Part shown: one piece after another, positions 1 to 64,000 of the stretch
Layout: each line of letters opens with the position of its first letter
How positions within the stretch are numbered: the first letter of the stretch is position 1
Source of the DNA: Candidatus Saccharimonadaceae bacterium
GTDB lineage: Bacteria; Eisenbacteria; RBG-16-71-46
Direction: 5' to 3'
Assembly (NCBI GenBank): GCA_035494735.1
Contig: DATJGS010000037.1
Span: 81,637-145,636, forward strand
Length of the DNA stretch: 64,000 bases
Position numbers and translations under genes: made by a program
The notes under the pieces: generated by a model
Told to the model about the DNA's origin: nothing
Database searches by the model: none
What the model saw: the letters and a program-made list of their open reading frames with translations, nothing else

Positions 1-51
1 AGTGAGCAGAGACAATGCAACGACGGTGAGACCTCGGATCAGTGCTCTCAC
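1..51 (-). CDS. Possible 5' end of a minus-strand gene running off the window start. A GTG (plus-strand cac, 49-51) sits after a GGAGG-like SD and the first 17 codons are hydrophobic.
   Basis: SD-like cctcctc at 58-64 on the plus strand, in-frame GTG, hydrophobic N-terminus. Very partial. Confidence 0.2.
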   Translation of the reverse strand, partial: MRALIRGLTVVALSLLT

Positions 52-121
52 GGCGGCCTCCTCTGTTCCCGATCGCTACGGGATGCGGCCGGCGAGCGCC
101 GGCCCGATCATCGCCCGATCC

Positions 122-1477
122 CTAGGCCTTCGAGGCGGCGGCCGCCACCTCGATCTCCACGTCGAGTCCCAATCCGCGGTGCAGCAGGCGCACGGTCTTG
201 TCCGCTTCCTCCTCGCGCACGACGAACGACAGGTTCACGCGCGACGCGCCCTGCGAAATCATCTCGACGCCCACCCCGACGCCACCGAGCAGCGTGAACA
301 CGTGCCCGGCCAGACCGACGCGCTGCGGCGCGCCCTCGCCCACCACCGCGACGACGGCCAATCCATGCCGCACCTCCACGCGCCCGATTCCCTCCAGCTC
401 GGCGATCGCCGCATCCAGGTGCGCGAGATCGTCCACCGTGACCGAGATCGAGACTTCGGACGTCGTGACCAGGTCGACGACGACGTGATGGCGTCCGAAC
501 ACTTCGAACACGCGGGCCAGGAAGCCGTGCGCGAGCAGCATGCGCGTCGAGGCGATGGTCACCGCCGACACGCCCTTCTTGCTGGCGATCGACTTGACGC
601 GCCACGTCGCGTCGCTCTCCGGAGCGTCGGGCGTGATGAGCGAGCCCGCATCTTCCGGACGCTGCGTGTTCAGGATGCGCACCGGGATGTCGCGCTCGAT
701 CGCGGGCAGCAGCGTCTTCGGGTGCAGCACGCGCGCGCCGAAGTACGCGAGCTCGCTGGCCTCGGCGAACGAAAGCTGCGGCACGACGCGCGCCTCGGGC
801 ACGACGCGCGGATCCGCGCTCAGGAGCCCGCTCGTGTCCGTCCAGATCTGGATCTCGCGCGCGCCGAGCGCGGCGCCGATCAGCGCCGCGCTGTAGTCGG
901 AGCCGCCGCGCCCGAGCGTGGTGGTGCGTCCGTCCAGCGTCACGCCCACGAATCCGGTGACGACCGCGACGCGCGAGCGGTCGGCCAGCCCACGGCGCAG
1001 GCGCTCCGCGGCTTCGGGCAGCGGATGCGCGGCGCCGAAGCGATCGTCCGTGACGAGGCCGGCCACGCCGGCGTCGACCGCGCGCGCGGGCACACCGGCC
1101 GCTTCGAGTCCCGCCGCGAACAGTGCGGCCGAGCAGCGCTCGCCGAACGCCAGCGCGTGATCGCGCTCGGCGCCGGTCAACGCGGCGGCCGGGCACGCGG
1201 CCACGAACGCGTGCCACGCAGCGATCACCTCGGCCATCGCCGCCGGTGACACCCCGATGTCGCACGCGAACTCGAGATGGCGGGCGGTCAGCGTTTCGCC
1301 GAGCTCCGCGCGGCGTGCCGGGTCGCGGCACCAGTCGACGAGCAGGTTCGTGACGCCATGGAGCGCGCTCACGACCACGACCGGCGTCTCGGCGCGCCGC
1401 TCGGCCACGAGTCGGCAGGCCACGCGATAGTTCGCGGGTACGCCGACCGAAGTGCCGCCGAACTTCATGACGATCAC
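122..1477 (-). CDS. lysC: Aspartate kinase.
   Basis: N-terminal (M)IVMKFGGTSV kinase motif and a C-terminal ACT-domain region. Likely GTG start at 1477 with GGAGG 5 nt upstream; the ATG at 1468 is an alternative. Confidence 0.9.
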   Translation of the reverse strand: MIVMKFGGTSVGVPANYRVACRLVAERRAETPVVVVSALHGVTNLLVDWCRDPARRAELGETLTARHLEFACDIGVSPAAMAEVIAAWHAFVAACPAAALTGAERDHALAFGERCSAALFAAGLEAAGVPARAVDAGVAGLVTDDRFGAAHPLPEAAERLRRGLADRSRVAVVTGFVGVTLDGRTTTLGRGGSDYSAALIGAALGAREIQIWTDTSGLLSADPRVVPEARVVPQLSFAEASELAYFGARVLHPKTLLPAIERDIPVRILNTQRPEDAGSLITPDAPESDATWRVKSIASKKGVSAVTIASTRMLLAHGFLARVFEVFGRHHVVVDLVTTSEVSISVTVDDLAHLDAAIAELEGIGRVEVRHGLAVVAVVGEGAPQRVGLAGHVFTLLGGVGVGVEMISQGASRVNLSFVVREEEADKTVRLLHRGLGLDVEIEVAAAASKA

Positions 1478-1596
1478 GAACGCCTCCTGCCCCCGGGACG
1501 ACGGCGCGGCGCTTCGCCGGCCATTCGCATGCGTTGGAACGGGCAATCTACACCGCGCGCCTCGTCGCGCGTACGGCTTTGTGCTTGAATGCGCGC

Positions 1597-2838
1597 GTGG
1601 ATCGTCGCGTCTTCCTCGCCCGCTTCGCAGCGCTCCTGGCCGCCCCGGCCGTGGCCGGCCGCGCGTTGGCCGCGGCGCGCGTCGATTCGCTCGGCGCCGC
1701 GCCCGACAGCATCTTGGGCGCGCCGAACCCCGAGGTCGCGCTGCTCGCCGTGGGCGGCGACACCACGCTCGGCTACAACCTCGAAGCCCACGTCGACGAG
1801 ACGCTGGAGCTGGGGATCTCGCGCGAATCGCTGTTCCCCCTGTACCTGGCGAACGTGCGCCCGATCCTCGAGTGGGCCGACGTGGCGATGGTGAACCTCG
1901 AGTGCCCGTTCACGACGCGCGGCGACGCGATGCAGAAGAACTTCAACTTCCGCGCGCGCCCCGAGCTGGTCGAGATCCTGAAAGCCGGCTCCATCGACGC
2001 GGTGACGTTGGCGAACAACCACCTCAAGGACTACGGCGACGACGGCGTTCGCGACACGATCGCCACCCTGGACGGCGCCGGCATCGCGCACTTCGGCGCG
2101 GGCACGAACCTGGCGAAGGCGCGCCGCCCGCTCATCGTCGAGCGGCGCGGCGTCAAGCTCGGGTTCCTCGGCTACTACTTCCAGGCCGCGCCCGACATGC
2201 TCGAGCCCGAGGCCGTGTACGCCACCAAGCACGACCCGGGCGTGGCCGGCTGCTACAAGGACGCCGATTGCATCGAGCGCATGGTGCGCGAGGACGTGAA
2301 GCGCCTCGTGCCCAAGGTCGACGCGGCGATTCCGTTCTTCCACTGGGGCAAGGAGGGTTCGACCGACGTCCGCGACTACCAGACGCACCTCGCGCACCTC
2401 TGCGTCGACCTCGGCTGCCGCGCCGTGCTCGGCGCGCACCCGCATCGCTTCCAGGGCATCGAGGTGTACCGCGGCGCGCCGATCTTCTATTCGCTCGGCA
2501 ATTTCCTGTTCGGAGGCAACAAGGATCCCAAGGACAAGCTGTCGGCGATCGTGCGCCTGCGCGTCACGAAGAGCGGCCCGATCGAGGCCGACGCCGTGCC
2601 CATCCAGATCACGCGCTGGCCGGACGCGCCGTTCCAGCCGTACGTGCTCGAGGGCCCGGAGAAGGACGCGGCGCTGATCCATTTCGCCGAATTGTCGCGC
2701 GGCTTCCCGGCCACGCTGCCGCAGCTCGCCACGTACATGCCGCCGGCGTTCGACGCGAGCTCGGGCGCGGCGGGGGGCTCCGCGGACTCACTGCGCGGCC
2801 ACGCGCCGGCCGACTCGGCGGGAGCGCCGCGCCGCTAG
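1597..2838 (+). CDS. CapA/PgsA-family metallophosphatase (poly-gamma-glutamate capsule synthesis-like), Tat-type signal peptide.
   Basis: CapA-like motifs (GDxxLG ... NNH ... GAH.H) and an RRVFLARFAALLAAPAVAG twin-arginine leader. Start placed at GTG 1597. Confidence 0.75.
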   Translation: MDRRVFLARFAALLAAPAVAGRALAAARVDSLGAAPDSILGAPNPEVALLAVGGDTTLGYNLEAHVDETLELGISRESLFPLYLANVRPILEWADVAMVNLECPFTTRGDAMQKNFNFRARPELVEILKAGSIDAVTLANNHLKDYGDDGVRDTIATLDGAGIAHFGAGTNLAKARRPLIVERRGVKLGFLGYYFQAAPDMLEPEAVYATKHDPGVAGCYKDADCIERMVREDVKRLVPKVDAAIPFFHWGKEGSTDVRDYQTHLAHLCVDLGCRAVLGAHPHRFQGIEVYRGAPIFYSLGNFLFGGNKDPKDKLSAIVRLRVTKSGPIEADAVPIQITRWPDAPFQPYVLEGPEKDAALIHFAELSRGFPATLPQLATYMPPAFDASSGAAGGSADSLRGHAPADSAGAPRR

Positions 2839-2935
2839 CCCGTTGCCCCTTGGCCGGGGCGGCGCGGCTCTCTACAATTGAGCGCGCTCGACCAACTCGC
2901 CGCACGCCACGTCGCTCCTCGTCCTGGACTCCGCC

Positions 2936-5533
2936 ATGCGCCCAAGTCGTGCCCTCCCTCTCGCCCTGCTCGTGGCCCTCGCCTGCCTCGCCGCCGATTC
3001 CGCGACCCGCGTGCGGCTGGCGCCGGCCGAGCGCGACGCGCACGAAGCCGAGGATCCGGGCGACTGGTTCTTCGCGCAGCGCGCGTTCCCGGGCGCGACC
3101 GTGAACCAGGCCGCGTTCGACGCGGCGCGCGGCCAGGCGCTGGCCGATCGCGCGCGGCAGGCGCTGTCGACGAGCGCCACGCCGCTGGTGTGGACGCAGG
3201 CCGGGCCGTACAACATCGGCGGCCGCGTCACCGCGCTCGCCGTGCTGAACGGCGGCGTCACGGCCTACCTGGGCGCGGCCGACGGCGGCGTGTTCAGGTC
3301 CACGAACTCGGGCGTCAACTGGACGCCGATCTTCGACAACGCGTTCGGCACGCCGTCGATCGGCGCCATCACCATCGATCCGACGAACGCGAACACGGTG
3401 TACGTCGGCACCGGTGAAGCGAACGCGTCGGTCGACTCGTACGACGGCAGCGGGATGTATCGCAGCGACGACGCAGGCGCGACCTGGAGCCCGCTCGGGC
3501 TCGCGACGGTCGGCCGCATCGCGCGCATCGCCGTCGACCCGGCGAACTCCAGCCGCATCTTCGTCGCCGCGATGGGCTCCCAGTTCTCGACGGGTTCCAA
3601 CCGCGGCCTGTACCGCAGCGAGAACGGCGGCGCGACGTGGAGCCGCGTGCTGTTCGTGAGCGACAGCACGGGCGCGGGCGACGTCGTCGTGAACCCCGTC
3701 CATCCGGAGACGCTGTTCTGCGCGACGTGGGAGCGCGTGCGCCACCAGAACTACCGGCGCGCGTTCGGCCCCGAATGCGGCATCTGGCGCAGCGCGGACC
3801 ACGGCGACACGTGGACGCTGCTGTCGAGCGGCCTGCCCGCGCCCAGCGACAACGTGGGGCGCATCGCGCTCGGCATCGCGGCGTCGCGCCCGTCCACGAT
3901 CTACGCGCAGATCGGCACCGGCGTCGCCGGCGGCTACAAGGGGCTCGGCCTGTACCGCAGCCTCGACGCCGGCCAGACCTGGGCGCGGCGCGACGGCGCG
4001 GGCACCACAAGCACGTTCAACAACGCGTTCGGCGGCTTCTGCTGGTACTTCGGCTCGATGGGCGTCGACCCGACGAACCCGGATCGCATCTTCTGCCTCG
4101 GCCAGTCGCTGCTGCGCTCGCTCGACGGCGGCGCCACGTACGCGACCGTCACCGGCGCGGCGCACGTCGACGAGCACGCGATCTGGATCGACCCCACGAA
4201 CGTGAACCGCGTGTTCCTGGGAAACGACGGCGGGTTCTTCTCGTCCACGAACGGCGGCAGCGTCTGGACCAAGTCCGTCGACCTGCCGATCTCCCAGTTC
4301 TACGCGTGCGACGTCGACGCGTCGAACCTGGCGCGGACCATGGGCGGCACGCAGGACAACAACTCCATCCAGACGTTCGGCTCGCCGACCGGCTGGACCG
4401 TGATGCTGGGCGGCGACGGCTTCTACGCGCTCGTCGACCCCACGAACCCGAATATCGTGTTCGCCGAGTCCCAGTACTGCAACGGCGGAGCCGGCCCGGC
4501 CAAGGCCACGGACGGCGGCGTGTTCTTCGGCACGCCCACCGGCTTCGCGCCCAGCGACCGCTACAACTGGTGCACGCCGATCGTGCTAAATCCTCTGAAC
4601 CACAACGTCGTGCTGACCGGCAGCCAGCGCGTGTACCGCAGCACCGACAACGGCGACAACTACTCGACCCTGGGCGGCGACCTGACCACGAATCCCGTCT
4701 CCCAGCTGGGCTTCGGCACGATCTCCACGATCGACGTCTCGCGGGCCGACACCAGCCTGTACTACGTCGGCACCGACGACGGCCGGGTGTGGCGCTCGCC
4801 GGACCGCGGCTTCTCGTGGGCCGAGATCACCGCCGGGCTGCCGCTGCGCTCGATCACGCGCGTCACGGCGGACCGCACAGACCCGAACGTCGTCTACGTG
4901 ACGCTGTCCGGCTTCGGCAGCGACGAGCACGCGCCGCACGTGTTCCGCAGCGCGGATCGGGGTACGAACTGGACCTCGATCGCCGGCAACCTGCCGGACG
5001 CGCCGGCCAACGATCTCGTGGTCGACACGCTCGACCCGAACACGCTGTACCTCGGCACCGACGTCGGGGTCTACGCGACGCGCAACCTCGGGGCCGGCTG
5101 GTTCCCGCTCGGGACAGGATTGCCCATCCAGGCGGTTTTCGATCTCGCGCTGCACGCCGGCACGCACACGCTGGTGGTCGGCACGCACGGTCGCTCGCTG
5201 TGGAAGCTGGACCTCGGCGGCCTGCCGCTCGCGGTTCCACCCGCGCCGTCCGCGGCGCGTCTCGCGCTGTCGTTCCCTTCGCCGAATCCGAGTCGCGCGA
5301 GCGCTCGCTTCACGCTCGAAGTGTCGCGTGCCATGTCCGTGGAGGTAGCGGTGTTCGACGCGTCGGGTCGGCGCGTGGCGACACTGTTCCGAGGCGCATG
5401 TGGAGCGGGCCAAATCACTCTCGCCTGGGACGGCCGCGACGCCGCGGGACGTCGCGCGAGCGCGGGCGCGTACTGGGTGCGCGCGGCGAGCGCCGAGGGT
5501 GTCGCGACGCGCTCGCTCGTCCGACTCGAGTGA
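2936..5533 (+). CDS. Secreted BNR/Asp-box repeat beta-propeller protein (sialidase/GH74/sortilin-like) with a T9SS-type C-terminal sorting domain.
   Basis: Signal peptide, about 10 SxDxGxTW Asp-box repeats, and a C-terminal FlgD-Ig/Por-secretion-tail pattern (PNP...D.SGRRV...G.Y). Confidence 0.85.
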   Translation: MRPSRALPLALLVALACLAADSATRVRLAPAERDAHEAEDPGDWFFAQRAFPGATVNQAAFDAARGQALADRARQALSTSATPLVWTQAGPYNIGGRVTALAVLNGGVTAYLGAADGGVFRSTNSGVNWTPIFDNAFGTPSIGAITIDPTNANTVYVGTGEANASVDSYDGSGMYRSDDAGATWSPLGLATVGRIARIAVDPANSSRIFVAAMGSQFSTGSNRGLYRSENGGATWSRVLFVSDSTGAGDVVVNPVHPETLFCATWERVRHQNYRRAFGPECGIWRSADHGDTWTLLSSGLPAPSDNVGRIALGIAASRPSTIYAQIGTGVAGGYKGLGLYRSLDAGQTWARRDGAGTTSTFNNAFGGFCWYFGSMGVDPTNPDRIFCLGQSLLRSLDGGATYATVTGAAHVDEHAIWIDPTNVNRVFLGNDGGFFSSTNGGSVWTKSVDLPISQFYACDVDASNLARTMGGTQDNNSIQTFGSPTGWTVMLGGDGFYALVDPTNPNIVFAESQYCNGGAGPAKATDGGVFFGTPTGFAPSDRYNWCTPIVLNPLNHNVVLTGSQRVYRSTDNGDNYSTLGGDLTTNPVSQLGFGTISTIDVSRADTSLYYVGTDDGRVWRSPDRGFSWAEITAGLPLRSITRVTADRTDPNVVYVTLSGFGSDEHAPHVFRSADRGTNWTSIAGNLPDAPANDLVVDTLDPNTLYLGTDVGVYATRNLGAGWFPLGTGLPIQAVFDLALHAGTHTLVVGTHGRSLWKLDLGGLPLAVPPAPSAARLALSFPSPNPSRASARFTLEVSRAMSVEVAVFDASGRRVATLFRGACGAGQITLAWDGRDAAGRRASAGAYWVRAASAEGVATRSLVRLE

Positions 5534-5758
5534 GATTTCGCGTCCCGCACGCCGAGAGCGATTTCACCCGCAATTGGCGCGGCCCGGAATATGCATCGCT
5601 TTCGACCGCTCCAAATCGGGTCCGAATGACGCTCACCGCGAAAAAGACCTTTGAAAATGCGGGCGCCCTTGCTATACCCGCTCCTGGCTAAGGCGTGTCG
5701 CGACTCCGATGCGCCCGCCCGAAGCGCTCATAGACCTTCATAGGGAGAGGAAGGAACC

Positions 5759-6040
5759 ATGGCGAAGATGATGACGAAGTCCCAGATTGCCGGCTACATC
5801 GCCAACAAGTTTGAGCTCACCAAGAAGCAGAGCGTCCAGATTCTCGAAGAGCTCGCGACGCTGGCCGCCAAGCAGGCCAGAAACGGCTTCGTGTTCCCGG
5901 GCGTTGGCAAGCTCGTGGTCGTGAAGCGCAAGGCGCGTATGGGCCGCAACCCGCAGACCGGCGAGGCCATCAAGATTCCGGCCAAGACCGTGCTGAAGTT
6001 CCGCATCGCGAAGGCGATGAAGGAGCTCGCGCTCAAGTAG
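5759..6040 (+). CDS. hup: HU/IHF-family nucleoid DNA-binding protein.
   Basis: 93 aa; GRNPQTGE..I.IPA..V.KF HU signature; AGGAAGGA SD. Confidence 0.92.
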   Translation: MAKMMTKSQIAGYIANKFELTKKQSVQILEELATLAAKQARNGFVFPGVGKLVVVKRKARMGRNPQTGEAIKIPAKTVLKFRIAKAMKELALK

Positions 6041-6057
6041 AGCGAACCCGATTTGCG

Positions 6058-6098
6058 GAACGGCCCGGCGCCCGAGCGTCGGGCCGTTCTTGTTTGTG
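6058..6098 (+). terminator. Rho-independent terminator downstream of the HU gene.
   Basis: 10-bp stem GAACGGCCCG/CGGGCCGTTC with a 12-nt loop, followed by TTGTTTGTG. Confidence 0.7.
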
Positions 6099-6134
6099 CG
6101 ACACCGCGAGGCAACGCGACCGCGGGCGCCGTCG

Positions 6135-6246
6135 CGCGGTGGAGGCAGGCGCGAAAAGACGGGTAGGGGCCCGTCGCCCCTTCCCCACCCCCCCACCTCC
6201 CCGGGGCTCCCGCCCTCCCCGACTTTTCGCACCTGCCTCCACCGCG
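6135..6246. repeat. Large imperfect inverted repeat (about 29-bp arms, 27/29 paired) enclosing a roughly 53-nt C-rich loop. The minus strand of the loop is G-run rich.
   Basis: Arm cgcggtggaggcaggcgcgaaaagacggg at 6135-6163 pairs with cccgacttttcgcacctgcctccaccgcg at 6218-6246. The loop contains ccccaccccccc and ccccggggc. Confidence 0.6.
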
Positions 6247-6301
6247 CTGCGTGGCTCGGTCGCGTTGCCTCACCCTAGACGCTCTGTCACGATGGCCTTG
6301 C

Positions 6302-7231
6302 ATGACTACTGGGATCGTCGTCGATTCGGTCACCAAGACCTACCGCGGTGGCGCGGTGCGGGCGCTCGACAGTGTTTCGTTGAACATCGCGCCGGGTGAG
6401 GTGTTCGGGATCATTGGGCCGAACGGCGCGGGCAAGACCACGTTGTTCGGGTGCCTGCTCGGGTTTCTCCGGCCCGATTCGGGGCGCGTCACCGTGGATG
6501 GCCATGCGGTCGACGATCTCGAGATCCGGCGCGTGACCGGCTACCTGCCGGAGCGCCTCGTGCTCGATCGCTGGATGCGCGGGCGCGAGTTCCTCGCGTA
6601 CCACCACGCGCTCGCCGGGCTGCACTCGGGGGATCGTGCGCGCGACGTCGAGCAGAGCCTGGCGCGCGTCGGACTCGAGCCCGAAGCGGGCGCGCGGCCG
6701 GTGCGCAAGTATTCGCGCGGCATGCTGCAGCGGCTCGGGCTCGCGCAGGCGCTGCTCGGTCACCCGCGCTGGGTGTTCCTCGACGAGCCGGCCTCGGGCG
6801 TCGATCCGGCGGGCGTCGTGCTGTTCCGCCGGCTGCTCGCCGACCTGAAGGGTCGCGGCGTCACCGTGCTGCTCAACTCGCACCAGCTCGACCAGGTCGA
6901 GCGCGTGTGCGACCGCGTCGCGTACGTCAGCAAAGGGCGGGTCGAGGCCATCGAAACGGTGAGCGCGGGCGCCGGCGAGTCGCGCGTGCTGCGCGTGCGC
7001 TGGGCGGCCGGCGGCGCGACGCCCACGCCCGAAGCGCTGCGCGCGCTCGCGGAGCGCGCCGGTGCCACGCTCGAGAGCGCGGGCGCGACCGAACTGCGCG
7101 TCGCCGTGACCGACGACGCCGGCGCCGCGCGCCTCCTGTCCGCGCTCGTCGCGTCCGGCCTGCCGGTGACCGAGGCGGCGCCCGAGGAAGGGCGCCTCGA
7201 GCGCCTGTTCCTGGAAGGCGGCGCGTCGTGA
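6302..7231 (+). CDS. ABC transporter ATP-binding protein.
   Basis: Walker A GPNGAGKTT, signature YSRGMLQRL, Walker B VFLDEP. Confidence 0.9.
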   Translation: MTTGIVVDSVTKTYRGGAVRALDSVSLNIAPGEVFGIIGPNGAGKTTLFGCLLGFLRPDSGRVTVDGHAVDDLEIRRVTGYLPERLVLDRWMRGREFLAYHHALAGLHSGDRARDVEQSLARVGLEPEAGARPVRKYSRGMLQRLGLAQALLGHPRWVFLDEPASGVDPAGVVLFRRLLADLKGRGVTVLLNSHQLDQVERVCDRVAYVSKGRVEAIETVSAGAGESRVLRVRWAAGGATPTPEALRALAERAGATLESAGATELRVAVTDDAGAARLLSALVASGLPVTEAAPEEGRLERLFLEGGAS

Positions 7232-7944
7232 TCCATTCGACGCTGATCCAGGCGCTGCTCCGCCAGCGCGCGGCCAGCCCGGTGCGCATGGCGCTGCTGC
7301 TGTTCATGTTCTTCGCGCCGATCCTGATCACCGCCAGCGCGCCCGGGCTCGGGCTCGGCCCGCTGGGCAACGGCTACGGCATCGTCATCGTGATCGCCGC
7401 CGGCATGATCGGGCAGGACGTTTCGTCCGGCGTGCTGCAGCTGCTGCTGGCGCGACCGATCCGCCGCGACACGTACGTGCTGAGCCGCTGGCTCGGCGCC
7501 GCGCTCGGCGGCTTCGGGTTGATCGCGGTGCAGGCCGGACTGTGCACGCTCGTGCTGTGGATGCGCGGCGCGCCGCCCGACACACGCGACCTCGCGCTGC
7601 TGCTCGGCGACAACCTGCTGCTCGCGCTCGGCCTGTGCGCCGTGCTCGCGCTGTGTTCGTCGCTGCTCGGCGGCCTCGGCGACCTGGCCATCCTGTTCCT
7701 GGCGACGCTCGCCGCGAAGCTCATGGAGGGCGCGAGCCAGCTCGCGCACTCGCCGATCCTCGGCCGCGTCGGCACGGAACTCGAGAACGTGTGCATCCCG
7801 CAGATCCACCTGTTCGAATTCATGAGCCCGTCCGGCCCGCCGTGGTTCGCGATCGTGTCGTACGTCTCCACGGTCGTGCTGTGCCTGGCGCTGGCCATCG
7901 TGGTCGTGAATCGCAAGGAGCTGTCGTATGCCGCCGCCGGATGA
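7228..7944 (+). CDS. ABC-2 type transporter permease.
   Basis: GTG start overlaps the upstream stop (GTGA); six predicted TM helices. Confidence 0.7.
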   Translation: MIHSTLIQALLRQRAASPVRMALLLFMFFAPILITASAPGLGLGPLGNGYGIVIVIAAGMIGQDVSSGVLQLLLARPIRRDTYVLSRWLGAALGGFGLIAVQAGLCTLVLWMRGAPPDTRDLALLLGDNLLLALGLCAVLALCSSLLGGLGDLAILFLATLAAKLMEGASQLAHSPILGRVGTELENVCIPQIHLFEFMSPSGPPWFAIVSYVSTVVLCLALAIVVVNRKELSYAAAG

Positions 7945-8521
7945 CGCTCGCGGGCAAGGCACGCGGCAGACGCCGACCGTGCTGCTCGCGCTCGCCGCGC
8001 TGCTGCTCGTGGCGCGCGTCGTCGTGGGCGTGATGGACGCGCGGCACCCGCGCGAGAAGGCCGACCTCGTCGCGTGGCAGCCGATCGCCGAGGCCGGCTC
8101 GCGCGCCGCGCAGACCGGGCGCCCGGTGCTCTACGAATTCAGCGCCGCCTGGTGCGGACCGTGCCAGGCCATGAAGCGCGAAGTGTTCGCCGACCCCGAC
8201 GCCGCGGCCGAGATCAGCCGTTCGTTCGTGCCGGTCCAGGTCGTGGATCGGCAGCGCGAGGACGGCCACAATCCGCCCGACGTCCAGGAGCTGGAAGAGC
8301 GCTATCACATCGACGGGTTTCCCATGCTCGTCGTCGTCGCCCCGGGCATCGAGCCGCAGACGCTGAACGGCTACCCGGGCGCCGACGAGACGCGGCGCTG
8401 GCTGCAGGGCGCGATGATGCGCGCGAGTGTGGGCGGAGCGCGGCTGCAGCCAGGATCTCCGCTCGGCGGCGACGGCGCGAACGGCGCGAACGCGCCCGAC
8501 ACGTTGCGCCGCCTGCGCTGA
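7928..8521 (+). CDS. Membrane-anchored thioredoxin-like protein.
   Basis: N-terminal TM helix and a WCGPC active site; overlaps the permease by 17 nt. Confidence 0.8.
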   Translation: MPPPDDARGQGTRQTPTVLLALAALLLVARVVVGVMDARHPREKADLVAWQPIAEAGSRAAQTGRPVLYEFSAAWCGPCQAMKREVFADPDAAAEISRSFVPVQVVDRQREDGHNPPDVQELEERYHIDGFPMLVVVAPGIEPQTLNGYPGADETRRWLQGAMMRASVGGARLQPGSPLGGDGANGANAPDTLRRLR

Positions 8522-8540
8522 CGCATCGGCCCCCCCTCGT

Positions 8541-10952
8541 TCACGCCACCCGCCGCCCCGAGGCCGGGGTCGCGGTGCGGCGCCGCGCGCTCCACGCCAG
8601 CACCGGACCCAGCGCCATCAGCAGCGCCGCGAGCGCGGCCGCGAGCATGGCGCCGCGCGTGACGGCCGCCCCCGCGCTCCAGCCCGGCGGCTCGTAGCGC
8701 ATCTCGACGTGGTGCGCCCCGGCGGGCAGCGCGACGCCGCGCACGAGATCGTCGACGCGCACGAGCCGCGCCTCCGCCCCATCGACGCGCGCCGTCCATC
8801 CCGGCAACAAGGGATCGGCGACCACGAGGAACGCGCGATCGCCCGCCACGACGTCGAGCCGCAGCCGATCGGGACTGTCCTCGATCCAGCGCACGCGCGC
8901 CGTGCCGGAGCCGGGGTACGCGCCGGCCACGTCCGGCGCTTCGGCCACGGCTTCGCGGTCCGCGCGAAAGTCGGGCGCGAACAGCCGCGCGCGGGCCTCC
9001 TCGTCTCCCGCGGCGGAACTCACCCACGGCACGCAGTACGCGCGTGGCCGGGCGTGCGTGAGGCGGATGACGCTGCGCGGCCCGCTGGAATCCACGACCG
9101 TCCACACCTCCGGGTCGCCGGGCGTGTCGCGCTCGACCTCGGCGTAGCGCACCGCGAGCGCGCATAGCGCTTCGTAATGCGCCGGCAGGCCGGCCGCGAA
9201 CAGATCGCTCCATGCCCGGTCGACCGCGCCATGGACGCCCGTCACCGAGCGCGCGCGCCACGCGATCCAGTCGTTCGTCGAGACGAGCGCGGGGTCGAGC
9301 GGCAGGACGCGCGCCCGAGGATCCGCCGCCGCCACGCGCGCGAGCGCCGGCGGCGGCGGCGCGGCCAGACGCGCGGCCGGGGCCCGGGTGCCTGCGAGGA
9401 ACGGCACGCTCACCGACGCCAGGTCGAGCGCGTGCAGCGCGAGCGCCAACGGCAGCGGCCAGCGCCGCGCCGTGCCGTCGCGCGACAACAGCCACGCCGC
9501 CGCCGCGCCGCCGAGCAGCACGCCGCGCCACGCGAGATCGAGGCCCGCGGCGCTGGCCGCGGCTCGCGCCACGTCGGGCGCAATGCCGGGATGCAGCTGG
9601 CGGCTGAGCGCGGCGAGGCCGTCGCGCAACGGAAACGTCGCGAGGCTCAAGCCCGCCAGCGTTCCGAGCGCCGCCGCGCCGGCCATGCGCCCGAGCGCGC
9701 GGCGCGGCACGCGGCTCGCGGCGTACGCGCGGGTCGCGCGCTCGAGCCCCAGCGCCGACGCGAGCACGAGCGCGAACTGGGTGAGGATCAGCCACACCGA
9801 CGCCACGCGGAACCCGGCGAACACGGGCAGCGCGGCGCGCAGCCAGTGGTCGAGCGGCCCCAGGTGCGCGCCGAGCGCGAGCAGCACGCCGCACGCGCCG
9901 GCGCCGGCCAGCCACAGCACGGGACCGGACTCGCCGCGCCGCCTCGGCCAGGCGATCAGCGCGAGCGCAGAGACCAGGGTGCCCGCGAACGGTGGATAGT
10001 CGGTCTTGCCCATGCCGCCCCAGTACGCGGGCCCGCCGAAGCCCACGGCGCGCGGCCAGACGAGTGACACGAGATCGCGAAACGCGACGCTGTAGCGCTC
10101 GACCTCGGAGGCCGCGACGCCGCCCGGACCGCCGCGTACCGACAGCGCGCCGTAGGACAGCGCCGGCCACCACACCGCGGCGCCGAGCGCGAGCCCCAGC
10201 GCGGCCGCGGCGCCGGTCAGGAGCAGACGGCGCGGCGCGCGAAAGCGCCACGCGCGCTCGATCGCGAAGCCGGCGAGCAGCGCGCCTCCGGCCAGGACCA
10301 TCTGCGGATGCCCGGCCAGGATCTGGACGCCGAGCACGGCCGCGAGCGCGAGCGCGGCGCGCGCGGCCCGCGGCGTGTCGCGCGCCGCGAAGACGTGGTG
10401 CGCGAGCAGCAGCGGCACGGGGATGAGCGCGGCCGCGAACACCTGCGCGTCGTGTCCGAACGCGAGCGGCACGAGCAGGCTCGGTAGCAGCCCCCAGCCG
10501 ATGCCCGCCCACAGCATGCCCTCCACGCCGCAACCCCACAGCGCGCGCGCGAGCAGGGCCATGCCGAGCGTGCCGGCCAGGTGCGCGAGCAGCGGCGCCC
10601 ACAGCGGCGGCGCCCACGGCGCGCGATTCAGCGCCTCCCACGCGTCGAGCAGCGGATCGGGCAGGTACTGCGGCCGCGCGTCGGCGAGGCTGGCCGCGGA
10701 CGGCAGCCCGAGGAACACGTACGGATTCCAGAACGTGCGCGTGTGCGTGTCGCGCCAGCGCTCGCTCGAGTACTCGGCAAAGCGCCGGTACGAGGTCGCG
10801 TCGCCGGCCACGAACGCACGGTGCGCGAACAGTTCGGGCGCGAACAACGCGCTCCATCCGAGCGCGAGCACGAGGAGCGCGGTGGCCACGGGCCGCGCCC
10901 GCCCCCTACGCGCCGCTTCGACGTCTCGCGCCACTTCGATTCGTTTCGCCAT
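8541..10952 (-). CDS. Large polytopic membrane protein, YfhO/GT39-like putative glycosyltransferase.
   Basis: 803 aa, many TM segments plus a C-terminal periplasmic domain. Family assignment is by overall architecture only. Confidence 0.5.
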   Translation of the reverse strand: MAKRIEVARDVEAARRGRARPVATALLVLALGWSALFAPELFAHRAFVAGDATSYRRFAEYSSERWRDTHTRTFWNPYVFLGLPSAASLADARPQYLPDPLLDAWEALNRAPWAPPLWAPLLAHLAGTLGMALLARALWGCGVEGMLWAGIGWGLLPSLLVPLAFGHDAQVFAAALIPVPLLLAHHVFAARDTPRAARAALALAAVLGVQILAGHPQMVLAGGALLAGFAIERAWRFRAPRRLLLTGAAAALGLALGAAVWWPALSYGALSVRGGPGGVAASEVERYSVAFRDLVSLVWPRAVGFGGPAYWGGMGKTDYPPFAGTLVSALALIAWPRRRGESGPVLWLAGAGACGVLLALGAHLGPLDHWLRAALPVFAGFRVASVWLILTQFALVLASALGLERATRAYAASRVPRRALGRMAGAAALGTLAGLSLATFPLRDGLAALSRQLHPGIAPDVARAAASAAGLDLAWRGVLLGGAAAAWLLSRDGTARRWPLPLALALHALDLASVSVPFLAGTRAPAARLAAPPPPALARVAAADPRARVLPLDPALVSTNDWIAWRARSVTGVHGAVDRAWSDLFAAGLPAHYEALCALAVRYAEVERDTPGDPEVWTVVDSSGPRSVIRLTHARPRAYCVPWVSSAAGDEEARARLFAPDFRADREAVAEAPDVAGAYPGSGTARVRWIEDSPDRLRLDVVAGDRAFLVVADPLLPGWTARVDGAEARLVRVDDLVRGVALPAGAHHVEMRYEPPGWSAGAAVTRGAMLAAALAALLMALGPVLAWSARRRTATPASGRRVA

Positions 10953-11099
10953 GCACTCTTCACCACCCGGTCCGGTCGACGTTGGCTCTGGCGATGGAAG
11001 CGAAGCACGGCGCGTCCCGCGCGCGCCGCAGCGCGCTCACGCACGCGACATCCCGGCGACCGGCGTGGCGCGTACGCCAGCGAGCGGGCGAGCGGATGG

Positions 11100-11234
11100 G
11101 AGCGCGATCCCGACGCACGAGCGGACGAAGCGCGATCGCGGCGCGACGAGCGGACGAGAGCGCGATCGCGACGCACGGCCGGACGAGCGCGGGCGCGAAC
11201 GTCCGCGCCGAAAGCGTGGGCCGAAAGCGTGGGA
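11100..11234. repeat. Intergenic tandem repeats: about 30 bp x3 (GCGCGATCNCGNCGCNCGAGCGGACGA-like), then 14 bp x2 (gccgaaagcgtggg).
   Basis: Direct reading of the sequence; the units are directly tandem with no spacers. Confidence 0.7.
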
Positions 11235-11292
11235 CGGAGACTCGAAGCGGGAGTCGAAGGCGCGCCGCGCGCAACCGGATGTCGCGGCTTCG

Positions 11293-12147
11293 CTAGCGGG
11301 CGGCCACCCAGTCCGTGCCGCTGCGCGCGAAGCGCTCGATCAGGGACGCGAGCGCGTCCGGTCGATCGAGCATGATGAAGTGCCCGCAGCCCTCGAGGCG
11401 GGTCGGCGTCAGCCGCGGCACGCGCGCGTAGCCCAGCGATTCGGCGACGGCCGGCCACGCTTCGTCCTTGGCCCACGACCTCTCGGCGAGCACGGCGAGC
11501 ACCGGCATCCGGAGCCGCGCCGCGTCGCGCGACAGATCGGCGCTGAGCGCGAGGCGGATCCACGGCTTCACGTTCGCCGGGTCCAGTTCGCGCACCTCCT
11601 GATACAGCGCGAGCCCCTGCAGCGAGTCGCGTCCGAACGCGCCGTACGCGGTGCGCAGCACGTGATCGTAGTCGCCATCGAGTGCGCCGAGCAGCGCCGT
11701 GCGTCCGGCCGCGTCGACCTGCGGGCGCAGCGCGGTCTCGACCAGCACCAGGCACTTGACGCGCTCCGGATGATCGATGGCTTCCGCGGTGGCCACGAGG
11801 CCGCCGAGCGAGTGGCCGACGAGCACGACCGGGCCGCCGTCGATGCGCGCGAGCGCGCGGTCCAGCGCGGCCTCGGCGCGATCGAGGGAAAACGGATCGG
11901 GCATCTCGCTTTCGCCGTGGCCGGGCAGATCCACGAGCGTCACGCGCCAATGCGCGGCGAGCCGCCGCGCCATGGGCAGCCAGTGCGTGCTGCGGCTGCC
12001 GAGCCCGTGCACGAGCACGAGCGACGGGCCGCGGCCGAACGCATGGTAGGCCGATGGCGCGACCGGCCGCGCGCCCGAGAACGCGAGGGCGAGCGTGGCC
12101 ACGGCGGCAATCAACGTGAGCGAGAGCCAGAAGCGGGTTCGGTTCAT
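11293..12147 (-). CDS. Alpha/beta hydrolase-fold protein with a signal peptide.
   Basis: HGLG ... GHSLGG nucleophile elbow; start taken at MNRTRFWLSL. Confidence 0.8.
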   Translation of the reverse strand: MNRTRFWLSLTLIAAVATLALAFSGARPVAPSAYHAFGRGPSLVLVHGLGSRSTHWLPMARRLAAHWRVTLVDLPGHGESEMPDPFSLDRAEAALDRALARIDGGPVVLVGHSLGGLVATAEAIDHPERVKCLVLVETALRPQVDAAGRTALLGALDGDYDHVLRTAYGAFGRDSLQGLALYQEVRELDPANVKPWIRLALSADLSRDAARLRMPVLAVLAERSWAKDEAWPAVAESLGYARVPRLTPTRLEGCGHFIMLDRPDALASLIERFARSGTDWVAAR

Positions 12148-12240
12148 GGGCGGTTCGACGCGCGTGACGACGCGCATCGCCGCGGGGTTATCGGCAGGAG
12201 CGCGCCGGCGCTGAACCGGAACGACGGGCGCGATCCGGGC

Positions 12241-14202
12241 CTAGCGAACCGGCCGCGCGGCGGCGCCGGCGTCGTGGCGGCGCACCAGCTCGGCCGCGGC
12301 CGGCCACACTTCGGGGCGATGCCGGAGGTAGTCCTGCACCTCCGCGCCGGCGCCCGGCCGCCGGATCACCGCGCGCAGCGAGTCATTGGCCACCGCGGCC
12401 AGCTCGCTGTCACCGCGCGCCGTGGCCGCCCCGGCCAGGCCGAGCCAGCCCAGCGCGTCGCCGGGCGAGATGCCGAGCAGCGTGCGATACGCGCGCTCGG
12501 CGTCCGGCGGGTCACCGTCGCGCGTCGCGGCGAGCGCCCATGACAGGAACAGGCGCCGGGTCGGCGCGAGCCGTGCCGCGTTCTCGAAGCCGAGCCGCGA
12601 TTCCTTCCAGCGCCCGAGCAGATCGTTGCGCTGGCCCAGGTACTCCCACGTGCGCGCGCGTTCGAACGTGGGCCGGATCGGCGCTTCTTCCGCGAACGCG
12701 TGCGCGCGCTGCAGGCCGGCTTCCACGTCGTGCGCCATGAACAGCAGCTGCAGCGTGGGAACGACGGCGATGGCCGCGGCCGCCAGCATCAGCCGTGAAC
12801 GCTTGCGACGGACCGACGTCGCGAGGACCCAGGCCGAGAGCAACGCCAGCGTGGCGCCGAACGGCGCGAACACGTCCCAGTCGCGGAACAGCCCCTGCTG
12901 CGGCTCGACGAACAGGAACAGCGGCACCCAGCCGAGCGCGAGCGCGGCCAGCACGCGACCCGCCGGATCGCGCCACGCCGTGCGCACGACCGGCCGGGCC
13001 GCCAGCAGCAGGGCCGGCGCGAGCGGCGCGAGCACGATGATCGCGCTCAGCCGATCCAGCACCCACACCCCGCCGCCGACCGGCGCCGCGCCGCCGCCCA
13101 GCGCGGCCGGCAGGTGATGCCCGGCGTCGAACTTCGTGGCGATGCGCGCGAGCAGCGGCGCCAGCACGAGGGCGGCCAGCGCCGGAGGCCCGAACACGCG
13201 CCACGCGCCGCGCACGGCGCCGGCGCGCAGCCGGAGATGCGCGAGCACGGCGGCCGCGGGCAGCAGCGCGATCGCGGAACGGTGCGTCGCGAGGGCCAGC
13301 GCGATCGTGAGACCGAACGCCAGCGTGTGGCGGCCGTGGCGCGCGCAGCGCACCCCGAGCCACGCGGCCAGCACGGTGAGCACGACCAGCTCGCCGCTGG
13401 CCTTGGCGAATCCGGTGAGCAGCGCGAGGTGGCCTGCGAAGAACACGACGAGCGCGACCGGCACGCGCGCCGCGGCGTCGGCGATCTCGTGCGCGAAGCA
13501 CAGCGCGAGCACGGCCAGCGCCGCCGCCTCGAGCGCGCCCAGGACGCGGCCGAAGAGATTCGCGGCGCCCGCGTCACCGTGGGCCAGAGCCGGCGCGAGC
13601 AGGCCGTGGATCAGGCGATCGATGGGCAACGCCTGCGGGAACATGCGATCGAACGTTCCCGCGCCGTTCGCACCCTGGCGCAGCAGAAAATCGCCGAGGA
13701 ACCACGCGCGATCGGGCAGCGCGAGCACCAGCAGCGCGCCGGCCAGCGCCGCGAGCACGAGATGGACGACGGGCGGCGTGGGCGCGAGCGGCGGCGTGGT
13801 CGACGGCAGCCGCGGCGGCGCCGGCGTGAGAGACGGCGCGGTCGCGGGTCGCGCGGGCGCGAGTGTCGGCGCGGTCCGTGGCGGTGTCGGCGTTGGCGTC
13901 GGCGCGGTCCGTGGCGGAGCCGGCGCGGGCGGCGGCACCGCTCCGAGCGCGTGTCCGGCGGGCGCCGCGGACTTGGCCCCGCCCGCCGCCGACGTGGTTC
14001 GCGGCGTGCGGCTCGCGAGGAGCGCGCCGGCCACGATCAGCGCGAGGAGCAGCCAGCTCCCCCAGCCGAACGCGGGCGACAGGAAGCGCTGCTGCGCGAG
14101 CGCCCAGCCGGCGGTGCCGGGGAGCGGCGCGAGCGCGGCGCGCAGCAGGGTCGAGGCGATGGCCCAGCCCCACAGCGCGCGCTCGACGGCGCCGCGATTC
14201 AT
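12241..14202 (-). CDS. Polytopic membrane protein with a Pro/Thr/Ala-rich linker and a C-terminal TPR-like domain.
   Basis: Hydrophobic core and PTPTPTPPRTAPT repeats; C-terminal helical repeats. Confidence 0.6.
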   Translation of the reverse strand: MNRGAVERALWGWAIASTLLRAALAPLPGTAGWALAQQRFLSPAFGWGSWLLLALIVAGALLASRTPRTTSAAGGAKSAAPAGHALGAVPPPAPAPPRTAPTPTPTPPRTAPTLAPARPATAPSLTPAPPRLPSTTPPLAPTPPVVHLVLAALAGALLVLALPDRAWFLGDFLLRQGANGAGTFDRMFPQALPIDRLIHGLLAPALAHGDAGAANLFGRVLGALEAAALAVLALCFAHEIADAAARVPVALVVFFAGHLALLTGFAKASGELVVLTVLAAWLGVRCARHGRHTLAFGLTIALALATHRSAIALLPAAAVLAHLRLRAGAVRGAWRVFGPPALAALVLAPLLARIATKFDAGHHLPAALGGGAAPVGGGVWVLDRLSAIIVLAPLAPALLLAARPVVRTAWRDPAGRVLAALALGWVPLFLFVEPQQGLFRDWDVFAPFGATLALLSAWVLATSVRRKRSRLMLAAAAIAVVPTLQLLFMAHDVEAGLQRAHAFAEEAPIRPTFERARTWEYLGQRNDLLGRWKESRLGFENAARLAPTRRLFLSWALAATRDGDPPDAERAYRTLLGISPGDALGWLGLAGAATARGDSELAAVANDSLRAVIRRPGAGAEVQDYLRHRPEVWPAAAELVRRHDAGAAARPVR

Positions 14203-14203
14203 T

Positions 14204-15169
14204 TCATCGGCGCGCGAGCGCCTGCTGTGCGAACTGGGAGATCACGGTCGCGAGCGTGTCCGGCTGATCGGACGCGATGAGTCCCGCGGCCTTCGCGATG
14301 TGACGCGTCGTGACGCCGGCCGGGTCGTCCCAGCCCATGGCCTTGCTCACCTCCGGCCAGGTCTTGCCCTCGGGCAGCGCATGATCGGTGAGCACGAGCA
14401 GCATCGGCGTCTTCAGGCCCTTGAGCGAACGGCCGCCGTCCACGCTCAGCAACTCGCGCATGTACGACTTGATCGTGACCTGCGGCACTTGCGAGGCGAC
14501 GGCGTGGATGGCCACGCCCTGCGCCGAGTCGCGGCCCATCTTCATGAACACGAGGCGCAGCACCTGGTCGTAGTTCTGGTCCATGAAGTCGACGAAGTGG
14601 CTCTTCATCTGATCGTCGACCGGAATCGGCGAGCGCAGCGTGACGTCGATCAGCACGAGGCCGCGCTGGTGCTCGGGGTGCATGCTGGCCGCCATGAGCG
14701 CGAGCAGTCCGCCGACGCCCTGCCCAACGACGACCGTGCTCTCCGCGTTCTGCTTCGCGAGCACCAGGTCGAGGGACGCGGCCGCCGCCTCGAGCGAAAA
14801 CGGATCGGGCAACGCGCTCTCGCCGTGCCCCGGCAGGTCCACGAGCACGACGTGATAGTTCGCGAGCAGACGCCGCGCGGCCGGCATCCAGCCCATGCGC
14901 GCCGCGCCCAGACCGTGGACGAGCACGACCGTCGGGCCGTGGCCGAACTCCGTGGTCTTGAGCGCGACGGGCCCCGAGGCGGCGCCGGCCATGCCGGCCA
15001 GCGCCAGCGCGGCGAGCGCGAGCGGCGCGGCGGCGAGCGCGAGCGGCGCGGCGACGCGCGCGAAAAAACGGGCGGCCGGGCGCGCCCGCGGGTGCGGGGC
15101 GGCCGGCGACGAGGATGTCGGTTCAGCGGTCTCGGCGTTCTTCGCGTTCTTCGCGTGCTCGGCGTTCAA
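14204..15169 (-). CDS. Alpha/beta hydrolase-fold protein, paralog of 11293-12147.
   Basis: VLVHGLG...VDLPGHGES...GQGVGG. Start uncertain: TTG 15169 is proposed, and the table ORF extension to 15325 would read through the promoter palindrome. Confidence 0.7.
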   Translation of the reverse strand: MNAEHAKNAKNAETAEPTSSSPAAPHPRARPAARFFARVAAPLALAAAPLALAALALAGMAGAASGPVALKTTEFGHGPTVVLVHGLGAARMGWMPAARRLLANYHVVLVDLPGHGESALPDPFSLEAAAASLDLVLAKQNAESTVVVGQGVGGLLALMAASMHPEHQRGLVLIDVTLRSPIPVDDQMKSHFVDFMDQNYDQVLRLVFMKMGRDSAQGVAIHAVASQVPQVTIKSYMRELLSVDGGRSLKGLKTPMLLVLTDHALPEGKTWPEVSKAMGWDDPAGVTTRHIAKAAGLIASDQPDTLATVISQFAQQALARR

Positions 15170-15213
15170 TGAGTGCCTCCGTGCGGGCGCGATCTTACCC
15201 GCGATCTTTTCGC

Positions 15214-15242
15214 TTGCGAACTGCACGTATGTGCAGTACCGT
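15214..15242 (+). promoter_or_regulatory. Candidate sigma70-type promoter whose 17-nt spacer is filled by a perfect palindrome CTGCAC-GTAT-GTGCAG.
   Basis: -35 TTGCGA, -10 TACCGT, 17-nt spacer. The palindrome matches TGCNC-N4-GNGCA, which I recall as the Fibrobacter-type LexA operator. Confidence 0.5.
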
Positions 15243-15260
15243 GCCTCTCGCCAGGTCCCA

Positions 15261-15512
15261 ATGCGACTCGAAACCCTCGATGAAGCCGTCACCGTTCGCG
15301 CCGACTTCCAGGGCGGCGCCGTCACCCCGCTGGCTTTTCGCCGGCGGGGCCGCGAGCACCGGATCGTGCGGGTGAATGCCCGTTGGATCGACAGGGTGCC
15401 GCGGCATCCTCACTTCTATTTCTCGGTGACGGACGAGAGCGGGGACGTCTATCAGCTGCAGCTGCAGAGCGGCGACCTGGTGTGGTGGCTGGACTCGGTG
15501 ACGCTCGAATGA
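15261..15512 (+). CDS. Small hypothetical protein (83 aa), translationally coupled to the downstream Y-family polymerase.
   Basis: Protein-like composition (W, Y, F, D, E) and an ATGA stop/start overlap with the next gene. Confidence 0.5.
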   Translation: MRLETLDEAVTVRADFQGGAVTPLAFRRRGREHRIVRVNARWIDRVPRHPHFYFSVTDESGDVYQLQLQSGDLVWWLDSVTLE

Positions 15513-16987
15513 CGGGCGTCCCCTCCCTCACCGCGGCGCCGGGTGGAGCGCAACGTGCGCCTCACCCCTCTGCGACGCACAGGACGGCACCCGTCGAAGC
15601 AGAGCCGGGCGCCGCGGTGAAGGACGAAAACTCCGAGAGCGGTGCTGCGACCGACGCCGGTATCGCGGGGATCACCGGACCCGTCGGCGCAGCCCGCTCC
15701 GGAGCTGATGTTCCGGGCCGCCACGTCGGAAGCCCAGCCGCGCCGTCTCTGGCCGAAGCCGCGCCCGCCGCCGAGGCCGCGCGCGAAACCCTCGTGCTGC
15801 ACGTCGACATCGACGCGTTCTTCGCTTCGATCGAGCAGCAGCGCGACCCGCGCCTGGCCGGGCGGCCGGTCATCGTCGGCGCCGGCGTCATCGCGTCGTG
15901 CTCGTACGAGGCGCGTGCGTTCGGCTTGAAGGCCGGCATGCCGCTGTCCGAGGCCAGGCGCCTGTGCCCGAAGGCCGTCATCGTGGACGGCCACGCCCAG
16001 GTCTATCGCTGTTTCGCCGAGCGCATCTTCGAGCGCTGCCGCCAGATCGCGCCCGCGGTCGAGACGTACCTCGACGAGGCGTACTGCGACCTCTCCGGCA
16101 CGGAGCGCCTGCACGGCGACCCGCTCGCCGCCGTGGCCGCGCTCAAGCGCGACATCCGCGAGTCGACCGGCCTCGGCGTGACGTGCGGGCTCGGGCCGAA
16201 TCGCATGCTCGCGAAACTGATCGGCAAGACCGTGAAGCCCGACGGCCTCGCGCGCATCGCGGCCGTGGACGCCGAGGACTTCCTGACGGCGCGCCCGATC
16301 GAGCAGCTGGCCGGCGTCGGCCACGCGCACGCGCGCACGTTGCGCTCGATGAACCTGCACACCATCGGCGACCTGCGCGCGCTGCCGGTCGCCGCGCTGG
16401 AAGCGCTGTTCGGCGCGCCCGGACGGCAGCTCTTCCAGCGCTGCCGCGGTTTCGACACCATCGCGGTCAGCGAGCGCGAGGTGCCGGTCTCGATCTCGCG
16501 CGAGACCTCGTTCCACCGCGACACCGCCGAGCGCACGGAGATCGAAGGCATGCTCGAATACCTGGCCTCGCGCGCGTGCCGCGCGGCGCGCGACCTGGGG
16601 CTGCGCGCCCGCACCGTGGCGCTGCGCCTCCGCTACTCGGACGGCGAATGCCTCGAGCGCGCGCGTTCGCTCGGCATGCCGAGCGACGCCGATCCGGCCG
16701 TGGTCGACCTGGCGCGCGCGCTGCTGCAGCGCCTGTTCACGCGGCGCGTCGCGCTGCACGCGGTCGGGATGACGCTGTCCAGCTTCACGCGCACCGGCGT
16801 CGAGCAGGGCTCGCTGTTCGACGAGCCCGAAGCCGGCCGCCAGGCCGCGCTGTACCGCGCGTTCGACGGCGTGCGCGAGGCGTACGGCCACGGCGTGCTG
16901 GTCTCGGGACGCGCGCTGCACCTGAAAGGGCGGCTCGAAGAGGATCGCCATGGCTTCGTGCTGCGCACGCCGTCGCTGACCCGTTAG
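15509..16987 (+). CDS. dinB: Y-family DNA polymerase, DinB/Pol IV-like, catalytic carboxylates present.
   Basis: LHVDIDAFFASIEQ and YLDEAYCDL motifs. The first 95 codons or so are A/G/P-rich with lower GC3, so the true start may be GTG 15794. Confidence 0.85.
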   Translation: MTGVPSLTAAPGGAQRAPHPSATHRTAPVEAEPGAAVKDENSESGAATDAGIAGITGPVGAARSGADVPGRHVGSPAAPSLAEAAPAAEAARETLVLHVDIDAFFASIEQQRDPRLAGRPVIVGAGVIASCSYEARAFGLKAGMPLSEARRLCPKAVIVDGHAQVYRCFAERIFERCRQIAPAVETYLDEAYCDLSGTERLHGDPLAAVAALKRDIRESTGLGVTCGLGPNRMLAKLIGKTVKPDGLARIAAVDAEDFLTARPIEQLAGVGHAHARTLRSMNLHTIGDLRALPVAALEALFGAPGRQLFQRCRGFDTIAVSEREVPVSISRETSFHRDTAERTEIEGMLEYLASRACRAARDLGLRARTVALRLRYSDGECLERARSLGMPSDADPAVVDLARALLQRLFTRRVALHAVGMTLSSFTRTGVEQGSLFDEPEAGRQAALYRAFDGVREAYGHGVLVSGRALHLKGRLEEDRHGFVLRTPSLTR

Positions 16988-16997
16988 TCCACCCACC

Positions 16998-17023
16998 CCG
17001 CGCGCGCACTCGAGCGCGCGCGG
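16998..17023 (+). other. GC hairpin just after the dinB stop.
   Basis: 9-bp stem CCGCGCGCG/CGCGCGCGG with an 8-nt loop; no T-tract. Confidence 0.4.
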
Positions 17024-17042
17024 CAACGTCCCGGAGGATTCC

Positions 17043-17405
17043 ATGCCCGATCCCACGCTGCTCGGACTGCGCACCGTCGTCTACCGCACGCCCGACCTCG
17101 CGCGCGGCAAGGAGTGGTACGGCTCCCTGCTCGGCGTCGCGCCGTACTTCGACCAGCCGTTCTACGTCGGCTTCAACGTCGGCGGCTTCGAGCTGGGACT
17201 GCTGCCCGACGACGACGGCATGGCGGTCACGTATTGGGGCGTCGCCAAGATGTCGGCGGCGTGGCCGCGGCTGCTGGAACTCGGCGCGACCCCGGTCACG
17301 GCGCCCCAGGACGTGGGCGACGGCATCCTCGTGGCCAGCGCGCGCGACCCGTTCGGGAACCTGATCGGGCTCATCGAGAACCCGCACTACCCGAACACGG
17401 CGTAG
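17043..17405 (+). CDS. VOC/glyoxalase-bleomycin resistance family protein.
   Basis: 120 aa with the typical VOC-fold sequence pattern. Confidence 0.7.
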   Translation: MPDPTLLGLRTVVYRTPDLARGKEWYGSLLGVAPYFDQPFYVGFNVGGFELGLLPDDDGMAVTYWGVAKMSAAWPRLLELGATPVTAPQDVGDGILVASARDPFGNLIGLIENPHYPNTA

Positions 17406-17451
17406 CACGGCGCTCAAGGAGCGGGGGGCGACGTGCCGATACCACGGCATC

Positions 17452-18201
17452 ATGGTGTCTCCCGTCCGCAGGCCCCAACCGCCTCCACCGCCCGATCCGC
17501 TGCTGGTGCGGCTGTTCACGCAGCCGCTGTCCAGCCAGCAGGTCGAACGCCGTGCGCGCCAGACGCTGCGCCCGGCGGTGCGCGTGCTGCTCGTGATGGT
17601 GCCGGTGGCGCTGCTCGCCGGGCTCGGCTACGCCGCGTTCGACCTGTGGTCGCAGCTGCCGCCCACGCTCGTGCCGCGCCATCGCCCGGAAGCCCTGTGC
17701 TTCGCGCTGGCGGCGGCCGATCCGGTGACCGGCGATCATTTCCAGCCGCCCATGCACATCGAGCCGAGCGCGGCGCTGATGCGCTCGCGTTTCACGCCGA
17801 GCACGCCGGCCGGCGCGGCGCTGCGCGAGGTCATGCACCTCGACGAGAGCATGGTGCTGAGCGAGGCGTCGCGTCACGTCGGCGACTTCGACGTGTCCGT
17901 GCTGTGGCTGTACCTGCCGCCGGGCGCCGGCCCGGGCGACGGCTCGGACGACGCGCGCCACTGGCTCGTGCTGTGCTGGATGGAGGGCGGCGATCTCGCG
18001 GTGTGCAACTTCCGCTTCGCCGGCGAAGGCCGTCAGCTCGACGCCGACGAGCACCAGTGGGGCCAGCGCCTCGTCAATCGCCTGCTCGTGCCCGCGAACT
18101 TCGAAGCCGGCGTGCTCCCGACCGTGCGCCTGCGCATGCCGCGCGGCACGACCATGCCGGCGTTCGGCCCGCCCGCGGCGCAGTCGATCGCCGCGCAGTA
18201 A
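17452..18201 (+). CDS. Hypothetical membrane-anchored protein.
   Basis: One TM helix and a non-repetitive composition, unlike the overlapping ORFs. Confidence 0.4.
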   Translation: MVSPVRRPQPPPPPDPLLVRLFTQPLSSQQVERRARQTLRPAVRVLLVMVPVALLAGLGYAAFDLWSQLPPTLVPRHRPEALCFALAAADPVTGDHFQPPMHIEPSAALMRSRFTPSTPAGAALREVMHLDESMVLSEASRHVGDFDVSVLWLYLPPGAGPGDGSDDARHWLVLCWMEGGDLAVCNFRFAGEGRQLDADEHQWGQRLVNRLLVPANFEAGVLPTVRLRMPRGTTMPAFGPPAAQSIAAQ

Positions 18202-18245
18202 CCGATCGCGACGCGCCCGCCGGCCACCGCGAGCCCTATCGCGCG

Positions 18246-18728
18246 CTACCGGCTCGCGCCGACCTTCGCCCCGTCCGGACGGTCCTTGAGGCAGATCAAC
18301 GTCTGCGTGCCGAACGCGCAGCGCGACGCTTCGCCCGCCTTCAGCACCTCGACCTCGAGCATGCACACGGTGAGCGTGCGCCCCGAGCGCACGACGCGCC
18401 CGGTCGCGATCAGTCGCTCGCCGTCGGCCGGCGCCAGCAGGTGCATGCGGTACTCGACGCTCAGCACGGACGACTCTTTCGGCATGAGCGTGTAGCCCGC
18501 GTAGCCGCCGGCGCTGTCCGCGATCGTGCCGACGATGCCGGCGTGGAAGTAACCGTGCTGTTGCGTCAGGTCGTCGCGGAACGGCAGCTCGATCGTGCAC
18601 AGCCCGGGCTCGACGCGCGTCAGCTCGGCGCCGATCAGCGTCATGACGCGCTGGCGCACGAAGCTGTCGCGCACGCGGCGCGCGAAGTCGGGATCGCGGG
18701 GTTCGAGCGAGGGCATGGCCGCGTGCAT
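18246..18728 (-). CDS. PaaI/hotdog-fold thioesterase.
   Basis: Start taken at MHAAMPSLE; hotdog-fold pattern GYFHAGIVGTIADSAGG. Confidence 0.75.
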   Translation of the reverse strand: MHAAMPSLEPRDPDFARRVRDSFVRQRVMTLIGAELTRVEPGLCTIELPFRDDLTQQHGYFHAGIVGTIADSAGGYAGYTLMPKESSVLSVEYRMHLLAPADGERLIATGRVVRSGRTLTVCMLEVEVLKAGEASRCAFGTQTLICLKDRPDGAKVGASR

Positions 18729-18823
18729 GCTAGCACCGGCGCGGCGCGCGGCGCGCGAGTCCGGCGCGGCGTCTGCGCGTGGTGCGGCGACGGCGCGGGC
18801 GCGCGGTTCGCCGCGGGCGTCCG

Positions 18824-21800
18824 ATGACGCACACGCTCGCTCCCGCGTTCGTGCCGCTGCGCGTGCGCTCGCACGGCTCGTTGCTCGAGGGCACCGCCTC
18901 ACCCGAGCAGCTCGTCCGGACCGCGCTCGAGCGCGGCGCGCACGCGCTCGCGCTGACCGACCGCAACAACCTCTACCTCGCGATCCGCTTCTGGCAGGCG
19001 GCGCACGCCGAGGGCCTCGTGCCGCTGCCCGGCGCCGAGCTGGTGACGGCCGACGCGGCGGCCTTGCTGCTGCCGCTCGACCGCCGCGGCTGGGCGCGGC
19101 TGTGCGCGCTGCTCACCGCGCGGCATCTGGACCCGGCGTTCGATCTGATCGCGGCGCTCGGCGAAGGCGCGGCCGGGCTCCACGTGATCGTCGAGACGCC
19201 GGCGCTCGCGGCTTCGCTGCTGGCGGCCGGCGTCCCGGCGGCGCGCGCGACGGGCGCGGGAGCCTCCGGCGGGCTGTGGCTCGGCGTGCGCGGGCTTTCT
19301 TTCGAGCGCCCGCGCCTGGCCGAGCGGCTCGACGCGGCGCGCGCGCTCGGCGTGCCGGCGGTCGCGACCGGCGATTGCGTGATGCTGAATCCGCTCGACC
19401 ACGACGCGCACGCCATCGCCATGACCGCGGCGCGCGGCGAGCTGCTCGAGCGCATGCCGCCCGGCGCGTTCGCGACGCGCGACGCGTGGCTCGCGTCCCC
19501 CGCGGAGTGGACGCGCCGCGTGCGCGCGCTCTGCACGGGCGCCGGGCGGCCCGAGGCCGCGGCCGTGCTGCTCGCGCACAACGTCGAGCTGGCGGCGCGC
19601 TGCCGGCTCGAGCTGGAGCTGGGCACGCCGATCTTCCCGCGGCATCCCGAAGTGCAGGGCGCCGAGGGCCTGGCGCGCCTCCAGCGCCTGTGCGACGACG
19701 GCGTGCGCTGGCGGTATGGCGGGGGGCGGGCGACGGCGGGCGCGCACGGGCCGGCGGCGTACGCGGCGCCGGCGCCCCCCGCGTCGCCCGGCGCGCGCGC
19801 CACGACCGTCCGCGCCGCGGGCGCGCGCCTCGCGGAAGAGCTGTCGATGATCGCGCGCATGGGCTTCACCGATTACTTCCTGCTCGTCGCCGAGATCGTC
19901 GGCTTCGCGCGCGCGCGCGGCATCCCGACCGTGGGCCGCGGCTCGGGCGCAGGCTCGATCGTGGCGTACGTGCTCGGCATCACGAACGTCGACCCGCTGC
20001 GCTACAACCTGTACTTCGAACGCTTCCTCAATCCGTCGCGGCGCGACTGCCCGGATCTCGACATCGATCTGTGCTGGAAGCGCCGCGACGAAGTGATCGC
20101 GCACGTGTACGACGCGTACGGGCACGATCGCGTCGCCATGATCTCGACGCACGCCACGCTGGGCGCGCGCTCGGCGTTCCGCGAGACCGCGAAGGCGCTC
20201 GGCGTGCCGAACGCGCGCGTGAACGTGCTGGCGAAGCGCGTGCCGCGCGATCTCGAGGCGCCGTACGCGCCGAAGCTCGCCGCGTTCGCGGGCGGGCGCG
20301 ACGTGGATTGGCGCGAGCCGGTGCTGGCGCGCGCGCTGGCGCTGGCCGAGAAGCTGTCGGGCGCGCCGCGGCACCTGTCCGTGCACGCGGGCGGACTCGT
20401 GATCGCGGACCGGCCGCTCACCCACTACGTGCCGCTCGAGCGTGCGGCCAAGAACGTGGTCGTGACGCAGTTCGAGATGCGCGCGATCGAGGCGATCGGC
20501 CTGGTCAAGATGGACCTGCTCGGCAACCGCGCGCTGACCGAGATCGGCGACTGCGCGAGCCTCGTCACGCGGCGCGGCGGTCCGGTGATCGACGTCGACG
20601 CGATCCCCGACGACGACCCCGCGACCGCGGCGCGCGTCGGCGCGGGCGCGACGCTGAACTGCTTCCAGCTCGAGTCTCCGGCCATGCGCCACCTGCTGCG
20701 CATGATCGCGGCGCGCAACCTCGACGACACGATCGCCGCGGTCGCGCTCGTGCGCCCCGGGCCCGCCGGCTCACCGGGCGGCGAAGGGCGCGATCGCAAC
20801 ACGAAGGAGACGTTCTGCCGCCGCCAGCGCGGCCTCGAGCCCTCCGTGTTCGCGCACCCGCGCCTCGAGCCCGTGTTGCGCGAGACGCACGGGCTGATGC
20901 TGTACGAAGAAGACGTCATGCGCGTCGCCGCCGCGCTCACGCCGCTGACGCTGGCCGAGGGCGACGACCTGCGCCGCGCCATCGCCCACGCGCGCGACGA
21001 CGAGGAGTTCCGCGCGCTCGAGCGCGGCTTCGTCACGCAGGCCCGGCGCGAAGGCGTCGACGATGCGAGCGCCCACGCCGTGTGGCGCGAGCTGACGCGC
21101 TTCGCCGCGTACGCGTTCTGCCGCGCGCACGCCGCCGGCTACGGGCGCCTCGGCTGGCAGGCCGCGTACCTGAAGACGCACTTCCCCGCCGAATACGCGG
21201 TGTCGATCCTCAACCATCACGCCGGCATGTATCCGACGTGGGTGCACGTCGAGGACCTGCGCCGCCAGGGCGCGTGTTTCCTGCCGCCGTGCGCGGCGCG
21301 CTCGACGTGGGACTCGGCGTACGAAGCGGGCGCCGTACGCGTCGGGCTCGGGCGCGTGCTCGGGCTGTCGGAGGCGACGGGCGCGCGCATCGCCGGCGAG
21401 CGCGCGGCGCGGCCGTTCGCCAGCCTCGCCGACTTCGCGGACCGCGCGCGGCCCAGCTCCGACGAACTCGAGACGCTGATCCGCGCGGGCGCGCTCGACT
21501 TCGCGGGGCGCTCGCGGCCCGCGCTGTTGCTGGAAGCGCGCGTGGCCGCAGGGCGCGGCGGCGCGGCCGGAGGCGCGCGGGCGCTGGTACGCGCGCCGGC
21601 GCTGGCCGCGAACGACGGCACACCCGTGCTGCCGACGGCGGTCGCCACGGTGCTGACGCCCGAGCTGCCCGAGTTCTCGCTCGAACAGCGCGTGCGCGGC
21701 GAGCTGGAGGCGCTCGGCCTATGGTTCAGCGCGCATCCGCTCGACGTGATGCTGCCGCCGGGTGCGCGCGACGGCACGGTGCGCGCGGCGGCGTTGCCTA

Positions 21801-22105
21801 GGCACGCCGGGCGCCGCGTCGCGGTCGTCGGCATGCCGTGCGCGCAGCGCGGCGTCGAGACGCGCAGCGGCGACATGATGCTGTTCCTCACCGTCGCCGA
21901 CGAGAGCGGGCTCGTCGAATGCGCGCTGTTCCCCGACACGTATCGCGCGTGCGCCGCGGCGACGCGCGGCGAGATCGTGCGCGTGGAGGGTCGCGTCGAC
22001 GAAACGCTGGATTCCGTGACGCTGGGCGCGGAGCGCGTGGAAATGCTGTCCGCGTCGCGCGACACGCCGCACGGCCGCCAGGGACGCGGCCAACATCACC
22101 ATTGA
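18824..22105 (+). CDS. dnaE2: Error-prone DNA polymerase III alpha-type subunit.
   Basis: About 1093 aa; PHP domain, polymerase core and OB fold; shorter than DnaE1 and lacking its C-terminal region. Confidence 0.85.
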   Translation: MTHTLAPAFVPLRVRSHGSLLEGTASPEQLVRTALERGAHALALTDRNNLYLAIRFWQAAHAEGLVPLPGAELVTADAAALLLPLDRRGWARLCALLTARHLDPAFDLIAALGEGAAGLHVIVETPALAASLLAAGVPAARATGAGASGGLWLGVRGLSFERPRLAERLDAARALGVPAVATGDCVMLNPLDHDAHAIAMTAARGELLERMPPGAFATRDAWLASPAEWTRRVRALCTGAGRPEAAAVLLAHNVELAARCRLELELGTPIFPRHPEVQGAEGLARLQRLCDDGVRWRYGGGRATAGAHGPAAYAAPAPPASPGARATTVRAAGARLAEELSMIARMGFTDYFLLVAEIVGFARARGIPTVGRGSGAGSIVAYVLGITNVDPLRYNLYFERFLNPSRRDCPDLDIDLCWKRRDEVIAHVYDAYGHDRVAMISTHATLGARSAFRETAKALGVPNARVNVLAKRVPRDLEAPYAPKLAAFAGGRDVDWREPVLARALALAEKLSGAPRHLSVHAGGLVIADRPLTHYVPLERAAKNVVVTQFEMRAIEAIGLVKMDLLGNRALTEIGDCASLVTRRGGPVIDVDAIPDDDPATAARVGAGATLNCFQLESPAMRHLLRMIAARNLDDTIAAVALVRPGPAGSPGGEGRDRNTKETFCRRQRGLEPSVFAHPRLEPVLRETHGLMLYEEDVMRVAAALTPLTLAEGDDLRRAIAHARDDEEFRALERGFVTQARREGVDDASAHAVWRELTRFAAYAFCRAHAAGYGRLGWQAAYLKTHFPAEYAVSILNHHAGMYPTWVHVEDLRRQGACFLPPCAARSTWDSAYEAGAVRVGLGRVLGLSEATGARIAGERAARPFASLADFADRARPSSDELETLIRAGALDFAGRSRPALLLEARVAAGRGGAAGGARALVRAPALAANDGTPVLPTAVATVLTPELPEFSLEQRVRGELEALGLWFSAHPLDVMLPPGARDGTVRAAALPRHAGRRVAVVGMPCAQRGVETRSGDMMLFLTVADESGLVECALFPDTYRACAAATRGEIVRVEGRVDETLDSVTLGAERVEMLSASRDTPHGRQGRGQHHH

Positions 22106-22324
22106 CGAGGGCACGTGACGGGAGTGGAATGCGGACAGGCGTTCGCGGGCAACGAGACGCGGCGCCGAAAACAGCCCACGCTTGGACGCGGGCGCGGTCG
22201 AGTGCGGAACCTCTAAGGGGGACCGCCGGCCGGAAGATGCAGTCCGCCGACGCCGGTCGGGGAACGATCCCGAGCGCACAGCTCAGGGACCGAAACCTCG
22301 GGCGGCGTTCGGCTGTGGGAGTCC

Positions 22325-22978
22325 CTACTCCCGCGTCCGCTTCGCCTCGTCGGCCTTCTTCAGCTTGCCCACCTCGACGAGCAGATCCCACGCGCTGTTC
22401 GTGGCGCTCGCGAGCAGCATCGCGAACAGGGACACGAGCCAGTACATGCCGGCTTCGTCGTTGCTCATGAAGATCGAGTATCCGACGAGCGAGATCCCGA
22501 TGAAGCACAGGACCATGACGATGCTGCGCCGCCCGAGGCTGCCGGCGCGCGCGCGGGCGTGGCCGGCGCGCCGAGCGTTGATGAGCAGTGCGCCCGAGAA
22601 GATCGTCAGCGCGCCGCTTCCGGCCATCAGCTCGGCGCCGAGCGCGCGGCCGTGCCAGCCGGGCACGAGCATGAACAGCGACAGGATGAGCGCGCCCATG
22701 AACGCGAGCAGCGTGAGGCGCGCGTAGGCGAGCAGGTGCGCCTTCGTGTCGTGGAGCAGCGCGTCGAGGTTGAACGACAGCGCCACGAACAGGAGCCCGG
22801 CCAGCGTCACGGCGGCGGTGCCGGTCATCATGAAGTACTCGTGCCACTTCTCGACGAAGCCCGGGCCCATGATCGGGCCGGCGCCAGGCGGCAGGGAGCG
22901 GATGAAGTGACCGGCCGGGCCGATCGTGTCCGCGGCACCGACCGCCACCGAGATGGCGAGCAGCGGCGCGGCGCTCAC
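22325..22978 (-). CDS. Hypothetical polytopic membrane protein.
   Basis: 5-6 TM helices; GTG start overlaps the stop of the HD gene. Confidence 0.55.
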   Translation of the reverse strand: MSAAPLLAISVAVGAADTIGPAGHFIRSLPPGAGPIMGPGFVEKWHEYFMMTGTAAVTLAGLLFVALSFNLDALLHDTKAHLLAYARLTLLAFMGALILSLFMLVPGWHGRALGAELMAGSGALTIFSGALLINARRAGHARARAGSLGRRSIVMVLCFIGISLVGYSIFMSNDEAGMYWLVSLFAMLLASATNSAWDLLVEVGKLKKADEAKRTRE

Positions 22979-23544
22979 AGCCCCAGCTCGGTGTGCACTC
23001 CGCGCAGCGCTTCGAGCGTGAACTCGATGTGCGCCGGGAGTTCCACCCCGAGTTCGGCCGCGCCGTTCACGATGTCGTCGCGGCTCACGTTCTTCGCGAA
23101 ATCGGCGCGCTTGAGCTTCTTGAGCACCGACGGCGTCTGCAGCGACAACAGCGAGCGATCGGGCAGCACGAGCGTGCACGCGACGAGGAATCCGCACAGC
23201 TCGTCGCACGCGAACAGCGCACGCGCCATCGGCATGTCGCGCGGCACGCCGGTGTAGTTCGCGTGGCTCAGGACCGCGCGGCAGATGTCCTCTGGCCAGC
23301 CGATCGAGCGCAGGTACTCGACGCCCTTGATCGGGTGCAGATCCGCGGTGGGATGGCGCTCCCAGTCGAAATCGTGGATGAGGCCGGTCAGGCCCCAGCG
23401 CTCTTCGTCGCCGCCCGAGCTGCGCGCGTACGCGCGCATCACGGCTTCGACCGCGAGGCAGTGCTTGCGCAGCCCCGGGTTCTGGATCCACTCCTCGACC
23501 AACGCCAGCGCCTGGGCGCGGCTCGGCAGCGTGGCTTCGGTCAC
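22975..23544 (-). CDS. HD-domain phosphohydrolase.
   Basis: H...HD...D metal-binding motif pattern. Confidence 0.8.
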   Translation of the reverse strand: MTEATLPSRAQALALVEEWIQNPGLRKHCLAVEAVMRAYARSSGGDEERWGLTGLIHDFDWERHPTADLHPIKGVEYLRSIGWPEDICRAVLSHANYTGVPRDMPMARALFACDELCGFLVACTLVLPDRSLLSLQTPSVLKKLKRADFAKNVSRDDIVNGAAELGVELPAHIEFTLEALRGVHTELGL

Positions 23545-23623
23545 GGTCTCCCCCTCAAAGCATGCGAGGCCGCGCTACTGGAGCGCCGCCTCGGGAATCA
23601 CGCTCGAATCGCACTTCGACCGC

Positions 23624-23863
23624 TCAGGTGTTCTCGAAGTGCGTCCGATTCTTGTCGATGAATGTCTTCCATTTCTCGGGAACGCCGTTGTCCGGGAAGA
23701 TCGCCTGCACCGGACACGCCGCTTCGCACGCCTGGCAATCGATGCATTCGTCGGGATGAATGTAGTACTGGTCTTCGCCCTCGTAGATGCAGTTGACGGG
23801 GCACACCTCGACGCACGACTTGTCCTTCACACCGATGCACGGCTCGGCGATCACGAACGGCAT
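23624..23863 (-). CDS. fdxA: 7Fe-type ferredoxin (3Fe-4S plus 4Fe-4S).
   Basis: CIGVKDKSCVEVCPVNC ... CIDCQACEAACP cysteine pattern. Confidence 0.9.
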   Translation of the reverse strand: MPFVIAEPCIGVKDKSCVEVCPVNCIYEGEDQYYIHPDECIDCQACEAACPVQAIFPDNGVPEKWKTFIDKNRTHFENT

Positions 23864-24047
23864 GAGTTCCTCCGAGAAGGCCGGCGCTGACTGCCGGCGG
23901 ATGTTCTGCGATCGCTCGGAGTTTAGGGCCTCGCGGTGCGTGCGGCAAGACGCGAGGGGGGCCGGGCGCTCACGAGAGACGGGACGGCGCGGCCGTGCGG
24001 GCCGCCTCCGCCCCTCTCCGGTAATCGCCGGTATCCGTCGCGCGGCG

Positions 24048-25901
24048 TCAGCGCACGAGCACGGCCTTGCGCATGACGCTGTGTCCCGACTGGCTGAGCC
24101 GGATCACGTACACGCCGGCGCGCGAGATGGCACGCTCGTCGAGCCGCATGACGTGCCGCCCGGCACCGAGATCGCCGACCGCGCTCGACCACACGCGGCG
24201 CCCGGCCGCGTCCCACACGCTCAGTTCGGCCGGCGCGTCGCTCGGCAGCGAGAACGCGACGAGGCCGGAGCGCTCCATCGGATTCGGGCTCGGCGCGTCG
24301 AGCGCGAGTCCGAGGCCGCTCGGCACGTCGACCCACGCCTCGCCCGCGTACGCCGTCGCGCCGCGGTCGGCGATCGCGAGGCGATAGCCGTAGCGCGCGC
24401 CGGGCGTGACGTCGAGATCCTCGTACGTCACCGAGCCCGTGCCCGAAACCGCGCGGGCCGCGACCTCGGTCCACGCGCCGGACGGCGTGCGGCGCTCGAT
24501 CGAAACCATGCGCGACGCGAGCGTCGCGCCATACCATTCCAGCGCCACGCGCTCGGGAGTCGCGTCGGCCGAAACCAGCGACGCGAGCGTGGCCACGATG
24601 ACTTCGCAGCCGGCCGCGGGATCGGGCGCGGTCATGCCGCGGTTCACGAAGTCGCGGAGACCGTCCGCCTCGCAGCGCAGGTGAACGGTCGACGAGATGC
24701 GGTTGAAGCCCTGCGCCATGAAAATCGCCGAGAGCACGTCCTGCTCGCCGCCCGGGGCGAGCGTCACCGGCCCGCTCGACACGAGCATGCGGCGGTCCGA
24801 CGGGTTCGTGTCGAGCCAGCCGGTTCCCGCCTCGGGAGCGCCCGACACCATGAAGCGGGTGGGAAGCCCGTCCGTGGGATTGATGATCGGCGTGCCGTCC
24901 TGGTTGAGGCCGCGGATGTAGTTCTCGGTCTGGCTCGCCGTCGCCGGATCAGTCCCGTTGACGTAGCGGGTGAACGCGGTCATCGGCAGCGGCGGCCCGG
25001 AAGGCGGCTGGGCGCCGCGCAGCAGCTCGAAGCCGATGGCGGGCGGCGCCGAGCCGTACACGGCGTCGTCGTCGTCACCGTTGTACGCGTAGCCGAGCGA
25101 CCGCGTCGTGTCGCAACCGATGAGGTCGTCAACGTAGTCGCCGAGGTCGGGGTCCGACCACAGTCCGACGTACATCGAGTCGAGCGTGCTCGAGCCCCTG
25201 TTGAAGATGTGCCAACGCACGAACACCGTCTGTGCGAGCGCGCCGGGATGGTTGAACGCGAATACGGTCTCCTGCACCTCGACGCCGAGCTGCGCGGTCT
25301 GGCCCGCGTTGTTCGTATGGAACGTCGGGTCGCCGTCGTTGAACACCGCCCACAGCATCTGGTCGCCGGTGATGCTCAGCGAGCCATCTCCCAGCACGAC
25401 GACCGGCGGCGCGCCGTACGGCACGGCGCCCGCGTCGTAGTCGGCGAGCGCGGCGTCGCGCGTCGCGGCGTCGGAGTAGACACGCAGCAGCGAGTAGACA
25501 CGGTAGGCGGGATTCGCCGGGTTGTCGGGAAGGCCGAAGGGCATCGCTCCCGGCGCGAACTCGTCGCTGTACTCCGAGACCGCGACACGCGTCTGGCCGT
25601 CCACACGCGCGGCGAGCCAAAGGCCGGCCGTGTAGACCGCCGTCTTGCCGCTGCCCTTCGGGAACTCGAGCCCGGCGGTGCCGATCGGGCGATTGTTCGC
25701 GAGGCAGCCGGTGTTCGTCACGAACATGCTGATGTCGTTCACGTCGATCACGCCCGAATAATCGAAGTCCTGAGCGCGATTCGGCGCTGGGAGGCGCATG
25801 TCGGCCGAGAGCGCGCTCGGGCCGAACGTGGCCAGCAGCAGGGCGAATGAAATCGGGAACGCGGCGGCGAGCAGGCGGCGCGAAAACGAGGAGAGCGTCA
25901 T
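24048..25901 (-). CDS. Secreted hypothetical protein with a T9SS-type C-terminal sorting domain.
   Basis: Signal peptide, an Ig-like region, and a C-terminal SPNP...DAAGRRV...GVYVIRL tail. Confidence 0.75.
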   Translation of the reverse strand: MTLSSFSRRLLAAAFPISFALLLATFGPSALSADMRLPAPNRAQDFDYSGVIDVNDISMFVTNTGCLANNRPIGTAGLEFPKGSGKTAVYTAGLWLAARVDGQTRVAVSEYSDEFAPGAMPFGLPDNPANPAYRVYSLLRVYSDAATRDAALADYDAGAVPYGAPPVVVLGDGSLSITGDQMLWAVFNDGDPTFHTNNAGQTAQLGVEVQETVFAFNHPGALAQTVFVRWHIFNRGSSTLDSMYVGLWSDPDLGDYVDDLIGCDTTRSLGYAYNGDDDDAVYGSAPPAIGFELLRGAQPPSGPPLPMTAFTRYVNGTDPATASQTENYIRGLNQDGTPIINPTDGLPTRFMVSGAPEAGTGWLDTNPSDRRMLVSSGPVTLAPGGEQDVLSAIFMAQGFNRISSTVHLRCEADGLRDFVNRGMTAPDPAAGCEVIVATLASLVSADATPERVALEWYGATLASRMVSIERRTPSGAWTEVAARAVSGTGSVTYEDLDVTPGARYGYRLAIADRGATAYAGEAWVDVPSGLGLALDAPSPNPMERSGLVAFSLPSDAPAELSVWDAAGRRVWSSAVGDLGAGRHVMRLDERAISRAGVYVIRLSQSGHSVMRKAVLVR

Positions 25902-26085
25902 GGCGGCCTCGAAGGAGTCGGCGCGCTCGCGGCGCTGGGTGCGCGGCCTCACGCACGACTTGCCGGGAATGATAGCCCGACCCGTGCGCGAAGCGCTGCC
26001 TCAATCCTGCCCCGGACCGGCCAATCCTGGGCACGTCGGCCTGGACTCGCGCGGGCCGCGCGACCCCTTGCGAGGAGCGAACCCC

Positions 26086-26166
26086 ATGCCCCGGAGCGAC
26101 ATTGGCGCGATGCTCCGCGCGATCGCGGGCGCCGGACTGCCGGCCGTCCTCCTGCTCGTCCGATAG
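26086..26166 (+). CDS. Candidate 26-aa hydrophobic peptide upstream of the efflux operon.
   Basis: GAGGAG SD 9 nt upstream of the ATG, coding-like GC3, single TM-like helix. Speculative. Confidence 0.25.
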   Translation: MPRSDIGAMLRAIAGAGLPAVLLLVR

Positions 26167-26265
26167 AGCCGCGCCGCCGCGTCACGTCGCGAGGCGCTCC
26201 GTCCCCGCTTGACCCCTTCGCCGAGCGCGGCTTAGGTTTGCCCGCCAACTTCCGCGAAGGGCCCC

Positions 26266-27456
26266 ATGACCACGTCGCCGCCCGACCTCTCCAGCCTGCG
26301 TATTTCCCGCGACGCCGAGCCTTCGCGCGGCAGCGGACGCGGTCTGCTCGTGGGCGGGCTCGTCATGCTCGGACTCGTCGCCGTCGTCACGGCGACGTTC
26401 GTGTTCGTCTCGAAGACCCGGCCGCTGGCGGTCAAGTCCGGCACCGTCGTGGCGACCGGCGGCGGCACGGCGTCGAGCGCCGGCATCACGGCGAACGGCT
26501 ACGTCGTCGCGCACACCCACGCCTCGGTCTCCGCGAAGATCCTCGGGCGTCTCGCCACGCTGTCCGTGCACGAGGGCTCGCACGTGCGGACCGGCGAGAT
26601 CATCGCCACGATCGAGGGCGCGGACTACGCGGCGCAGCTCGCGGTCGCGCGCACCGCCGAGGCGCAGTTCGACGCGCAGCTGAAGCAGGCCGAGCGCGAC
26701 TTGAAGCGCGCTGAGGAGCTGCGCCGCCAGAACCTGACGTCCGACGCGGACCTCGAGAACGCCCAGACCAAGCTCGACGTGCTGCGCGCGCAGAAGGCCA
26801 GCGCGCACGCCGAGTCCGATCTGGCCGCCGCGACGTACGAGAACACCCGCGTGCGTGCGCCGTTCGACGGCACCGTGCTCAGGAAGGACGCCGAGGTCGG
26901 CGAGATCGTCGCGCCGTCGAGCGCGGGCGGCGGGCTCACGCGCACGGCGATCGTGACCATGGCGGATCTCAGCGCGCTCGAGGTCGAAGTCGACGTGAAC
27001 GAGGCGTACATCGCGCAGATCATGAACGGGCAGAACGCGCGCATCACGCTCGACGCGTACCCCGACACGTCGTTCACGGGCCGCGTGCGCCAGGTCGTGC
27101 CGACGGCGGATCGGCAGAAGGCGACGGTGCTGGTCAAGGTCTCGATCCTCGACCACGACCCGCGCATCCTGCCCGAGATGGGCGCGAAGGTGCTGTTCGT
27201 GCGCGACGCCGGCCACGCCGCGACTGCGGCACCGCGCCGCGTGATGGTGCCGGCGGCGGCCGTGGTAAAGGATGTGTCCGGCGCGCGCGTGTGGGTGATC
27301 GACAACGGCCGCGTCGCCGCGCACAAGGTGGACCTGGGGCCGACGCGCGACGACGTGATCGAAGTGCGGGACGGCTTGAGCGGCGGCGAGAGCGTCGTGC
27401 TCTCGCCTCCGGCGGGACTGAAGGACGGGACGCGCGTGCGCGTCTCCGGATCGTAG
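26266..27456 (+). CDS. Periplasmic adaptor (membrane fusion protein, HlyD/MacA family).
   Basis: N-terminal TM helix, coiled coil, beta-barrel architecture. Confidence 0.85.
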   Translation: MTTSPPDLSSLRISRDAEPSRGSGRGLLVGGLVMLGLVAVVTATFVFVSKTRPLAVKSGTVVATGGGTASSAGITANGYVVAHTHASVSAKILGRLATLSVHEGSHVRTGEIIATIEGADYAAQLAVARTAEAQFDAQLKQAERDLKRAEELRRQNLTSDADLENAQTKLDVLRAQKASAHAESDLAAATYENTRVRAPFDGTVLRKDAEVGEIVAPSSAGGGLTRTAIVTMADLSALEVEVDVNEAYIAQIMNGQNARITLDAYPDTSFTGRVRQVVPTADRQKATVLVKVSILDHDPRILPEMGAKVLFVRDAGHAATAAPRRVMVPAAAVVKDVSGARVWVIDNGRVAAHKVDLGPTRDDVIEVRDGLSGGESVVLSPPAGLKDGTRVRVSGS

Positions 27457-27517
27457 TCGGCGGACGGTCCCTGGCGCTCCGGCGCCGGGCGCGCTGCAAA
27501 CACGCATGGGAGGTGGC

Positions 27518-28189
27518 ATGGCGGCGGTCGAAGTTCGCGACGTGCGCAAGGTGTACCAGCGGGATCGCCAGAGCGTGCCGGTGCTCGACGGGCTGTCGCT
27601 CGACATCGCCGAGGGCGACTTCGTGGCATTGATGGGGCCGTCGGGCAGCGGCAAGACGACGCTGCTGAACCTGATCGGCGGCATCGACCAGCCGACGTCG
27701 GGCGCGATCGGCGTGGGCGGGACGAACATCGCCACGCTCAAGGGCGACGCGCTGTCGCGGTGGCGGTCGCGGCACATCGGCTTCATTTTCCAGCTCTACA
27801 ATCTGATTCCCGTGCTCACCGCGCTGCAGAACGTCGAGCTGCCGCTGCTGCTCGTGAAGATGAGCGGCGCCGAGCGCAAGAAGCGCGCGACGACGGCGCT
27901 GCAGCTGGTCGGGCTCGGCGATCGCATCGGGCACTATCCGCGCCAGCTCTCGGGCGGACAGGAACAGCGCGTCGCCATCGCGCGCGCGCTGGTGAGCGAT
28001 CCGACGCTGCTGCTGGCCGACGAGCCGACCGGCGATCTCGATCGCAAGTCGGGCGAGGAGATCCTGCAGCTGCTCGAGCGCCTGAACCAGGAGTACAAGA
28101 AGACGATCATCATGGTCACGCACGATCCGCACGCGGCCGAGCGCGCGAAGCGCGTCCTGCACCTCGACAAGGGCGTGCTGTCCAACTGA
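27518..28189 (+). CDS. ABC transporter ATPase, MacB/LolD-type.
   Basis: [35 protein letters not shown]. Confidence 0.9.
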
Positions 28190-28202
28190 GCGGGGGCTCG
28201 TC

Positions 28203-29396
28203 GTGAGCGTCTTTCGACTCGTACTCGTGAACCTGGGGCGCAACAAGCGCCGCACCATCCTGACCACGCTGAGCGTGATGGTCGGGGTGTTCCTGTTCTG
28301 CGCGCTCGGCGGCGTGCTCGATACGCTGCAGGATTCCATCAAGGTCGGCAGCCTCAGCCGCCTGGTCACGCGCAACAAGATCTCGCTCGTGTTCCCGCTG
28401 CCGATCTCGTACCGCGATCGCATCGCCGCGGTGCCGGGCGTCAAGCGCGTCGGCTACTCGAACTGGTTCGGCGCGCAGGATCCGAAGGACCCGCACAATT
28501 TCTTCGCGCAGTTCGCGTGCGACGACGTGTACCTGCCCATCTACTCCTCCGACTTCGACATCGTCGAATGGTCGAAGCCCCAGGTCGAGACGCCGCTCGC
28601 ACCGGGCGCGGATCCCAAGCTGCAGGCCTACGACCAGGAACAGACCGCGTGCATCTGCGGCGTGAAGCTCATGCAGAAGATGGGCTGGAAGCTCGGTCAG
28701 ACGATCACGCTGAGCGGCACCATCTATCCGGGCTCGTGGCCGTTCACGATCCGCGCCGTGTACAAGGCCAGGAAGCCGTCGCTCGGCGAAGAGACCATGT
28801 TCTTCCACTTCCGCTACCTGAACGAGAAGGGCATGGGCGGCGCGCAACTCGTCGGCATCTACGTGTTCGAGTTGAACGACCCCGACCGTGCGTCGGCCGT
28901 CGCCCAGACCGTGGATGCGATGTTCGAGAACTCGTCCGCGGCGACGCTGACCGAGAGCGAGCAGGCGTTCCAGGCCGGCTTCGTGAGCATGTGGGGCAAC
29001 GTCCCGTTCGTGCTGCGCGTGATCGGGCTGGCCATCGTGTTCGCCATCCTGCTCGTCGCCGCGAACACCATGATGATGGCGTTCCGCGAGCGCACGTCGG
29101 AGATCGGCGTGCTGAAGACGCTGGGCTTCCGCGACGGCACCATCTTCACGATGGTGGTGATCGAGGCGGCCGTGATCACGCTGGGCGGCGGCGCCCTCGG
29201 CGCGCTGCTCGCCAAGGCGCTGCTCGAAGGCGGCGGCTTCAACCTGGGCGGTTTCCTGCCGCCGATGCGCGTGTACTGGGGCACCGTCATCACCGGCATC
29301 GCCATCGCGCTCGTGATGGGCGCGGTGAGCGGCATTCTGCCCGCGATGAGCGCGGCTCGTCTCAAGATCGTCGACGCGCTGCGCCGGGTCGACTAG
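28203..29396 (+). CDS. FtsX-like ABC permease.
   Basis: MacB-type large periplasmic loop and C-terminal TM bundle. Confidence 0.85.
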
Positions 29397-29405
29397 GAGG
29401 ATCGC

Positions 29406-30578
29406 GTGGCCCTTCCACTCGTCTACAACCTGCGCAACATCCAGCAGCGCCCGCTGTCGACGCTGACCACCGCGCTCGGCGTCGGGCTCACCGTCATGAT
29501 CTTCATCGGCGCGCTCGCGCTGGCCGCCGGGTTCCGCGCGGCGCTCGTCAGCACGGGCTCGCCGAACAACGCGATCGTGCTGCGCAAGGGCGCGGACAGT
29601 GAGATCTCGAGCGGTGTGTCGCGCGAGCAGGTCGAGATCCTGCGTTCGAATCCGGCGGTGGCCGCCGGCCCCGACGGTCGCGCGCTGGCCACGGCCGACC
29701 TCGTCGTCGTCATCAACAAGGACCGTCTCGGGCAGAAGGGCTCGTCGAACCTCACGCTGCGCGGCGTCGACCCGACGGGCATCTCCGTGCGCGCGAACGT
29801 CCAGGTGCTGCCGGGCGGGCGCATGTTCGCGCCCGGCACGGACGAGGTCATCGTCGGGCGACGCGTCGCGGGGCGCTTCGCGAACTGCGCGGTCGGCGAT
29901 CGAATCACGTTCCAGCAGCGCACGTTCACCGTCGTCGGCCACTTCGCGGCGGGCGGGGCGGCGTTCGAATCGGAGATCTGGGGCGACGCCGCCGTGCTCG
30001 GGCCGGCGCTCAATCGCAACGACGTGTTCCAGACGGTCACGTTCCGCATGAAGCAGCCCGCGCAATTCGCGGCGCTCAAGGCCGAACTGGAGAAGGACCC
30101 GCGACTCCAGGTGCAGGTCAAGCGCGAGTCGGACTTCTACGCCGAGCAGTCGGGCACGTTCACGGGCCTCATCACCGGGCTCGGCGTGTTCATCACGCTG
30201 ATCATGGGCATCGGCGCCGTGTTCGGCGCGGCGAACACCATGTACGCGTCGGTCGGCGCGCGCACGCGCGAGATCGCCACGCTGCTCGTGCTCGGCTTCC
30301 GGCCCGGCGCGATCCTGCTGTCGTTCCTGATCGAGTCGGTGCTGATCTGCGTGCTGGGGGGCGTGATCGGCTGCATCCTGGCGCTGCCCATCAACGGCAT
30401 CACGACGAGCACGACGAACTTCCAGTCGTTCAGCGAAGTCGGCTTCGCGTTCCTCGTGACGCCGAAAGCGATGCTGGCCGGCCTGGTGTTCTCGGCGGCC
30501 ATGGGCCTGATCGGCGGATTCTTCCCGGCGCGCGCCGCGGCGCGTCAGCCCTTGGCGCGGGCGCTGCGCGCGATGTAG
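29406..30578 (+). CDS. Second FtsX-like ABC permease.
   Basis: Paralogous to the upstream permease in architecture. Confidence 0.85.
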   Translation: MALPLVYNLRNIQQRPLSTLTTALGVGLTVMIFIGALALAAGFRAALVSTGSPNNAIVLRKGADSEISSGVSREQVEILRSNPAVAAGPDGRALATADLVVVINKDRLGQKGSSNLTLRGVDPTGISVRANVQVLPGGRMFAPGTDEVIVGRRVAGRFANCAVGDRITFQQRTFTVVGHFAAGGAAFESEIWGDAAVLGPALNRNDVFQTVTFRMKQPAQFAALKAELEKDPRLQVQVKRESDFYAEQSGTFTGLITGLGVFITLIMGIGAVFGAANTMYASVGARTREIATLLVLGFRPGAILLSFLIESVLICVLGGVIGCILALPINGITTSTTNFQSFSEVGFAFLVTPKAMLAGLVFSAAMGLIGGFFPARAAARQPLARALRAM

Positions 30579-30650
30579 CGGAGGAGCGGCCGCGCGCAGG
30601 CGTTTGTCGCGCGCCCGGTCACGGGCGGCGTGGCGCGGGCCGGCGCCGCG

Positions 30651-32213
30651 TCACTCGATGCGCAGCAACCGCACCGTCGACGTCGCGCGCCCGGCGCTCA
30701 GCCGCACCAGGTAGACGCCGGCCGGGACGTGCGCCCCGCGCTCGTCGGCGCCGTCCCACGTCAGACGCTCTGCGCCCACCGCGAAGCGCACGTCGGCCAG
30801 CGTGCGCACCCGCCGCCCCTGCGTATCGAAGATCTCGACGCGCGCCGGCCCGGGCTCGCGCAGCGCGAACGAAACCTCCGTAGGCCCGGCGCTCGGATTC
30901 GGCGTGACGCGGAGCGCGAAGTTGCGCGGCGTCGGCTCGACCGCGTTCGGCGGCCCGGTGTAGCGAATGCGCCCGAACGCCCCGGTCGCGCCGCCGAAGC
31001 CGTCGTCGAACTGGCGCAGCCAGTACAGGCTGCCGTCGGGGCCGATCTGGTAGTCGCATTGGCTGTACATGCCGGTCATCCAGTTCACCGTATCGGGCTG
31101 TCCCGGCACATCCGCCGGCGCGACCCACGTGCCGCCGACCTTCTGCGCGCAGCGCAAGTAGCCGCCGTAGTAATCGCCGTAGAACAGAATCCCCTCGTAT
31201 TCATTCGGCCAGTTCGCGAGGCCGCCCACGGCGCCGCGGTGCACGCCGGCCGTGATGACGGCCTGGCTGCTGCCGTCGTGCGGGATGACGACGATCGGCG
31301 AGTCGAACGTCTGCGAGCCGCCGCCGCCCGGCTCCGGGCACTGCCCGACCGGCTCGACCGTCACGCCCTCGCGCCACGGCCAGCCCTCGTTGTCCCCGGC
31401 GGACACCTCGTCGACCTCCTCGAACGAGAAGTCGCCGGGGTCGGCGACGTACAGATTCTGGGTCACGCGATCGATCACGAATCGCCACGGATTGCGCAGG
31501 CCGAGCGCGAACACCAGGCGCGTCGTGCTGTCGCTCGACGCGAATGGATTGTCGGCGGGCGTGATCTGCGCGCGGAAGGCGCTGCCCGCGCCCGGCGGCA
31601 GGTTGCGCACGTCGAGCCGCAGGATCTTGCCCTTGAGTTGCGTCAGGTCCTGCGCCGCGCAACGGTCGAGGTCTTCCCCCACGGCCGCGTAGAGCATGCC
31701 ATCGAGCCCGAAACGCAGGCACCCGGCGTTGTGGCTGTCCGAGTTGTCCGGGATGTTGCCGATGATCACGTACGGCGAGCCGAGCACGAGGCTCTCTCCG
31801 AGCGGATTCGCGAGGTCGCCGCTGGCCGTGTAACGCACGATGATGATGAAGCCGCTCGTGCTCGTGTAGTCGAGATACACGTAGGGGCGCTGCGGCCACG
31901 CCGGATCGACCGCGACTCCCTGCAGCCCGCGCTCGCCGCTCGTCCCGGACGTGTTGAGCCCCGGCACGGTCAGCACCGGGTCTGTGGCAGCCACATGCGT
32001 GCCGACGATGAGTCGCACGCGCCCGGTCACCTGCTCCGTGAACAGCACGCGCCCGTCGGGCAGGAACGCGAAGCTGTTCGGCTGGGTGAGAGAGGGCACC
32101 AGCACTTCGGCTGCGAAGTTCGCGGGGACGACCGGATTGGTGGCGGCGGCGCGCGGGACGAGCACAAAGGCGAAGGCGGCCAGCAGCGGCGCCAGGCGGA
32201 GCGGACGCGTCAT
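30651..32213 (-). CDS. PQQ-dependent sugar dehydrogenase (glucose/sorbosone dehydrogenase family) with a T9SS-type C-terminal domain.
   Basis: GSDH beta-propeller motifs and a C-terminal TPNPSAGP...DTQGRRV...GVYLVRL tail. Confidence 0.8.
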   Translation of the reverse strand: MTRPLRLAPLLAAFAFVLVPRAAATNPVVPANFAAEVLVPSLTQPNSFAFLPDGRVLFTEQVTGRVRLIVGTHVAATDPVLTVPGLNTSGTSGERGLQGVAVDPAWPQRPYVYLDYTSTSGFIIIVRYTASGDLANPLGESLVLGSPYVIIGNIPDNSDSHNAGCLRFGLDGMLYAAVGEDLDRCAAQDLTQLKGKILRLDVRNLPPGAGSAFRAQITPADNPFASSDSTTRLVFALGLRNPWRFVIDRVTQNLYVADPGDFSFEEVDEVSAGDNEGWPWREGVTVEPVGQCPEPGGGGSQTFDSPIVVIPHDGSSQAVITAGVHRGAVGGLANWPNEYEGILFYGDYYGGYLRCAQKVGGTWVAPADVPGQPDTVNWMTGMYSQCDYQIGPDGSLYWLRQFDDGFGGATGAFGRIRYTGPPNAVEPTPRNFALRVTPNPSAGPTEVSFALREPGPARVEIFDTQGRRVRTLADVRFAVGAERLTWDGADERGAHVPAGVYLVRLSAGRATSTVRLLRIE

Positions 32214-32430
32214 GTCGCAACCTTTCGGGCGGCCGATAGAGGGGCGTGATGGAGGTCGGGAAGCCGTCTGCGCGCGTCGGGCGGGCTCGATGATAGCCTA
32301 GGCGGTCATCGACGCGCGAGCGGGCCGCGCGTTCCGCGGACGTGCCTGTGAGCATTTCCGGCGCACGCCGCGACAGAGTGTCGCCCCGAAACGATCCGGC
32401 AGCCGGGCCGCGGGGTCGCCGTCGATCGAA

Positions 32431-33156
32431 TCAGCCGCCGGGGTTTTCGATGGCCTGCCGGAGCCGCTCGCGCGACGGGATGACGAAGCGTCCTTCGCCG
32501 GTCACGAGCAATCCCTCGCGCCCCCAGCGCGACAACACGCGAATCGCGGATTCGACGGTCGTGCCCACCAAGTCGGCCACTTCCTGGCGCGTCAGCGTGA
32601 GCGGGATCTCGACGCCCGCGGGGCCCTCGCGGCCCATGCGCTCGGCCAGCGTGAGGAACAGCTGCGCGATGCGCGTGTCCACGCGCTGGCCGCGCATGTC
32701 CTCGAGCTTGCGCGTCAGCGACACGACGAGCTTCGTGAGTTCGCGAATGATGGCGCGCGCGAACTCCGGATGACGGTCCAGCAGCTCGAAGTAGTCGCGG
32801 CGCGGCAGCACGACCAGCGACACGGGCTCGAGACACACGGCGCTCGCCGGGTACGGCATGTAGTTGTACACCGCGATCGCACCGACCGGCTCGCCCTCGC
32901 CGAACAGCTCGAGGATCACGTCGCCGGCGTCGGCGTGGCGCACGATCTTCACGCGCCCGCGCACGATGACGGTGAGCTGCTCGGCCGGGTCCCCGGCGCG
33001 CCACAGGAAATCGCCGCGCGCGTAGTCGCGGAGGCTCGCGAGACTCGCGATGCGTCCCTGATCGTCGGCCGTCAGCCCGCGGAACATCGGGATGGAGCGG
33101 ACCGCGGCCAGGACCCGTTCGGATCGAGCCTCGGACGTCGCGCGCGGTTCGCTCAT
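32431..33156 (-). CDS. Crp/Fnr-family transcriptional regulator.
   Basis: cNMP-binding-like fold plus a C-terminal HTH. Confidence 0.85.
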   Translation of the reverse strand: MSEPRATSEARSERVLAAVRSIPMFRGLTADDQGRIASLASLRDYARGDFLWRAGDPAEQLTVIVRGRVKIVRHADAGDVILELFGEGEPVGAIAVYNYMPYPASAVCLEPVSLVVLPRRDYFELLDRHPEFARAIIRELTKLVVSLTRKLEDMRGQRVDTRIAQLFLTLAERMGREGPAGVEIPLTLTRQEVADLVGTTVESAIRVLSRWGREGLLVTGEGRFVIPSRERLRQAIENPGG

Positions 33157-33170
33157 ATGATGCGGATCAT
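33157..33170. promoter_or_regulatory. Crp/Fnr-type palindrome ATGATGCGGATCAT.
   Basis: TGAT-N4-ATCA core resembles the TTGAT-N4-ATCAA FNR/Dnr consensus; sits right next to the regulator's start codon. Confidence 0.45.
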
Positions 33171-33255
33171 AGTCCAGTCGGGCCGCGTGCTCCCACCCCG
33201 CTCGACGGCAACGATCTAGGCCGGAATTCCCGACCCCGTGAATCCACGACGCGCG

Positions 33256-33269
33256 TGATGCCGATCATG
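33256..33269. promoter_or_regulatory. Second Crp/Fnr-type palindrome GTGATGCCGATCAT.
   Basis: Centred about 72 bp upstream of the hemerythrin ATG, consistent with class II (-41.5) activation. Confidence 0.5.
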
Positions 33270-33333
33270 CCGCGCGCGGCGCGAACGCACGATCCTCCTG
33301 ATGGACGCGGTACCGACTTTGGAGGAGCGGACG

Positions 33334-33903
33334 ATGCCCAATACGGTGTTCGACAATCTGCGCGACGACCACCTGCGCGTGCTCGGCGACATCTCGGCCG
33401 TGGAACGCGCCCTCGAGCCCGCGAGCGAAGGGCGGCGCGACGCGCGCGGCGGCCGGGCGGTCCGAGCCAAGGCGATTCGGCCGTCGGCGACGTGGGAACC
33501 GCTGCGCCGCCTCGTCGCGTTGCTCGAGCGCCAGTTCGAGACGCACATGGCGGCGGAGGACAAGGTGCTGTTCCCGTCGCTCGAGCGGGCGCTGCCCGAG
33601 ACGAGCGGTGCGCTCCGTGAGCTCGAGGACGAGCACCGCGAACTGCGCGGCATGCTCGCCTCGGTCGCCGGCCTGCTCCAGCGCCGCGCGTCGCAGGCCC
33701 GCGACGAACAACTCGTCGTGCAGGGCCGCGATCTCGTGGACCTGCTGCGCATTCATATTCGCAAGGAAGAAGTCGTCGTGTTCCGCGTGGCCGAGCGACT
33801 GCTCAGCCCCGCGGAGCTGATGGGCGTCGCGCGCCGTCGGACCGGAAACGCGATGACCGAACTCGGCTCCGGTCGCATCCCCTCGAGAGGATCGAACTCA
33901 TGA
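33334..33903 (+). CDS. Hemerythrin-like (HHE cation-binding) domain protein.
   Basis: Four His plus Glu/Asp in H...E spacing; GGAGGAG SD; ATGA overlap with the cytochrome c gene. Confidence 0.7.
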   Translation: MPNTVFDNLRDDHLRVLGDISAVERALEPASEGRRDARGGRAVRAKAIRPSATWEPLRRLVALLERQFETHMAAEDKVLFPSLERALPETSGALRELEDEHRELRGMLASVAGLLQRRASQARDEQLVVQGRDLVDLLRIHIRKEEVVVFRVAERLLSPAELMGVARRRTGNAMTELGSGRIPSRGSNS

Positions 33904-34391
33904 AGACGACTCGACTCGTGACGCTCGCCCTGGCCCTCGCGGCTGTGGCCGCGGTCGCGGGCTGCGGCGGCAAGACGGCGGATTCGGGCACCACCACGGG
34001 CACGACGAACGTGTCGGCCTCGGGCGCGGCCGGCGGCGACGCTCTGCCCGCCGGGCTCGACGAAGGCCCGCGCGCCGCGACGACGCCCATCGACGAGAGC
34101 AAGGTCGAAGCCGGCGAGAAGCTGTTCCAGACGCGCGGCTGTTCGGCCTGCCACGGATTCGGTAAGCGCATCTCCTGCCCCGATCTCGATGGCGTGACGT
34201 CGCGCCGCACCGCGAAGTGGATCGAGACGCAGATCCTGCACCCCGACGTCATGACCAAGCAGGACCCGACCGCTCGCCAGTTGTTCGCGCAGTACGCGCT
34301 GCAGATGCCCAAGCAGGGACTGACGCCGGCGGAGGCCGCCGCCGTGCTCGAGTTCCTGAAGCACAAGAACCACGAATCGGCCGAGAAGTAA
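33900..34391 (+). CDS. Lipoprotein c-type cytochrome.
   Basis: LAGC lipobox and a CSACHG heme-binding motif. Confidence 0.85.
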   Translation: MKTTRLVTLALALAAVAAVAGCGGKTADSGTTTGTTNVSASGAAGGDALPAGLDEGPRAATTPIDESKVEAGEKLFQTRGCSACHGFGKRISCPDLDGVTSRRTAKWIETQILHPDVMTKQDPTARQLFAQYALQMPKQGLTPAEAAAVLEFLKHKNHESAEK

Positions 34392-34410
34392 CCCGGAAAA
34401 GGAGCGCACC

Positions 34411-36324
34411 ATGAAACGCTGGATCACGATCGTCGCCGCCGTTGTCGCTGGAGCCGTGACGCTCGCCCACCTGCCGGGATGTGCCGGCACGCGCGGCGGC
34501 GGAGGCCCCGGCGCCGCGGCCGGCAAGGTGTACGTGAAACCGGGCGAGCACGACGCGTACTACGCGTTCCTGTCCGGCGGACACTCGGGGCAGATCTACG
34601 TGTACGGCATGCCGTCGTGCCGGCACATCACCACGATTCCCGTGTTCACGCCCGAGCCCGCCGTGGGCTACGGCGTGGACGAGGAGTCGAAGGCCATGCT
34701 CGGCGGACTCACCTGGGGCGACGCGCATCACCCGGGCATGAGCGAGACCGACGGCGATTACGACGGTCGCTGGCTGTTCATCAACGACATGCCGAATGCG
34801 CGCATCGCGCGCATCGACCTGTCGGACTTCAAGACCCACGAGATCTACGGGCCGATTCCGAACGTGTCCGCGGCGCACGCGTGCCCGTTCCCGACGCCGA
34901 ATACCGAGTACGTGTTCGCGGCGTCGCGCTTCTCGATCCCGATCCCCTACCCAACCGTGCGCCCGATGTCCGAGTACGCGCAGGCGTTCAACGGCGTGGT
35001 GGCGGGCATCAAGGTGGATCCCAAGAGCGGTCATATGTCGATGGGCTTCGAAGTGCTGATGCCGCCGTTCGACTGGGATCTGGCCGACGCCGGCAAGGGC
35101 CCGAGCAACGGCTGGGAATTCTTCACGTGCTACAACAGCGAAGAAGCCCATGACTCGCTCGAAGTGAAGGCCTCGCAGAACGAGATGGACTACATCGCCA
35201 TGGTCGACTGGCGCGCGGCGCAGAAGGCGGTCGACGAAGGCAAGGCGAAGATGATCGGCGGCGCGCCGGTGCTCGATCCCAAGGACGTGAAGGGCATCGT
35301 GTACCTGTTCCCGGTGCCGAAGAGCCCGCACGGCGTCGACGTCGATCCGAGCGGCCAGTACGTGTGCGCCTCGGGCAAGCTGCAGGCGGAAGTCTCCGTC
35401 TACAGCTTCGCGAAGCTGAGCGCGGCCATCGCCGCCGGCAAGTTCACGGACGAGAAGGGCGGCATCCCGGTGCTGCCCTACGAGAACGTGATCGAAGCGA
35501 AGGTGCCGGTGGGCCTGGGGCCGCTGCACACGCAATTCGACGGCAAGGGCTACGCGTACACGTCGCTGTTCCTCGACTCGCAGATCGCGAAGTGGAAGAT
35601 CGGCCCGCCCTGGAACGTCGTCGACAAGATCGACGTGTACTACTCGATCGGCCACCTCATGGCGTCCGAGGGTGACACGCGTCACCCGACCGGCGACTAC
35701 GTCGTGGCGCTCGACAAGCTGTCGAAGGACCGCTACCTGTCCGTCGGGCCGACGCATCCGGAGGCCGCGCAGCTCATCGACATCCGCGGACCGAAGATGG
35801 AGCTGCTGTACGACTTCCCCACGTACCTCGAGCCCCACTACGCGCAGATGATCCGCGCTGAGAAGCTCAAGCCGTTCACCGTGTACCCGCTCGACAAGAA
35901 CGACAAACCGTTCGCGACCAAGCGGGCCGAGGACGCGCGTGTCGAGCGCAAGGGACATCGCGTGGACGTGATGATGATCGCCGTGCGTTCGCACTTCTCG
36001 CCCGACAACATCCAGGTGACGCAGGGCGACACGGTCTACTTCCACGTCACGAACGTCGAGCAGGACGACGACATCGCGCACGGCTTCGGCATTCTGTTCT
36101 CGAGCAAGAACATGCAGATCGAGCCGGGCGAGACCAAGACCATGCGCTGGGTCGCGGACAAAGCCGGCGTCACGCCGTTCTACTGCTCGAACTTCTGCAG
36201 CGCGCTGCACCAGGAGATGCAGGGCTACATCGAAGCGTTGCCGGCGGGCGCCCACGTGGCCGCCGTGCAGCGTCCCGATCCGGCTCGCGTCGCCGAAGTC
36301 GCGGCGCTCATGAAGCACCCATAG
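34411..36324 (+). CDS. nosZ: Nitrous-oxide reductase, clade II (Sec/lipoprotein-type).
   Basis: Seven-bladed propeller region and a C-terminal CuA site HGF...FYCSNFCSALHQEMQG. LPGCAG lipobox and no twin-arginine. Confidence 0.92.
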   Translation: MKRWITIVAAVVAGAVTLAHLPGCAGTRGGGGPGAAAGKVYVKPGEHDAYYAFLSGGHSGQIYVYGMPSCRHITTIPVFTPEPAVGYGVDEESKAMLGGLTWGDAHHPGMSETDGDYDGRWLFINDMPNARIARIDLSDFKTHEIYGPIPNVSAAHACPFPTPNTEYVFAASRFSIPIPYPTVRPMSEYAQAFNGVVAGIKVDPKSGHMSMGFEVLMPPFDWDLADAGKGPSNGWEFFTCYNSEEAHDSLEVKASQNEMDYIAMVDWRAAQKAVDEGKAKMIGGAPVLDPKDVKGIVYLFPVPKSPHGVDVDPSGQYVCASGKLQAEVSVYSFAKLSAAIAAGKFTDEKGGIPVLPYENVIEAKVPVGLGPLHTQFDGKGYAYTSLFLDSQIAKWKIGPPWNVVDKIDVYYSIGHLMASEGDTRHPTGDYVVALDKLSKDRYLSVGPTHPEAAQLIDIRGPKMELLYDFPTYLEPHYAQMIRAEKLKPFTVYPLDKNDKPFATKRAEDARVERKGHRVDVMMIAVRSHFSPDNIQVTQGDTVYFHVTNVEQDDDIAHGFGILFSSKNMQIEPGETKTMRWVADKAGVTPFYCSNFCSALHQEMQGYIEALPAGAHVAAVQRPDPARVAEVAALMKHP

Positions 36325-36337
36325 TTCCCGCACGTCG

Positions 36338-36362
36338 GGGGCCGGCCCGAGCGGCCGGCCCC
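36338..36362 (+). other. Perfect 10-bp GC hairpin between nosZ and nosB.
   Basis: GGGGCCGGCC-cgagc-GGCCGGCCCC; no T-tract. Confidence 0.5.
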
Positions 36363-36376
36363 GACGGGAGGCAGTC

Positions 36377-36988
36377 GTGCACTATCTCGCCGATCGATTT
36401 CAACCGCGTGAGCGCCGCCTGATCTGGCTCGCCGCGCTCATCCTGGTTCCCGTCTTCTTCCTTCCGATCCTGCCGATCTGGGTCATGAAGCTGTGGGCCC
36501 CGCAGTATCGCGAAGGGCTGACGCTGACCATCTTCAGCAACACCATCAAGGGCAACATCGAGAGCATCAACATCCTCAATCACTACGTCGGCATGCACGC
36601 GATCTCGGCGAATGACTTCAGCGAATTCAACTACCTGCCTCAGGCGCTCAGCCTGTTCGGCGTGCTCGCTCTGCTCGCCGCGCTGCTCAACCGGCGCTGG
36701 CTGGCGATCGCGGGATGGCTCGCGTTCACCGCGTTCGCCGCGTACATGTTCAACGACTACGCGCACTGGCTGTGGCACTACGGGCACGACCTCGACCCGC
36801 GGGCGCCGATCAAGCTGCCGCTGTTCACGCCGCCGCTGATCGGCTTCAAGCAGATGGCGAACTTCCGGGTGTTGAGCGTGCCCGGCCCCGGCACCCTGCT
36901 CCTCGGCGTCGCCTGGCTGCTGGGTCCGCTCGCGATCTTCTTCGAACGGCGCGCCGCGCGTGACACGCGGAAGGCGCACGCGGCGTGA
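36377..36988 (+). CDS. nosB: NosB-like transmembrane protein of clade II nos clusters.
   Basis: Polytopic membrane protein immediately after nosZ; GTG start. Confidence 0.6.
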   Translation: MHYLADRFQPRERRLIWLAALILVPVFFLPILPIWVMKLWAPQYREGLTLTIFSNTIKGNIESINILNHYVGMHAISANDFSEFNYLPQALSLFGVLALLAALLNRRWLAIAGWLAFTAFAAYMFNDYAHWLWHYGHDLDPRAPIKLPLFTPPLIGFKQMANFRVLSVPGPGTLLLGVAWLLGPLAIFFERRAARDTRKAHAA

Positions 36989-38451
36989 ACGCCGTGGACC
37001 GCGTGACGGGCCTCGCGCCAGGCCGGACCCCGGCGCCGTGGCGCGCCGCGAGACGGGGCATCGCGGCCCTTCGCGCCGCCGCGCAAGGGTTGGGGCTGTC
37101 GGCCGCGCTGGCCCTGGCGCTCGTACCCGGCGCCGCGCATGCGCGGACGACGCGCGTTCCCGCCGTGCGTGGCGCCGCGCAGGCCGCGATCTCCGCGGCC
37201 GCGCCCGGCGACACGCTGATCCTGGAGGCGGGGGTCCATCCCGGGCCGCTTCTCGTCGATCGAGCGCTGACCGTGCGGGGGGAGCGCGGCGCGATCGTCG
37301 ATGGAGGCGGTTCCGGATCGACCCTGACCGTGACCGCGTCCGGGACGCGCGTCGAGGATCTCGCCGTCCGCCATTGCGGCACGCGCGTCATCACGGTCGA
37401 CGCCGGCGTGCGCGTGCTCGAGGCCGCGAACGTCACGTTGACGCGGCTCGCGCTCGGCGACGTGCTGTACGGCGTCGACGTCGAGCGCTCGCCGAACCTC
37501 GTCGTGCGCGACTGCGTCTTGCGCGGCCGCGTTGCGGGCGGGGGCGACGACGGCGAAGGCAACGGCCTCCACGTGTGGTACTCGACCGGCGCAACGCTCA
37601 CCGGCAACGACGTCAGCCACTTCGAGGACGCGGTCTACCTGTCGTTCGCGAACGACGCGCGCGCGATCGGCAATCGCCTGCACGACGACGGGCGCTACGG
37701 CTTCCACACGATGTACTGCCAGGGCAGCGTGCTCGAACGGAACGTGTTCACGAGGAACGCGGCGGGCTGCGCCATCATGTTCTCGAACCACCTGCGCGTC
37801 GCGCACAACCGCTTCGAGCACAACCGCGGCCCGCGCACGTACGGCTTGCTGCTGCGCGACTGCTCGGACGGCACGTTCGAGGGAAACGCGCTCGTCGACA
37901 ACACCATCGCCATGTTCCTCGACAACTCGAACCGCAATCGCGTGCGCGAGAACCTGCTGCTCGACAACGGCTGGGGCGTGCTGATGTTCTCGTCGTGCGC
38001 CGGAAACGAGTTCACGCGGAACGCGTTCCTGCACGACGACTACGCGGTCGCGATCGACATGAAGTACACCGACAATCGCTTCGACGATGGGCGCGTCGGC
38101 AACTACTGGAGCGATCACGCGCCGTACGACCTCGACGGCGACGGGCTGGGTGACGCGCCGTATTCGCCCGTCGGCACATTCGCGTTCCTGTCGAAGCAGT
38201 ACCCGGACCTGTCCGTGCTCGCGAAAAGCCCGGCGGTCGCCGCGCTGTCGGTGGCCGAGCAGGTGCTGCCCGCGATGCGCCCCAGCGAGGCCATGGATCG
38301 CCACCCGCTCGTGGCGCCGCCGCCGCTCGCGCGCCAGGGCCTCGTCGCCCTGCCGCGCGGCCGGCGCGCGACGCCGTGGGCCGCGGCGGCATTCGGCTCC
38401 ATCGCGCTCCTGTCGCTGGGCGGCCTCGGCGTCGGACGGTGGCGCGCATGA
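36985..38451 (+). CDS. nosD: Periplasmic right-handed beta-helix protein.
   Basis: Parallel beta-helix repeat pattern and position in the operon. Confidence 0.8.
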   Translation: MNAVDRVTGLAPGRTPAPWRAARRGIAALRAAAQGLGLSAALALALVPGAAHARTTRVPAVRGAAQAAISAAAPGDTLILEAGVHPGPLLVDRALTVRGERGAIVDGGGSGSTLTVTASGTRVEDLAVRHCGTRVITVDAGVRVLEAANVTLTRLALGDVLYGVDVERSPNLVVRDCVLRGRVAGGGDDGEGNGLHVWYSTGATLTGNDVSHFEDAVYLSFANDARAIGNRLHDDGRYGFHTMYCQGSVLERNVFTRNAAGCAIMFSNHLRVAHNRFEHNRGPRTYGLLLRDCSDGTFEGNALVDNTIAMFLDNSNRNRVRENLLLDNGWGVLMFSSCAGNEFTRNAFLHDDYAVAIDMKYTDNRFDDGRVGNYWSDHAPYDLDGDGLGDAPYSPVGTFAFLSKQYPDLSVLAKSPAVAALSVAEQVLPAMRPSEAMDRHPLVAPPPLARQGLVALPRGRRATPWAAAAFGSIALLSLGGLGVGRWRA

Positions 38452-39359
38452 TCCGCGTGTCGGGCCTGGTCAAGCGCTTCGGCGCGATCCGTGCGGTCGA
38501 CGATCTGAGCTTCGAAGTCGAAGCCGGCGAGACGTTCGCCGTCATCGGCCCGAACGGCGCCGGCAAGACCACGATGCTCAAGACGCTGCTCGGGCTGACG
38601 CGGCCGGACGCGGGGAGCATCGTTGTCGGGCCGCACCACCTGGCGCCGACGGATCCGCGCGCGCGCCACGACCTCGGCTACGTGCCGCAGCGCGTCACGT
38701 TCCCGCCCGGGCGAAGCGTCGAAGAGGTGTTGGGCTTTTTCGCGGCGCTGCGCGGGCTCGACGGCGGCGCCGCACGCGCGGCGTTGCGCCGCGTCGGGCT
38801 CGAGTCGCTGGCGGCGCGGCGCGCGAGCGAGCTGTCCGGCGGCTACACCCAGCGCCTGTCGCTGGCCCAGGCGCTGCTCGGCGAACCCGCGCTGCTCGTG
38901 CTGGACGAGCCGACCGCCAGTCTCGACCCCGAGGCCACGTGGGAGTTCCGCTCGTTGATCGAGCAGCAGCGTCGCGACGGCAAGACCATCCTCCTTTGCT
39001 CCCACCTGCTCGCCGAGGTCGAACGCGTCGCGGACCGCGTGCTCATCCTGGTCGAGGGCCGGCGCGCCGCGCTCGAGCGGCTGTCCGAGCTGAGGCTGCG
39101 CCAGATGCGCGCAACGCAGCTCGTGATCGAGATCCGTGAGGCGGAGCCGTCCGTCGCGGCCGTGGTCTCGGGCGCGGCGCCGGGCGCGGCGTGGCTCTCG
39201 CCCACGCGGCTCACCATCGACAATGTCGACGGTGTGGGCCTCGACGCGCTGGACGCGCTGCGTCGCGCGGGCGTCGCGGTGCGCTCGTTCGAGATCCAGC
39301 GGCCGACGCTCGAGGAGCTGTTCCTCCAGGTCGTGCGGCGCGGGAGGCACCATGCGTAG
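38448..39359 (+). CDS. nosF: ABC ATPase.
   Basis: GPNGAGKTT, LSGGYTQRLSLAQAL, LVLDEPT. Confidence 0.85.
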   Translation: MIRVSGLVKRFGAIRAVDDLSFEVEAGETFAVIGPNGAGKTTMLKTLLGLTRPDAGSIVVGPHHLAPTDPRARHDLGYVPQRVTFPPGRSVEEVLGFFAALRGLDGGAARAALRRVGLESLAARRASELSGGYTQRLSLAQALLGEPALLVLDEPTASLDPEATWEFRSLIEQQRRDGKTILLCSHLLAEVERVADRVLILVEGRRAALERLSELRLRQMRATQLVIEIREAEPSVAAVVSGAAPGAAWLSPTRLTIDNVDGVGLDALDALRRAGVAVRSFEIQRPTLEELFLQVVRRGRHHA

Positions 39360-39846
39360 GCCGTGGGCGCAGTCGTTGGTTCGAGGCGACGGTGGCCGGC
39401 CCGGCACCGGGCTGGCCGCGCCGTTCCTCGCCCGACTCGCGCTCACCGCACTGCTCCTTGTGGCGTTCGCAGGTTGCGCGCGGCGCGCGGGACCGCCGTC
39501 GATCGCCGGTGGCGTCGAGTGCACCCGCTGCAGCATGGAGACCAGCAGCCGGCACTTCGCGTGCGAGCGCGAGGTCTCGGGAAAATGGCTCGTGTACGAC
39601 GCGCTCGAGTGTTTGGCTCGCGACGCGGGACGCGAAGATCCGACGGCCATCTGGCTGCCGGACTACGACGAAGGAACGCTGCACCGTGCGGACTCCCTGT
39701 GGATCGTGCACGGCGACCTCGCGACGCCGATGGGCGGCGGACTCGTGGCGTTCATGAGCCGCGCCGCGGCGGACACGATCGCGGCTTCCTCTCACGGCGT
39801 GGTCGGGCGCTGGCGCGAGATCGCGCCCGGGATGGCCAGGCCATGA
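39352..39846 (+). CDS. nosL: Copper-chaperone lipoprotein NosL-like.
   Basis: Lipobox LVAFAGC; about 164 aa; position in the operon. Confidence 0.65.
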   Translation: MRRPWAQSLVRGDGGRPGTGLAAPFLARLALTALLLVAFAGCARRAGPPSIAGGVECTRCSMETSSRHFACEREVSGKWLVYDALECLARDAGREDPTAIWLPDYDEGTLHRADSLWIVHGDLATPMGGGLVAFMSRAAADTIAASSHGVVGRWREIAPGMARP

Positions 39847-40256
39847 CGCGGCCCTACGTCGTGCTGCTCGTCGTCGCGGTCGTCGCCGCCGTCGCGCTCG
39901 GCGTGATCGGCCGGCGCCGTCCGTCCCCGCGCGCGGCGGTCACGGCGCCGATCACGCTGCCCACGGTCGCGCTCGGCATCCAAGTGCGGGACGGCGCGGT
40001 CGAACCCGCGAACGCGGCCGTGCCCAAGGATCACCGCGTCGAACTGGACGTCGTCAATCGCGGGCGCGCCACGGTCTCGGTGCGCCTCGCCGGCTACGAG
40101 GACCACGTGGCGATCGATTCGCTGGCCGCGGGCGCGTCGCGCCACGTCACGTTCGACGCGGATCGCCCGGGCGAGGACTTCGCGTGGCTGCTGGACGGGC
40201 GTCCGGTCGGGCGGCTGTCCGTGACCGGCTCGCACCTCGCGGAGGGACGGCGATGA
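39843..40256 (+). CDS. Small membrane-anchored cupredoxin-like protein with no obvious Cu ligands, inserted between nosL and nosY.
   Basis: N-terminal TM helix and a roughly 100-aa beta-sandwich with a V.L.VVN.G.....F.A..PG.Y..W-type pattern; ATGA overlaps on both sides. Confidence 0.5.
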   Translation: MTRPYVVLLVVAVVAAVALGVIGRRRPSPRAAVTAPITLPTVALGIQVRDGAVEPANAAVPKDHRVELDVVNRGRATVSVRLAGYEDHVAIDSLAAGASRHVTFDADRPGEDFAWLLDGRPVGRLSVTGSHLAEGRR

Positions 40257-41092
40257 GCCTGCGCGCGAAGTTCGTGCGCGTGCGCGTGGTCGGTGCCGAG
40301 GAGTACCGGCGCGCGCTCGAGACGCGCTGGTTGTTCGGCTTCACGACGCTGTTCGCCGCGCTGGTGCTCGGCCTGTCCTACTTCGGCCTCGCGCAGGGCC
40401 ACGAAGTCGGCTTCCAGGGGTTCGCGCGCACGACGCTGAGCCTCATGAACCTCGTGCTGCTCGTCGTGCCGCTGTGCGCGCTCCTGCTCGGCGTCACGAG
40501 CCTGGCGGGTGGCGGCGACACGCTGCCGCTGCTGCTGGCCCAGCCGGTGTCGCGCGGCGAGGTGCTGGCCGGCAAGTTTGCCGGGCTGGCCGCCGCGCTC
40601 ACCGTCGCGCAGGGCCTCGGCTTCGGCGTGGGCGGACTCGTCGTCGCGCTGAACGCCGGCGCCGACCAATTGCCCGGGTTCGTCGCGCTCACCGTGCTGT
40701 CGATGGCGCTCGGCTGGCTGCACCTCGCGGTCGCGCTGGCCATCGGCGCGATATGGCCCGACCGGCTGCGCGCGATGTCGATCGCGCTGCTTCTCTGGCT
40801 CGTGCTGGTCGTCGCGTACGACCTGATCGTGCTCGGCGCGACGACGCTGCTGAGCGGCTTCCCGCTGCAAAGCGTTCTCGTACCCGCCCTGCTCCTCAAT
40901 CCCGTGGACCTGGCGCGCGTGCTCGTCACGATCGCGGTCGGTTCGGGGGCGCTGTTCGGGCCCACGTCGGCGGTGCTGGTCAAGACGTTCGGCGCCACGC
41001 GCGGCGTCGCGCTCGGCGTCTTCGTGCTCGTGGTCGAGACCTTGGTGCCGCTGGTGATCGCGGCCCACGTCTTCCGCCGCCGCGACTGGTAG
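40253..41092 (+). CDS. nosY: ABC-2 type permease.
   Basis: Six TM segments and position in the operon. Confidence 0.8.
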   Translation: MSLRAKFVRVRVVGAEEYRRALETRWLFGFTTLFAALVLGLSYFGLAQGHEVGFQGFARTTLSLMNLVLLVVPLCALLLGVTSLAGGGDTLPLLLAQPVSRGEVLAGKFAGLAAALTVAQGLGFGVGGLVVALNAGADQLPGFVALTVLSMALGWLHLAVALAIGAIWPDRLRAMSIALLLWLVLVVAYDLIVLGATTLLSGFPLQSVLVPALLLNPVDLARVLVTIAVGSGALFGPTSAVLVKTFGATRGVALGVFVLVVETLVPLVIAAHVFRRRDW

Positions 41093-41238
41093 CCGAGCCG
41101 GCGCGGCAACGGCCGCCCCCGCCCCGCTCCCTTCCCGGCCCCGCCTCATCTGAAGGGCGTTCGAATCGCGTTTCGCGCTCCGCCGGGGGCTGGACTAGAA
41201 TCCCCGCCGCCCCTGCGAACCCCATCGAGGAGAGTGTC

Positions 41239-42222
41239 TTGTCCCGCGTTTACGATGTCTTGATCCTGGGCACCGGCCCTGCTGGATATACCGCCGCGCT
41301 GTACGCGGCCCGCGCGAACCTGAAGCCGCTCGTGATCTCGGGCTACCAGCCGGGCGGCCAGCTCACCATCACGACCGAGGTCGAGAACTACCCAGGCTTC
41401 CGCGAAGCCATTCTCGGCCCCGAGCTGATGGAACGCATGCGCGACCAGGTGCTGCGCTTCGGCGCCGAGATCGTGTCGGCCGCGGTCGACAGCGTCGACC
41501 TCACGAAGCGCCCGTTCATCGTGAGCGCGGACGGTCAGGTGTATCGCACGCGCGCCCTGATCGTGGCGACCGGGGCCTCGGCCAAGCTGCTCGGGATCGA
41601 GAGCGAGCAGAAGCTCATGGGCTTCGGCGTGTCGGCGTGCGCCACGTGCGACGGTTTCTTCTTCCGCGACAAGCCGGTGATGGTGATCGGCGGCGGCGAC
41701 ACGGCGATGGAGGAGGCCACGTACCTCACGCGCTTCTGCCATGAAGTCGTGGTCGTGCATCGCCGCGATACGCTGCGCGCTTCCAAGATCATGCAGGAGC
41801 GCGCGCTCAAGAATCCGCGCATCCGCTTCATCTGGGACAGCGAGCTGGTCGAAGTCCTCGGCGTCGAGGACAACAAGGTGCGCGGCGTCCGCCTGAAGAA
41901 CCTGAAGACCGGCGAGATCAGCGAGCACGCGACGGCCGGCGTGTTCATCGCCATCGGCCATCAGCCGAACACGTCGTTCCTCGTCGGCCAGCTGCCGATG
42001 GACGAACGCGGCTACCTGACCGTGGAGCCCGGCAGCACGCGCACCGGCGTGCCCGGCGTGTTCGTGGCCGGCGACGTGGCGGACCCGACGTACCGCCAGG
42101 CGGTGACGGCGGCGGGCACCGGCTGCATGGCCGCGATCGATGCCGAGCGCTGGCTCGAGGCCGAGAACCACGCGCACGCCGCAGAAGCCGAAACGGAGTC
42201 CGTCCCGGCGCGTCGCGCCTAA
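41239..42222 (+). CDS. trxB: Thioredoxin reductase.
   Basis: GxGxxG FAD and NAD motifs and a CATCDG redox-active site; TTG start assumed. Confidence 0.9.
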   Translation: MSRVYDVLILGTGPAGYTAALYAARANLKPLVISGYQPGGQLTITTEVENYPGFREAILGPELMERMRDQVLRFGAEIVSAAVDSVDLTKRPFIVSADGQVYRTRALIVATGASAKLLGIESEQKLMGFGVSACATCDGFFFRDKPVMVIGGGDTAMEEATYLTRFCHEVVVVHRRDTLRASKIMQERALKNPRIRFIWDSELVEVLGVEDNKVRGVRLKNLKTGEISEHATAGVFIAIGHQPNTSFLVGQLPMDERGYLTVEPGSTRTGVPGVFVAGDVADPTYRQAVTAAGTGCMAAIDAERWLEAENHAHAAEAETESVPARRA

Positions 42223-42255
42223 CCCAGAGAAGCGCCGCTCTTCGATCGGAAGACC

Positions 42256-43965
42256 ATGGAACGCGAAATCCTCGAGTTCGACGTCCAGTTCGTCGGCGCC
42301 GGCCCGGCCGGGCTGGCCGGCGCGATTCATCTCTCGAACCTCATCGAGCGCCACAACCAGTCGGTCGCCGCGGGCGCGCCGGGCACGTCGCTCGGCGAGG
42401 TCACGATCGCCGTGCTCGAGAAATCGGCGACGGTGGGCGCGCACGGCATCTCGGGCGCGGTCATGGACCCGCGCGGCATGCGCGAGCTGATCCCCGACTA
42501 CCTCGAGAAGGGCTGCCCGGTCTCGAGCGACGTGACGAGCGACGATGTGTACATGCTGTGGCACGACGGCCACGTGCGGCTGCCGCTGACGCCGCCGATG
42601 CTCGCGAACCACGGCAACCACATCCTGTCGCTCGGCCGGCTCGTCGCGTGGATGGCCGAGATCGCGGAGCAGAAGGGCGTGCTGATCGCGACCGAGACGC
42701 CGGCGGCGCGCGCGCTGGTCGAGAACGGCCGCGTCGTCGGAGTGATGGCCGGCGACAAGGGCGTCGACAAGTCGGGCGCGAAGAAGTCGACGTACCAGCC
42801 CGGCGCCGAGTGCCGCGCGAAGGCCACGGTGCTGTGCGAGGGCCCGCGCGGCACGATCGCCAAGCAGCTCGAGACCCAGCTCGGCCTCACGATCGGCCGC
42901 AACGCGCAGGTCTACGCGACCGGCGTGAAGGAGCTGTGGGAGATGCCGGCCGGGCGGGTGCAGAAGGGCCGCGTCATCCACACCATGGGATTCCCGCTGT
43001 CCGTGGACACGTTCGGCGGCGGATTCATCTACGGGCTCGACGAGACGCACTGGGCGATCGGCTGCGTCACCGGGCTCGACGCGCACGATCCGACGAACGA
43101 TCCGCACGCGAACCTGCAGCTCATGAAGACGCACCCGCTGGTGCGCGCGCTGCTGGAAGGCGGCAAGCCGGTCGCGTACGGCGCGAAGGCGATCCCGGAA
43201 GGCGGCTACTGGGCGATGCCGAAGCTGAGCGCGGACGGCGTGCTGCTGTGCGGCGACTCGGGCGGGTTCCTGAACGGCGGGCGCCTGAAGGGCGTCCACC
43301 TCGCGATCAAGTCGGGGATGATGGCCGCCGAGACCCTGTTCGAGTGCCTGCTCGCCGGCGACTTCGCGAAGGAGCGCCTGGCCGGCTACGAGAAGCGCTT
43401 CGAGTCGTCATGGGCGGCCGAGGAACTGCGCGGCATGCGCAATTTCCACCAGGGCTTCGAGCACGGCATGTTCGCGGGCATGGCGAACGTCGGCTTCGGG
43501 ATGGTGTTCGGCGGCCGCGACTGGCTGCTGCGCGATCGCGTGCCGAACGCGCCCGGGCACGAGCGCATGCGCAAGCTCGCGGACGTGCATCCGCAGGGCA
43601 AGCCGGCGCCGTTCAAGGCCGACGGCGTGCTCACGTTCGACAAGCTCGCGGACGTGTACCTGTCGGGCACGACGCACGACGAGGACCAGCCGGTGCACCT
43701 GGTCGTGGCCGACACGACTATCTGCGCGACGCGCTGCCGCAGCGAGTACGGGAATCCCTGCCAGCACTTCTGTCCGGCGAACGTGTACGAGATGGTGCCC
43801 GACGAATCGAAGCCGGCGCCGGCGGGCGGGCCGCAGCCCCTCAAGCTGCACATCAACGCGTCGAATTGCGTGCACTGCAAGACCTGCGACATCGCCGACC
43901 CTTACCAGATCATCACGTGGGTGACGCCGGAGGGCGGCGGCGGGCCGGACTACAAACAGCTGTAG
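42256..43965 (+). CDS. Electron-transfer flavoprotein-ubiquinone oxidoreductase.
   Basis: FAD-binding N-terminus and a C-terminal 4Fe-4S ferredoxin-like CxxCxxC...C region. Confidence 0.88.
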   Translation: MEREILEFDVQFVGAGPAGLAGAIHLSNLIERHNQSVAAGAPGTSLGEVTIAVLEKSATVGAHGISGAVMDPRGMRELIPDYLEKGCPVSSDVTSDDVYMLWHDGHVRLPLTPPMLANHGNHILSLGRLVAWMAEIAEQKGVLIATETPAARALVENGRVVGVMAGDKGVDKSGAKKSTYQPGAECRAKATVLCEGPRGTIAKQLETQLGLTIGRNAQVYATGVKELWEMPAGRVQKGRVIHTMGFPLSVDTFGGGFIYGLDETHWAIGCVTGLDAHDPTNDPHANLQLMKTHPLVRALLEGGKPVAYGAKAIPEGGYWAMPKLSADGVLLCGDSGGFLNGGRLKGVHLAIKSGMMAAETLFECLLAGDFAKERLAGYEKRFESSWAAEELRGMRNFHQGFEHGMFAGMANVGFGMVFGGRDWLLRDRVPNAPGHERMRKLADVHPQGKPAPFKADGVLTFDKLADVYLSGTTHDEDQPVHLVVADTTICATRCRSEYGNPCQHFCPANVYEMVPDESKPAPAGGPQPLKLHINASNCVHCKTCDIADPYQIITWVTPEGGGGPDYKQL

Positions 43966-44065
43966 GGCGGCGACAGGCGAGGCGGCTCGCGGCGGGCGGC
44001 CCGGGGACCGATCGGCGGGCCCAAGTGTCGGGGAATCTTTGGACGGCTGGGGAGTACTACCCCTC

Positions 44066-45013
44066 ATGAAGCGCTGGCTGCCCCTCTGTCTCGGCCTCGT
44101 TCTCGCCGCGTCGCTCGCCTCGTGCGCGACCGTGGACCTGGTGCCGGCCGACGTGTCCATGCCGGCGGCGCGCGCCGCGCTGGCGCCCGACGTGCGCTTC
44201 TTCTACGACGCGCTCGCCGACGAGGGCGACTGGATCCTGATCGAGCCCTACGGCTACGTGTTCCGCCCGCGCGTGAACTTCGTGTCGTGGCGCCCTTACG
44301 AACAGGGCTTCTGGGTGCCGAGCGACGTGTACGGCTGGACGTGGATCTCGACCGAGCCGTTCGGCTGGGCCACGTATCACTACGGCCAGTGGATCTACGA
44401 CCGCTTCGACGGCTGGGTGTGGATCCCCGGCTCGGAGTGGGGCCCGGCGTGGGTCGCGTGGCAGGAAGGCGACGGTTTCGTGGGCTGGGCTCCGCTGGGT
44501 CCGGTCGGCGCCACGGGCTACGACGCCGTGCCGGGCGGGGCGTACACGTACGTGCCGACGGGCCAGATGGCGAGCACGAATCTCCCGCCGAATCTCAAGC
44601 ACGCGTCGGACCTGGTCTCGCGCCGCCCCGACCTCCAGCCCGTCGAGAACTTCGCCGAGCAGGCCGGCGTGCGCGTGAATCTCGGCCCGGTGCTCGGTGA
44701 CGTCGAGCGCGCCTCGGGGCACAGCATTCCGACCGTGCAGATCTCGGACCTGCTGCCGCAGCGCGGCCCGTCCGCGAACGCCCCCAAGCGTGGCGGCGGC
44801 CTGATGCCGCAGAACGCGGCCGCGGACACCGTGTCGCTCATCCGTCAAGTGGCGCAGCAGCAGACGCAAGAGGCGCGCGCGCTCGTGCGCGCCGGCGCGC
44901 CGCCGCCCGCCAAGCTTCCGCTGCTGCGCGTGAAGCGCCACGAGCACGCCGCGAAGCCCGGGCTGCTCCCGGCCGGCCGCAGCGCCCAGGCGCCCGCCGA
45001 CTCGACGCGCTAG
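44066..45013 (+). CDS. Lipoprotein with Trp/Gly-rich repeats.
   Basis: Lipobox LASC and repeated W..YGW.W / GW.W units. Confidence 0.6.
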   Translation: MKRWLPLCLGLVLAASLASCATVDLVPADVSMPAARAALAPDVRFFYDALADEGDWILIEPYGYVFRPRVNFVSWRPYEQGFWVPSDVYGWTWISTEPFGWATYHYGQWIYDRFDGWVWIPGSEWGPAWVAWQEGDGFVGWAPLGPVGATGYDAVPGGAYTYVPTGQMASTNLPPNLKHASDLVSRRPDLQPVENFAEQAGVRVNLGPVLGDVERASGHSIPTVQISDLLPQRGPSANAPKRGGGLMPQNAAADTVSLIRQVAQQQTQEARALVRAGAPPPAKLPLLRVKRHEHAAKPGLLPAGRSAQAPADSTR

Positions 45014-45040
45014 ACCGCGCTGGACGAGCGCCCGCCGCGC

Positions 45041-46225
45041 ATGAGTCCGTCCGAGACCGCCGAGGCCGCCGAGGCGGCGAGCCGCATCAAGTCGCGCGCG
45101 CGCGAATTGGGCTTCGAGGCGGTCGGCATCGCCTCGGTCGCGCCGCTCGAAGCCGCCGAGCACTATCAGGCATGGCTCGAGGCCGGTCGCCACGGCGACA
45201 TGCGCTATCTGGCGTCGCCCAAGCACCGCGCGCGACGCGCCGAGCCCGAGCGGCTGCTGCCCGGGCTGCGCGCCGTCGTGTGCGTCGCGATGTGCCACTC
45301 GCCCGCGCGCGATGACGCGCGCGACCGGCGACTCGGGCGCATCGCGCGCTACGCCGCCGGCGAGGACTACCACCACGTCATGCGCGACCGGCTGCGCGTG
45401 CTCGAGCGCTTCATCGAGCGCGACGCGCTGCCCGGCTCGCGCGCGCTGTGGTACGCGGACACCGGCGCGATCCTCGAGCGCGGCTGGGCCGAGCGCGCCG
45501 GGCTCGGCTGGATCGGCAAGCACTCGGGATTGCTGTCGCGCGAGCGCGGCTCTTGGTTCCTGCTCGGCGAGCTGCTCGTCGATCGTGCGCTCCCCGCCGA
45601 CGCGCCGGTGGACCGCGAGCACTGCGGATCGTGCACGCGCTGCCTCGACGTGTGCCCGACGCGCGCCATCATCGCGCCGTATCAGGTCGACGCGCGGCGC
45701 TGCCTGTCGTACCTCACCATCGAGTTCCGCGGCGTCATCCCGCGCGAGCTGCGCGCGTCCATGAGCGACTGGATCTTCGGCTGCGACCTGTGCCAGGACG
45801 TGTGCCCGTGGAACCGCTTCGCGCCCGAGTCGCGCGAGGCGCGTCTCGCGGCGCGCGACCTCGACGGCTGGACGCTCGAGCGCTTCCTCTCCCTCGATGA
45901 GCCCACGTTCCGCGAACTGTTCGCGACGAGCCCGATCCGCCGCGCGGGCCGCGACGCGTTCGTGCGCAACGTCTGCGTGGCCCTCGGCAACCGCGCGGAG
46001 GCGTCGGCCGTGCCGGCGCTCGCGCGCACGCTGGGCGCGGACACCTCGCCGCTCGTGCGCGGTCACGCGGCCTGGGCGCTCGGCGAGATCGCGCGGCTCC
46101 TGGGCGCCGAGAGCGCGGAGTGTTCCGTGGACGACATCCGCCGCGTGCTCGAGCGCGCCGCCGCCCAGGACGCCGACGACGCCGTGCGCGAAGAAGCGCG
46201 CGCGGCGCTGGCGCGCGTCGTGTAG
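45041..46225 (+). CDS. queG: Epoxyqueuosine reductase.
   Basis: Two 4Fe-4S clusters (CxxCxxC...CP) and C-terminal HEAT-like repeats. Confidence 0.85.
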   Translation: MSPSETAEAAEAASRIKSRARELGFEAVGIASVAPLEAAEHYQAWLEAGRHGDMRYLASPKHRARRAEPERLLPGLRAVVCVAMCHSPARDDARDRRLGRIARYAAGEDYHHVMRDRLRVLERFIERDALPGSRALWYADTGAILERGWAERAGLGWIGKHSGLLSRERGSWFLLGELLVDRALPADAPVDREHCGSCTRCLDVCPTRAIIAPYQVDARRCLSYLTIEFRGVIPRELRASMSDWIFGCDLCQDVCPWNRFAPESREARLAARDLDGWTLERFLSLDEPTFRELFATSPIRRAGRDAFVRNVCVALGNRAEASAVPALARTLGADTSPLVRGHAAWALGEIARLLGAESAECSVDDIRRVLERAAAQDADDAVREEARAALARVV

Positions 46226-46234
46226 GCTTGGGGC

Positions 46235-46654
46235 GTGAACATCACGCCCATCGACGACGATCAGCGCCTCTACGTCTCCGCCACCATCGACGACTGGAGC
46301 GAGATCCAGACGCTCGGCATCTCCGTGGTCGTGGACCTCGAGGGCACGATCGACTCCGGTATCCCGTCCGCGAACGGCGCGCTGCTCTACCTCTACTATC
46401 CGTTCGAGGATTCCGCCATCCCCGACGCGGAGCTGATCGAGTCGCTGGCCGTGTTCCTGGCCGACCTCGTGCGCCGCGGCCATCGCGTGCTCGTCCACTG
46501 CAGCATGGGGCTCAATCGTTCGCCGCTCGTGGCCGGCGCCGTGATGCGGCGCATGGGCTGGGGGCCGGAGGCGCTCATCGAACGCCTGCGCGAGCGCCGT
46601 CCCGGCGCGCTGTTCAACGAGGCGTACTGCGAGTATCTGCTGAAGAGCGTGTGA
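46235..46654 (+). CDS. Dual-specificity/tyrosine protein phosphatase.
   Basis: HCSMGLNRS CX5R P-loop; GTG start. Confidence 0.8.
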   Translation: MNITPIDDDQRLYVSATIDDWSEIQTLGISVVVDLEGTIDSGIPSANGALLYLYYPFEDSAIPDAELIESLAVFLADLVRRGHRVLVHCSMGLNRSPLVAGAVMRRMGWGPEALIERLRERRPGALFNEAYCEYLLKSV

Positions 46655-46690
46655 CGCGGCACGGACCCCGGCCGCGGCAACGCTTCGCGT

Positions 46691-47110
46691 CTACTCGAGC
46701 TTCGCGCCTTCCACCCACGCCGCGCCGCCGTCGTCGAAGATCTCCTTCTTCCAGATGGGCACGCTGCGCTTGAGTTCGTCCATGGCCCAGCGGCACGCGT
46801 CGAAGGCGGCGGCACGATGCACGGCCGTGGCGAGCACGACGACGCTGGCCTCGGAGGGCGGCACTTCGCCGAGCCGATGCACGATGCGGCACGCGGCGAT
46901 CGCGAAGCGCTCGGCGGCAGCGCGCTCGATCTTCTCGAGCGCGGCGATGGCCATCGGCGCGTAGGCCTCGTACGCGAGGCGCACGACGCGCCGGCCTTCG
47001 TGATGATCGCGCGTCGTGCCGAGGAACACCGCGACCGCGCCGCAGTCGGGGCGCGACGCCTCGCGCGCGAGATGGGCGACGTCGATCGGGTGTTCGGTCA
47101 GTTCAGCCAC
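46691..47110 (-). CDS. moaE: Molybdopterin synthase catalytic subunit.
   Basis: MoaE fold pattern; GTG start at 47110; the upstream ORF extension was judged spurious. Confidence 0.8.
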   Translation of the reverse strand: MAELTEHPIDVAHLAREASRPDCGAVAVFLGTTRDHHEGRRVVRLAYEAYAPMAIAALEKIERAAAERFAIAACRIVHRLGEVPPSEASVVVLATAVHRAAAFDACRWAMDELKRSVPIWKKEIFDDGGAAWVEGAKLE

Positions 47111-47837
47111 GGTGCGGTCCTCGCAGGGCGACCCGCCGCGTCGCGCGCGGCACGGCGACGGAGCCGGCGCGGCGCGAACGCACGCCGGCCAGCTCCCGGC
47201 GCATGATGGGCCGCGTCGCCGAACGCCGCGCGACTTCACGGAATCCCGCGGCGCGGAACGACGCCGCGAGGCCGTGCCACACGAACGCGGCGGGCATGCG
47301 GTCCGCGGGATCGACGGGATAGCCTTCGAGGCGCGGCGCGCCCCGCTTCGCGGCGTACGCGCACGCCGCCTCGAGCAGCGCCACCGTCAGACGCCGGCCC
47401 CGCTGCGTGCGATCGATGAAGAAGCACGGCACGGACCACGTCGGCAGTTCGTCGACCGGCAGCAGAATGCGCGACGATTCGTAGCGCCGGTATGTGGCAC
47501 GGGGCGCAAGCGCCACCCAGCCGACGGCACGCCCCCCTTCGTATGCGAGCAGCCCGGGCGGATCGCCCTTCGCGACGATCTTCCGGAACGCGGTGCGATT
47601 GTTCGCGTGCTCGGCCTTCCACTCGGCCGCGGTGCGCCGTGGGAACATGCACCAGCATCCCGCGCACGCCCCGCGCGGCCCGAACAGCCGCACGAGATCG
47701 TCCCAGCGATCGGGCGTGAGCGGGTGGAACGTCCACGGCGTGCGCGCCGGACGCTTGCTCGCGGAGGCGCGCGCAAGGCCGCGTCTCGCGCCCGTGCGCG
47801 CGGCAGGCTTCGCTCCCCTCCTGCGCGTCGCGCTCAT
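47103..47837 (-). CDS. GNAT-family N-acetyltransferase embedded between moaD and moaE.
   Basis: CxGCWCM ... acetyl-CoA-binding fold; ATGA overlap with moaD and an 8-nt overlap with moaE. Confidence 0.7.
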   Translation of the reverse strand: MSATRRRGAKPAARTGARRGLARASASKRPARTPWTFHPLTPDRWDDLVRLFGPRGACAGCWCMFPRRTAAEWKAEHANNRTAFRKIVAKGDPPGLLAYEGGRAVGWVALAPRATYRRYESSRILLPVDELPTWSVPCFFIDRTQRGRRLTVALLEAACAYAAKRGAPRLEGYPVDPADRMPAAFVWHGLAASFRAAGFREVARRSATRPIMRRELAGVRSRRAGSVAVPRATRRVALRGPHRG

Positions 47838-48079
47838 CCGCCGCTCACCGGCGGCAGCAGCGCCAGCTCGGCGCCGGCCGCGAGCGGCGCCTCGGGTTTG
47901 ACCAGCCGCCCGTCGACCGCGAGCGCGAGATGCGCGACCAGCGCGTCGAGCCCCGGGTGCAGGCGCACGAGCGCGGCGAGCGCGTCGGCGACGCGACTCG
48001 ACTCGGGCAGATCGAGTCGCAGCGTGGACGCGCCCGCGCGTTCACGGGCCTGCGCGAAGAGGAGAACGGTGATGGTCAT
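47834..48079 (-). CDS. moaD: Molybdopterin synthase sulfur-carrier subunit (ends in GG).
   Basis: 81 aa; ubiquitin-like fold; C-terminal ...PPVSGG. Coordinates are +/-1 because of the local sequence/table discrepancy. Confidence 0.8.
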   Translation of the reverse strand: MTITVLLFAQARERAGASTLRLDLPESSRVADALAALVRLHPGLDALVAHLALAVDGRLVKPEAPLAAGAELALLPPVSGG

Positions 48080-48117
48080 GATGGACGCGTCAGCGACGCG
48101 CACACTATGCTGGCGTG

Positions 48118-49335
48118 ATGGACCATCAGAATCAAGCCTCCGACGATCCGGAACGTCCCGGGACGACGCCCGGCCCGCCGCCGGACGCGACGCACGAGAC
48201 CGCCCCCGGAGCACCGGACGCGGCGCCCGACGCGACGCATGACGCCGCCACGGGCGCGCCGGACGCGGCGCCGAACGCGCACGACGCCGGGTCCGACTTC
48301 GGCGCCCCCACGCCCCGCCTGCCCGACTTGCGCCCGGCGCTCATCGGGTGGCTCGCGTTCATCGCGGTCGCGGGCATCGCCGGCATCGCCATCGGCGCGC
48401 AGGAGCTCGCGCTCATGGTGGCGCTGGCCGGGCTGTTCGTGGCGGCGCAGGCCGCGGATCTCGATTCGCGCTGGACGCTGTTCTACTGGCTGCTCGGCGC
48501 GGCCGTGCCCGTCGGCGGTGCGCTCGCGTTCAGCGCGCTCACCACGCTGGCCAATCAATCGGCGCTGAGCGGCGCGCCGCGCGTGATCGCGATCGGCGTG
48601 TCGATCTTCGCGGCGCTGGTGTCGCTCCTGACCGCCGTGCGGCCGTTCGCCGACGAGCTGGTCTCGCTGCTGTTCCGCAGCGATGCGCCGACGCACACGC
48701 TGCGCCTGGCCGCGCGGCTCGTGCTGCTGACGTTCCTGTTCTCGATCCCCGGCTACTTCCTGGTGCCGGATCTCATGCAGAACATGCTCGACGACGCGAA
48801 GGGCTTCTTCGCCCGCGTGTCGCTCGGGAGCGAACTGATCGGCTACGTCGCGCTCGCGCTCGGCTCGGTCGGGTTCCTGGTGCGCCGCGGATTGCGCGAC
48901 GCGCTCGCGCGCCTCGGCGTGACGCGGCTGCCGCGCAGCCAGTGGTGGATCGTCGTGGCCGGCGTGGTGGCAATCATCGCGTTCAACAATCTCGCGGACT
49001 GGGCGCAGCACCGCTGGTTGCCCGCGGCGTGGGCGCACGACAGCGACATGAACAAGAAGCTGTCGCGCGGGCTCGGGCCCATGCGCGTGATCCTGCTCGG
49101 CCTCGCGGCCGGCATCGGCGAAGAGATCACGCTGCGCGGCGCGCTCCAGCCGCGGCTCGGCATCGTGCTCACGGCGCTGCTGTTCGCGTCGCTGCACGTC
49201 CAGTACTCGTGGTCGGGAATGATCGTGGTCGGTGTGATCGGGCTCGTGCTCGGTGTGATCCGGCGCCGCGCGAACACGACGGCGTCCATCGCCGTGCACA
49301 CGCTCTACGACATCGCGGCGGTGTTCGGAACGTAA
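48118..49335 (+). CDS. CPBP-family (CAAX) intramembrane metalloprotease.
   Basis: EExxxR, FxxxH and HxxxD motifs. The N-terminal approximately 70 aa are a repetitive D/A/P/T-rich low-complexity stretch, so the true start may be near 48330. Confidence 0.75.
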   Translation: MDHQNQASDDPERPGTTPGPPPDATHETAPGAPDAAPDATHDAATGAPDAAPNAHDAGSDFGAPTPRLPDLRPALIGWLAFIAVAGIAGIAIGAQELALMVALAGLFVAAQAADLDSRWTLFYWLLGAAVPVGGALAFSALTTLANQSALSGAPRVIAIGVSIFAALVSLLTAVRPFADELVSLLFRSDAPTHTLRLAARLVLLTFLFSIPGYFLVPDLMQNMLDDAKGFFARVSLGSELIGYVALALGSVGFLVRRGLRDALARLGVTRLPRSQWWIVVAGVVAIIAFNNLADWAQHRWLPAAWAHDSDMNKKLSRGLGPMRVILLGLAAGIGEEITLRGALQPRLGIVLTALLFASLHVQYSWSGMIVVGVIGLVLGVIRRRANTTASIAVHTLYDIAAVFGT

Positions 49336-49410
49336 CGGGCGTTCGCGACGTGGGACGCACGGCCGTCCGCGGCGCCGAACCATCGCGCGGCGCGGAGGCC
49401 GCGAAAGCGC

Positions 49411-50130
49411 CTAGCTCAGCGTCTCACCGGGGCGCAGCGCCACGACGTCCGCGGTGACACCGAAGCGCTTCAACTCCTCCTTCAGCGCGTCGGGCGTCCC
49501 GGTCAGCCCGGGAGACGTGCCGTGGTGCATGGGCACGATCCACTTGGGCTTGAGCATGCGCGCCGCGACCGCGGCTTCGCGCGGGCCCATCGTGTACAGA
49601 TCGCCGATCGGCAGCAGCACGATCTCGGGCGCGTACAGCTCGGCGATCAGCGCCATGTCCGGAAGCAGCCCGGTGTCGCCGGCGTGATAGATGCGCGTGC
49701 CGTCCTCCAGCGTGATGACGAAGCCGCACGGCTCGCCGCCGTAGACGACCTGGCCGCCGTCCTCGATGCCGGCCGAATGCGTGGCGTGCACCATCGTGAA
49801 CTTGAGCCCGCCCACCTCCTGCGTGCCGCCCTTGCCCATCGGCGCGACGCTGGGAACGCCTTTGCGCGTGAGGTAGAGACCCATCTCGTAGATGCACACG
49901 ACCGTGGGCTTGAACTTCTTGCCGAGCGTGACCGCGTCGGCGGCGTGATCGCCGTGGCCGTGCGAGATCGTCATGATGTCGATCTTGTCGAACGTCTTCA
50001 GCTCCTTCGGGCACGCCGGATTGCCCTCGATCCAGGGGTCGAGCAGCACGGTCTTGGCGCCGCGCGTGACCAGCTTGAACGTCGAATGGCCCAGCCAGGT
50101 CAGGGCGAAGCCGCGATTCAGGTTCGGCAT
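49411..50130 (-). CDS. MBL-fold metal-dependent hydrolase (UPF0173-like).
   Basis: HGHGDH motif. Confidence 0.85.
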   Translation of the reverse strand: MPNLNRGFALTWLGHSTFKLVTRGAKTVLLDPWIEGNPACPKELKTFDKIDIMTISHGHGDHAADAVTLGKKFKPTVVCIYEMGLYLTRKGVPSVAPMGKGGTQEVGGLKFTMVHATHSAGIEDGGQVVYGGEPCGFVITLEDGTRIYHAGDTGLLPDMALIAELYAPEIVLLPIGDLYTMGPREAAVAARMLKPKWIVPMHHGTSPGLTGTPDALKEELKRFGVTADVVALRPGETLS

Positions 50131-50192
50131 GTGGATCCCGTTCTCCCGAGGCGCCGCGCGGCGTGTGGCGCGCGGCGACGACGTCGTGTCGA

Positions 50193-51593
50193 TCAGCGCG
50201 CCGGGGCCGCGGCCTCGGCGTCCTTCAACTCTTCGAGGCGCGCCGTGAAGTGCCTGAGCACCGGCGCCTCGTACGTGATGCGCAGCCCCTTCATCTCGTT
50301 GCGCCGCCGGTACAGGTCGATCACCGATTCGCCGACGTAGCGCATGTGCTCGGTCGTGTACACGCGCCGCGGGATGGCGAGACGCACGAGTTCGAGCTGG
50401 GGGTACACCATGTCGCCGCGCGCGTCGCGGTGCGCGAACATCAGCGAGCCGACTTCGACCGAGCGGATGCCGAACTCACGATACAGCGCCACGACCAGAG
50501 CCTGCCCTGGATACTGTGACTGTGGCAGGTGCGCGAGGAAGCGTCGTGCGTCGAGGTACACGGCGTGTCCCCCGACCGGCTTCACGATCGGCACGCCCGC
50601 GCGATCGAGCTGGTCGCCGAGCGCGGCCACCTGGCCGATGCGGAACGCCAGGTAGTCTTCGTTCAGCACCTCGCGCAGGCCGCGCGCGATCGCTTCGAGG
50701 TCGCGCCCGGCGAGGCCGCCGTACGTCGGGAAACCCTCGACGAGGATCAACAGGTTCGTCACCCGCTCGGCCCACTCGGCGTTGTTGAGTGCGAGGAACC
50801 CGCCGATGTTCACGAGCCCGTCCTTCTTCGCGCTCATCGTGCAGCCGTCACCCAGCGCGAACGTCTCGCGCGCGATCTCGGCCACGGCCTTGTTCGCGTA
50901 GCCGGGCTCGCGCTGCTGGACGAACCAGCTGTTCTCGGCGAAGCGGCACGCGTCGAAGATCAGCGGGACGCCGTGGCGACTGCACACTTCGCGCACGGCG
51001 CGCATGTTCGCGATTGAGACAGGTTGTCCCCCACCTGAGTTGTTCGTGATGGTGATCATCACCATCGGCACCCGGGCCGCGCCGAGCTCACGGAGCGCGT
51101 TGTCGAGCTTGAGTGGGTCAAGATTGCCCTTGAACGGATGCTGGAGCGTCGGGTCCAGGCCTTCGTCGATGACCAGGTCCAGCGCTTCGGCGCCCTGGTG
51201 TTCGACGTTCGCCCGCGTCGTGTCGAAGTGAATGTTGTTCGGTACGACGTCGCCCTTCTTGAGGATGGTCGAGAACAGCAGGTTCTCCGCAACGCGGCCC
51301 TGGTGGGTCGGAATGACATGCTTGTAGCCAAAAATGTCCCGTACCGCGTCCTGGAAGTGAAAGAAGTTCCGGCTCCCGGCGTACGACTCGTCGCCCATCA
51401 TGAGCCCAGCCCACTGGTGGTCACTCATGGCCGAGGTGCCTGAGTCTGTGAGCAGGTCCACGTAGATGCTGTCCGCCGGGACCGCGAAGATATTGAGGCC
51501 CGCCTCGGTGATCAGCCGTTCACGCTCTTCGCGTGTCACACGGCGCAGCGGTTCGACGACCTTGATGCGGAAGGGCTCTGCGGGAAATCGCAT
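50193..51593 (-). CDS. Beta-eliminating lyase: tyrosine phenol-lyase/tryptophanase family.
   Basis: N-terminal PAEPFRIKVVEP, SDHQWAGLMMGDESYAGS and a PLP-lysine region, with high identity to known TPL/TnaA sequences recalled from memory. Confidence 0.9.
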   Translation of the reverse strand: MRFPAEPFRIKVVEPLRRVTREERERLITEAGLNIFAVPADSIYVDLLTDSGTSAMSDHQWAGLMMGDESYAGSRNFFHFQDAVRDIFGYKHVIPTHQGRVAENLLFSTILKKGDVVPNNIHFDTTRANVEHQGAEALDLVIDEGLDPTLQHPFKGNLDPLKLDNALRELGAARVPMVMITITNNSGGGQPVSIANMRAVREVCSRHGVPLIFDACRFAENSWFVQQREPGYANKAVAEIARETFALGDGCTMSAKKDGLVNIGGFLALNNAEWAERVTNLLILVEGFPTYGGLAGRDLEAIARGLREVLNEDYLAFRIGQVAALGDQLDRAGVPIVKPVGGHAVYLDARRFLAHLPQSQYPGQALVVALYREFGIRSVEVGSLMFAHRDARGDMVYPQLELVRLAIPRRVYTTEHMRYVGESVIDLYRRRNEMKGLRITYEAPVLRHFTARLEELKDAEAAAPAR

Positions 51594-52029
51594 GGGATCG
51601 GCAGTCTAGTCGGAGGCGACGCGGTGCGCGAGCATTTTAGGCATTGCAATCGAGGCGATGAGGCTCCTACTCTTGAGTCGTCCCCAGGAATCCTCCCCTC
51701 GCAACAGCAGCAGCGTAGGCTCGCCGAGCGCCGCCCCCCCGAGCGCATTCCGCGGTGTATCGCGGACGGGCCGCAACACCTCATCGAGAGCAGGGCGGAT
51801 GGACCGGAACTCGACTTTCGCTTCGCGTCGCGATGGCGTGCAACGCATGCGCTGTGGATCGGTTGGGCGTCTGTGGGATCGGGGGACTCCAACGCTCGGA
51901 TCGTGAAGCAGCGCAGTTTGAGCCGCGCTGGGGCGGCATAGGGGTCGGTGCCAGGCCGAAGTCGGCGCCGAGGCGAGCAGGGACTCGCACCTCGCGTGTG
52001 TCACCGCGAACGACCCAAGGTTGTGCGAA

Positions 52030-52060
52030 GGGCCGGTCGAGAGACCGGCCCTTTCGCGTT
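52030..52060 (+). terminator. Orphan intrinsic-terminator-like hairpin in a 600-bp spacer.
   Basis: Perfect 9-bp stem GGGCCGGTC-gaga-GACCGGCCC followed by TTTCGCGTTGGGGATTTTGG; no upstream plus-strand CDS. Confidence 0.55.
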
Positions 52061-52195
52061 GGGGATTTTGGCTGTCGAGCCAGATGCAAGCGACATTAGA
52101 ATCATGGCTCGCGGATTGGGCTGTCCATCGCATCGAGTCGTTGCCCCTGCACATCGGCTGCGCCGGCGTGCGTCCCGATCGCCGGTTGGAGGTGC

Positions 52196-55100
52196 GTGAT
52201 GACACGACCCTCGAGCGCCCTGTCGCGACTGATCGCGTTCGCCTTCATTCTTGTTGCCTGCCCGACGCTGGCACGGTCGGATTGCCCGCCGGGCACGCTC
52301 TTCCAAGATGGTGTGCCGTACGCCGCGGGACCCCAAGCACACGGAATCGTCACCGCCGATCTGAACGGCGACGGAATTCTCGACGTCGTCGTCGTCTCGA
52401 GCCTCGGCGTTCCGGGCAGTCCATCGGGCTCGATCGCCGTCTACCTCGGTCACGGATCGAATGGAACCGGCGACGGGACGTTTTCGACTCCCGCCTACTT
52501 CGCCGCGAACAACTATCCGACGGACGTCGCCGCCGCTGATCTCGACGGTGATGGGTACACAGACCTCGTCGTGGCTTGTGCATTCGCGGATGTCGTCATC
52601 ACGCTGAAGGGTAACGGGAACGGAACGTTTGCTCCGGCGGTTGCACACGCGACCGGGCACGTGCCGTTCGGCCTTCGCGTGGCCGACTTCGACGGCGACG
52701 GCGTGCCGGACATCGCGGTCACGAACAACAGCGCATCGAGCATCAGCGTGTTCGCGGGCGTGCGAACGGCGGGTGTCTTCGACGTGGGCCCCCGTCACGA
52801 CTACACCGTGGGCGCGGTGCCTCTGGGCCTCACGTCGGGCGACTTCAACGGCGACGGAATCCAGGATCTCGCCGTCGCCGCGTACAACCCGGGCGCCATC
52901 GTCGAGCTCGACGGCATCGCGCCGGGCGGCACGTTCGGCCCGGCCATCAATCATCCGATTGGAGCACATCCTTGGAACGTCGTCGCAACCGACGTGAATA
53001 TTGACGGCCACCCGGACTTGGTCGCCTCGACTGGGGACAACGTCGTCTGCACGCTGCTGGGTGCGCCGGGCGGCGGGTTCCTTTCTCCGCTCACCTCGAC
53101 CACGGCCGGTGTCACAACCGGAATCGTGATCGCCGACTTCGATCTCGACGGAGTCCTCGACGTCGCGCTGACGAATGTGAACAGCACGTCGGTCTCCGTT
53201 CTCCTCGGCAATCACGGAGGCTCGGGAGGCAACGGCACCTTTACGAGTGCTAGCTCCTCGGAAGTGGGCTCCCAGCCCATCGCGATCACGTCGGCTGACT
53301 TCAATGGTGACGGCCATCCCGATCTGGCGACGGCGACGTTCGCGAGCGGGCAGCTCGTCGTCTTGTTGTCGGGGTGCACGCTTCACACGCCGCCCTCGCT
53401 GATTGGCCAGTGGCAGGCGCGAGGGGTCCTCGTGACCCAAGCCAGTGGAGACCAGTTGTCGCCGTGCATCGCGGCCGACGACGCTGGAGGAACTTTCGTC
53501 GCGTGGTTGGACAGACGATCCGCGGTCCCGGGACAGCCGGGTCCTGGGATCTACGTCCAGCGTCTGACGGCGGCCGGCACGGTCGCGGCGGGATGGCCCG
53601 CCGGTGGACTGGCGGTCTCGCAAGGCGGCGGTGAAAGCGTCCTAAGCATCACTCAAGACACGGCGGGTGGGATCTTCCTGACCTGGCTCGACTCGATCAA
53701 CGGAGCGCGCGTCGTCCGGGTGACAGCGAGCGGGCAGCTCGCGCCCGGGTGGACCCTCGGAGGAATTCTCACGAGCAATCTGGGTGCCGGTGGATGCTCG
53801 TCTTGCCCCGACCCGCTCTTTGCGGGTGTCGAGTCCGTCGCGGACGGACTCGGCGGCGTGTTCGTTGCCTTTGCAGCGGCCCGATACATCGCGGTCGAGC
53901 ACGTGACTCCCGGAGGCTCGCTCGATCCGGCGTGGGGCACGGACGGCCTACTCTTCGGTCCTTCGAACAAGCCCCTGGGGAACTGTCACATCGCAACCGA
54001 CATGAATGGCGGTCTCTACCTCGTCTGGCTCGTGTTCAGTTACTCGTGTCTCATCGAATCACCGTTCACGTGCTTCAACACCTCGACCACGGAGCGACGG
54101 CATATTTCGATCGTGGGGGCAGTCGACCCGGCGTGGTCGGGATCCGAGGGCGCAATTCGACCGCGGATCGCGAGCGATGGCGCTGGAGGGGCGGTCGTCG
54201 TTCGATCCAATCTGCCGGCGCCGTACTCGGACTCATACGTCGTCCGCTATGGTCCCACAGGCTCGAAGATCTACGACGTGAACGAACACACGAACATCAC
54301 CGTCGCGGGCGAGATCATTCCGAAGCCCGACGGTCAGGGCGGCACATTGCTCCTCTGGCAGGCCTACTACGGCAAGGATTTCTACACGCTGAGGCTGGCA
54401 GCGAACGGCGCGGCACAGGGTGGGTGGCTCACACCCGGCGCGTCACTCGGAGGCTATCCCGCAGCGATCGACGACGCGGCGATCGCCCCGGACGGCACCG
54501 GTGGCGCCTGTTACGCGTGGGCCGATGGGCGGAACGCGCAATACGACGTTTACGCGACGCGCCTGACGCCGAGTGGCTCGCTGGCGCCGGGATGGACGGT
54601 GAACGGGGACCCGGTAGCCGACGGACTTGCGGATCAATCCCATGTCGCCATCGCCCGCGACATCGCCGGCTCCTTCGTCGTGTGCTGGCAGGACCATCGC
54701 AATGGCACGGACTACGATGTCTACGCTCAGCGCCTCACGCCCGACTCGCCGGTCGCGACGACGACGTCCTTGATCTCCGCGGACGCCACCCCGTCGAGCG
54801 TGACGATGTCCTGGCAGTCGAGTGGAGATCCGGTTGTCGGCGGCGTCGTGCAACGCCGGCAGGGCGGCTCGCCGTGGGCGGCCATCGGCTCCGTCAACAG
54901 CGACGGAACCGGGCGCATGCGCTTCGAAGACGCGAGCGTGGCGCCGGGAGCCCGCTACGCCTACCGACTCGGTTACCGCTCGGACGGCCAGCAACTGTTC
55001 ACGAGCGAGACGTGGGTGGACGTGCCGCTCGCGGCCGTGCTCTCACTCGAGGGCGTGAGACCGAATCCCGCCGTCGATCGGATGACCGTGAGCTTCTCGC

Positions 55101-55300
55101 TGGCCGACGCTTCGCCGGCGACGCTCGTGCTCGTCGACCTCGCGGGTCGCGCGATGCTGCGCCGCGACGTCGGAGCGATGGGGGTGGGGCGACATGTGCT
55201 CTCGCTCGACGTCGGGACGAGGCTCGCGCCCGGCATGTACTGGCTACGGCTCACCCAGGGCGGGCGCATGCTGCACGCGCGGGCGGTCGTGATTCGCTGA
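52196..55300 (+). CDS. Large secreted FG-GAP/VCBS-repeat protein with a T9SS-type C-terminal sorting domain.
   Basis: Signal peptide; repeated DLNGDG/DFDGDG FG-GAP calcium-binding units; C-terminal VRPNP...DLAGRAM...GMYWLRL tail; GC3 clearly lower than in neighbouring genes. Confidence 0.8.
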   Translation: MMTRPSSALSRLIAFAFILVACPTLARSDCPPGTLFQDGVPYAAGPQAHGIVTADLNGDGILDVVVVSSLGVPGSPSGSIAVYLGHGSNGTGDGTFSTPAYFAANNYPTDVAAADLDGDGYTDLVVACAFADVVITLKGNGNGTFAPAVAHATGHVPFGLRVADFDGDGVPDIAVTNNSASSISVFAGVRTAGVFDVGPRHDYTVGAVPLGLTSGDFNGDGIQDLAVAAYNPGAIVELDGIAPGGTFGPAINHPIGAHPWNVVATDVNIDGHPDLVASTGDNVVCTLLGAPGGGFLSPLTSTTAGVTTGIVIADFDLDGVLDVALTNVNSTSVSVLLGNHGGSGGNGTFTSASSSEVGSQPIAITSADFNGDGHPDLATATFASGQLVVLLSGCTLHTPPSLIGQWQARGVLVTQASGDQLSPCIAADDAGGTFVAWLDRRSAVPGQPGPGIYVQRLTAAGTVAAGWPAGGLAVSQGGGESVLSITQDTAGGIFLTWLDSINGARVVRVTASGQLAPGWTLGGILTSNLGAGGCSSCPDPLFAGVESVADGLGGVFVAFAAARYIAVEHVTPGGSLDPAWGTDGLLFGPSNKPLGNCHIATDMNGGLYLVWLVFSYSCLIESPFTCFNTSTTERRHISIVGAVDPAWSGSEGAIRPRIASDGAGGAVVVRSNLPAPYSDSYVVRYGPTGSKIYDVNEHTNITVAGEIIPKPDGQGGTLLLWQAYYGKDFYTLRLAANGAAQGGWLTPGASLGGYPAAIDDAAIAPDGTGGACYAWADGRNAQYDVYATRLTPSGSLAPGWTVNGDPVADGLADQSHVAIARDIAGSFVVCWQDHRNGTDYDVYAQRLTPDSPVATTTSLISADATPSSVTMSWQSSGDPVVGGVVQRRQGGSPWAAIGSVNSDGTGRMRFEDASVAPGARYAYRLGYRSDGQQLFTSETWVDVPLAAVLSLEGVRPNPAVDRMTVSFSLADASPATLVLVDLAGRAMLRRDVGAMGVGRHVLSLDVGTRLAPGMYWLRLTQGGRMLHARAVVIR

Positions 55301-55478
55301 CGGGGGCGGAGCCCCATCGCCTCAACACTGAGACCCGGTCGCGCCCATAGCAAGCGCCGCAGTCCTCAGGTGGCCCGGACACGCTATACTTCGTTCGGAA
55401 TCTTGCGCATCGCGCGCCTGGGTGACGCTGTCGGTGTCGCCTTGGCGTCCGACCCTCCACCCCCGGGCGCGGCCGACC

Positions 55479-56936
55479 GTGACCTTCACCACCGTCACTT
55501 TCATCCTGTTTCTCGTTGTGGTGTTCGCGCTCCACTGGTCCGCGCGCGACCGGCGGGTGCGCAACACCGTGCTGCTCGTCGGCAGCTACGTCTTCTATTC
55601 GTGGTGGGACTGGCGATTCAGCGGGCTGATGCTGGCTGCGAGCCTGATGGACTACGTGGCCGGCGTGTGGATGGACAGGGTCGGCGCGAGCCCGTGGCGG
55701 AAGCGGATCCTGCTGATGAGCATGGTCGGGAACCTCGGCATGCTCGGCCTCTTCAAGTACTTCAACTTCTTCGCGGCCAACCTTCAGGCCCTCGCCGGCG
55801 CGCTCGGACTCCATCTCGACGCGGTGACCCTCCACGTCGTGCTACCGGCGGGCATCAGCTTCTACACGTTCCAGACGATGAGCTACACGATCGAGATCTA
55901 TCGCGGCCAGCTCAAACCCACGCGCGACCTGCTCAGCTACCTCACGTTCGTGTCCTTCTTCCCGCACCTGGTGGCCGGGCCGATCATGCGGGCGCACAAC
56001 TTGCTGCCCCAGATCCAGGCCGAGCGAACGTTCGATTACGAACTCGCCCGGGACGGTTGCCGGCAGATGCTGTGGGGCTTCTTCAAGAAGATCGTGCTCG
56101 CCGACTCACTCGCGATCGTCGTCGATCGTTATTACGCGCAGCCGGCCAGCTGGGGCGGGCCGCAGCTCGCGTTCGCGACGTTGTGCTTTGCGTTCCAGAT
56201 CTACTGCGACTTCTCGGCGTACTCCGACATGGCGAGCGGCACCGCGAAGCTGTTCGGCGTCAGGCTCATTCGCAACTTCGCGTATCCGTACTTCAGCCAG
56301 AGCATCCAGGAATTCTGGCGGCGCTGGCACATCTCGCTGTCCACGTGGTTTCGCGACTACGTGTTCATTCCGCTCGGCGGCAGTCGCAGTTCCGGGCCGC
56401 GCACCGCGTGGAACGCCATGCTCACGTTCCTGCTCAGCGGCTTCTGGCACGGCGCCTCGTGGAATTTCTTGTTGTGGGGCGGCATCAATGGAGCGGCGGT
56501 GACGCCAACCGTCCTGCGCGGCGAAGCGCACCGCATCACGCGCACGGACGTGCCGGGCGGCGAGCGGAACATTCCAGACGCCGGCACTCTGGCGCGCATC
56601 CTGGGGACGTTCGCCGTCACGTGCCTGGCGTGGGTGTTCTTCCGAGCACGCACGCTGTCGGATGCCGTTCTGATCCTGAAACGCGTTCTGACCGGACTGT
56701 TCGATGTCGCCGACTTCCACGCTCTGCTGGGCGTCGTGTCGGCCGAAAAGAAGACGCTCGCGGTCCTGGTCGCGTTCGTCGTCGTCGAATGGCTGGCCCG
56801 CCGCCACGAGCACCCGCTGCGCGAGATCGGCCGCTGGAACCCGCCGTTGCGCTGGGTCACGTACACCGCGCTGATCTGGGGCACGCTGTATCTCGCGCCC
56901 TACGTTCCCGGCCACTTCATCTACTTCCAGTTCTGA
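55479..56936 (+). CDS. MBOAT-family membrane-bound O-acyltransferase (AlgI/DltB-like).
   Basis: Polytopic, with a conserved His in the ...FWHGASWNF region; GTG start assumed. Confidence 0.85.
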   Translation: MTFTTVTFILFLVVVFALHWSARDRRVRNTVLLVGSYVFYSWWDWRFSGLMLAASLMDYVAGVWMDRVGASPWRKRILLMSMVGNLGMLGLFKYFNFFAANLQALAGALGLHLDAVTLHVVLPAGISFYTFQTMSYTIEIYRGQLKPTRDLLSYLTFVSFFPHLVAGPIMRAHNLLPQIQAERTFDYELARDGCRQMLWGFFKKIVLADSLAIVVDRYYAQPASWGGPQLAFATLCFAFQIYCDFSAYSDMASGTAKLFGVRLIRNFAYPYFSQSIQEFWRRWHISLSTWFRDYVFIPLGGSRSSGPRTAWNAMLTFLLSGFWHGASWNFLLWGGINGAAVTPTVLRGEAHRITRTDVPGGERNIPDAGTLARILGTFAVTCLAWVFFRARTLSDAVLILKRVLTGLFDVADFHALLGVVSAEKKTLAVLVAFVVVEWLARRHEHPLREIGRWNPPLRWVTYTALIWGTLYLAPYVPGHFIYFQF

Positions 56937-56941
56937 ACGGG

Positions 56942-57898
56942 ATGAAGCGCTTCCTCGGTCGCCTCGCCGCGTTCGTCGCGATTCAGATCGTGATCGCCGC
57001 TGCCGTGTTCGCGCTCTATCACCCGAGCCCGCAGAACATCATGGCGAGCACGATCGACAAGCATCGGCTGCTCGACGAGACGCCGTCGCCCCGGCTCGTC
57101 CTGATCGGCGGCTCGAGCGTGCTGTTTGGAACCATCTCCGACACGCTGGCCACGCGGCTTCCGTACCACCCCGTCAACATGAGCATCGCCGCGGGGCTCG
57201 GCGCCGGCTTCATGCTCAACGAGGCGCGCGACGGGCTCCGGCCCGGCGATGTTGCGTTGGTGTCGATCGAATACGAGGAGTTCGGCATCACCGGACGACC
57301 CGAGACCGTGCTGCGACTCTTGTCGTCGCGGCCGCAAAGCGTGCGGTACGTGCCGCTCGACTACTGGCCAGCGATCCTCGACTTCGGCCTGTCGTACACC
57401 GGGATCATCGTGCGGTCATCGGTCGGGGGTTTGCACGGCCGCCAGGAACCGCTGATCCCACCGAACGTGCGCTTCGCCCTGAACACGTTTGGCGACGACT
57501 CGCTGCGGCCGCCGACTCCCAAGGTGCCGCCGGTCGGAATCGCCGTCTACGCGGATGGACGGCTCCCGTCGCACTTCGGTGCGGTGCTCGAGCAGATCAA
57601 TCGGTTCGCCGACTTCTGCAGAGCCCGAGGCGTGCGCGCTTATTTCATCCATCCGCCCGTGCCCGAAACGCGTTGGCGACTGCACGCGCCGGAGATCGCG
57701 CTGGCCGAGTCGGTGTTCGTGAAGCGCATGCGGATGCCGCTGCTCGACACGCAGGACGGCGTCATCTTCCCCGACCGCCTGTTCTACGACACCGAGTATC
57801 ACCTGACTGCCGAGGGCGCGGCACTGCGCACGCAGATGCTCGTGAAGGAGCTCGGCTCGCGCCTGGCCGCGGATGGAGTGACGGCTTCCGGTCATTGA
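56942..57898 (+). CDS. Membrane-anchored accessory protein for the MBOAT (AlgJ/AlgX/DltD-like, SGNH-like).
   Basis: N-terminal TM helix and a periplasmic domain; gene order after MBOAT is typical of glycan O-acylation pairs. Confidence 0.55.
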   Translation: MKRFLGRLAAFVAIQIVIAAAVFALYHPSPQNIMASTIDKHRLLDETPSPRLVLIGGSSVLFGTISDTLATRLPYHPVNMSIAAGLGAGFMLNEARDGLRPGDVALVSIEYEEFGITGRPETVLRLLSSRPQSVRYVPLDYWPAILDFGLSYTGIIVRSSVGGLHGRQEPLIPPNVRFALNTFGDDSLRPPTPKVPPVGIAVYADGRLPSHFGAVLEQINRFADFCRARGVRAYFIHPPVPETRWRLHAPEIALAESVFVKRMRMPLLDTQDGVIFPDRLFYDTEYHLTAEGAALRTQMLVKELGSRLAADGVTASGH

Positions 57899-57957
57899 TT
57901 CGCGAGCAGAACCATCTTCCTACGACCGCGGAAGGGTCCGGGTCCGGGTCCGGCTCC

Positions 57958-58623
57958 CTAATTCAGCTCCCCACCTCTCGGGTCCTCGCGCTGTGGCCCT
58001 TCGCGGAGTCGGCGCTCGACCATGTCGCGCACGCGGTGGCCGCGGTCGATCACGCTGTCCAGGGCGAGCAGTTCGAGCTTGCGGCGCGCGTTGACGGCGA
58101 GGCCCATGCACACCGCGTTGACGAGCGCTTCGTACGTGAGCCCGTCGCCGAATGGCGGCGTCGGGCGCACTTCGCCGGCGCGCGCCTCCGCGTTTGCCCA
58201 GCGCGCGCACACGTCGAGCAGCGCGCGGCGCTCGATCTGGACGAGCGGATCGTCCTCGGTCAGGGGATCGCACGGCAGGATGCGCACGGGTGCGGCGCGG
58301 TACGGGTACTCGCGCACCGGGCGCTCGAAGCGCACGCGCGAGACGCCGAGCAACTTCAGGTCGTAGCAGTCGTCGGGCAGCCAGCGCACGTCCTCGAAAC
58401 GCGCCAGGCAGCCGAGTCGGTAGAACTCGGGGCTGCCGTGGTAATCGCGCTCCCAGCCGGGCTTCAGCATGGCCATGGCGATGAGACGCTCGCCGGACAG
58501 CGCGTCGCGCACCATCGCCCGGTAGCGCAATTCGAAGATGTGGAGCGGCACGACCGTGTGCGGGAACAGGACGAAGTTCGGCAGGGGAAAGATCGGCACC
58601 GGTGCCTTCGGCGGTTCGATCAT
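57958..58623 (-). CDS. LON N-terminal substrate-binding domain protein.
   Basis: LON_N pattern PLFPL...VLFP. Confidence 0.75.
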   Translation of the reverse strand: MIEPPKAPVPIFPLPNFVLFPHTVVPLHIFELRYRAMVRDALSGERLIAMAMLKPGWERDYHGSPEFYRLGCLARFEDVRWLPDDCYDLKLLGVSRVRFERPVREYPYRAAPVRILPCDPLTEDDPLVQIERRALLDVCARWANAEARAGEVRPTPPFGDGLTYEALVNAVCMGLAVNARRKLELLALDSVIDRGHRVRDMVERRLREGPQREDPRGGELN

Positions 58624-58671
58624 GCTGCGCCCCTCGTGCCCCGCGGCTCCCGGGCGCCGGCGCAGGACACC

Positions 58672-59151
58672 TCAGTCGTCCGCGACGAACTCCAGCAGAT
58701 CCTGAATGTGCCCGTCGACCTTCACCTTGGGATAGATCTGCGCGATGCGTCCGGTCTTGTCGACGACGAACGTCGTGCGCTCGATTCCCATGTACTTCTT
58801 GCCGTACAGATTCTTCTGTTTGTACACGCCGAACATCTTGGACACCGTCGCGTCTTCGTCCACGAGCAGCGGAAACGGCAGTTTGTGCTTCGTGATGAAG
58901 TGCTGGTGCGATTCGAGATTGTCGGTCGATACGCCGAGGATCACCGTGTTGTGCTTCTCGAACTCCGCCGTGTGATCGCGGAAGTCGCACGCCTCGCGCG
59001 TGCAGCCGGGCGTCTCGTCCTTCGGATAGAAGTAGAGGATGACGGTCTTCTTCCCCTTGTATTGCTTGAGCGAGATGTTCTCGCCCGTCGTCGACGGCAG
59101 CGTGAAATCCGGCGCAGGTCTGCCGATGATCGGCAACAGGCTGATTGCCAT
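58672..59151 (-). CDS. bcp: Peroxiredoxin, Bcp/PrxQ type.
   Basis: FTLPSTTGE...YFYPKDETPGCTREAC peroxidatic Cys motif. Confidence 0.9.
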   Translation of the reverse strand: MAISLLPIIGRPAPDFTLPSTTGENISLKQYKGKKTVILYFYPKDETPGCTREACDFRDHTAEFEKHNTVILGVSTDNLESHQHFITKHKLPFPLLVDEDATVSKMFGVYKQKNLYGKKYMGIERTTFVVDKTGRIAQIYPKVKVDGHIQDLLEFVADD

Positions 59152-59229
59152 GCATCCTCCGAAAGCGGTGCCGGGCCCCTCTCGGGGCCCGGCGTCGAGG
59201 GGCGGCCGACCGCCCCGGAACGAACCGAA

Positions 59230-59847
59230 CTACTTGCTATGGACCGCCGACATGGCGAGCGCGCGCTCGAGATTCTGCTCGACCACGCCCCAGTCCAGAT
59301 TGTTGAAGAACGCCTCGATGTACTTGGCCCGCAGGCGGCCGTAGTCCAGCCAGTACGCGTGCTCGTACACGTCGAGCGCCAGGATCGGCGTGGCGTTCCA
59401 CAGCGGGAACGTGTTCTGCGCGTCGCCGACCACCGTCGTCAGCGTGTTCCAGTCGTGATCGTAGGCGAGCCACACCCAGCCGCGCGCCGCGATGCCGGAG
59501 GCCTTGAAGTCCGCGAGCCACGCGTCATAGGACGGGAAATCGCGCTTGATCAGCTCGGCGGTCTTGGCGCCGGGCGCCCCGCCCTTGCCGCCCAGGTGCG
59601 CGAAGTACAACTCGTGATTCTTGACGCCGCCGGTCGCGAACGACAGGTCCACGCGCAGCGCGCGCAGGTCGCTGTAGATCTGGTTCGCGCTCGCGCGATC
59701 GACGTTCGCGAGCTTCTCCTGGATCTCGTTCGTCTTGCCGACGTAGCCCTTGTACAACTCGTAGTGCTCTTCCATGGTGCGCTGCGAAATGCCGTTCAGC
59801 TCGCGGATCGACGCGAACTTGCGGGCTTCGAGTTTCGGGAAGGGCAT
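59230..59847 (-). CDS. Fe/Mn superoxide dismutase.
   Basis: DVYEHAYWLDY metal-ligand region and an N-terminal helical hairpin. Confidence 0.9.
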   Translation of the reverse strand: MPFPKLEARKFASIRELNGISQRTMEEHYELYKGYVGKTNEIQEKLANVDRASANQIYSDLRALRVDLSFATGGVKNHELYFAHLGGKGGAPGAKTAELIKRDFPSYDAWLADFKASGIAARGWVWLAYDHDWNTLTTVVGDAQNTFPLWNATPILALDVYEHAYWLDYGRLRAKYIEAFFNNLDWGVVEQNLERALAMSAVHSK

Positions 59848-59946
59848 GACCGACCTCCTGCTGGAAAGACGCGGGCCGCTCGAGGGTCCGCATCGAGGGA
59901 TGTGCGGTGGGAACGAGCCGAAGGTAGCCCCCGCTCCCGAGCACTG

Positions 59947-60447
59947 TCAACCGCTGGACTTGGGTCGCGCGCGCACGCCGCGCGCGCTCGTAATGCGTCC
60001 CGTGCGCACCGAATCGAGCAGCGCCTCGAGACGTCCGCCGCTGATCTCGCAGCTCATGTCCGAGGCCTTGCACCCGGCGAGCGTGTAGCCGCAACCGCAC
60101 GTGCAATGCTGCGCGTTCGCATAGCGCAGGAACAATTCCTTCTGACGCCCGGGCAGCCCGCCGAGATCCATGCCGCGCACCTCGTCGAGCCAGCGATTCT
60201 TGTATGCGGTCGAGTCGATGGTTGCTCCCGTCGCGCGGCGCGCGGCGCCCAGCGCCTGATCGATCGGGGCGTCGCTGCTCGTGTCCGGCATGGCCGCGAC
60301 GGGCGGCGCGGACGCGCTCGAGACCTGAGCCGCGGTGGGCGTGCGGCGCCACGACACGTACCAGGCGGCGAGGCCGAGAATGAACAGGCCGAGCACCGCG
60401 AGGGCGATGATGTGGACGCGGCCGTCCTGCCGAGAGCGCGGGAACAT
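59947..60447 (-). CDS. Single-pass membrane protein with a C-terminal Cys cluster (HCTCGCGYTLAGC...C).
   Basis: TM helix and a Cys-rich extracytoplasmic domain; unknown family. Confidence 0.5.
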   Translation of the reverse strand: MFPRSRQDGRVHIIALAVLGLFILGLAAWYVSWRRTPTAAQVSSASAPPVAAMPDTSSDAPIDQALGAARRATGATIDSTAYKNRWLDEVRGMDLGGLPGRQKELFLRYANAQHCTCGCGYTLAGCKASDMSCEISGGRLEALLDSVRTGRITSARGVRARPKSSG

Positions 60448-60594
60448 GGCGCCCAGTCTAGGCGGAGCGGCGCGCCGGCGCCACGCGGGCGTGGCCGCGC
60501 AAGCGCCGCGGGTCGCGCCATCGCGTTGACCGAGCGGCGTCCCGCCTCCTAGGATTCGGCCATGTCATCCCGAACCCCCTCCCTCGGAGAGAAC

Positions 60595-61167
60595 ATGTCC
60601 TGGATTCGATCGGTGCCCCCTGAACAGGCGACCGGTCCGCTCAAGGCGCTGTACGCGCGCATCGCGGAACGCTCGCCGAACGGCCGGGTGAGCGCGCTGT
60701 GGCAGGCGTGCGGGCTCGACCCCACGCCTCTCGAAGGCCGCTTCGCCCACTACAGCGGCATCATGGACGATCCGACGCCGCTGACCCGCGCGCAGGCCGA
60801 AATGGTGGCCGTCGTGGTGTCGGCGACGAACGGCTGCGGCTACATGGTCGCGCAGGCCGGGCCACGCCTCGCCGCGGCGCTCGGCGACGAGACACTGGCG
60901 CGCGCCATCGCGCTCGACTATCGCGAGGCGAACATCGCGGCGCGCGACCGCGTGCTGCTGGACTTCGCGGTGGCGCTGTCGTGCGAACCGGGCGAGCGCA
61001 CACAGGCCGACGTCGAGCGGCTGCGCGAATACGGCTTCGACGACCAGGCGATCCTGCGGCTCACCGGGATGGCGGGGCTCATCTGCGCGGTGAATCGCGT
61101 CGCGAGCGGGCTCGGCGTCGAGCTGGAGCCCGACATGACGCCGTGGGAGTACGGGGCGCAGAAGTAG
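60595..61167 (+). CDS. Carboxymuconolactone decarboxylase/AhpD-like peroxidase-related enzyme.
   Basis: MSWI... N-terminus typical of the peroxidase-related subfamily; CMD fold. Confidence 0.7.
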   Translation: MSWIRSVPPEQATGPLKALYARIAERSPNGRVSALWQACGLDPTPLEGRFAHYSGIMDDPTPLTRAQAEMVAVVVSATNGCGYMVAQAGPRLAAALGDETLARAIALDYREANIAARDRVLLDFAVALSCEPGERTQADVERLREYGFDDQAILRLTGMAGLICAVNRVASGLGVELEPDMTPWEYGAQK

Positions 61168-61180
61168 TCGCGGCGATTTC

Positions 61181-61879
61181 CTACCAGCCGCCGGCGATCA
61201 GCTCGCGGGTCTCCTCGACCGCGACGCGCCACAGCGCGAACACGTCGTCGTCCGGGCGCTGGTAACGCCCGCCGAAATTGCCGTCGCCGAGATAGGCGCG
61301 CGTCGCCGCCGGATCGAGCGCGCCGAGCTTCGCGAGATCGACCATCGGCTTCTGCGCGTCGGGCGACTTGGCGCCGGCGAGGCGCGTCCACGGGAAGTTC
61401 TCCATCCACGACGCGTGCGACGCGACCGGGTCGATCTCCTGCACCTTCTGCCACACCTTGGGCGCGTTCCACCAGTTGTGCAGCTTGACCGTGACACCCG
61501 GCCGCTCGCCCATCCATTCCGCGATCCCCGAGGCGATGGGCTGGTTGCCGCCGTGCCCGTTGACCACGAGCACGCGCTTGAAGCCGCTGCCGGCAAGGCT
61601 GTCGAGCGCGTCACGTACGACCGCGAGCAGCGTCTCGACGCGCAGCGACACGGTGCCGGGATACGCGCGGAAGCGCGGCGTGATGCCGTAGGCGATCACC
61701 GGGAACACGGGCACCGAGAGCGGCTCGGCGGCCTCGACGGCGACGCGCTCGGCCAGGATGCTGTCGGTCGCGAGGCTCAGGAACGCGTGCTGCTCGGTGC
61801 AGCCGATGGGCAGCACGGCGCGGTCGTCGCGCGCGAGGTACTGCTCGACCTGCATCCAGTTCAGCGTGGCGACGTGCAT
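61181..61879 (-). CDS. Creatininase-family amidohydrolase.
   Basis: Creatinine amidohydrolase-like motifs (EQH...GHGGN); start at MHVATLNW. Confidence 0.75.
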   Translation of the reverse strand: MHVATLNWMQVEQYLARDDRAVLPIGCTEQHAFLSLATDSILAERVAVEAAEPLSVPVFPVIAYGITPRFRAYPGTVSLRVETLLAVVRDALDSLAGSGFKRVLVVNGHGGNQPIASGIAEWMGERPGVTVKLHNWWNAPKVWQKVQEIDPVASHASWMENFPWTRLAGAKSPDAQKPMVDLAKLGALDPAATRAYLGDGNFGGRYQRPDDDVFALWRVAVEETRELIAGGW

Positions 61880-61934
61880 GCGCGCATTCTCGGCGAAACG
61901 CGGAGGCTTCCGCAATCGACGGTCTCGCGGACCC

Positions 61935-63182
61935 CTAACGGGCGACGATCGCCTCTTTGTAGATCGCGAGCAGGCCGTTGACGTGCGCGGCCGGATTCGC
62001 GACGCGACGCACGCGCTCGGAGCCGGCCGTCGCCCAACGCGGCGCCGCGGCATCGGCGAGCGCGCGGCGCGCGCCGGCAGCGAAGCCGGCGGCGTCGCCG
62101 GGCTCGGCGAGGAGCCCGGTCACTTCGTGCTCGACGAGCTCCGGGATGGCGCCGATGCGCGCGGCGACGACCGGGCGCGATTCGAGCAGCGCTTCGGCGG
62201 CGGCGTAGCAGAAGTGCTCGTAGAAGCGCGACGGCACGAGCACGACCGCGGCCCGCGCGCGCAGGCGCGCGAGTTGTTCGTCGCTCAAGTGACCGAACAC
62301 GTGCAGCGACGGCGTGCGGCGCGCGGCGTCCTCGAGCGACGCGCGCAACGGCCCGTCGCCGGCCACGAGCAGCGGCGTGTCGCCGAGCGCGGCCGCGATC
62401 CCCGGCAACAGCGCGACGCCCTTCTCCTCCGACAGCCGCCCCGAGAACAACGCGAACGGGCGATCGGCCACGGGCGCGACGGCGTCCCCGCCATCCGAAA
62501 CCGGCGTGCGTTCCAGACCGTGCGGGAGCAGGCGCACTCGCGCGTCGGGCAGCCCCCACGCGCGCGCCTTCTCCTCGACGAAGCGCGACGGCGCGATCCA
62601 CAACTTCACGTGCCGGTACGCGCCGAGCGCCTCGTGCAGATACGCCTCGACCGTGCCGACGACGCTCTTCGCGCGCGAGCCCTGCACGCACCCGGTTGCG
62701 GCCGCGTGCCAGTGCCCGCCGCCTCGACAGCGCTCGCACGGCGCGCCGTGCGCGTACAGGATGCGATTCGTGCACCACGGTTTGAAGTCGTGGAGCGTCA
62801 TCACCGTCGGCACGCCCGCGCGCTCGAGAGGCCTGAGGATCGACGGCGTGAGATAGCGGCTCGGCGCGTGCAGGTGCGCGACGTCGGGCTTGAACGCCGC
62901 GAGCGTCGTTTCCATCGCGCGCTCGGCCGGTCGCGACCACAGGGCGTTCGGCAGATGGCGCAGTTGAGCGCCGAGCGCGCCGCCCTCGGTGAAGTCCACG
63001 GCCGGCGCGAACGAATCGGCGGTCGGGCTCGGCAGGTTGCGCGGGTCTTTCGTTGCCAGATGCGCGACTTCGTGCCCCGCCTCGGTCAGCCAGCGCGATT
63101 CGTCGAGGTAGGTGCGCTCGACGCCGCCCTTCAAGTAGTGGAACGCGTTGACCAGGAGGACGCGCAACGGGGCTCTCCGCAC
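61935..63182 (-). CDS. GT4-family glycosyltransferase.
   Basis: GT-B fold and an E...E C-terminal motif region. Confidence 0.85.
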   Translation of the reverse strand: MRRAPLRVLLVNAFHYLKGGVERTYLDESRWLTEAGHEVAHLATKDPRNLPSPTADSFAPAVDFTEGGALGAQLRHLPNALWSRPAERAMETTLAAFKPDVAHLHAPSRYLTPSILRPLERAGVPTVMTLHDFKPWCTNRILYAHGAPCERCRGGGHWHAAATGCVQGSRAKSVVGTVEAYLHEALGAYRHVKLWIAPSRFVEEKARAWGLPDARVRLLPHGLERTPVSDGGDAVAPVADRPFALFSGRLSEEKGVALLPGIAAALGDTPLLVAGDGPLRASLEDAARRTPSLHVFGHLSDEQLARLRARAAVVLVPSRFYEHFCYAAAEALLESRPVVAARIGAIPELVEHEVTGLLAEPGDAAGFAAGARRALADAAAPRWATAGSERVRRVANPAAHVNGLLAIYKEAIVAR

Positions 63183-63291
63183 GTTGGAGGCGCTCGAGGG
63201 GCGGCCGCCCCGCCCGGAGCGCCGAGCACACTAGCACACGCGCCAATTGCGGCCGCGGACCCCCGCAGGCTATGATTTCCCTCGCGCGATC

Positions 63292-64000
63292 ATGCTCCCC
63301 CGCTCCGGCATCGGCTTCCTACTGGGCTTGAGTCTGGCCCTCTCAGCGACCTCCATCAACGCCGCATCGATGGAGGCGAATTTGGTGCACGATTCGGTGG
63401 ATTTCCCATCGACCATTCGCTTCGCGCCCGATGGCCGGATGTTCATGCTCGAGACTTTTACCGGTCGCGTCATGGTCTATGCGGACTCCCTCGCGGACAC
63501 GGCGTCCGTGTGGGCCACACTGCCCGTGTATTCGAACGGCGAGCGCGGCTTGCTCGGCATGGCGTTCCACCCGCAGTTTCCGGATTCGCCGTTCGTCTAC
63601 CTGTTCCACACGAATCCGTCGCCGCTCGAGAACCGCATGGTGCGCATGCGCGACTCCTCGGGGGTCGGCGTCGACTATACGATCCTGGTGGGCGGTCTCT
63701 CGGCTTTCTCGTCGACGCATCAGGGGGGCCGCATCGCGTTCGGCCCGGACCGAATGTTGTATTTCAGCCTCGGCGATCAATTGGGACCGTACGCGTCGCA
63801 GGATCTGTCCGTGCCGTACGGCAAGATCCAGCGCGTCACGACGACTGGCCGCCCCGCGCCCGGCAATCCCTTCGGGCCGAGCAGTCCAGCCGTGACGCTG
63901 GGGAATCGCAACGATTTTGGACTGTGCTTCGATCCGCTCACGGGTCAGGGCTACTTCACCGAGAACGGCCCCGACTGTGACGACGAGTTGAACTTCCTCC
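63292..64000 (+). CDS. PQQ-dependent sugar dehydrogenase (glucose/sorbosone dehydrogenase family), 3' end truncated by the window edge.
   Basis: Signal peptide and GSDH N-terminal motifs (HDSVDFP...FAPDGRMF...GERGLLGMAFHPQF). Confidence 0.75.
   Translation, partial: MLPRSGIGFLLGLSLALSATSINAASMEANLVHDSVDFPSTIRFAPDGRMFMLETFTGRVMVYADSLADTASVWATLPVYSNGERGLLGMAFHPQFPDSPFVYLFHTNPSPLENRMVRMRDSSGVGVDYTILVGGLSAFSSTHQGGRIAFGPDRMLYFSLGDQLGPYASQDLSVPYGKIQRVTTTGRPAPGNPFGPSSPAVTLGNRNDFGLCFDPLTGQGYFTENGPDCDDELNFL

Follow-up and report, generated by a model that had tools for sequence, protein, structure and literature searches.

Hfq/ProQ-type small RNAs (sRNAs), the intrinsic terminators of bacterial sRNA genes, the 4.5S/SRP RNA and the tnaC leader of Enterobacteria are the described systems closest to the element analyzed here. 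Like the tnaC leader, it is a conserved element approximately 250 nt from a tryptophanase gene (tnaA). Unlike tnaC, it lies on the opposite strand, contains no conserved ORF or Trp codon and is present without tnaA, and the tnaA gene is apparently leaderless at this locus. Eisenbacteria are an uncultivated soil phylum for which no described non-coding RNA was found in one literature search or in Rfam 15; the literature search, on Eisenbacteria with ncRNA terms, returned no paper that mentions the phylum.

Sequence comparison leads us to conclude that the region very probably holds the plus-strand gene for a stand-alone small non-coding RNA that spans approximately positions 51848 to 52060 of the window (the whole 64-kb stretch of DNA that was analyzed). 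A small RNA was one of the readings offered in the original prediction for this DNA, and it is now supported by a structured unit with these approximate limits, covariation, strand-specific G-U pairs, a co-oriented terminator and occurrence in more than 25 loci.

Locus, coding potential and distribution

The element lies in the divergent intergenic spacer (51594-52198) between tnaA (50193-51593, minus strand), a beta-eliminating lyase gene of the tryptophanase/tyrosine phenol-lyase family, and an FG-GAP repeat lipoprotein gene (52199-55300, plus strand), which starts with the ATG at 52199 and encodes a lipoprotein-type signal peptide. An 842-aa ORF without a Pfam match (55370-57898, plus strand) and a LON_substr_bdg gene (57958-58623, minus strand) follow. 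An exact look-up of the window tnaA protein gave no record. The nearest upstream plus-strand gene is Rce1-like, as identified by synteny, and ends approximately 2.5 kb away, in agreement with the distance of more than 2 kb given originally. Equally, the statement that the spacer holds no convincing ORF stands: coding periodicity is absent from all of its frames, and GC3 is 0.55-0.72 in the candidate ORFs versus 0.80-0.87 in the flanking genes. The spacer had also been described as lower in GC. At 65.8% it is indeed below the window mean of 70.8% (11th percentile), but the drop is mild, and the adjacent tnaA (65.7%) and FG-GAP segment (66.2%) have nearly the same GC content.

A 19-codon micro-ORF on the plus strand, MRCGSVGRLWDRGTPTLGS, was considered and rejected, because its frame is broken by 1-nt indels in loci carrying the short form of the RNA and because the base before its UG covaries instead with the 3' side of P1, the hairpin that forms the core of the RNA. 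Its start position varies (A/G/C) across homologs, and it is not preserved as a small protein gene. No conserved ORF is present on either strand of the RNA unit.

The scan with Rfam and Infernal that had been proposed alongside the original prediction matched no known family, in the window or in eight variant loci. With Rfam 15, the whole window gave no match at gathering thresholds, and a cmscan of the region at E <= 10 gave asX1 as its best match (18.2 bits versus a gathering score of 70, E = 8.2). Further chance matches were a snoRNA and PtaRNA1 at 22 bits, and no match of relevance was obtained for the eight variant loci at E <= 5. Neither a tRNA nor a tmRNA was detected by ARAGORN. The RNA matches no catalogued family (Rfam 15) and represents a new RNA family. 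With more than 25 members, a strand, a structure and three length classes, the family is usable for RNA catalogues and for soil metatranscriptomes.

Related loci were fetched via lyase homologues (L081-L084 and L108-L116). A genome scan with the lyase protein placed the lineage of the window in Candidatus Eisenbacteria and had L001 as its best locus (90% amino-acid identity), and comparison of L001 with the window demonstrated that positions 51848-52062 are far better conserved than the remaining spacer, with an identical run of approximately 65 nt. Among 80 tnaA-derived genome loci searched with nhmmer and a covariance model, the element was present in L001 only, and five Eisenbacteria tnaA loci (L011, L012, L017, L018 and L023) have no element within +/- 6 kb. 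When metagenomes were scanned with a 20-mer of the conserved block, 23 contigs were retrieved, 22 of them true loci; the same 20-mer had 0 matches in viral contigs. Further diverged copies were recovered by the covariance model (L108, L109/L110, L115 and L116). These searches identified more than 25 independent copies of the RNA in Eisenbacteria MAGs and soil metagenome contigs, with one copy per locus in the same syntenic place except in two palindromic contigs. The latter, L091 and L106, carry two inverted RNA copies plus fragments of the flanking genes at the contig ends, and are most likely assembly artifacts.

Two other groups of loci deviate in their content. In L111-L114, where tnaA is 82% identical, the gap between the LON-domain gene and tnaA measures 83 nt and a search with the covariance model detects no RNA copy, so that these genomes either can do without the RNA at this position or carry it at another one. 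Locus L115 (GCA_035496475.1, DATJEP010000086.1) has a near-consensus copy (96 bits) adjoining a tnaA whose protein the source assigns to Candidatus Udaeobacter (Verrucomicrobiota). The flanking genes are otherwise Eisenbacteria-like, so this label may stem from mis-binning or gene transfer.

Conservation within the spacer is concentrated in the RNA. Between the window and the L001 clade (tnaA 90% identical at the amino-acid level), identity is 98.5% in P1 (51848-51915), approximately 80% in the RNA outside P1, 65-68% in the remaining spacer and 58-62% at tnaA third codon positions. In the more than 25 loci from which the RNA was recovered, the neighboring LON-domain protein is 46-75% identical.

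Architecture, covariation and strand of the RNA unit

The whole candidate small RNA gene, in its long form, is approximately 213 nt in length (51848-52060, plus strand) and has a consensus fold of P1, P2, P3 and terminator. P1 is a 68-nt irregular hairpin (51848-51915, plus strand) and the conserved core of the family. P2 is a small hairpin, GCCGC-N6-GCGGC (51922-51937, plus strand), found in the RNAalifold consensus of nine long-form sequences, and P3 is a three-way branched domain (51942-52016, plus strand) whose closing helix, GGGUC/GACCC, encloses P3a, P3b and P3c. Homology to all relatives extends from P1 to 52060-52066, where it ends; the 3' end of the candidate RNA lies in the tail after the terminator, and the position of its 5' end may be off by anything from a few to some tens of nucleotides. 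A promoter scan upstream of P1 found no sigma-70-like site, so the 5' end is placed solely by the onset of conservation; the promoter type of this phylum may differ. Clades vary in the sequence upstream of P1, and below P1 there is one additional base pair that covaries. In the window clade a small hairpin, C(G/A)CG-AUGG-CGUG, is found at 51829-51840, approximately 8 nt upstream of P1, and in L088, L093, L097, L099 and L107 a GC hairpin with a U-rich stretch is located 10-20 nt upstream. These hairpins could either belong to the transcript or serve the neighboring gene as a terminator or insulator, which adds to the uncertainty of the 5' end.

The basal helix of P1, UGCGCUGU/GCAGCGCA, is invariant. 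Above it, tandem G-A pairs could form in a purine-rich 4x4 internal loop (GGAU/UGAA); then come a variable, covarying middle helix and an invariant apex, GAUC-GGGG-GACUCC. Because most copies were recovered by matching an exact 20-mer, the apex appears more invariant than it otherwise would; the apical 14-mer GAUCGGGGGACUCC is still identical in all RNA copies, including those found by the covariance model only. An internal near-duplication is also observed in P1 (51855-51902), consisting of CUGUGGAUCGG and CUGUGGGAUCGG, as are three GGAUCG motifs (GATC in DNA). In the long form, the loop of P2 varies (GCUGGG, ACUGGG or CGACAG) while its stem is kept, and P2 is also present in L108. P3a differs between clades in sequence and length with its pairing kept (CG/GC/AU, columns 107-129), and P3c shows GC to AU double changes (columns 162-172).

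Three length forms share P1. The long form (approximately 205-230 nt) continues with P2, the three-way P3 and the terminator hairpin, and is found in the window, L001, L081-84, L086/L104, L087, L089, L094, L097, L102, L107 and L108. The short form (approximately 110 nt) has P1, a U-rich linker of approximately 11 nt (e.g., CGUUUCAAG), a different GC hairpin and a T-containing tail; it is found in L088, L090, L093/L098, L099, L100 and L106. The minimal form (approximately 75 nt; L085, L092 and L096/L103) passes from P1 directly into AUCUUUUUCG-like U-runs. L109 is an intermediate with P1, one hairpin and a terminator. We propose that transcription would begin just upstream of P1, from a promoter of the RNA's own, and would run through the variable accessory domain (P2 and the three-way P3) to the GC-rich hairpin at 52025-52057, which would act as a Rho-independent terminator. 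P1, near base-for-base constant, would be the functional module, joined to a modular 3' part.

Covariation analysis in related genomes, another check that had been suggested with the original prediction, revealed compensatory changes and a conserved structure. In an alignment of 13 long-form sequences 97.9% of cells are paired, compared with 33-44% when the partners are slid by 1-3 columns, and the covariation score is 0.140 versus 0.078 in shuffles (0/500). For P1, 96.9% of cells in a 20-sequence alignment are paired versus 36-49% when slid, and five pairs carry double changes, a number equalled in 1/500 shuffles; this alignment was made with the covariance model, and its numbers therefore lean slightly towards structure. 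The covariation within P1 is modest because its sequence hardly varies.

The RNA unit is on the plus strand of the window. Folding energies alone could not assign the strand, since the 233-nt conserved part folds better than shuffles in both orientations (z = -2.65 for the plus strand and -3.75 for the minus strand). The assignment is instead based on four observations. P1 contains G-U pairs, and shows one-sided changes from G-C to G-U or from U-A to U-G, all of which become A-C mismatches on the minus strand. The P1 covariance model scores 95-99 bits on the window plus strand versus 16.7 bits on the opposite strand. The remaining two, the G-U pairs of the terminator stems and the T-richness downstream of them, are described below.

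Terminator hairpin and gene neighborhood

The RNA ends in an intrinsic-terminator-like hairpin at 52025-52057 (plus strand, with one bulge), followed by the tail TTTCGCGTTGGGG to approximately 52064. At its core, a GAGA loop caps a perfect 11-bp stem (AAGGGCCGGTC-GAGA-GACCGGCCCTT, 52028-52053), which exceeds the perfect 9-bp stem first noted and is the longest perfect hairpin of the 64-kb window. The folding energy of the terminator hairpin is -21.9 kcal/mol. The T-rich tail also noted at the outset is poor in the window copy, with 4 T in the first 8 positions of TTTCGCGTTGGGG, and the terminator was not flagged by a consensus terminator scan of this copy; the homologs are T-richer, with 5-8 T in 10-12 nt and better tails such as CTTCTTTTTG in L097 and CTTCTTCTTT in L107. 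Across 18 copies, 81 T are found in the 10 nt downstream of the hairpins versus 45 A in the 10 nt upstream. The terminator stems contain 18 G-U pairs on the window plus strand, and 16/18 are stabler on that strand. Their pairs occur as AU, GC, CG and GU variants across loci, with three pairs changed on both sides. Measured from the start of P1, the GC hairpin is at +78 in the short forms and at +166 to +195 in the long forms, on a constant strand.

The hairpin by itself is not decisive, since perfect stems of at least 9 bp are only about 2 sd commoner in the window than in Markov simulations (17 versus 9.3 +/- 4.0); its significance comes from the comparative evidence. This modest excess, and the fold of the whole 605-nt spacer, which is no better than shuffles (z = +0.41), speak for a decayed gene remnant or neutral spacer, with a GC-rich hairpin formed by chance at a genomic GC content of 70%. 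That explanation is extremely improbable given the 98.5% conservation of P1 where synonymous sites are conserved at approximately 60%, the compensatory changes, and the persistence of the element in more than 25 loci at the divergence of the LON-domain neighbor given above.

Other perfect intergenic GC hairpins of 9-10 bp are found in the window at 59170-59193, 36338-36362 and 50152-50177. The hairpin at 59170 lies between the Sod_Fe and AhpC genes and has a GAGA loop on its transcribed (minus) strand; none of the three has a clear U-tract. This suggests that gene-end hairpins of this genome are generally without long U-tails. Since these other gene-end hairpins of a 70% GC window also have no clear U-tract, termination may depend less on the U-tract here than in E. 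coli.

In the usual gene order, the Sod_Fe, AhpC and LON_substr_bdg genes are on one strand and the RNA is on the other, convergent with the LON-domain gene; beyond the RNA, and divergent from it, are tnaA and a gene for a metallo-beta-lactamase-fold protein. The window departs from this order by a lineage-specific insertion of approximately 5.9 kb (52067-57950), outside the RNA, which contains the FG-GAP gene and the 842-aa ORF and separates the RNA from the LON_substr_bdg gene. The insertion is evident from a break in collinearity with L081, which shares 94% DNA identity with window positions 47155-52066 and resumes homology near 57960, placing the insertion exactly downstream of the RNA tail. 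No integrase or repeats were noticed at its borders. Elsewhere, the same spot holds PMT_2/TMEM260-like glycosyltransferase genes (L082, L083 and L102) or an unknown gene (L103), and in many lineages no gene at all. The site just past the terminator thus looks like a variable insertion spot that has received different genes in different lineages.

The second reading offered in the original prediction was a leader attenuator or riboswitch for the FG-GAP gene, whose start codon does lie, as stated there, approximately 140 nt past the hairpin on the same strand. Put generally, the RNA would be a cis-regulatory leader of the next plus-strand gene, with the hairpin as a conditional terminator. Same-strand genes are also found beyond the RNA in L082, L083 and L102 (the PMT_2/TMEM260-like gene, approximately 25-90 nt after the terminator) and in L103 (the unknown gene, of 442 aa, approximately 130 nt after the minimal form), so read-through could feed those genes. 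However, such genes, where present, come from unrelated families, and the FG-GAP gene and 842-aa ORF are specific to the window, their proteins having no tblastn match in the 27 related loci tested. In most relatives, among them L081, L084, L087, L088, L090 and L093, and likewise L099, L100, L108, L109 and L116, it is the 3' end of the convergent LON-domain gene that faces the terminator, which leaves nothing downstream to regulate. The terminator is moreover an isolated helix in the consensus folds, with no anti-terminator pairing evident there. We therefore regard a cis-regulatory leader as very improbable. The FG-GAP gene is a recent insertion by the 3' end of the RNA and not its regulatory target, which corrects a plausible mis-annotation of the RNA as a riboswitch of the adjacent gene.

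An independent sRNA gene is also the reading that fits the varied surroundings of the unit. L097 and L107 have the whole block from P1 to the terminator in the reverse orientation with respect to the LON-domain gene. The RNA is also kept in loci without tnaA (L089, L092 and L096/L103) and in loci with other genes in place of the LON-domain gene (L102 and L115). In some loci its convergent neighbor is a DUF1330 gene rather than the LON-domain gene. Block inversion and changing neighbors are as expected of an independent gene and not of a UTR element.

The tnaA gene has upstream features of its own. A -10-like TAGACT (TAGAAT in L087) is located 9 nt before the tnaA ATG in all tnaA loci (window 51594-51608, minus strand), and in short-form loci a -35-like TTGTCG or TTGTGG is found 17 nt upstream. 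The gene has no Shine-Dalgarno sequence, and its mRNA is probably leaderless or near-leaderless. Two conserved blocks upstream of tnaA, at 51626-51651 and 51669-51679, read GATTGCAATGSCTAAAATGCTCGCGC and CTCAAGAGTAG on the minus strand; they are common to the window and L001 clades and partly to L087, and may be tnaA regulatory sites.

Some observations connect the RNA block itself to the minus strand. In relatives the hairpin is approximately 5-70 nt past the LON-domain stop codon, the block is 255-470 nt upstream of tnaA, the DNA of P1 has up to three GATC sites, and the window has a minus-strand ORF, MPPQRGSNC...ERWSPPIP, with a Trp followed by prolines. The hairpin might then be a (possibly bidirectional) terminator of the minus-strand Sod-AhpC-LON operon, and the block a DNA-level regulatory region or 5' leader of tnaA, possibly TnaC-like. 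This arrangement is very improbable on several grounds. A TnaC-like leader peptide on the minus strand was rejected as a candidate, since codon 7 of the ORF is a TAA stop in L001, L082 and L083 and the lengths of the downstream indels are not divisible by three. On the minus strand the G-U pairs turn into A-C mismatches and the covariance score drops from 99 to 17 bits, and the hairpins are T-richer on the plus side. The unit persists without tnaA and, in L097 and L107, is reversed as a whole, the TAGACT motif implies a short or absent tnaA leader, and the third GATC site is not conserved across loci. The hairpin could also stop the convergent LON-domain operon, ancestrally or in relatives; this cannot apply in the window, where 5.9 kb intervene.

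Possible roles and comparison with known RNAs

The near-invariance of the 68-nt P1 hairpin points to a specific macromolecular partner. Within the sRNA explanation, the role that we favor, tentatively and at somewhat less than even confidence, is that P1 serves as a protein-binding platform in a regulatory or RNP RNA. It is favored because both strands of P1 and the tandem G-A loop are conserved beyond the needs of pairing, and because there is almost no conserved single-stranded sequence. A classical base-pairing sRNA with a single-stranded seed is a less probable but still serious candidate, and other roles account for the remainder. P1 has no conserved single-stranded seed; its conserved nucleotides are almost all paired or in the internal loop. 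A 9-nt pairing of P1 with the start of tnaA (mRNA CCGAUCCCA with sRNA UGGGAUCGG) was tried and rejected as a conserved interaction, being limited to the window and L001 clades; the complementarity of UGGGAUCGG to tnaA is absent in L086, L093 and L099. Given the conserved TAGACT 9 nt before the tnaA ATG, CCGAUCCCA is probably promoter DNA of a leaderless mRNA.

A further, rather unlikely extension of the protein-binding role is that P1 forms the core of an unrecognized class of structured, RNP-forming RNA specific to the Eisenbacteria lineage. Such an RNA would consist of an invariant recognition hairpin, with its tandem G-A internal loop, to which exchangeable 3' modules are attached: none at all, just a terminator, or P2 with the three-way P3. 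Its partner could be encoded nearby, for example by the PUA-like LON substrate-binding-domain protein that is its neighbor in most loci. If true, the role of the RNA would go beyond antisense regulation.

P1 resembles the 4.5S/SRP RNA in overall form: each is one long, irregular hairpin whose purine-rich internal loops are conserved and whose apex does not vary. The 8-mer GAAGCAGC of P1 is also found in E. coli 4.5S RNA. Unlike the 4.5S/SRP RNA, P1 has no GNRA tetraloop, its internal loops are arranged differently, and the Rfam SRP models do not match it even at E <= 10. The absence of the RNA from L111-L114 would also be unexpected for an essential RNA at a fixed locus.

With Hfq/ProQ-type sRNAs the family shares a length of 75-230 nt, an intergenic location, a terminator of its own and a conserved 5' module, as well as the U-rich linker after P1 in the short forms and modular 3' ends. 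It differs from them in that the conserved part is an almost fully paired hairpin instead of a single-stranded seed, and in that no conserved target complementarity was found, the match to the tnaA start being clade-specific. Compared with typical intrinsic terminators, the U-tract of the window copy is short and interrupted (TTTCGCGTT). The hairpin is nonetheless like the intrinsic terminators of bacterial sRNA genes in its GC-rich, perfect 3' stem-loop, T-containing tail and covarying stem, and in its conserved position relative to the RNA body. The family adds one more lineage-restricted bacterial sRNA with a putative intrinsic terminator and challenges no current concept.
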